A stretch of 2,683 nucleotides of DNA, from the IMG/VR virus record IMGVR_UViG_2609459824_000012. One strand, 5' to 3'. Of the stretch, positions 1 through 2,683 are shown in pieces. The position numbers and the translations under genes were made by a program. How positions within the stretch are numbered: position 1 is the stretch's first letter; the number at the start of each line of letters is the position of its first letter. The notes beneath the pieces are model-generated. The model was not told the origin of the DNA, ran no database searches, and worked only from the letters and a program-made list of their open reading frames with translations. The DNA is from a virus (taxonomy: Duplodnaviria > Heunggongvirae > Uroviricota > Caudoviricetes).

Positions 1-317
1 TCTCTATTAATTCATAATGTTAAGGGGTGAACAGTTTCAAAAAAACTATTCACCAACTGTTCACCACTGTTCACCCTTGAAGCTCAATAAACAATCAAAA
101 AGGTGAACAGTGAATAGTTTGGTGAACAGTTCATAAATAACTGTTCACCCTATAATATACTGATATAAAAGATATTTATGACAGGGTGAACAGTGGTGAA
201 CAGTTATTCCATAAGTTTAATTTTTGCTATCGTCATTAGTGACCGATACACATGATGGCATCCAGTCTTCTGATTCCTCCGTCAGTGTCACGTTTGAACG
301 CAAACCGTGCTTCGTTT
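1..317. repeat. Direct repeat copy A: identical to 2367-2683 (period 2366 bp); holds the iteron array and the last 27 codons of the ClpP-like CDS
   Basis: Base-by-base comparison of 1-317 with 2367-2683 found no mismatch. The repeat runs to the window edge, so its true length is unknown. Confidence 0.95.
26..202. promoter_or_regulatory. Iteron array of P4 alpha-type octamers (TGTTCACC), candidate ori/crr-like replication element
   Basis: Perfect TGTTCACC on the plus strand at 58-65, 68-75 and 142-149; perfect GGTGAACA (octamer on the minus strand) at 26-33, 102-109, 121-128, 185-192 and 195-202; one-mismatch copies at 47-54 and 109-116. The core often extends to the 10-mer ACTGTTCACC. Two adjacent pairs (58/68 and 185/195) are spaced exactly 10 bp apart. 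AT-rich spacers at 76-101 and 150-183 could act as an unwinding region. TGTTCACC is the octamer I recall as bound by P4 alpha at ori and crr. Confidence 0.7.
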
Positions 318-1000
318 TTAAACACTTCACTTATTCCATTGATGCGCTTCTGTTCATTACCAGCAATATTTGCCGCTCCCTGTGGCGGTGTAATCATTCC
401 TTTAATGGTTTCCGGCATATGTAAAAAATCTCCTGTGCGTTTCGATTCAATTCGCGCCATTGCTCTGACGGATGGCAACAATTCATCAGCAAAACCGTGC
501 TTAAGGCATTCTTTCCCATCCATCCAGGTTTCATCCTCCAGCATGGCGGTAATTTCCTGTGCTGATTTGCCCGTTTTTCTGGCATAAGCAGGGATTAACA
601 CGGTTTCCACCTTATCCAGCAAATCAGCATAATCACGCATATCGCCAGCATTTCCGCCAGAGATACCCCACGGTTTATGGATCATCATCATGGCGTTCTC
701 CGGCATAACAACACGATCGCCAGCCATTGCGACAACCGAAGCCATTGAAGCCGCAACACCATCGATATAAACCGTAATGTCTGCCGGATGATTCCGTAGC
801 AGGTTATAGATGGCGATGCCTTCAAACACATCACCACCTGGTGAATGGATCCTCAGATTGATATGTGAAACATCGCCAAGGGCTTTCAGGTCTTCCGCGA
901 ACTGCTTTGCAGTAACACCGAAGCCGCCAATCTCCTCATAGATAGATATATCCGCCGCTCCGCGAACATCCGCCGCCTTAATGGTGTACCAGTGATTCAT
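236..1000 (-). CDS. ClpP-fold (peptidase S14-like) serine protease, 254 aa, with a ~80-aa C-terminal extension; prohead-protease-like
   Basis: The translation aligns by eye to the ClpP core: HSPGGDVFEGIAIYNLL matches the ClpP NSPGG...IYD segment, GVAASMAS matches the active-site GxAASMG serine motif, MMIHKPWG matches the MIHQP histidine motif, and GFADEL sits where the catalytic Asp is expected. ATG at 1000-998 is preceded by GGAGAG (plus 1007-1012) with a 6-nt spacer. The start overlaps the stop of the upstream 69-aa ORF (ATGA, 1000-997). Confidence 0.85.
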   Translation of the reverse strand: MNHWYTIKAADVRGAADISIYEEIGGFGVTAKQFAEDLKALGDVSHINLRIHSPGGDVFEGIAIYNLLRNHPADITVYIDGVAASMASVVAMAGDRVVMPENAMMMIHKPWGISGGNAGDMRDYADLLDKVETVLIPAYARKTGKSAQEITAMLEDETWMDGKECLKHGFADELLPSVRAMARIESKRTGDFLHMPETIKGMITPPQGAANIAGNEQKRINGISEVFKNEARFAFKRDTDGGIRRLDAIMCIGH

Positions 1001-1206
1001 TGCTCACTCTCCGATGCAAAACCACTCTGATTAAGCCAGGCGTTTACGGCATGCCTGACAATCTGCGCCACACCTGGTAATGGTTTGTCAGGATGATGAT
1101 TTATATGGTCGATCCTGTACTGCTTAAGGCGCATAACGGTCTGCGCATCCAGATGAACGGAACCACCCCTGATATCGCCCGTGTTCAGGTCATTAATACA
1201 ACTCAC
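997..1206 (-). CDS. Small hypothetical protein (69 aa), possibly a ribbon-helix-helix-like DNA-binding protein or protease partner
   Basis: ORF with a GTG start at 1206-1204 preceded by a strong SD (AAGAGGAAG, 5-nt spacer). Its stop overlaps the ClpP-like start (ATGA), implying translational coupling. The pattern SVHLD / AQTVMRLKQYRIDHIN / VAQIVRHAVNAWL is compatible with a beta-strand and two helices, but this is a weak call without a profile search. Confidence 0.55.
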   Translation of the reverse strand: MSCINDLNTGDIRGGSVHLDAQTVMRLKQYRIDHINHHPDKPLPGVAQIVRHAVNAWLNQSGFASESEQ

Positions 1207-1308
1207 AGTAACTTCCTCTTACTGACTAAACTGTGCACATTATTGATCGATAAAAGTGGTAGATAAACATATTTCTATCATAAAAATAGATTAATGAGAT
1301 TCAGACAC

Positions 1309-1331
1309 AAAAAAGCCGGATAAAATCCGGC
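1309..1331 (-). terminator. Rho-independent terminator (minus strand)
   Basis: On the minus strand: GCCGGA-TTTTA-TCCGGC hairpin (plus 1315-1331) followed by TTTTTT (complement of the A-run at 1309-1314). It lies about 100 nt upstream of the 69-aa ORF start. Confidence 0.65.
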
Positions 1332-1374
1332 ATAAATATCCCGCCATCTGAACACGTTTTGACACAGGCAACTC

Positions 1375-1387
1375 CACCTGGCAGGTG
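1375..1387. other. 13-bp palindrome CACCTG-G-CAGGTG, followed by iteron-like GGTGAAAAACAG
   Basis: Perfect inverted repeat seen directly, in the noncoding segment between the two minus-strand terminators. A related degenerate motif, GGTGAAAACAG, recurs at 1461-1471. Confidence 0.4.
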
Positions 1388-1582
1388 AAAAACAGATTTA
1401 TTTATATATTTCAATTAATTGCAAACTGGTCTAATGACAGGGAGAAAAAAATATTGTACAGGTGAAAACAGAAATAACTTTTAATTATCAATAAATTACT
1501 ACACATGCTGCCGCCGCCATGAAAATGCAAAAACCAGCCTTTTTCCGCGACGCTCCCGCCCCGTGGCAGGTCACTACACCGG

Positions 1583-1605
1583 GAGGACCCATAAAAAAGC
1601 CGGAT
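1583..1605 (-). terminator. Rho-independent terminator of the 81-aa/SSB operon (minus strand); possibly bidirectional
   Basis: On the minus strand: GCCGGA-GCAA-TCCGGC hairpin (plus 1589-1604, extendable by an A1588:T1605 pair) followed by a T-run (complement of A 1583-1588). It sits 25 nt downstream of the SSB stop (1631-1633). Its stem is the same as in the terminator at 1309-1331. Confidence 0.75.
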
Positions 1606-1630
1606 TGCTCCGGCTTCTGTTACTCGTTGC

Positions 1631-2053
1631 TTAAAACGGTATGTTATCCCCGTACGGATCATCATTTCCCGCCTGTTGTTTTGCTCTGCTCAGTGCATCA
1701 GTAGCCTGCCCCTGTTGGCCTTTTTTGCCGCCCGGTCGCGCCGTTCTCGCACTGATTACGCTGTCTGCGATACCCTGCCAGCCCTGCCGCGTCTCCCCGT
1801 TCTGTCCGGTCCACTGGCTCACCTGCATGTTACCCGCCACGCTCAGGAGTTCACCCTTGCGGTGCTTTGCCAGTGCTTCGGCCTGTCTGCCAAACGCCAG
1901 GACGGATAACCACATCGTCGCCGTTCCGTCATCTGCCTGGCTGCACGGAAGTGGGACCGCCATACTCGCCATCGTCATTTGTGTACCCTTGCTGGTGGTC
2001 TTTAACTGCGGGTCAGCCACCAGCCGCCCGTAAGCCGCTATCTGTGCTGTCAT
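1631..2053 (-). CDS. ssb: Single-stranded DNA-binding protein (SSB) homolog, 140 aa, compact with a short linker
   Basis: The translation shows OB-fold SSB hallmarks when compared with E. coli SSB: an N-terminal segment resembling VILVGNLGQDPE, a WLSVLAFGRQAEALAKHRKGE segment resembling [22 protein letters not shown], a WTGQNGETRQ segment resembling WTDQSGQDRY, and a C-terminal tip DDPYGDNIPF resembling the DDDIPF partner-binding tail. ATG at 2053-2051 is preceded by GGAGAG (plus 2062-2067, 8-nt spacer) and overlaps the upstream ORF stop (ATGA, 2053-2050). Confidence 0.85.
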   Translation of the reverse strand: MTAQIAAYGRLVADPQLKTTSKGTQMTMASMAVPLPCSQADDGTATMWLSVLAFGRQAEALAKHRKGELLSVAGNMQVSQWTGQNGETRQGWQGIADSVISARTARPGGKKGQQGQATDALSRAKQQAGNDDPYGDNIPF

Positions 2054-2295
2054 GCTGTCTGCTCTCCGGTTTTAACGTTGATGGTTGTCACCTGTTCCGC
2101 TTCGGCAATCTCCCGTTCTGTCAGCGTGGCAAAGTTTGCAGCTGCCGTTGTCATGAATGAGCTAATCAGTTCGGGATGTGCTTTCGCATATCCTTCCCCG
2201 GCGTTGCGGTCGATGATTTTTATCGACACCCTTAACCAGTGTTCCGTCAAATCAAGGGCGTGCGATTGTGATTTTTTTGTGTGCTTCGCTGTCAT
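2050..2295 (-). CDS. Hypothetical protein (81 aa), first gene of the SSB operon
   Basis: ORF with ATG at 2295-2293 and its stop overlapping the SSB start. The RBS is weak (GAGATAAAGCCT before the ATG). I recognise no family from the sequence. Support comes mainly from the operon layout, which mirrors the 69-aa/ClpP pair. Confidence 0.5.
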   Translation of the reverse strand: MTAKHTKKSQSHALDLTEHWLRVSIKIIDRNAGEGYAKAHPELISSFMTTAAANFATLTEREIAEAEQVTTINVKTGEQTA

Positions 2296-2340
2296 AGGCT
2301 TTATCTCACAGCAGTAAATTAAAATTTTTGCGTTTTAACC

Positions 2341-2568
2341 CTTCACCTGTTCACCTTTTGATATTTTCTCTATTAATTCATAATGTTAAGGGGTGAACAG
2401 TTTCAAAAAAACTATTCACCAACTGTTCACCACTGTTCACCCTTGAAGCTCAATAAACAATCAAAAAGGTGAACAGTGAATAGTTTGGTGAACAGTTCAT
2501 AAATAACTGTTCACCCTATAATATACTGATATAAAAGATATTTATGACAGGGTGAACAGTGGTGAACA
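2341..2568. promoter_or_regulatory. Upstream continuation of the iteron array (2341-2355) plus the copy-B iterons (2392-2568)
   Basis: CTTCACC at 2341-2347 and a perfect TGTTCACC at 2348-2355 lie just upstream of the repeat; the copy-B octamers are at 2392-2399, 2424-2431, 2434-2441, 2468-2475, 2487-2494, 2508-2515, 2551-2558 and 2561-2568. Read circularly, the array spans about 2341-2366 plus 1-205 and overlaps the likely promoter of the 81-aa/SSB operon. Confidence 0.65.
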
Positions 2569-2683
2569 GTTATTCCATAAGTTTAATTTTTGCTATCGTC
2601 ATTAGTGACCGATACACATGATGGCATCCAGTCTTCTGATTCCTCCGTCAGTGTCACGTTTGAACGCAAACCGTGCTTCGTTT
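2367..2683. repeat. Direct repeat copy B (second pass through the start of the 2366-bp unit)
   Basis: Identical to 1-317. Consistent with a circular 2366-bp molecule drawn past its junction or with a head-to-tail tandem array. Confidence 0.95.

Follow-up and report, generated by a model that had tools for sequence, protein, structure and literature searches.

The 2,683-nucleotide stretch of DNA analysed here, hereafter the window, is built from a 2,366-bp unit that is an internal segment of a phage satellite island of about 10.8 kb and not an independent element. The end of the unit is joined to its own start, and as the explanation of this join we favour, with moderate confidence, a head-to-tail tandem duplication of the 2,366-bp segment within the integrated island over a mini-circle. 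The result is mainly a caution: a draft contig with overlapping ends can mimic a tiny plasmid or an excised satellite, and here the overlapping ends represent an assembly-graph loop around an internal piece of a known type of island.

Periodicity and source of the window

Bases 1–317 of the window are identical to bases 2367–2683, which corresponds to a period of 2,366 bp. The earlier note had reported this exact terminal redundancy and period, and both were borne out, with zero mismatches anywhere in the overlap; an exact repeat of 317 nt is impossible by chance. The first copy of the redundancy covers the 3′ end of the replication gene pri and most of an iteron origin, and maps to positions 14049–14365 of locus L001 in the chromosome of E. 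coli B1-56. The second copy is natively contiguous with the sequence on its left. The window falls into two parts, each of which is contiguous in the B1-56 chromosome: positions 1–318 correspond to L001 14049–14366, and positions 319–2683 to L001 12001–14365, the latter with one mismatch, at position 1773. The window stops one base before the 318|319 join would recur. Periodic continuation would read TAAACAC... and native continuation CCGTTTC..., so the window alone is compatible with either of them past position 2683.

The window is the entire contig JNPR01000109.1 (contig 109) of E. coli 2-005-03_S3_C3, from a 2014 draft assembly (GCA_000703825.1). Isolates of this series were sequenced with 100-bp HiSeq reads and assembled using MaSuRCA 2.3.2. 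The window is a loop contig, consisting of the unit, the junction and 317 nt, that was produced by super-read/overlap assembly of the 100-bp reads. Accordingly, its contiguity over 2.4 kb, being that of a short-read draft contig, is a property deduced from the assembly graph and not single-molecule evidence.

Gene content of the unit

The unit comprises the last 102 nt of pri, the iteron origin, orf81, ssb, one of the two cos sites of the island, orf69 and codons 1–227 of a protease-capsid fusion gene. All of these reading frames lie on the minus strand. The pri fragment (217–318) consists of the last 33 codons and the stop codon; the complete gene (CDS at L001 14265–16082) maps with its stop at window position 217, and the full island protein has D5_N, DUF5906 helicase and Pox_D5 origin-binding domains according to Pfam. 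The product of orf81 (2050–2295) is a conserved phage/satellite protein (phrog_1231, E = 8e−49) with no Pfam match. The ssb gene (1631–2053) encodes a 140-aa single-stranded-DNA-binding protein (Pfam SSB, E = 2e−14; phrog_44), and its exact variant is confined to three contigs of a single assembly, GCA_000703825.1. The conserved small protein gene orf69 (997–1206; phrog_4934, E = 2e−32) has a stop codon overlapping the start codon of the protease. The protease itself is represented by a chimeric ORF of 254 aa (236–1000), in which codons 1–227 of the protease-capsid fusion are followed by 27 out-of-frame codons from the 3′ end of pri. This ORF has a complete Pfam CLP_protease domain (residues 32–175; ClpP-like prohead protease) and is without the capsid domain. 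The product of the native protease/major capsid fusion gene is 637 aa long, and its residues 335–634 match Phage_capsid_4 (Pfam).

In agreement with the earlier note, genes for an initiator, an integrase or a terminase are missing from the unit: the only trace of a replication initiator in the 2,366 bp is the last 33 codons of pri, and the other ORFs have no replication-family match. The accompanying picture of a small self-contained element found no support, since pri ends 102 nt inside the unit and the integrase gene lies about 5 kb further on. A promoter scan of the window was uninformative, with one promoter-like site vs 5.3 expected. Structured RNAs were rejected, because Rfam gave only sub-threshold miRNA-type matches on iteron hairpins. 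A terminator-like hairpin was noted at 1315–1331 in a terminator scan of the window, itself uninformative.

Predicted origin and cos site

The complete pri-orf81 intergenic region (2296–2582, 287 bp) is a predicted replication origin with 10 iterons. These are nine exact copies and one near copy of TGTTCACC, arranged in both orientations around AT-rich stretches, at unit coordinates 2348, 26, 47, 58, 68, 102, 121, 142, 185 and 195; the number of copies expected by chance is 0.07. The cluster is the only one in the whole island. The octamer TGTTCACC is identical to the annotated "ori type 1 repeat" of P4, and the position of the origin 3′ of pri matches both the ori of Gram-negative PICIs (GN-PICIs; PMC6092414) and the crr of P4. 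At the sequence level, the parent island has the arrangement described for GN-PICIs in PMC6092414, namely, pri with an iteron origin immediately 3′ and iterons flanking AT-rich DNA.

The putative cos site of the unit, cos1 (1358–1598), has an 80-nt core (1519–1598) that is about 89–91% identical to the cos of the helper prophage, and a stretch of 35 nt within it (1536–1570) is identical to the latter. The cos1 region is also 94.6% identical to bases 1–204 of phages cdtI and Tritos, upstream of terS. The records of both phages begin at the position equivalent to 1561, and the predicted cleavage point of cos1 lies near it. There are three cos copies in L001: that of the helper, cos1 and a second island copy. 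These similarities suggest that the parent island carries the cos sequence of its helper.

The parent island and its relatives

The parent island is a helper-embedded Gram-negative PICI located inside terL of a lambdoid prophage. The terL gene is split around the island, such that GpA_ATPase is found on contig 44 and GpA_nuclease on contig 52 of the same assembly. The reading frame of terL can be restored across the att core, and the island-terL junction is common to 14 complete genomes. A tyrosine integrase with Arm-DNA-bind_3, Phage_int_M and Phage_integrase domains is encoded at one end of the island, and the genes are mostly unidirectional. Next to int, where GN-PICIs have an AlpA-type regulator, the island encodes a 67-aa protein that matched HTH_17 at 17.8 bits, below the cut-off of 27; an AlpA family protein is annotated in a related plasmid-borne island, which is known from a 10.79-kb circular "plasmid" record. 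The only captured late genes are the protease-capsid fusion and a DUF1441 terS.

The closest known systems are HE-PICIs (Tommasini, Mageeney & Williams 2023, PMC10111431) and EcCICFT073 (Fillol-Salom et al. 2018, PMC6092414). Similarly to HE-PICIs, the parent island is about 10.8 kb long, with a terminal int, a Bro-N zone and genes that run in one direction, in which pri is followed by the iteron origin and ssb (the Replication zone), late genes and two cos sites. It is likewise inserted in a lambdoid prophage late gene, in the same orientation as that gene. In contrast to HE-PICIs, the window represents a mere 2.4-kb island fragment joined to itself. An integration site in a GpA-type terL is not among the sites named in the HE-PICI survey supplements (PMC10111431), at least in the accessible part of them.

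The island also resembles P4, with which it shares the iteron octamer and the array directly downstream of the replication gene, as in P4 crr. Pri is 51% identical to P4 alpha over residues 320–771 (helicase and C-terminal origin-binding domains), whereas the N-terminal part of Pri, about 144 aa, is unrelated to the primase domain of alpha. Furthermore, the island contains a single iteron cluster in place of the two of P4 (ori and crr), no sid, psu, delta or epsilon is annotated in it, and its late genes and cos are of lambdoid rather than P2 type. On these grounds, classification as a P4-like satellite was rejected. A cf-PICI was rejected as well, because, in place of the full capsid/packaging set (terL, portal and head-tail connectors in addition to capsid and protease), the island encodes just the protease-capsid fusion and the DUF1441 terS.

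The junction

The sole non-native join in the period is located at 318|319 (..GCTTCGTTTT|TAAACACTTC..), where the 3′ end of pri (L001 14366) is joined to codon ~227 of the protease-capsid gene (L001 12001). Joining of a segment end to its own start on the same strand points to a duplication or a circle; deletion or inversion cannot yield it. Comparison with the native flanks in E. coli B1-56 revealed 0 nt of microhomology. The lack of shared sequence rules out a mis-overlap as the source of the join, and a k-mer/overlap assembler cannot create a microhomology-free join without spanning reads. The junction was therefore presumably present in the reads. A restriction-ligation product was considered and rejected: the TTTAAA site (DraI) at 317–322 is cut at 319|320, off the join, and is absent from both native flanks.

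A BLAST search of 5,426 complete E. coli genomes with a junction-centred 300-nt query produced no spanning match, all matches ending exactly at the join, and a comparable duplication of the region is absent from these genomes. Scans for the 37-nt junction sequence in IMG/VR, GTDB species representatives and JGI metagenome contigs gave 0 matches each, and searches of plasmid and phage collections with the full unit returned partial matches only. According to the exact-protein index, the chimeric 254-aa ORF spanning the junction occurs in one contig only; all other members of the protease cluster have the native continuation ..EVF|SLFGS.., and those with odd lengths are ordinary truncations at contig ends.

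Contigs of the same assembly

The unit also occurs in its native surroundings on two further contigs. Contig 44 includes the prophage terS and the N-terminal part of terL, followed by the island from int to pri, and then runs natively into the unit, over 2,247 identical nt. Contig 52 is identical to the reversed window over 2,365 nt and continues into the native capsid half, terS, the C-terminal part of terL and portal. Both contig 52 and contig 109 start at window position 2683 on the reverse strand; this shared start is offset by 1 nt inward from the boundary of the unit, in keeping with a branch point in the graph. Taken together, the three contigs tile as A-U, U-J-U′ and U-B, which is the path of a two-copy tandem duplication. 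No exact repeat shared with the rest of contigs 44 and 52 accounts for the contig ends at positions 1 and 437, an observation at odds with a duplication, and no mosaic-boundary hotspot among relatives explains them.

The earlier note had proposed either a circle or a tandem array and had named flanks diverging from the periodic continuation as evidence against both. Such flanks are present for at least one copy, as contigs 44 and 52 have native ones. Since these flank an identical unit in the same assembly, a circle cannot be the sole form present. Both proposals fit the end-to-start join. A tandem duplication and a circle accompanied by a chromosomal copy yield the same assembly graph.

Tandem duplication and alternative explanations

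In the case of a tandem duplication, the layout of the island would be pri - [ori-orf81-ssb-cos1-orf69-protease′] - [pri′ 3′ end-ori-orf81-ssb-cos1-orf69-protease-capsid] - terS. Both pri and the capsid gene would be left intact, and the island would gain a second origin, ssb and cos as well as a truncated, protease-only ORF. The duplication might have originated by illegitimate (homology-free) recombination, plausibly during multicopy or concatemeric replication of the island in a previous host, and the duplicated island would then have been inherited after transduction and integration. In favour of this explanation, stable inheritance of a duplication in a colony-purified isolate does not depend on expression of island genes. 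In addition, GN-PICI DNA is packaged into full-size capsids in concatemeric form (PMC6092414), and the extra 2.4 kb is therefore not barred by capsid size. On the other hand, the chance that a random 2.4-kb island duplication includes the origin, estimated from segment lengths, is about 0.2, and that it includes both the origin and cos about 0.1, which favours an origin-dependent explanation and argues against plain duplication. Also against it, the junction is known from a single assembly, given the complete E. coli genomes and the exact-protein index searched.

An origin-dependent explanation, which we consider unlikely, would be a 2,366-bp sub-genomic circle, a cosmid-like mini-replicon derived from the island by homology-free deletion or excision. 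It would be replicated by Pri that the integrated full-length island supplies in trans, its concatemers could be packaged by the helper terminase, and it would in effect be a defective parasite of the satellite. By analogy with cosmids, a small circle that has an origin and cos is amenable to replication and to packaging in concatemeric form. The unit holds the only iteron cluster of the island in full and the cos core with 35 nt identical to that of the helper, and both cis sites are spared by breakpoints that fall within coding sequence at both sides. In the model island EcCICFT073, pri and ori suffice for plasmid replication, and cloned PICI cos sites render plasmids transferable (PMC6092414). 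Moreover, a related island is known as a circular record (the 10.79-kb "plasmid" above), the same assembly contains a full-length island, from which Pri could be supplied, and the assembly graph would be the same as for a duplication. However, a circle devoid of pri, int and att could persist through colony purification only with continuous expression of Pri, whereas replication genes of PICIs and P4 are repressed until helper induction. The homology-free junction represents a one-off event, and separate cells undergoing spontaneous induction could not each form it anew. The E. coli genome, IMG/VR, GTDB, JGI metagenome and exact-protein searches turned up no second example, and no precedent for internal duplications of PICIs or for ori-only derivatives emerged from a literature search. 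Unlike lambda-dv, which has its own initiator genes, and cosmids, which have a plasmid replicon, the unit is without an initiator and would be wholly reliant on the island Pri in trans.

Less probable again is the heritable form of such a molecule, a 2.4-kb ori+cos mini-circle behaving as a third-tier parasite without any replication, integration or packaging gene, which would depend on Pri in trans and travel as ~19-mer concatemers via the helper terminase. A multicopy circle, if true, would provide the first natural case of an ori+cos "hyper-satellite" that exploits a PICI, and a simple system for defining which cis sites suffice in satellite replication and packaging. The heritable mini-circle would amount to a natural cosmid, or a defective interfering genome, of a satellite that itself resides in its helper prophage.

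It is rather unlikely that the junction is an artefact or derives from a minor population, be it a chimeric fragment, an assembler or gap-closing error, or a rare rearranged molecule, confined to a small share of the cells and resulting, for example, from spontaneous induction, that was promoted to a contig during assembly. The junction is indeed a singleton from one contig in one 2014 draft based on 100-bp reads, the assembly is redundant here, with three contigs sharing 2.2–2.4 kb, and the contig ends at positions 1 and 437 are accounted for by no repeat. In addition, the HE-PICI survey flags assembly artefacts from partial PICI activity (PMC10111431). However, with zero shared sequence at the join there is no mis-overlap, chimeras formed at random do not arise repeatedly at a single position, and restriction-ligation has been discounted above. 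Low-count k-mers are also discarded by MaSuRCA/QuORUM error correction, which counts against an artefact.

Finally, contig 109 halts exactly at position 1, 318 nt past the junction, suggesting a branch point into another context, and many E. coli genomes hold 2–8 places with related island or prophage segments, but a second locus, i.e. a degenerate or rearranged island remnant with a native protease′(1–227)|pri-3′-ori arrangement that was merged with the intact island by the assembler on account of identical shared parts and diverges from position 2366 to the left of position 1, is very improbable: the 5,426 complete E. coli genomes contain no such remnant, there is no mosaic-boundary hotspot at position 1 among relatives, the remnant would need to match the intact island at 100% identity to the left and right of the join, and the exact ssb variant is present only on contigs 44, 52 and 109.

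Tandem duplications produced by illegitimate recombination are classical in phage lambda, having been described in the lambda literature of the 1970s. The duplication favoured here would resemble those of cos-packaged phages in that the junction in the window is head-to-tail and homology-free and the contig ends overlap. It would differ from them in that the duplicated block includes the origin and cos; its topology and copy number we infer. If true, the tandem duplication would be an unsurprising, small case of illegitimate recombination in satellite DNA, in which doubling of the origin, ssb and cos could alter the copy number or packaging of the island.

Origin of the window and its single non-native join

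The 254-aa minus-strand ORF at positions 236–1000 provided a unique fingerprint. Exact-protein look-up led to one contig, JNPR01000109.1 (2,683 bp; the ORF is protein KDW60377.1), which is the whole window and belongs to assembly GCA_000703825.1 of E. coli 2-005-03_S3_C3. The isolate series was sequenced with 100-bp HiSeq 2000 reads and assembled with MaSuRCA 2.3.2, in which super-reads are passed to the Celera assembler (PMC6222053; tied to the series by its naming pattern, the strain name being absent from its main text). The 317-bp terminal redundancy described in the earlier note is exact: positions 1–317 and 2367–2683 are identical, and the period of 2366 holds with no mismatches across the overlap. 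Since the source is a short-read draft contig, this redundancy belongs to a small contig of a draft assembly and not to any sequenced molecule.

Aligned with the chromosomal locus of E. coli B1-56 carrying the native island (L001), the window maps in two pieces, L001 14049–14366 followed by 12001–14365, with a sole mismatch at position 1773, within ssb. The native order is thus positions 319–2366 followed by 1–318. The 2366/1 step, which the earlier note had assumed to be the junction, is ordinary contiguous DNA in L001, and the only non-native join lies at 318|319 (..GCTTCGTTTT|TAAACACTTC..). The native flanks at the join read ..GAACAAGC|TAAACAC.. and ..TTCGTTTT|CCGTTTC.., and the native boundaries of the 2,366-bp unit read ..GAAACGG|AAAACGAAG.. 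and ..GTGTTTA|GCTTGTTCGG... Comparison of the native flanks revealed no microhomology at 318|319.

A 37-nt junction query had no match in IMG/VR, GTDB (one genome per species) or JGI metagenome contigs. Among 5,426 complete E. coli genomes, all 653 matching records break off exactly at 318|319, and none of the plasmid and phage records crosses this point. The unit is matched over at least 80% of its length in 136 complete E. coli chromosomes, always as two pieces. Other truncated proteins of the protease cluster follow the native sequence up to the contig ends, which cut them.

Sister contigs in the same assembly

The SSB protein variant that results from the difference at position 1773 is present on only three contigs of the whole exact-protein index, all from GCA_000703825.1, so that no clonal sibling isolate with the island could be identified by this index. 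Contig 44 (27.8 kb) carries prophage lysis genes, terS, the N-terminal part of terL and the island from int to pri, running natively into the unit, which it matches identically over 2,247 nt before ending at position 437. Contig 52 (17.8 kb) starts at the first base of the reversed window (position 2683), is identical over 2,365 nt to position 319, and beyond it follows the native sequence through the rest of the gene (its capsid half) and on to terS, orf93, the terL C-terminal part and portal. Because the two contigs carry the unit with its native flanks, the complete island sits in the prophage of this strain; the window adds a third, redundant version of this DNA, made up of unit, junction and 317 nt. 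For at least one copy, then, sequence past position 2683 diverges from that at 318 onward, the observation named in the earlier note as speaking against a circle or tandem array.

Contigs 52 and 109 (the window) both begin 1 nt inside the unit boundary. Their start is an assembly-graph branch between the native predecessor and the junction, and because the graph branches there, the window stops one base short of repeating the junction. At the contig ends inside the unit, position 1 (contig 109) and position 437 (contig 44), we found no exact repeat of at least 14 nt in ~18 kb of flanking DNA and no recurrent mosaic boundary in other genomes. These ends may reflect assembler mechanics or hint that the genome holds a third related element at another place.

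The parent island and its helper prophage

The island (~10.8 kb) begins with a tyrosine integrase, a small HTH protein, a Bro-N protein, an Icd-like protein, several small ORFs and DUF4222. These are followed by the 605-aa Pri (D5_N, DUF5906, Pox_D5), an intergenic iteron array, orf81, ssb and a cos-like region, and finally by orf69, a 637-aa ClpP-protease/major-capsid fusion, a second cos-like core, a DUF1441 small terminase (phrog_141) and orf93. Its insertion splits a lambdoid prophage's large terminase gene, which is of the GpA type: the terL frame runs to ..RIASFWM* at one edge of the island and picks up again with ..SSWMEGPAA.. at the opposite edge, and the att core is ~CTGGATG(T/G)AGGGT. 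Island–terL junctions lie at ~3535–3549 of contig 44, at ~4990–5004 of contig 52 and at L001 ~9374 and ~20189. The terL-att-int junction is common to 14 of the 5,426 complete E. coli genomes, and about 1,380 of them have an uninterrupted terL, matches ending at the att point. Since terminase sites, as far as the supplements of the survey of helper-embedded PICIs (HE-PICIs) name them, belong to the Terminase_1 family only (PMC10111431), the GpA-type terL of the presumed helper may be an integration site beyond the 14 published ones.

The island has the same Integration, Bro, Replication and Late zones as HE-PICIs (Tommasini, Mageeney & Williams, PMC10111431). It likewise fits the description of Gram-negative PICIs by Fillol-Salom et al. 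(PMC6092414), in which the origin lies directly 3′ of pri, its iterons flank AT-rich sequence, and pri plus ori is enough for plasmid replication. EcCICFT073 has two functional cos sites (PMC6092414), mirrored in the island by two cos cores. Sequence-level tests place the parent island among the Gram-negative, helper-embedded PICIs; for the AlpA-type regulator expected next to int, the 67-aa neighbouring protein gave only a sub-threshold HTH_17 match (17.8 bits, cut-off 27). Two other assignments were rejected: a P4-like satellite, as the island has lambdoid late genes and one iteron cluster and lacks sid, psu and delta, and a cf-PICI, as terL, portal and connector genes are absent from it.

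Pri (L001 14265–16082, minus strand) shares 51% identity (E = 4e−164) with the alpha protein of satellite phage P4 (L004 4636–6969) over the helicase and C-terminal origin-binding domains, whereas the primase domain of alpha is unrelated to the first ~144 residues of Pri, whose sole match is a PHROG family of unknown function. The iteron array occupies the same place as P4 crr, directly downstream of the replication gene, and the island octamer is identical to the one annotated in P4 as 'ori type 1 repeat'. Unlike P4, the island has a single iteron cluster, lying wholly inside the unit.

NZ_CP148328.1, recorded as a free circular 'plasmid' of 10,790 bp, is closely related to the island. It lacks window positions 1691–2273, that is, most of ssb and orf81, which shows that the replication zone can do without these two accessory genes.

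Content of the unit

The unit carries the 3′ end of pri (last 33 codons and stop, 217–318), the complete pri–orf81 intergenic region (2296–2582, partly repeated at 1–216), orf81 (2050–2295; phrog_1231), ssb (1631–2053; Pfam SSB), a putative cos site, orf69 (997–1206, minus strand) and codons 1–227 of the protease-capsid gene (319–1000). The intergenic region, the predicted origin, holds the iteron array, with nine exact copies and one near copy of TGTTCACC in both orientations (0.07 expected by chance). The protease fragment retains the whole ClpP domain, lacks the capsid domain and gains 27 out-of-frame codons across the junction.

The ~80-nt cos core (1519–1598) is found in two island copies and in the cos of the helper prophage, the two sites other than that of the unit lying at L001 10665–10744 and 21820–21899. 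The unit holds one island copy, in the stretch that separates ssb from orf69; the second lies upstream of the island's DUF1441 terS. The cos region of the unit is 94.6% identical to bases 1–204 of phages cdtI and Tritos, whose records start at the equivalent of position 1561, just upstream of terS, and 35 nt of it exactly match the cos of the helper prophage that this strain carries.

The earlier note correctly described the unit as lacking initiator, integrase and packaging genes. They are absent because they lie just outside the segment, the predicted cis-acting origin and cos being inside; lacking an initiator, the unit does not qualify as an autonomous replicon. RefSeq annotates a 57-aa hypothetical protein at 1093–1266 on the plus strand, overlapping orf69. 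This ORF is probably spurious, because orf69 matches phrog_4934 (E = 2e−32) and shows translational coupling to the protease start codon.

Physical form behind the join

A join that returns, on the same strand, from a downstream to an upstream point can only represent a tandem duplication or a circle, and the two are inseparable by sequence alone because both yield one graph, A-U-B with an added U-to-U edge (U being the unit). Our preferred reading is a tandem duplication with two copies in the integrated island, to which we give about an even chance. Illegitimate recombination in replicating phage-like DNA is known to yield homology-free duplications. Such a duplication would be inherited stably without expression of any island gene, and the three contigs tile exactly as A-U, U-J-U′ (J being the junction) and U-B. 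The extra 2.4 kb would be tolerated by the packaging of Gram-negative PICIs, whose concatemers enter full-size capsids (PMC6092414).

The main rival, a 2.4-kb circle with ori and cos replicated in trans by Pri, would account for a segment that holds the whole origin and a cos site and has both breakpoints in coding DNA. However, devoid of pri, int and att, it would require constitutive Pri to survive colony purification, and its homology-free junction could not re-form independently in each induced cell; we regard it as possible but unlikely. That the join is an artefact or a signal from a minor population is quite unlikely, given that no sequence is shared at the join. If a second locus held a rearranged island remnant, this would account for the end of contig 109 at position 1, but the idea finds no other support in complete genomes, ssb-variant contigs or mosaic boundaries and is very improbable.

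What the window shows is an element of a known kind in a rearranged copy, observed a single time and in a draft from short reads. The only reading that would be notable if true, that of a cosmid-like natural parasite exploiting a satellite, is decidedly unlikely here.

Follow-up and report, generated by a model that had tools for sequence, protein, structure and literature searches.

The window analysed here, 2,683 nucleotides in length, is the whole of contig JNPR01000109.1 from the draft assembly of E. coli 2-005-03_S3_C3 (GCA_000703825.1; exact match of its 254-aa ORF), and consists of a 2366-bp unit behind which the first 317 bp recur without a change (1-317 = 2367-2683, 317/317 identical). 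Read along the minus strand, it begins with the 3' end of the gene for an initiator protein, Pri-Rep (last 33 codons and stop; 2583..2683, repeated at 217-317), where the CDS at 14265-16082 of the corresponding locus in E. coli strain B1-56 (L001) maps from 2583. The pri-rep stop codon at 2583 (= 217) is 15 bp from the outermost iteron of a dense repeat array, after which comes an 81-aa protein (2050..2295; phrog_1231), always located between origin and SSB, with its stop overlapping the start of a satellite-encoded SSB of 140 aa (1631..2053). Further along are a cos region (1358..1598) with a cosN (GGGCGGGAGCGT, minus strand 1561 to 1550) that phages cdtI and Tritos have as their left end, a terminator-like hairpin with a T-run downstream of SSB (1315..1331), a 69-aa ORF (997..1206; phrog_4934, function not assigned) and a chimeric 254-aa ORF (236..1000) composed of the 227 N-terminal residues of a 637-aa ClpP-like prohead protease/major capsid fusion and 27 out-of-frame pri-rep residues. 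An Rfam scan gave no match.

The octamer TGTTCACC occurs 17 times in the whole window against 0.11 copies expected, a count reached by none of 200 shuffles. Eight perfect copies lie within 26-202 in both orientations (26(-), 58(+), 68(+), 102(-), 121(-), 142(+), 185(-) and 195(-)), in line with the original prediction of at least eight there, and they include the two anticipated pairs at 10-bp phasing (58/68 and 185/195); a ninth is at 2348(+), and the remaining copies repeat the 26-202 sites within the 317-bp terminal repeat. Degenerate iterons were found at 47 (TATTCACC), 109 (TATTCACT, minus strand) and 2340 (CCTTCACC), and the spacers are 70-90% AT in 10-bp bins, both as predicted; the continuation of the array placed at 2341-2355 corresponds to the degenerate site at 2340 and the perfect one at 2348, which together span 2340-2355. 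The full conserved iteron word, (A)CTGTTCACC, is longer than the octamer, and the complete array (2340..2568, no strand assigned) comprises nine perfect and three degenerate copies of it in the layout ++ - +++ / --- + --, dyad-symmetric about ~2453.5, while 26..202 (no strand) is a second copy of most of the array due to the repeated contig end. The 12 iterons form 5-6 mirror pairs on a single centre at ~87.5 (= 2453.5), an arrangement matched by 30 of 5000 random placements. A central AT-rich spacer on the dyad axis (76..101 = 2442-2467, no strand; placed by AT profile and symmetry centre) is a candidate melting site, a role suggested by the legend of Fig. 2 in PMC6092414. Equivalent gap arrays are present in L001, in NZ_CP148328.1 (L002) and in ten related loci (L005-L014), and the count-based enrichment check that had been proposed gave 30.4 copies of TGTTCACC per kb in 11 such gaps against a background of 0.059 per kb over 289 kb of E. 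coli flanking sequence, so that the array is about 500-fold denser in the octamer than its surroundings.

Apart from a single mismatch (window 1773), the window corresponds to L001:14049-14366 joined to L001:12001-14365. Identity of its unit to E. coli chromosomes reaches 100%, and at least 80% of the unit is present in 136 complete genomes. In B1-56 the match lies within an island of about 10 kb encoding an integrase, an HTH regulator, a BRO-N protein, an Icd-like protein and DUF4222, then a 605-aa 'DNA primase family protein', the array, the 81-aa ORF, SSB and a cos-like stretch, and lastly the 69-aa ORF, the 637-aa ClpP-like protease/major-capsid fusion and DUF1441; the features at L001:9742-20025 are on one strand throughout, two small ORFs excepted. 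The primase-family gene lay under the match in 20/20 complete genomes among the matches listed (136 in all), and the array directly followed the 605-aa protein gene in those 20 listed matches and in 10/10 further loci (L005-L014, being those that carry an identical 81-aa protein). All ten of the latter showed the order DUF4222, 605-aa protein, 287-bp gap, 81-aa ORF and SSB, and irrespective of the capsid module that came next, the octamer clusters were confined to this gap. The absence of a cognate alpha/Rep gene, on which the original prediction was built, is accordingly a property of the 2683-bp draft contig only: in complete genomes an alpha-type gene is 15 bp away, and the initiator is missing from the window because the contig is cut and closed on itself.

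The modules downstream of this replication module were of at least three unrelated kinds in L005-L014 (a full cf-PICI set, the protease/capsid fusion with DUF1441, and a lambda E/D/Nu1-like set), which indicates modular exchange among E. coli satellites. The record L002 (NZ_CP148328.1, 10,790 bp, circular), deposited as a plasmid, is a near-identical copy of the island that is without window 1690-2274, where the 81-aa and SSB genes are located; this pair can therefore be regarded as dispensable accessory cargo, and the circular record implies that the island is recoverable as an episome, which lends indirect support to autonomous replication. An 80-bp piece of the cos region is repeated at L001:10665-10744 and L001:21820-21899, upstream of the DUF1441 gene of the island and of the prophage's own DUF1441 gene, respectively, so that the island probably has two cos sites, like cos1 and cos2 of the E. 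coli island EcCICFT073, which are functional.

Pri-Rep (605 aa) combines an SF3 helicase with a winged-helix origin-binding domain at its C-terminus, and Pfam recognises in it D5_N, an SF3 helicase core (DUF5906) and Pox_D5. Over residues 145-595 it shares 51% identity with residues 320-771 of P4 alpha, the stretch that covers the helicase and origin-binding domains, and its residues 497-593 hit the solved structure of the P4 origin-binding domain, 1KA8 (E=1.8e-24); the search for an alpha-like gene, suggested along with the original prediction, thus found one adjoining the array in complete genomes. Residues 1-144 (L001:15650-16082 (-)) showed no alignment to alpha 1-319 and no Pfam domain, their sole match being the uncharacterised phrog_2850. 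The domain order of P4 alpha is DnaG-type primase, SF3 helicase and winged helix (PMC2777425). Notwithstanding its annotation as a 'DNA primase family protein', Pri-Rep is without the 320-residue DnaG-type primase domain of alpha. The C-terminal tip of the host SSB recruits replisome partners, and the end of the satellite SSB (...DDPYGDNIPF) resembles that tip; such a tail could offset the missing primase domain of Pri-Rep.

P4 alpha reportedly binds TGTTCACC (Ziegelin et al. 1993), the octamer of the present array. Inspection of the P4 genome (NC_001609) bore out the earlier identification of this octamer as the P4 ori/crr repeat, since the 'ori type 1 repeat' annotated in both ori and crr is TGTTCACC, with the sequences verified; in full-text literature the string appeared in unrelated primers only and never together with phage P4. 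The similarity extends beyond the octamer, as the original prediction had required of a P4-type origin. The P4 ori core at 9310-9413 and window 102-202 are collinear at ~70% identity, with six sites in matching order and orientation and at similar spacing (P4: 9310-, 9320-, 9331-, 9353+, 9396- and 9406-, with gaps of 10, 11, 22, 43 and 10 bp; window: 102-, 109- (degenerate), 121-, 142+, 185- and 195-, with gaps of 7, 12, 21, 43 and 10 bp), while the alignment to crr is weaker. Window 8-78 in turn aligns to this P4 ori segment in reverse complement, and since both halves align to the P4 ori core, the array is in effect an inverted duplication of that core. The locus shares with P4 alpha-type origins the TGTTCACC clusters in both orientations, the identical octamer, and an initiator with an alpha-type SF3 helicase and C-terminal winged helix that are 51% identical to those of alpha. 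On the evidence of sequence, the SF3 helicase and origin-binding domain are a common inheritance of Pri-Rep and P4 alpha. P4, however, depends on two clusters, ori and crr, separated by ~4.5 kb, and also contains type 2 repeats, whereas the window element has one compact palindromic cluster; a bipartite ori with a distant crr was not found in L001, L002 or L005-L014, each having one cluster and a lone octamer within pri-rep. Likewise, the annotations and Pfam labels of the island and related loci include none of the P4 genes sid, psu, delta, epsilon and cnr.

The island organisation is instead that of a phage-inducible chromosomal island (PICI), an element of about 10-12 kb with cos or terS: the L001 island combines an integrase, an HTH regulator (Phage_AlpA in the related loci L005-L014), pri-rep, genes nearly all on one strand and a cosN. 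Origins of Gram-negative PICIs are described in PMC6092414 as lying immediately 3' of pri-rep with two iteron sets around an AT-rich region, and in L001 the mirror-image iteron sets flank AT-rich DNA 15 bp 3' of the pri-rep stop. The window element is thus a PICI and not a P4-like satellite, with an origin layout that is already published and in a satellite class that is widespread and described before; of the suggestion that the unit might be a fragment of a P4-like satellite, the fragment of a satellite was essentially right, while the P4-like part fell with the absence of sid, psu, delta and epsilon. The island itself has only the protease/capsid fusion and DUF1441 of the cf-PICI set (own capsid, protease, portal, connectors, HNH, TerS and TerL), although the same replication module is present in the full cf-PICI-type loci L005, L011 and L012. 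SaPI and other Gram-positive PICI origins are similar in that iteron sets flank AT-rich DNA directly 3' of the gene for the initiator (PMC6092414), but their sequences are unrelated and, by description, many SaPIs are set apart by separate Pri and Rep initiators.

The closest functional precedent is EcCICFT073 (L016), in which the pri-rep-ori segment drives plasmid replication with both parts required, as reported by Fillol-Salom et al. 2018 (PMC6092414). Between the Pri-Rep of EcCICFT073 and that of the window element, identity is 48% (34% in the origin-binding domain), and the EcCICFT073 gap of 288 bp contains 12 sites in the layout ++ - +++ / --- + --, five site pairs of which lie on exactly one centre. 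The two origins are alike in being a 287/288-bp gap 3' of pri-rep and before a small ORF and SSB, in the 12-site dyad and in the AT-rich spacers, and the islands are alike in organisation, cos sites included. They differ in the Pri-Rep allele and in the iteron word, which in EcCICFT073 is TGTCTACC, with TGTTCACC absent from the island, as well as in the capsid module, which is lambda E/D-like there as against the protease/capsid fusion and DUF1441 of the island to which the window belongs.

Among other species, 57 relatives had downstream DNA for comparison, and in these the dominant repeat just 3' of the pri-rep gene varies by lineage: TGTTCACC in Klebsiella, Citrobacter, Raoultella, Kluyvera, Pluralibacter and with P4-like alphas; TGTCTACC in E. 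ruysiae, K. georgiana and E. hormaechei; TGTCCRC in Serratia; TGTGCACC in Proteus; and TCTCTACC in Symbiopectobacterium. When the L001 protein was compared with its relatives L017-L029 (origin-binding domains 67-84% identical), the differences between word classes were concentrated at Pri-Rep 572-579, where a 5-residue indel separates users of TGTTCACC from close relatives using TGTCTACC or TGTCCRC. The loop reads KRKTKHG-LRSN in the TGTTCACC class, KCTKGPDKGRVITN in the TGTCTACC class and SKKKATRGRIQSN in the TGTCCRC class; that of P4 alpha, KRHTKQG-IQTN, has the short form of the TGTTCACC type, a further likeness between P4 and the window element. This co-variation of word and loop ties the array to the origin-binding domain. 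The relation is not one-to-one, the CFT073 domain being only 34% identical and yet sharing TGTCTACC with domains that are 67-70% identical (L020/L024/L025), which may reflect convergence or module exchange.

Taken together, these observations make it highly probable that the array is the origin of a Gram-negative PICI of E. coli, cis-linked in every intact copy to its own initiator, Pri-Rep, 15 bp away; Pri-Rep has its domains, and the origin its word, in common with the P4 system. For the allele in the window we infer binding, melting and double-hexamer loading, the function of the sister allele in EcCICFT073 being known from PMC6092414. The winged-helix domains of Pri-Rep would occupy the twelve mirror-image sites, whereupon two SF3 helicase rings would assemble head-to-head on the AT-rich centre at ~76-101 and melt AT-rich DNA, leading to bidirectional replication after induction by a helper phage; the SSB encoded downstream would coat the unwound strands, and priming might come from the uncharacterised N-terminus of Pri-Rep or from host DnaG.

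P4 and the PICIs are treated in PMC6092414 as only distantly related in the Pri-Rep protein. Three points go beyond that text, as far as it was available: a common PICI allele of Pri-Rep has its origin word, and half the layout of its origin, in common with P4; the twelve-site mirror design is kept across alleles with different words, a conservation that fits head-to-head loading of two SF3 rings; and the loop indel at 572-579 tracks the iteron word, which makes it a directly testable candidate for a specificity determinant. A rule linking loop and word would be useful for predicting cross-replication or incompatibility of co-resident satellites. For annotation, dense arrays of TGTTCACC in E. 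coli are markers of a PICI origin, and a neighbouring initiator should be sought before an orphan origin is invoked.

The closure of the 2366-bp unit is a separate matter from the identity of the array. It is created by a novel junction at 318..319 (no strand) that joins L001:14366, in the 3' end of pri-rep, to L001:12001, at codon 227 of the protease/capsid gene, and that is of the duplication or circle type rather than the deletion type, with no microhomology. A 30-mer across 318/319 had no match spanning the junction in viral, genome (185,579 species representatives) or metagenome contigs, nothing spanned it in 5,426 complete E. coli genomes searched with a 161-bp junction query, and the chimeric 254-aa ORF had an exact match on one contig of one draft assembly only. 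The initiator-less unit is accordingly one contig with a 2.4-kb slice of the island closed on itself and not a family of elements. The att site of helper-embedded PICIs (HE-PICIs) in a ClpP gene (C:CLP_protease:110) was considered as the source of the junction and rejected, since the break falls at codon 227 and is joined to the interior of pri-rep rather than to sequence beside an integrase. The closed unit, which contains the origin, SSB, cosN and a truncated protease, may represent a tandem duplication, a mini-circle or a misassembly, and tandem duplication or chimeric assembly accounts for the contig equally well as a mini-circle does.

That the closure is purely an artefact of assembly or library preparation, a chimeric join that leaves the array as simply the origin of the island in a mis-built contig, is a substantial possibility, although somewhat short of an even chance. 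The assembly is a draft of the 2014 era, the closure was seen once and its junction not found elsewhere among complete E. coli, species-representative, metagenome and viral sequences, and many genomes contain 2-8 related islands sharing the module, which could confuse an assembler. Misjoins in an assembly graph, however, normally occur at shared sequence, of which this junction shows none, and the contig ends 1 nt short of the point at which the junction would recur, as it would where the path truly branches into two real continuations; reads continuing into pri-rep presumably also exist in strain 2-005-03_S3_C3.

The original prediction of a hitchhiker fired in trans survives less well, resting as it does on this single junction, which was found in no other sequence searched. 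According to this reading the 2366-bp unit is a real circle without an initiator, its origin fired by the Pri-Rep of a resident island and its cosN allowing multimers to be packaged by the helper, much like a natural cosmid; we regard it as improbable. It draws on the self-closure of the contig through the 317/317 identical terminal repeat, on a junction of the circle or duplication type without microhomology and hence without collapse at a shared k-mer, on the retention of both cis sites (origin and cosN) together with SSB, on the occurrence of related full islands as circular plasmid records, and on the transfer by lambda and phi80 of plasmids with cloned PICI cos sites. Against it, the junction and the chimeric ORF are confined to one draft contig and were absent from the genomes, metagenome and viral contigs searched, a tandem duplication would give the same contig, and the breakpoints lie inside two genes with no recognisable site; moreover, PICI genes are described in PMC6092414 as silent before helper induction, so that the supply of Pri-Rep in trans would be transient. 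Because the unit retains both cis sites, a packageable mini-circle replicated in trans is conceivable, and its being shed by the island itself, with only origin and cosN as cis sites plus SSB, Pri-Rep supplied in trans and multimers packaged by the helper, has a slim chance of being correct. Such a molecule would be a parasite of a phage's parasite, comparable to a defective-interfering genome or a natural cosmid. Lambda-dv plasmids keep their initiator genes, and cosmids carry a cos site. The putative closed unit would resemble them as a spontaneous sub-genomic circle with an origin and a cos site but, unlike lambda-dv, would be without initiator genes.

It is very improbable that the array is a crr-like cis enhancer, a copy-number or handcuffing site, or an operator array (for Pri-Rep or another factor) serving the 81-aa and SSB genes, since, although it lies upstream of those genes and directly after the initiator gene, which is the position of crr in P4, the island has no second cluster but only the lone octamer inside pri-rep and hence no other candidate ori, the layout is closer to the P4 ori core than to crr (local alignment scores of 65-69 versus 39-53), the equivalent segment of EcCICFT073 is required for replication, and no promoter-like site was found in 1200-2683. 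An identification as a crr homologue was rejected for the weaker alignment to crr than to ori, notwithstanding the crr-like position. Nor did the proposed overlap of the array with the promoter of the 81-aa/SSB operon, by which iteron binding could double as transcriptional control, find support, as a promoter scan detected no sigma-70-like site in window 1200-2683 and no terminator separates the initiator gene from the 81-aa gene, from which it follows that the two genes are probably read through from upstream. Genes of Gram-negative PICIs are described in PMC6092414 as unidirectionally transcribed, and read-through would then suffice for this pair.

With the array read as the origin of a PICI, two further observations concern its setting. 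The B1-56 island is inserted in the large-terminase gene of a lambdoid prophage (flanks L001:8252-9373 and 20190-21182), and the same integrase/terminase junction was present in 33 complete E. coli genomes including B1-56. This island-in-prophage arrangement matches the HE-PICI class (PMC10111431); the likeness is one of integration site and not of the array, the same replication module being found elsewhere at ordinary chromosomal sites. Within the pri-rep coding region, ~1.3 kb from the array, there is a lone conserved TGTTCACC (L001:15536-15543 (-)), found at position 8435 in 8/10 of the related loci, which could be due to chance or could serve as a looping or autoregulatory site.

Follow-up and report, generated by a model that had tools for sequence, protein, structure and literature searches.

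The window analyzed here is the whole of JNPR01000109.1 (2,683 bp), a draft contig of Escherichia coli 2-005-03_S3_C3. Its minus strand carries a 254-aa open reading frame (ORF; positions 236 to 1000) and, 5′ of it, a 69-aa ORF with a GTG start (997 to 1206), both as reported in the first-pass annotation. The stop codon of the smaller ORF overlaps the ATG of the larger (ATGA), and Shine-Dalgarno-like sequences precede both (AAGAGGAAG before the GTG of the 69-aa ORF, and GGAGAG before the ATG of the 254-aa ORF). An intrinsic-terminator-like hairpin followed by a T-run (1315 to 1331, minus strand; −15.4 kcal/mol, z = −3.0) precedes the 69-aa gene by about 110 nt. A second terminator-like hairpin, followed by a U-run (1594 to 1620, minus strand; −18 kcal/mol, z = −4.06), comes directly after the stop codon of a gene for a 140-aa single-strand DNA-binding protein (SSB; 1631 to 2053, minus strand), which was identified with PF00436 (E = 2e-14), phrog_44, and existing annotation. 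An 81-aa conserved hypothetical gene (2050 to 2295, minus strand; PHROG match to phrog_1231, and annotation) overlaps the SSB start codon by 4 nt.

Two stretches of the window are putative noncoding signals. The iteron GGTGAACAG clusters in both orientations at 26 to 203 (directly 3′ of the primase gene) and again at 2392 to 2569, with one extra copy at 2347 to 2355; the window holds 19 matches, 10 per repeat unit, versus 0.69 expected by chance. Origins of Gram-negative PICIs are located 3′ of the pri gene (PMC6092414), and the cluster is a putative PICI replication origin. Over the iterons, Rfam returned only sub-threshold microRNA noise. The region from 1358 to 1598, with an 80-nt core at 1519 to 1598, is a putative cos-type packaging site by homology to prophage regions preceding terS: sequence 92 to 94% identical to it adjoins DUF1441 (terS) genes in sampled genomes, and the core has three copies in L001, the locus to which the window maps, including one upstream of the PICI terS and one upstream of the prophage terS.

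The 69-aa gene (minus strand) is a real, conserved gene of the PICI backbone. It matched phrog_4934 (E = 2.1e-32), heads the PICI late zone, and has homologs of 69 to 70 aa in E. coli, Citrobacter, Enterobacter, and Yokenella; 24 alignment columns are invariant, and substitutions in the minus-strand frame cluster at the third codon position. In another PICI (L004), a homolog 88% identical to the 69-aa protein is annotated on the same strand and is followed, after a 96-nt gap, by three unrelated large proteins. Because the homolog precedes unrelated cargo there, the gene belongs to the backbone and is not a partner of the protease. Pfam, NCBIfam, and PDB profile searches found nothing for the 69-aa protein, and its AlphaFold2 model was poor (mean pLDDT, 61; pTM, 0.37), with helices at residues 21 to 37 and 45 to 61; a ribbon-helix-helix reading (short strand, two helices) is an impression only. 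Antisense to this gene, PGAP annotated a 57-aa ORF in complete genomes (1093 to 1266, plus strand). This ORF had no PHROG match, and in L004 it lacks an ATG start and contains an internal stop, with substitutions mostly at its first codon position; it is probably spurious.

Contig structure and the join

Bases 1 to 317 of the contig recur at bases 2367 to 2683 with 100% identity, forming a terminal direct repeat (repeat unit, 2,366 bp), both copies of which lie on L001 at 14049 to 14365/6. The window is made up of two blocks of L001, positions 1 to 318 (L001 14049 to 14366) and 319 to 2683 (L001 12001 to 14365). The blocks meet between 318 and 319, where L001 14366 abuts L001 12001 with no change of strand and 0 nt of microhomology; this contig-private join connects the two ends of the 2,366-bp segment head to tail.

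The join fuses the 3′ end of the PICI primase gene (coding sequence, L001 14265 to 16082) to codon 227 of a gene encoding a 637-aa protease/capsid fusion, and it falls at codon 228 of the 254-aa ORF. Native codons 1 to 227 of the fusion gene (320 to 1000, minus strand) were assigned from profile matches and from identity to the 637-aa protein: residues 1 to 227 of the ORF equal the N terminus of WP_001017075.1 (637 aa; 227/227 identical) and diverge afterwards. They comprise the ClpP domain (approximately residues 32 to 175; window 476 to 907, minus strand) and, as in the native fusion sequence, the start of the linker/scaffold region (residues 176 to 227, within 320 to 1000, minus strand). 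Across the join, the last 33 codons and the stop of the primase gene occupy 217 to 318 (minus strand), with identical translations (KTKHGLRS...DDSKN, then the stop). Residues 228 to 254 of the ORF (KNEARFAFKRDTDGGIRRLDAIMCIGH) and its stop (236 to 319, minus strand) read this same primase 3′ end one base off frame: the two stop codons start 19 nt apart (at 217 for the primase and at 236 for the 254-aa ORF), and 19 divided by 3 leaves a remainder of 1. What had been described as an ~80-aa C-terminal tail is therefore 52 aa of native linker followed by 27 aa of junk.

The ClpP fold and catalytic residues that the first-pass annotation had proposed for the 254-aa ORF were borne out by profile search and alignment. 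Pfam CLP_protease (PF00574) matched residues 32 to 175 (E = 2.6e-36; 125.6 bits versus a cutoff of 20.2). Aligned to solved ClpP structures such as 1y7o and 6hwm, GVAASMAS, MMIHKPWG, and GFADEL matched the Ser, His, and Asp motifs column by column, and Ser85, His108, and Asp172 fell on the GxAASMG, IHQP, and G(F/L)xD motifs of 1y7o, 6hwm, and 6pbu. Judged from these alignments, the match in fold and triad is far beyond chance.

The join itself was found in this contig only. A join-spanning query had no place with at least 80% coverage in 5,426 complete E. coli genomes, where the listed matches end at window position 319, and searches for the exact join found none in IMG/VR, GTDB representative genomes, or JGI metagenomes. 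JNPR01000109.1 is also the one contig on record with the exact 254-aa protein (KDW60377.1). The contig ends one base short of the branch point (L001 14366), the unit having been assembled apart from its flanks; its look-up entry gives “samples_with_this_contig 2,” and no paper turned up for the WGS accession JNPR00000000. C:CLP_protease:110 is a target of helper-embedded PICIs (PMC10111431), which prompted the idea that the join could be an integrase attachment site; this was rejected, since residue 227 lies outside the ClpP domain and the other side is the interior of the primase gene and not the end of an element. As to how the join arose, an assembly or library chimera and a real, strain-private tandem duplication or circle are about evenly balanced; with either origin, the 254-aa ORF is no conserved stand-alone protease.

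The native fusion gene and its satellite

In complete genomes, the native gene product is a 637-aa “ClpP-like prohead protease/major capsid protein fusion” with CLP_protease and Phage_capsid_4 (residues 335 to 634) domains. The 637-aa protein matched phrog_133 and scored 903.9 bits against NF045540 (“scaf_prot_MCP1”; cutoff, 475), and NF045542 (“head maturation protease, ClpP-related”) matched its residues 16 to 174 with 228.2 bits (cutoff, 120). The 254-aa ORF follows the native sequence only as far as residue 227 and lacks the capsid domain, so it is a truncated rather than a full-length NF045540 member. Window positions 319 to 1206 are present at ≥80% coverage in 177 complete genomes; among the rows sampled from this set, the 20 that extend over the protease part all bear the fusion protein annotation. 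At least 1,000 contigs on record carry the full-length fusion protein sequence.

These genomes overturn the description of the protease as stand-alone, as all of the complete genomes inspected continue its frame into Phage_capsid_4, to give 637 aa, and then terS. The supposed detachment from any capsid module is likewise confined to the contig cut: the 254-aa ORF lacks the capsid domain because the contig is cut at the join, and in complete genomes the domain is fused. Kinship with prohead proteases, by which the ORF had been characterized from its size and tail, does hold, with NF045542 above its cutoff and relatives that are fused to capsid or lie inside complete head modules (terS, terL, portal, protease, and capsid), a neighborhood survey in which the reading as a lone protease fails. 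One split relative is a 256-aa “stand-alone” protease between portal and capsid genes, overlapping the downstream 417-aa capsid ORF. The closest phage relatives are lambdoid/Stx-phage protease/scaffold/capsid genes (approximately 71 to 72% DNA identity), and in L001, the satellite fusion shares 57% identity with the surrounding prophage’s own fusion. A homolog search with the 227-aa domain was not used to derive a fraction of fusions: its best 120 homologs were all <400 aa, many of them “partial,” and a 100%-identical 637-aa cluster exists yet is missing among these 120, a list that seems not to be length-neutral.

The native gene resides in a Gram-negative PICI of E. coli, an assignment that bears out the satellite context suggested at first, with P4-type iterons, an SSB gene, and a primase all present. 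Gram-negative PICIs have four zones, and helper-embedded PICIs have been described (PMC10111431); five core components are recognized for PICIs (SatelliteFinder, PMC10085698). The gene content is int, HTH/AlpA, Bro-N, Icd, DUF4222, primase or RepA, SSB, fusion, and terS. The integrase (L001 18787 to 20025) has Phage_integrase and Arm-DNA-bind_3 domains. A 67-aa “helix-turn-helix transcriptional regulator” in L001 had no Pfam match at 1e-3, and a related episomal PICI (NZ_CP148328.1) carries an annotated AlpA family protein. The primase has D5_N/DUF5906/Pox_D5 domains, with the putative iteron origin directly 3′, and terS (DUF1441/phrog_141) follows the fusion gene. No further structural genes are annotated within the element (L001 ~9400 to 20190); it has no annotated portal, head-tail adaptor/connector, or terL, which places it outside the cfPICIs. 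The element interrupts a gpA-type prophage terL in L001 and L003, separating its GpA_ATPase and GpA_nuclease halves, and a terL integration site class, A:Terminase_1:245, is known among helper-embedded PICIs (PMC10111431). In L005, it lies at tRNA-Pro and is not prophage embedded, and NZ_CP148328.1, a 10,790-bp circular “plasmid,” is a whole PICI, a hint of helper-dependent induction and transfer.

Protease activity, self-cleavage, and a role in satellite capsids are suggested for the native protein by known prohead proteases and fusions. The polyprotein, laid out as a ClpP-related serine protease, a linker/scaffold-like region of ~150 aa, and an HK97-type capsid domain, would form procapsids that enclose its protease and scaffold part, which the protease would then cut away, leading to shell maturation. 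The satellite probably provides or alters capsid subunits and diverts packaging toward its own DNA, relying on the helper’s portal, terL, and tails; the 57% identity to a helper-type fusion, together with the satellite’s own terS and the cos-like copies, argues for this role in capsid supply and packaging redirection.

Readings of the 254-aa ORF

We are highly confident that the 254-aa ORF is not an evolved gene and that it consists of 227 codons of a PICI capsid gene and 27 out-of-frame primase codons, joined in this contig only. The best-surviving alternative, which we nonetheless consider improbable, holds that the join is real in 2-005-03_S3_C3, as a 2,366-bp tandem duplication or mini-circle, and that a capsid-less protease is expressed and functional there, for example by getting into procapsids of the helper or the PICI and upsetting their maturation. 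The join does have the topology of a circularized or tandemly duplicated unit, and the contig does stop at the branch point, but an in vitro-circularized fragment or an assembler cycle yields the identical picture. A collapsed real duplication or circle would give the same contig end, and the truncated ORF, which retains the full ClpP domain, the triad, and the native ribosome-binding site, may exist in one isolate; a tandem duplication would, however, leave an intact full-length copy too. The 2,366-bp unit includes the iteron origin, and PICIs of the same family can occur as circular episomes in assemblies (NZ_CP148328.1). Against these points stand the restriction of the join to one contig, with none elsewhere in the four collections, the lack of microhomology, and the tail, which as an out-of-frame read of another gene speaks for accident rather than selection. 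Marginally less credible again is the more specific idea that the unit would be an origin-containing PICI mini-derivative, with the resident satellite supplying the primase in trans and a capsid-less ClpP-type head protease interfering with the capsid maturation of helper or satellite.

It is very unlikely that the ORF is an ordinary prohead protease left in a decaying prophage, even though its closest phage relatives are the lambdoid/Stx-phage genes named above and the element lies among prophage genes in L001 and L003. What recurs is a compact, intact element of ~10.8 kb with integrase, primase/RepA, iteron origin, SSB, fusion, and terS; it is found at different sites (prophage terL and tRNA-Pro) and as a circular episome, and is therefore a satellite and not debris. 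The number of contigs that carry the full-length fusion sequence (at least 1,000) also counts against decay. Least credible of all, and close to dismissal, is the first-pass idea of a satellite-borne, defense- or toxin-like pair of genes, for a ClpP-fold protease effector and a 69-aa protein that regulates or neutralizes it, which found no support: the two ORFs overlap by ATGA and satellites often carry defense cargo (general knowledge; PMC10085698), but the protease forms the N-terminal part of a capsid polyprotein, the 69-aa homolog stands before unrelated proteins in L004 and is so untied to the protease, and PADLOC models gave no match for the 254-aa protein, the 69-aa protein, or the L004 cargo.

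With the 254-aa ORF read as a product of the join, the locus represents known biology: Gram-negative PICIs, often lodged in a prophage terL, that have cos-like copies and a terS of their own alongside a helper-like protease/scaffold/capsid fusion. Protease/capsid fusions in Gram-negative PICIs are already described and curated. The contig adds a caution, namely, that terminal repeats in short draft contigs can yield chimeric ORFs resembling novel stand-alone genes.

Comparison with known systems

The native gene is like the fusions of lambdoid (Gifsy/Stx-type) phages and PICIs, sharing their domain order and keeping the Ser/His/Asp triad. The window copy is unlike the NF045540 fusions in that it has 27 foreign, out-of-frame residues after codon 227 and, solely through the join, lacks the remainder of the scaffold and the capsid domain. 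Fold and catalytic triad are shared with housekeeping ATP-dependent ClpP, but the score against TIGR00493 was 63.9 bits versus an equivalog cutoff of 308.6, and the protein is a phage-type head maturation protease.

Satellite P4 has an alpha primase-helicase with TGTTCACC type I iterons. The present element resembles P4 in its D5_N/Pox_D5/DUF5906 primase, in the same iteron octamer adjoining it, and in an Icd-like gene; it differs from P4 in having no psu, delta, or sid genes and in a late zone made up of the capsid fusion and terS.

The closest likeness in overall plan is to Gram-negative and helper-embedded PICIs, with integration, Bro, replication, and late zones, the last of these with capsid and terS, matching the PICIs described by Fillol-Salom et al. 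in 2018 (PMC6092414) and by Tommasini, Mageeney, and Williams in 2023 (PMC10111431) and type A of PMC10085698. Where the present element has a ClpP/scaffold/capsid fusion, the model PICI EcCICFT073 has a capsid homolog of the lambda-E type; deletion of the EcCICFT073 homolog left interference unrelieved (PMC6092414), and the capsid gene has been reported to be dispensable for PICI transfer (PMC10111431). The cfPICIs are defined by portal, head-tail connectors, and terL (PMC10085698), all absent from the present element. [quoted passage not shown] As in SaPIbov5 (Ccm) and the cfPICIs, a satellite-encoded major capsid homolog here adjoins satellite packaging functions, a likeness in gene content.

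The 254-aa ORF and the origin of the join

By exact-protein look-up, the window is the entire contig JNPR01000109.1 of the draft assembly GCA_000703825.1 (E. coli 2-005-03_S3_C3), and the 254-aa protein (KDW60377.1) was recorded on this single 2,683-bp contig alone. Four co-oriented ORFs, all on the minus strand, encode an 81-aa protein (2050-2295), a single-stranded DNA-binding protein (SSB; 140 aa, 1631-2053), a 69-aa protein (997-1206; GTG start, preceded by AAGAGGAAG) and the 254-aa protein (236-1000), and are flanked by a non-coding, iteron-rich stretch. The layout described in the first-pass annotation was recovered, including the Ser, His and Asp motifs; the 69-aa ORF stop and the protease start share the bases ATGA. 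Window 2367-2683 was an exact copy of window 1-317 (317-nt terminal repeat).

Megablast against 5,426 complete E. coli genomes returned 100% matches in which the 2,683 bases fell on 2,366 chromosome bases in two pieces, with window 1-318 at 14049-14366 and window 319-2683 at 12001-14365 of L001 (a locus of NZ_AP040249.1). The chromosome annotation places a primase gene at L001 14265-16082 and a 637-aa [quoted passage not shown] (WP_001017075.1) at L001 10769-12682; in the contig, the final 34 primase codons thus abut codon 227 of the fusion gene (window 318|319), with both sides on the same strand and zero microhomology. The protease had been described as stand-alone; its residues 1-227 are the N-terminus of the 637-aa fusion protein (227/227 identical, divergence afterwards), cut at the join, and its supposed C-terminal extension (the final 27 residues) comes from translating the 3' end of the primase with a one-base frame offset. 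When 241 nt across the join were used as a query, no place with ≥80% coverage turned up in any of the 5,426 complete E. coli genomes, where the matches listed for it ended at window 319, and exact searches of IMG/VR, GTDB representative genomes and JGI metagenomes yielded no copy of the join. Whatever the origin of the join, the 254-aa ORF is a truncated gene private to one strain, and its tail is junk.

The downstream end of the 2,366-bp segment is connected to its own upstream end, a topology given alike by an assembler cycle, an in vitro-circularized fragment, an excised circle or a tandem duplication. Zero microhomology and occurrence on one contig only favor an accident. The window acts as a 2,366-bp "circle" whose right end stops 1 nt short of the branch point of the join, and the flanks are not part of the assembly of this unit; both points fit a collapsed repeat or circle and an artefact equally well.

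The native protease-capsid fusion gene

Pfam CLP_protease matched residues 32-175 of the 254-aa ORF (E=2.6e-36), and GVAASMAS, MMIHKPWG and GFADEL lined up with the Ser, His and Asp motifs in ClpP proteins of known structure (Ser85, His108 and Asp172), which upholds the earlier call of a ClpP fold with aligned catalytic residues. The protease domain is real and probably active. The full fusion protein carries CLP_protease (33-175) and Phage_capsid_4 (335-634), and matched phrog_133 and two NCBIfam models, NF045540 ([quoted passage not shown]; 904 bits, cutoff 475) and NF045542 ("head maturation protease, ClpP-related"; 228 bits, cutoff 120). The underlying gene is a capsid-protease fusion of a phage-inducible chromosomal island (PICI), already known and curated. 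Its exact full-length sequence occurred on at least 1,000 contigs. By contrast, the cluster formed around the 254-aa ORF at 90% identity held mostly "partial" fragments at contig ends. Window 319-1206 was matched at ≥80% coverage in 177 complete genomes, and the fusion-protein annotation was carried by all 20 sampled rows covering the protease part. The PICI fusion and the 675-aa fusion encoded by the surrounding lambdoid prophage (L001) were 57% identical, with all three catalytic motifs conserved.

Detachment from any capsid module, as claimed earlier, does not hold for the native gene, which is fused to Phage_capsid_4. The setting listed in advance as arguing against that claim was also found, because a 256-aa "stand-alone" relative (65% identical) lies inside a complete head module (terS, terL, portal, protease and capsid), its 3' end overlapping a 417-aa capsid ORF; the pair appears to be the fusion gene split in two. 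In some lambdoid prophages (L007 8001-10005, and also L008 and L009), the fusion was called as 256-aa and 417-aa ORFs with a 20-nt overlap, which may reflect a sequencing error, a mutation that shifts the frame or programmed frameshifting.

By analogy with phage protease/scaffold/capsid polyproteins, the native fusion would assemble into procapsids, from which the internal ClpP-type protease would then remove the protease and scaffold part. A helper-like capsid subunit, its own terS and cos-like copies probably let the PICI build or modify capsids and steer packaging to itself, borrowing portal, terL and tails. Interference with the helper persisted when the lambda-E-type homolog of EcCICFT073 was deleted (PMC6092414).

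The 69-aa gene and the non-coding regions

The 69-aa gene is real, since it matched phrog_4934 (E=2.1e-32), its 69- to 70-aa homologs (E. coli, Citrobacter, Enterobacter and Yokenella) share 24 invariant positions, and substitutions cluster in the third position of minus-strand codons. PGAP annotates a 57-aa "hypothetical protein" antisense to it (window 1093-1266, plus strand) in RefSeq genomes. This plus-strand ORF decays in L004, a locus with a different PICI; codon-position substitutions and PHROG matches indicate that the true gene in this stretch is the antisense 69-aa ORF. The 69-aa protein had no match in Pfam, NCBIfam, PDB or PADLOC, and its AlphaFold2 model was weak (two helices, mean pLDDT of 61). 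It had been suggested, as a hypothesis, to control the protease; a role as its dedicated partner is contradicted by L004, where an 88%-identical homolog is followed, after a 96-nt gap, by three unrelated large proteins. Hypothetical proteins of 843, 686, 918 and 104 aa (L004 1273-9237) there replace capsid and terS; none had a PADLOC match, and this late-zone cargo is possibly an uncharacterized defence or accessory system.

GGTGAACAG iterons, ten per unit and in both orientations, lie directly 3' of the primase gene (window 26-203 and 2347-2569; 19 matches in the window, 0.69 expected). We take the octamer to be that of the P4 type I iteron, TGTTCACC, and the cluster is likely the PICI origin. 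Between the SSB and 69-aa genes, non-coding window 1358-1598 was 92 to 94% identical to the region adjoining prophage DUF1441 terS genes in sampled genomes. Its 80-nt core (1519-1598) has three copies in L001, including those upstream of the PICI terS and of the prophage terS; beside the window copy, the three comprise L001 10665-10744 and 21820-21899. By sequence, the region resembles a packaging site of the cos type that was taken over from the helper and is present twice in the PICI. Two intrinsic terminator-like hairpins (1594-1620 and 1315-1331, minus strand) flank it and lie between the replication genes and the late zone, which comprises the 69-aa gene, capsid fusion and terS. This suggests that expression of the late zone depends on a separate promoter or on read-through.

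The PICI and its relatives

The element is ~10.8 kb long in L001 and L003 and encodes, in order, an integrase, a small HTH protein, a Bro-N protein, an Icd-like protein, DUF4222 and a D5-type primase, followed by the iterons, the 81-aa gene, SSB, the 69-aa gene, the fusion gene, DUF1441 terS and a 93-aa gene. At both loci (L001 about 9400-20190; L003 about 7870-18000), it splits the gpA-type terL of a lambdoid prophage, so that the ATPase and nuclease halves of that gene lie on opposite sides of the element. L005 has the same late module at tRNA-Pro, in an element where it follows a RepA-type helicase. NZ_CP148328.1 (L006, 1-10790), a 10,790-bp circular "plasmid," is a whole PICI of the same family (int, AlpA, Icd-like, DUF4222, primase, capsid fusion, tail assembly protein and terS). 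It has neither SSB nor the 81-aa gene and presumably represents a satellite, excised or replicating, that the assembly picked up.

A cfPICI was ruled out because portal, connectors and terL are missing, and a P4-like satellite because psu, delta and sid are missing. The element matches the Gram-negative PICIs that Fillol-Salom et al. were the first to describe (PMC6092414), the five PICI core components of SatelliteFinder (PMC10085698), and the four-zone Gram-negative PICI and helper-embedded configuration, including the terL site class, of Tommasini et al. 2023 (PMC10111431).

Follow-up and report, generated by a model that had tools for sequence, protein, structure and literature searches.

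A probable lambda-type cos site between two terminator-like hairpins in an Escherichia coli phage satellite

Introduction

What lies between two near-identical terminator-like hairpins that separate, on the minus strand, the SSB operon from the next operon in a viral DNA stretch of 2,683 nt (IMG/VR record IMGVR_UViG_2609459824_000012; the whole stretch is called the window below)? A sequence-only reading of this DNA described the segment as noncoding and AT-rich, with degenerate iterons and a palindrome, and proposed that it could give rise to a separate small RNA, be a secondary binding site for an alpha-type initiator, or form a double insulator between the operons. These proposals are considered here together with the homology of the segment, its stability as RNA and its distribution among related elements.

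The satellite and its genes

Complete E. coli chromosomes contain bases 319-2683 of the window in colinear form (99.6-100% identity). In strain B1-56 they are part of a 10.8-kb island having the order integrase, HTH regulator, BRO-N, Icd-like, DUF4222, D5-type primase, 81-aa gene and SSB, followed by a ClpP-protease/major-capsid fusion, a DUF1441 small terminase and a 93-aa gene. An almost identical element occurs as a free 10.79-kb circle, pZ1323HEC0475-3. The order of the satellite overall is int, alpA, icd, primase with iteron origin, 81-aa gene, SSB, 69-aa gene, ClpP/capsid, terS and 93-aa gene. An integrase, an alpA-type regulator, a primase with adjoining iteron origin, an incomplete set of virion genes and a length of about 10-12 kb, the marks of PICIs of the EcCICFT073 family, are all found, and by this gene content the window belongs to a phage satellite of that family in E. 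coli. The genes and the origin relevant here are the following:

2343-2570, unstranded: replication origin with true iterons (core GGTGAACAG on both strands, nine copies per origin unit), downstream of the primase gene
1631-2053, minus strand: SSB gene, the last of the satellite replication module (Pfam PF00436, E = 2e-14; RefSeq annotation)
997-1206, minus strand: 69-aa gene, the first of the capsid operon, downstream of hairpin T2 (PHROG 4934, a family without assigned function)

In the annotation of related islands, homologues of the 69-aa gene precede the capsid gene. The RefSeq record of B1-56 places a 57-aa plus-strand ORF (1093-1266) opposite this minus-strand gene. The 57-aa ORF has no PHROG match, the antisense 69-aa ORF matches PHROG 4934 with E = 2e-32, and the RefSeq strand choice at 1093-1266 is probably wrong.

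The ends of the contig (JNPR01000109.1) are repeated, bases 1-318 being an exact copy of 2366-2683 (318 nt), and the origin sequence is therefore also present at 1-204. At the junction 318/319 the 3' end of the primase gene is fused, with no microhomology, to the interior of the ClpP/capsid gene, so that the ORF at 236-1000 is chimeric; the junction was not found in complete genomes. The repeated ends are either an assembly artefact or the trace of a 2,365-bp circle with origin, SSB and cos1 (the cos site described below), i.e., a 'cosmid'-like deletion derivative.

In B1-56 (NZ_AP040249.1; locus L001, 8252-21182) the satellite splits the large-terminase gene of a lambdoid prophage into an N-terminal part (20190-21182) and a C-terminal part (8252-9373), and it thus seems to have inserted into a packaging gene of a prophage that could be a helper. 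A search of the island ends for att repeats gave none of 15 nt or longer, and the att core is not readable from the free circle, the integrase of pZ1323HEC0475-3 being different from that of the island.

Two terminator-like hairpins

The segment is limited by two hairpins on the minus strand, named T1 and T2:

1593-1616, minus strand: T1, hairpin like an intrinsic terminator, AAGCCGGA-GCAA-TCCGGCTT followed by TTTT (-16.0 kcal/mol, z = -3.6)
1309-1331, minus strand: T2, hairpin like an intrinsic terminator, GCCGGA(T)-TTT-(A)TCCGGC followed by T6 (-14.2 kcal/mol, z = -4.3)

T1 is composed of A6 at 1593-1598 and a stem at 1599-1604/1609-1614, extendable to 1597-1616 (minus strand AAGCCGGAGCAATCCGGCTT-TTTT), and its tail becomes T6 if only the minimal 6-bp stem is counted. 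T2 is composed of A6 at 1309-1314 and the stem GCCGGA/TCCGGC at 1315-1320/1326-1331 (minus strand GCCGGATTTTATCCGGC-TTTTTT). The two same-stem hairpins of the sequence-only reading are thus both real; T2 was placed exactly, and T1, given there as 1583-1605, was about 10 nt off. In RNA folding against 200 shuffles, none was as good as T2 and one was as good as T1. Both structures are GC-rich hairpins directly followed by a U-tract on the transcribed strand, and both are predicted to act as minus-strand intrinsic terminators. A consensus terminator scan lists T2 and does not list T1; our guess is that the scanner prolongs the stem of T1 into the T-run.

T1 begins 14 nt past the SSB stop, where it would end the primase/81-aa/SSB operon as had been suggested. 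T2 is located between a terS remnant (see below) and the promoter region of the 69-aa/ClpP-capsid operon, and 102 nt separate its end from the start of the 69-aa ORF. The spacer between the hairpins measures 261 nt (1332-1592).

T1 and T2 have in common their stems, the T6 run and 15 of the 16 nt of the 3' arm plus tail, and have unlike loops (GCAA and TTTTA, respectively). An origin of T2 by duplication of T1 was considered and rejected: the similarity spans only about 22 nt of a common hairpin type, over which descent is not separable from convergence. The 3' arm, T-run and GTG of T2 resemble the T1 variant of the L033 type. Among relatives, T1 variants retain pairing, with loop changes, a G-U wobble (L040) or a longer stem GCCGGGA/TCCCGGC (L033, L062, L071), and T2 variants have loop or closing-pair changes only.

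A phage-type cos site between the hairpins

In a phage genome search, bases 1358-1590 read on the minus strand matched bases 1-204 of phages cdtI and Tritos with 94.6% identity and the HannyBb cos region with 92.7%. Copies of these 233 nt (91-94% identity) are found in E. coli genomes right before a DUF1441 TerS gene, and sites adjoining such genes make up most of the list of 2,197 matching E. coli genomes. The subsites of the segment are as follows:

1358-1590, minus strand: cos1, whole phage-derived cassette cosQ-cosN-cosB (92.7-94.6% identity to HannyBb, cdtI and Tritos)
1584-1590, minus strand: cosQ core GGGTCCT, the same as in lambda, starting 29 nt ahead of cosN
1550-1561, minus strand: cosN, predicted cohesive end of 12 nt, GGGCGGGAGCGT, with the lambda flanks ACG and CGCGG (lambda cosN GGGCGGCGACCT)
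1486-1498, plus strand: IHF consensus TATCAATAAATTA (WATCAANNNNTTR), 64-76 bp from the predicted left end, candidate I1 site
1459-1471, minus strand: cosB repeat a, CTGTTTTCACCTG, candidate TerS-binding R element (phage copies CTCTTTTCACCTG)
1382-1395, minus strand: cosB repeat b, CTGTTTTTCACCTG, overlapping the palindrome at 1375-1387 (phage copies CTGATTTTCACCTG)
1358-1377, minus strand: phage terS 5' remnant, GTGGAGTTGCCTGTGTCAAA, corresponding to cdtI orf1 ATGGAGTTGCTTATGTCAAA (M-E-L-L-M-S-N)

Read on the minus strand, the order is TTTTTTAT, GGGTCCT (cosQ, defined as in PMC6092414 Fig. S5), 22 nt, ACG, GGGCGGGAGCGT (cosN), CGCGG and the AT-rich cosB. In alignment with lambda, the distance from cosQ to cosN is 29 nt versus 30 nt, and 8 of 12 bases of cosN match. 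The pattern GGGGCGGN4-7CGCGG occurs once in the window and not at all in 200 shuffles. The GenBank records of cdtI and Tritos start exactly at the first base of cosN, a start that may have been set by analogy with lambda and not by end mapping.

The IHF consensus is the sole match in the whole window, and cosB contains two direct repeats CTGTTTT(T)CACCTG of 13-14 nt at bp 91-103 and 167-180. Lambdoid cosB sites have the order R3-I1-R2-R1 (PMC9026076), and the IHF match and the two repeats are comparable in position to I1, R2 and R1, with the repeats as putative R elements. No clear equivalent of R3 was seen at bp 50-65. The phage homology ends at 1358, about seven codons into terS and 26 nt before T2; the cassette therefore extends from cosQ into the first few codons of this gene. 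The AT-richness noted previously applies to the cosB part only (23-38% GC across 1380-1500), the cosN/cosQ part having 57-65% GC (1500-1619).

The spacer 1332-1592 is thus very probably a complete minus-strand cos site of the lambda type, whose source was a cdtI/Tritos-type lambdoid phage that also contributed the first terS codons. Such a site would be a handle by which the terminase of a helper packages the satellite. The satellite's own TerS is only 32% identical to that of cdtI, and cos1 would therefore need a cdtI-type helper; phages of the cdtI/Tritos type are likely helpers of this island.

The IHF-site region of cosB is also part of an 18-nt inverted repeat (1240-1257 versus 1477-1494, 83% complementary), which pairs it with a conserved region upstream of the 69-aa gene (ACTTTTATCGATCAATAA). 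The sequence at 1240-1257 could represent another IHF-type site, located at the promoter of the capsid operon, or the similarity may be due to chance.

Transcript and iterons reconsidered

The spacer could instead encode a minus-strand small RNA of 150-250 nt ending at T2, which would give this strong terminator-like hairpin, otherwise without an obvious gene to end, a transcript in a spacer where no conserved ORF was found. A promoter scan, however, found no sigma-70-like site on the minus strand (the capsid-operon promoter was likewise not found by it), and the RNA of 261 nt is no better folded than shuffled sequences (z = +0.70; equalled by 153 of 200 shuffles). Rfam gives no match near threshold, and the matches at E <= 10 are noise, mostly microRNA models on iteron palindromes. 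The sequence is homologous to phage cos upstream of terS, and in relatives it is swapped for an unrelated cosB or is absent with the flanks kept. A small RNA is accordingly very improbable, and of the two roles once envisaged for the pair of hairpins, that of a double insulator, which fits the related satellites, is retained without the separate transcript.

A second region bound by a primase/alpha-type initiator, like crr of P4, was the other proposal, and it drew on motifs that are all present: GGTGAAAAACAG at 1384-1395, GGTGAAAACAG at 1461-1471, the palindrome CACCTGGCAGGTG at 1375-1387, and an ACAGGG at 1437-1442 that recurs beside an iteron at 181-186. GGTGAA(A)nCAG, which is similar to the iteron core GGTGAACAG, is present twice, more often than by chance (0.006 per shuffle). 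For the ACAGGG match (12/13 over ATGACAGGGNGAA) a rough estimate gives about 0.7 expected, so that it is no better than chance, and its neighbourhood is identical in the phages. The exact iteron core, present nine times in one origin unit (2343-2570), has no copy in 1332-1592, and the octamer TGTTCACC is broken in the repeats by two to three extra A/T bases. The supposed degenerate iterons are repeats that derive from phage cosB; the phage versions, GGTGAAAAGAG and GGTGAAAATCAG, have the common core TTTTCACCTG, which is not that of the iterons.

Relative to 16 distinct cdtI-type phage cos sequences, the island has three substitutions of its own in the cosB repeats and the palindrome. Through these changes the repeats come closer to each other in sequence (CTGTTTT(T)CACCTG) and become slightly more iteron-like, which favours initiator binding, and the palindrome is exact in the island only, the phages having the imperfect CCAGATGG. 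With about 12-16 differences over 233 nt, however, two within 26 nt are unremarkable, and the substitutions are compatible with chance at 5-7% divergence; the 16 phage sequences are too alike for per-position conservation of cosB to be informative. The phage-type repeats are retained in island L082, and the spacer is absent in relatives with the same primase and origin. Binding of an initiator to this spacer is therefore scarcely credible, and the repeats are best taken as part of a phage cosB.

Distribution among related satellites

Related loci were surveyed using 80 viral-contig loci fetched via the SSB protein and five E. coli loci, with enough downstream sequence in 84. A T1-type hairpin lies 19 nt past the SSB stop in 58 of the 84 satellites, which supports its assignment to the end of the SSB operon, and a cos site of one of several cosN/cosB classes lies 71-73 nt past the stop in 44. 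Two classes that were checked match different phages: the class of the window matches cdtI, and that of strain 272 matches 1720a-02 and CP-1639 (89%). At 15 loci T1 is present and cos is not; in strain A33 and EcCICFT073, for example, a further strong hairpin comes immediately after T1. Hence T1 is part of the end of the replication module, and the cos1 cassette that may follow it is optional.

T2 with its flanks is found in 169 E. coli genomes, at a coverage of at least 80% in 163, which is the number carrying the cos1 cassette, and it was seen only together with the cos1 cassette of the window class. The T1-cos1-T2 island is thus present in about 3% of complete E. coli genomes (163/5,426). 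Covariation support is weak because the stems of T1 and T2 vary only slightly. Two other cos1 classes have downstream hairpins of their own (-18.1 and -24.3 kcal/mol), and one class, known from one locus (L082), is without a T2-like hairpin. The family can thus dispense with cos1, which 40 of the 84 relatives lack, and with T2, which has no counterpart in L082. The T1-cos1-T2 unit is common to the B1-56 island and the circle pZ1323HEC0475-3. In the circle it is undamaged despite a deletion of about 595 nt from the interior of the 81-aa gene to near the end of SSB (L004 5840-5860 versus window 1690-2285).

The dispensability of cos1 raises the question whether it is an inactive relic of recombination, with packaging via a second site, cos2, and the satellite's own TerS only, and with the hairpins as ordinary operon ends. 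The absence of cos1 from 40 of 84 relatives is compatible with this, as are the fit of the satellite TerS to cos2, not cos1, and the finding that one of the two cos sites of EcCICFT073 is dispensable (PMC6092414, PMC6739421). Both of those sites are nevertheless functional when cloned, and they drive transfer by lambda and phi80 (PMC6092414, PMC6739421). The subsites of cos1 are all intact, with 93-95% identity to a working phage cos over the full length, and the T1-cos1-T2 unit is retained in 163 E. coli genomes. In the slot of cos1, moreover, cos cassettes from several types of phage are found, a pattern that points to repeated acquisition and not to decay. A relic is unlikely on this evidence, and cos1 is treated below as a putatively active cos site.

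Terminators beside cos and a proposed packaging route

Most satellite cos sites have a hairpin of -14 to -17 kcal/mol followed by T6-8 that stops 1-2 nt short of cosQ, with at least three unrelated stems among them. In the window, the T-run of T1 directly adjoins cosQ. A hairpin with T-run at cosQ was found in 10 of 10 satellite-context sites and, by the same scan, in none of 62 phage-context sites with the same cosN (TerS and TerL downstream). This distribution suggests that satellites keep transcription out of cos and that phages, whose late operon crosses cos, do not. Phages transcribe through cos unharmed, so we infer the insulating role of T1 and T2 from their distribution only. That satellite cos, unlike phage cos, is mostly found directly behind a terminator is a testable point for satellite biology.

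From the arrangement of these parts the following route may be proposed. Induction by a helper phage would lead to replication of the satellite. The helper small terminase (DUF1441 type) and IHF would bind cosB, the helper large terminase would nick cosN at about 1550/1561, and concatemeric satellite DNA would be packaged towards the capsid operon up to the next usable cos. T1 would terminate the replication operon and, since its T-run adjoins cosQ, would keep replication transcription out of cos. T2 would close the cassette past the dead terS start and prevent read-through from cos into the separately controlled capsid operon.

A second cos site and the range of helpers

The satellite has a further cos site, cos2, located 2,536 nt downstream of cos1 in the same orientation and directly upstream of its own terS. 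The cosB of cos2 resembles that of mEp460/phi458-type phages (77-82%), and the island TerS has 65% identity to the TerS of the surrounding prophage in B1-56, versus 32% to cdtI TerS. Among the cos1-bearing relatives with enough sequence, 30 of 36 have a second direct cos, and the cosN cores of the two sites differ in 26 of these 30. Since the cosN cores differ, and since the cosB regions, compared in the B1-56 island, match different phage groups, the pair could serve two helper lineages. Tentatively, then, there may be two insulated cos slots, each after a terminator, with cos2 fitting the satellite's own TerS and cos1 an exchangeable cassette copied from phages, an interpretation that is possible but somewhat doubtful. 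A terminator adjoining cosQ, absent from phage cos, would in that case be a satellite-specific requirement for cos function. Two direct cos with different cosN cores are present in most relatives of the ClpP/capsid type and in some of the capsid/decoration type, and may widen the range of helpers.

Other arrangements occur in the IMG/VR loci. In L017 and L012 the first 300 nt past the SSB stop contain T1, cosQ/cosN, a cos2-type cosB and terS, and the whole 69-aa/ClpP-capsid module is missing. This looks like a deletion by recombination between two direct cos sites. L046, L043, L089, L053 and L088 are without cos1 and have two inverted cos sites about 2.06 and 2.93 kb past the SSB stop; their cosN cores differ (GGGCGGCGACCT and GGGCGGGAGCAT), and the first site is without an upstream hairpin.

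Comparison with known systems

Helper-type cos sites in satellites are already known from P4, SaPIbov5 and EcCICFT073. The known picture of cos-based piracy is unchanged, and the value of the present analysis is incremental. A literature search found no description of terminators adjoining cos or of the subtype with ClpP/capsid plus TerS. The dual-specificity reading and the rule linking terminator and cosQ are the sole parts that would go beyond the literature found, and both are drawn from sequence comparison.

The closest likeness is to lambda and the lambdoid phages: cos1 has the same cosQ core, nearly the same cosQ-to-cosN spacing, 8 of 12 cosN bases with identical flanks, and an AT-rich cosB with an IHF consensus and repeated elements, followed by the start of terS. 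It differs from lambda cos in being located in a satellite and in having terS cut after about seven codons, with a terminator in its place, and from the lambdoid phage sites in the terminator that adjoins cosQ (0 of 62 phage sites). The cosB repeats (TTTTCACCTG) are unrelated to the R sequences of lambda, and both are direct, not inverted.

Induction and high-frequency transfer by a helper have been demonstrated for EcCICFT073 only (Fillol-Salom 2018, 2019; PMC6092414, PMC6739421). The present element has in common with it the satellite backbone (int, alpA, icd, DUF4222, primase and SSB), two cos sites with phage-like cosQ/cosN, and, at one of the EcCICFT073 cos sites, a GCCGGA-GNAA-TCCGGC hairpin with T-run adjoining cosQ. 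The cosB of EcCICFT073 is unlike that of any phage and needs Rpp to redirect the helper TerS, whereas the cosB of cos1 is nearly that of a phage. The small proteins tested here gave no Rpp-like match; the 69-aa and 93-aa proteins had no significant PDB matches and fall into PHROG families without assigned function. The cos sites of EcCICFT073 follow the capsid genes, one of them inverted; here both are direct, and cos1 follows SSB. The present satellite further differs in having its own TerS, a ClpP/capsid fusion and a cos1 paired with a second cos of different type.

EcCICFT073 (L092 23230-23300 and 25500-25560) itself contains two near-identical GCCGGA-GNAA-TCCGGC hairpins, one after the replication module without cos, the other after the capsid module and adjoining cosQ. 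Their placement suggests that, in the course of the family's evolution, a hairpin-plus-cos unit or else the capsid module has changed its position.

As in P4 and SaPIbov5, the satellite would carry the cos of its helper for packaging by the helper terminase. In those systems the helpers are P2 and staphylococcal cos phages, respectively, and the sequences are unrelated to cos1. To our knowledge, no pair of cos sites with different specificity is known in either of them. Laboratory cosmids likewise combine a phage cos with a plasmid-type origin, which makes the DNA packageable by a lambda-type terminase; here the combination is natural and is found in an integrating, inducible satellite with its own capsid gene.

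Follow-up and report, generated by a model that had tools for sequence, protein, structure and literature searches.

[quoted passage not shown] The element that carries them is a Gram-negative PICI (GN-PICI) of the helper-embedded form (HE-PICI), a type of phage satellite that has already been described (PMC10111431). The window, by which we mean the whole stretch of 2,683 nt that was analysed, finds its best complete-genome match in the chromosome of E. coli B1-56 (99.96% identity), and positions in that locus are given below with the prefix L001. The features of the window are as follows.

318..319, no strand: non-homologous junction that fuses the primase 3' end (L001 14366) to the interior of a protease/capsid gene (L001 12001), with no microhomology
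319..1000, minus strand: 5' part of the protease/capsid fusion gene, its first 227 codons; in L001 the product is a ClpP-like prohead protease/major capsid protein of 637 aa
1358..1590, no strand: cos-like region, with the ssb terminator on one side and the morphogenesis operon on the other
1595..1618, minus strand: intrinsic terminator of the 81-aa/ssb unit, GCCGGA-GCAA-UCCGGC followed by UUUUUU
1631..2053, minus strand: ssb, 140 aa, with an OB domain at about residues 1-105, a short Gly/Gln-rich linker and a tip that ends in PYGDNIPF
2050..2295, minus strand: 81-aa gene of the phrog_1231 family, a predicted antiparallel helical hairpin, the stop of which overlaps the ssb start (ATGA)
2296..2582, no strand: satellite replication origin, with TGTTCACC octamers in both orientations flanking AT-rich stretches
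2583..2683, minus strand: 3' end of the initiator gene, its last 101 nt (the C-terminal 33 codons plus stop), repeated at 217-318

A repeat search across the 2,683-nt window finds a perfect 317-nt direct repeat, one copy at either end, the copies being 2,366 nt apart. In the BLAST alignments, window positions 319-2683 correspond to L001 12001-14365 with a single mismatch and window positions 1-318 to L001 14049-14366, and the window is thus a chromosomal segment of 2,366 bp whose ends are joined to each other. The junction creates a chimeric 254-aa ORF (236-1000), the final 27 codons of which derive from the junction, and this ORF is known from one record, the 2,683-bp contig JNPR01000109.1 of the draft assembly GCA_000703825.1; because it occurs in that record only, we take the window to be the whole of that contig. 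The junction sequence had no match in the viral and metagenome contig collections searched. The protease/capsid part that lies beyond the junction matches Pfam CLP_protease (E=2.6e-36) and NCBIfam NF045540. The cos-like region is 92.7-94.6% identical to phages HannyBb, cdtI and Tritos, and it matches bases 1-204, the left end, of the cdtI and Tritos records at 94.6% identity; additional partial cos-like copies adjoin the small-terminase-like genes of both the satellite and the prophage in L001. The Rfam scan gave only one sub-threshold miRNA match, on the inverted iterons, which is noise.

The initial annotation had considered the SSB to be encoded by a mobile element, and the complete genomes identify that element as a PICI. 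In L001 the island spans about 10.5 kb between terminase gene fragments at 8252-9373 and 20190-21182, and according to the annotation of this locus it splits the large-terminase gene of a lambdoid prophage, leaving one half of the gene on either side. Nearly all of the island genes are on one strand. The early part of the gene order consists of int (18787-20025), an HTH regulator (18571-18774), BRO-N, Icd-like and DUF4222 genes, and the gene for a 605-aa 'DNA primase family protein', which is the initiator (14265-16082); a 287-nt gap that holds the origin, the 81-aa ORF, the SSB gene and the non-coding cos-like stretch come after it, and the 3' end is occupied by the ClpP-protease/major-capsid fusion gene followed by a DUF1441 small-terminase-like gene. 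The size of the island, its int, its regulator, its primase/rep gene and its one direction of transcription all agree with the description of PICIs as islands of about 10-20 kb with an AlpA-type regulator (PMC6092414, PMC10111431), and features for packaging are present as well, namely the cos-like region, the DUF1441 small-terminase-like gene and the flanking split large-terminase gene. HE-PICIs were described by Mageeney et al. (NAR Genom Bioinform 2023; PMC10111431), who list insertion sites in terminase genes and who place primase, SSB and DUF5906 genes in a replication category that colocalises with mapped origins. At least 80% of the window is present in 91 complete E. coli genomes, where the segment of about 2,366 bp occurs once, and a gene annotated as primase family or primase-like DNA-binding protein stands beside the iterons in these genomes, among the matches listed. 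DNA of the 81-aa/SSB pair is more widespread: of 5,426 complete E. coli genomes, 1,867 contain it.

The iteron array noted in the initial annotation is real. Ten exact copies of TGTTCACC, together with one near copy, lie between 2348 and 2568, in a region that stands between the initiator stop (2583) and the 81-aa start (2295), and most of this origin is duplicated at window 1-216 owing to the overlap of the contig ends. The same octamer is annotated as 'ori type 1 repeat' in the ori and crr of phage P4. In GN-PICIs, the genes of which are unidirectionally transcribed, the origin lies immediately 3' of the initiator gene and consists of two sets of iterons around an AT-rich region (Fillol-Salom et al.; PMC6092414), and the window origin, with its iterons after the initiator stop and its AT-rich spacers, fits this description. 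The array and the SSB pair had been described as a unit without an initiator. This is literally so for the window, but the window does hold the last 101 nt of an initiator gene, and the unit appears to lack one because the contig boundaries cut that gene off; in complete genomes the initiator is directly upstream, and in L001 its 605-aa product carries the Pfam domains D5_N, DUF5906 and Pox_D5.

The 140-aa product is an SSB-family protein by its sequence. The profile search that had been proposed as a check places it inside the family: it matches Pfam PF00436 (E=2e-14; 54 bits, with the gathering score at 26; positions 4-100 of a 104-position profile) and PHROG 44, 'single strand DNA binding protein' (E=1.4e-37), as well as 23 solved SSB structures, of which the best match has E=2.5e-10 and E. 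coli SSB (1eqq) E=4.4e-4, while the score of 53.8 against NCBIfam TIGR00621 is marginally (0.15 bits) below the cut-off of 53.95. PGAP likewise annotates it as an SSB in the complete genomes sampled. In the alignment with E. coli SSB, to which it is 28% identical, three of the four aromatics that stack on ssDNA are kept, with W48, F54 and W81 aligning with W54, F60 and W88 of the E. coli protein, whereas W40 has no aromatic equivalent and the tetramer-interface His55 is replaced by Leu. The OB fold and the IPF tip that had been read from the sequence are therefore borne out by the profile and structure matches and by conservation of the tip, and so are the short length, reduced linker and less acidic tail: the linker has about 27 residues as compared with about 60 in E. 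coli SSB, and the C-terminus (...GNDDPYGDNIPF) has GDNIPF in place of DDDIPF.

The searches recovered SSBs of this kind from Escherichia, Shigella, Salmonella and Citrobacter. Among the 120 SSB cluster representatives listed, the C-terminal consensus is P[YF]GD[NGDE]IPF with few exceptions, and nearly all full-length proteins end in IPF, with ISF, LSF, LPF, VPF and APF as rare variants. The allele of O157:H7 ends in DDISF, presumably the same Pro-to-Ser change as in the ssb-113 defect, and because some alleles have this ending not all of them may dock host partners. Between island alleles the SSB gene has dN/dS values of 0.05-0.21, which indicates strong purifying selection. The window SSB has Gly94 where all five compared homologs have Val, and this is its sole mismatch to L001 (nt 1773). 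In the literature searched we found no experiment on the function of an SSB from a PICI.

The 81-aa ORF is a real gene for a conserved helical hairpin protein. The initial annotation could identify no motif in it, and this holds for Pfam, NCBIfam, PADLOC and PDB sequences, none of which gave a match, but not for PHROG, in which the protein matches phrog_1231 (labelled 'unknown function') with E=8e-49 over residues 1-80 and profile positions 3-82 of 83. A profile search against 1.84 billion cluster representatives returned 662 relatives at E<=1e-3, each of which represents a cluster at 50% identity; they are mostly 70-110 aa long and have in common the core A[IV]xxID...[FL]GxGYAKxHPEL[IV]AAFMxTAA. 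All 29 diverse relatives sampled match phrog_1231, and a Pfam scan of the same 29 matched no family. The AlphaFold2 model built on the diverse alignment (pLDDT 88) predicts helices at 3-32 and 41-78, and the turn of the predicted hairpin coincides with the conserved motif G-E-G-Y-A-K-x-H-P-E-L. Fold searches with the model found generic hairpins only and nothing informative, and the family profile compared with PDB sequences found only designed coiled coils at E>0.1. The gene is under purifying selection (dN/dS 0.21-0.50); differences between alleles are concentrated in the first 20 residues, and the C-terminal two thirds are nearly invariant across islands. The coding signal and the conservation in related sequences for which the initial annotation had asked are thus both present.

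The 81-aa gene and ssb had been annotated as co-transcribed; both ORFs are found on the minus strand at the positions listed above, and a single terminator follows them. The stop of the first gene and the start of the second share the sequence ATGA, with a GGAG ahead of the SSB start, and the pair is supported as one translationally coupled unit. The GC-rich terminator hairpin lies 13 nt past the SSB stop and has a folding energy of -18 kcal/mol (z=-3.8), with none of 200 shuffled sequences folding as well. A consensus terminator scanner did not list this hairpin. A consensus scan of the gap that separates the initiator stop from the 81-aa start detected neither a sigma-70 promoter nor a terminator, and inspection by eye found weak promoter candidates only; the simplest reading, we infer, is that transcription of the initiator operon continues across the origin and into the pair.

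The order of initiator, gap, phrog_1231 and SSB recurs in EcCICFT073, in an O157:H7 island that has a RepA-type helicase (AAA_25) as initiator, and in D5_N/DUF5906 islands. Because the same slot is filled alike behind differing initiators, the module appears to travel with satellite origins whatever the type of initiator. The association of the two genes is frequent but obligatory in neither direction. In one locus phrog_1231 follows a RepA helicase without an SSB (L011), in another a 101-aa gene stands between phrog_1231 and SSB (L027), and in two others the SSB is preceded by unrelated ORFs of 100-102 aa (L004 and L016), in the second of which a phrog_1231 relative lies 3.3 kb from the SSB. 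The ORFs that take the place of phrog_1231 before the SSB in L004, L016 and L027 are not one family and have at best a weak patch of 35 residues in common. Distant relatives of phrog_1231, on Methylococcales MAG, JGI and Logan contigs, adjoin resolvase, integrase or toxin-antitoxin genes, and the contexts examined contained no adjacent SSB and no informative neighbours. The initial annotation had proposed to check whether homologs of the 81-aa ORF are always found next to ssb, and they are not, the partner being absent in L011, distant in L016 and separated by another gene in L027. The suggestion that the 81-aa protein could be a factor associated with the SSB gains something from an adjacency that is very common and from a natural fusion of the two proteins (P0282, 220 aa), which occurs once, on a single contig; it is weakened by the four exceptional loci and by the distant relatives. 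The pair as a whole is dispensable, because a near-identical island (NZ_CP148328.1) has lost both genes through a 583-bp deletion that corresponds to window 1691-2273.

The replication-accessory reading would work as follows. After induction, a P4-alpha-like SF3 helicase/origin-binding protein would bind the TGTTCACC iterons downstream of its own gene and unwind the AT-rich core of the origin. The satellite SSB, made from the same transcript, would coat the exposed single strands, its D-x-I-P-F tip may pass these on to those replisome proteins of the host that dock on the C-terminus of SSB, and the protein would add to the SSB pool of the host at a time when helper and satellite are both replicating. 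The 81-aa hairpin, translated in step with the SSB by means of the ATGA overlap, may be an accessory factor of the same stage, with the SSB, the initiator/origin complex or a host protein as candidate partners; for want of an informative homolog or fold match, this part of the explanation is a guess. The module would be helpful and not essential. We regard a replication-accessory SSB as the best reading because of the position of the genes, their membership in the operon, the host-type tip and the strong purifying selection. Replication that depends on P4 alpha requires, in vitro, the SSB of the host together with Pol III holoenzyme and gyrase. The dispensability of the module fits this reading, since the cloned rep gene and ori fragment of EcCICFT073 alone maintain a plasmid (PMC6092414) and the NZ_CP148328.1 island lacks both genes, but the loss of the module from an otherwise intact island is equally consistent with a purely accessory, non-replicative role.

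Because the module is dispensable and the third residue from the SSB C-terminus drifts, there is room for a role in interference or host takeover. The pair would then serve helper interference, host takeover or counter-defence instead of aiding replication, which we hold to be unlikely; the satellite SSB, with its altered tip, and the hairpin would vie with the SSB of host or helper, either for ssDNA or for the proteins that dock on SSB, and the outcome could be slower replication or recombination of the helper, weaker SOS signalling or ssDNA that is hidden from immune sensors. Such a role is consistent with a module that acts as a gain/loss cassette next to accessory genes such as PerC-like and ProQ-like ones, although neither protein matches a PADLOC defence model. 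Three positions from the C-terminus the residue is N, G, D or E, and there are alleles with the endings ISF or TPF, a variation typical of proteins at a conflict interface, but the core D-x-I-P-F tip is kept and the low dN/dS of the SSB speaks against such a role. In other phyla, phrog_1231 relatives adjoin toxin-antitoxin, restriction-like and recombinase genes and not replication genes, whereas in islands with three different initiators the pair has a fixed place beside the origin, where the replication genes end. It is also doubtful, in our judgement, that the hairpin is a factor associated with the origin or the initiator, such as a modulator of copy number or of helicase activity, that acts independently of SSB and is adjacent to ssb merely because both genes fill the slot after the origin. 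Wherever phrog_1231 is at an origin in the E. coli and Shigella islands examined, it comes first after it, and this constant place points to the origin complex, as does its persistence without an SSB or with another gene between, and the presence of the SSB behind unrelated small ORFs. Its occurrence behind three unrelated initiator types (D5_N/DUF5906/Pox_D5, AAA_25 RepA and, at a distance, DUF927), with C-terminal two thirds that hardly change among these islands, argues against a specific initiator partner, however; the phrog_1231 relative of L016 lies 3.3 kb from the origin, the distant relatives have no recognisable replication genes as neighbours, and both the ATGA coupling and the single natural fusion point to the SSB.

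The remaining alternatives concern the contig itself or give the pair a more specialised function. That iterons, SSB and partner constitute a self-contained unit without an initiator of its own, in which the SSB aids establishment or replication, would agree with a closed contig of 2,366 bp that holds the origin, the SSB pair and a cos-like site and that could in principle be replicated in trans by the island initiator and packaged by the helper. It is highly improbable all the same, because this unit cuts through the initiator and protease/capsid genes at a junction that has no microhomology, that occurs in one contig of a draft assembly and that has no counterpart in the viral and metagenome collections searched, while the 91 complete genomes have the segment in single copy beside a primase-type gene, among the matches listed. 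We think it quite unlikely that the hairpin serves specifically to modulate the satellite SSB or the host proteins docking on its tip, or, as a separate matter, that the 2,366-bp unit is a real mini-replicon. If the former were true, the pair would re-route the SSB-centred replication and repair hub of the host to the satellite origin and away from the helper, and no hijacking module made up of an SSB and an adaptor would have been described in a phage satellite before it; if the latter were true, a mini-replicon copied in trans by the island initiator and packaged via the cos-like site would be a parasite of the satellite. The preferred reading of a replication accessory has consequences of its own. 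If the module boosts satellite replication or tilts the host SSB network, this would explain the presence of a second, divergent ssb in about one third of complete E. coli genomes, and it would supply a further step in the replication of GN-PICIs alongside helpers, of which only an outline exists so far. The phrog_1231 family is widespread in mobile elements and has a strikingly conserved loop, and a function for it would annotate thousands of genes.

The two genes are an ordinary module, annotated before, of a satellite family that has been described: the SSB is annotated by PGAP, is present in a model PICI and is listed as a replication gene (PMC10111431). The model in question, EcCICFT073 (strain CFT073, NC_004431.1 1384284-1384948; WP_001260558.1 and WP_000126698.1), has the same layout, with an 85-aa ORF and then ssb, and like the island of the window it has a D5_N/DUF5906/Pox_D5 initiator, a gap (of 288 bp), a phrog_1231 ORF and an SSB with a 4-nt overlap. 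Its 81-aa-type and SSB proteins are 86% and 70% identical to those of the window, respectively, and its tip reads DDIPF. The two islands differ in their sites, EcCICFT073 being located beside chromosomal phoQ and the window island inside a prophage terminase gene, and in what comes after the pair, which is a PerC gene, a lambda-E-type capsid gene and a decoration gene in EcCICFT073 but the cos-like region and the ClpP-protease/capsid fusion in the window island. The EcCICFT073 literature searched contained no study of the 81-aa-type gene or of ssb. The HE-PICIs of PMC10111431 resemble the window island in their size of about 10 kb, their int, AlpA-like regulator and primase genes, the co-orientation of their genes and their interruption of a lambdoid late gene; the prototype is in capsid gene E, whereas the window island splits the large-terminase gene, a site listed in the same study, in which the SSB was not analysed and the small ORF not named.

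The origin also resembles the P4 replicon, which uses the same octamer, and its position directly downstream of the initiator gene is that of P4 crr after alpha. P4 alpha and the island initiator both have D5_N, DUF5906 and Pox_D5, but the island protein is without the Zn-ribbon and Toprim primase domains of alpha, and by its annotation the P4 record has neither an SSB gene nor a hairpin-like ORF in the corresponding slot; the gene content of the window island is that of a PICI and not of P4. E. coli SSB (P0AGE0; 1eqq, 1eyg) has in common with the window SSB the OB fold, the three aromatics, a disordered linker and the IPF tip, but the former is an essential protein of 178 aa and the latter an accessory one of 140 aa.

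F Ssb and its relatives, the SSBs of conjugative-plasmid leading regions, are likewise element-encoded and non-essential and have a host-like tip. They are carried on conjugative plasmids, and the window SSB is not. An origin as a leading-region SSB was rejected, since 2,631 of the 2,634 places that match the pair in complete E. coli genomes are chromosomal and no leading-region neighbours were seen. Two large records labelled 'plasmid' (about 83% identity) are called non-mobilizable, and in one of these, CP061267.1, the pair is flanked by chromosomal roxA and phoQ/phoP; NZ_CP148328.1 is an excised island. This last record is circular, 10.8 kb in size and about 98% identical to the island of the window, and it is the only hint of helper-dependent induction, replication or transfer.

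The region after the origin, which in the window holds the SSB pair (an 81-aa phrog_1231 gene and a 140-aa ssb, both on the minus strand), is a variable slot for small accessory genes, given the ProQ-like and PerC-like genes that follow SSB in related islands (L016-L019, L022-L026). In L018, SSB has been lost and a truncated ProQ-like ORF takes its place. Both genes of the pair are missing from L013 (NZ_CP148328.1), an almost identical island that was submitted as a circular "plasmid" of 10.8 kb, and the cause of this loss is a 583-bp deletion (window 1691-2273; L013 5840-5851) that leaves a remnant ORF of 12 codons (MTAKHTKTTGGE), followed by the terminator of the pair; the BLAST pieces flanking the deletion overlap by 12 nt. 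In one case the two proteins appear joined: P0282, of 220 aa from a Logan contig, is a single in-frame phrog_1231-SSB fusion (joint ...INVKTGEV-TAQIAAYG...) that could be real or an assembly error.

At SSB residue 94, in the region of the OB domain's last beta strand, the window has Gly, whereas all five homologs compared carry Val. This Val-to-Gly change, at nt 1773, is the sole mismatch between the window and the chromosome of E. coli B1-56, and it may be an error of sequencing or a mutation that damages this copy. The SSB of the O157:H7-type island (L003 8919-9329; L012 7249-7659) ends in DDISF, and the CFT073 allele, otherwise almost identical to it, keeps DDIPF. The DDISF end carries the penultimate Pro-to-Ser change of E. 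coli ssb-113, a mutation that weakens partner docking.

Two further features lie on the other side of the pair:

997-1206, minus strand: 69-aa ORF, phrog_4934 (unknown function), immediately preceding the protease/capsid fusion gene
1358-1590: cos-like non-coding stretch that shares 92.7-94.6% identity with the lambdoid phages HannyBb, cdtI and Tritos

The cos-like stretch is presumably the cos site of the satellite, because its matches in cdtI and Tritos are bases 1-204 of each phage record. Partial copies of 80 nt, about 90% identical, adjoin the DUF1441 genes of both the island and the helper prophage in B1-56 (L001 10665-10744 and 21820-21899), and from their position the island may have two cos-like sites, as have been reported for the E. 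coli satellite EcCICFT073.

The window is the whole of contig JNPR01000109.1 (GCA_000703825.1), in which a 2,366-bp segment of the island closes on itself and the ends overlap by 317 nt (window 1-318 and 2367-2683). The closed unit contains the cos-like site, the SSB pair and the origin, and its junction (318|319) shows no microhomology and truncates the genes for the initiator and the protease/capsid fusion. Faulty assembly or tandem amplification could have produced it, or it could be a genuine mini-circle of origin plus cos.

The phrog_4934 ORF overlaps the start of the protease/capsid gene by 4 nt. At this place RefSeq has no gene on the same strand, and calls a 57-aa ORF on the opposite one (L001 12775-12948).
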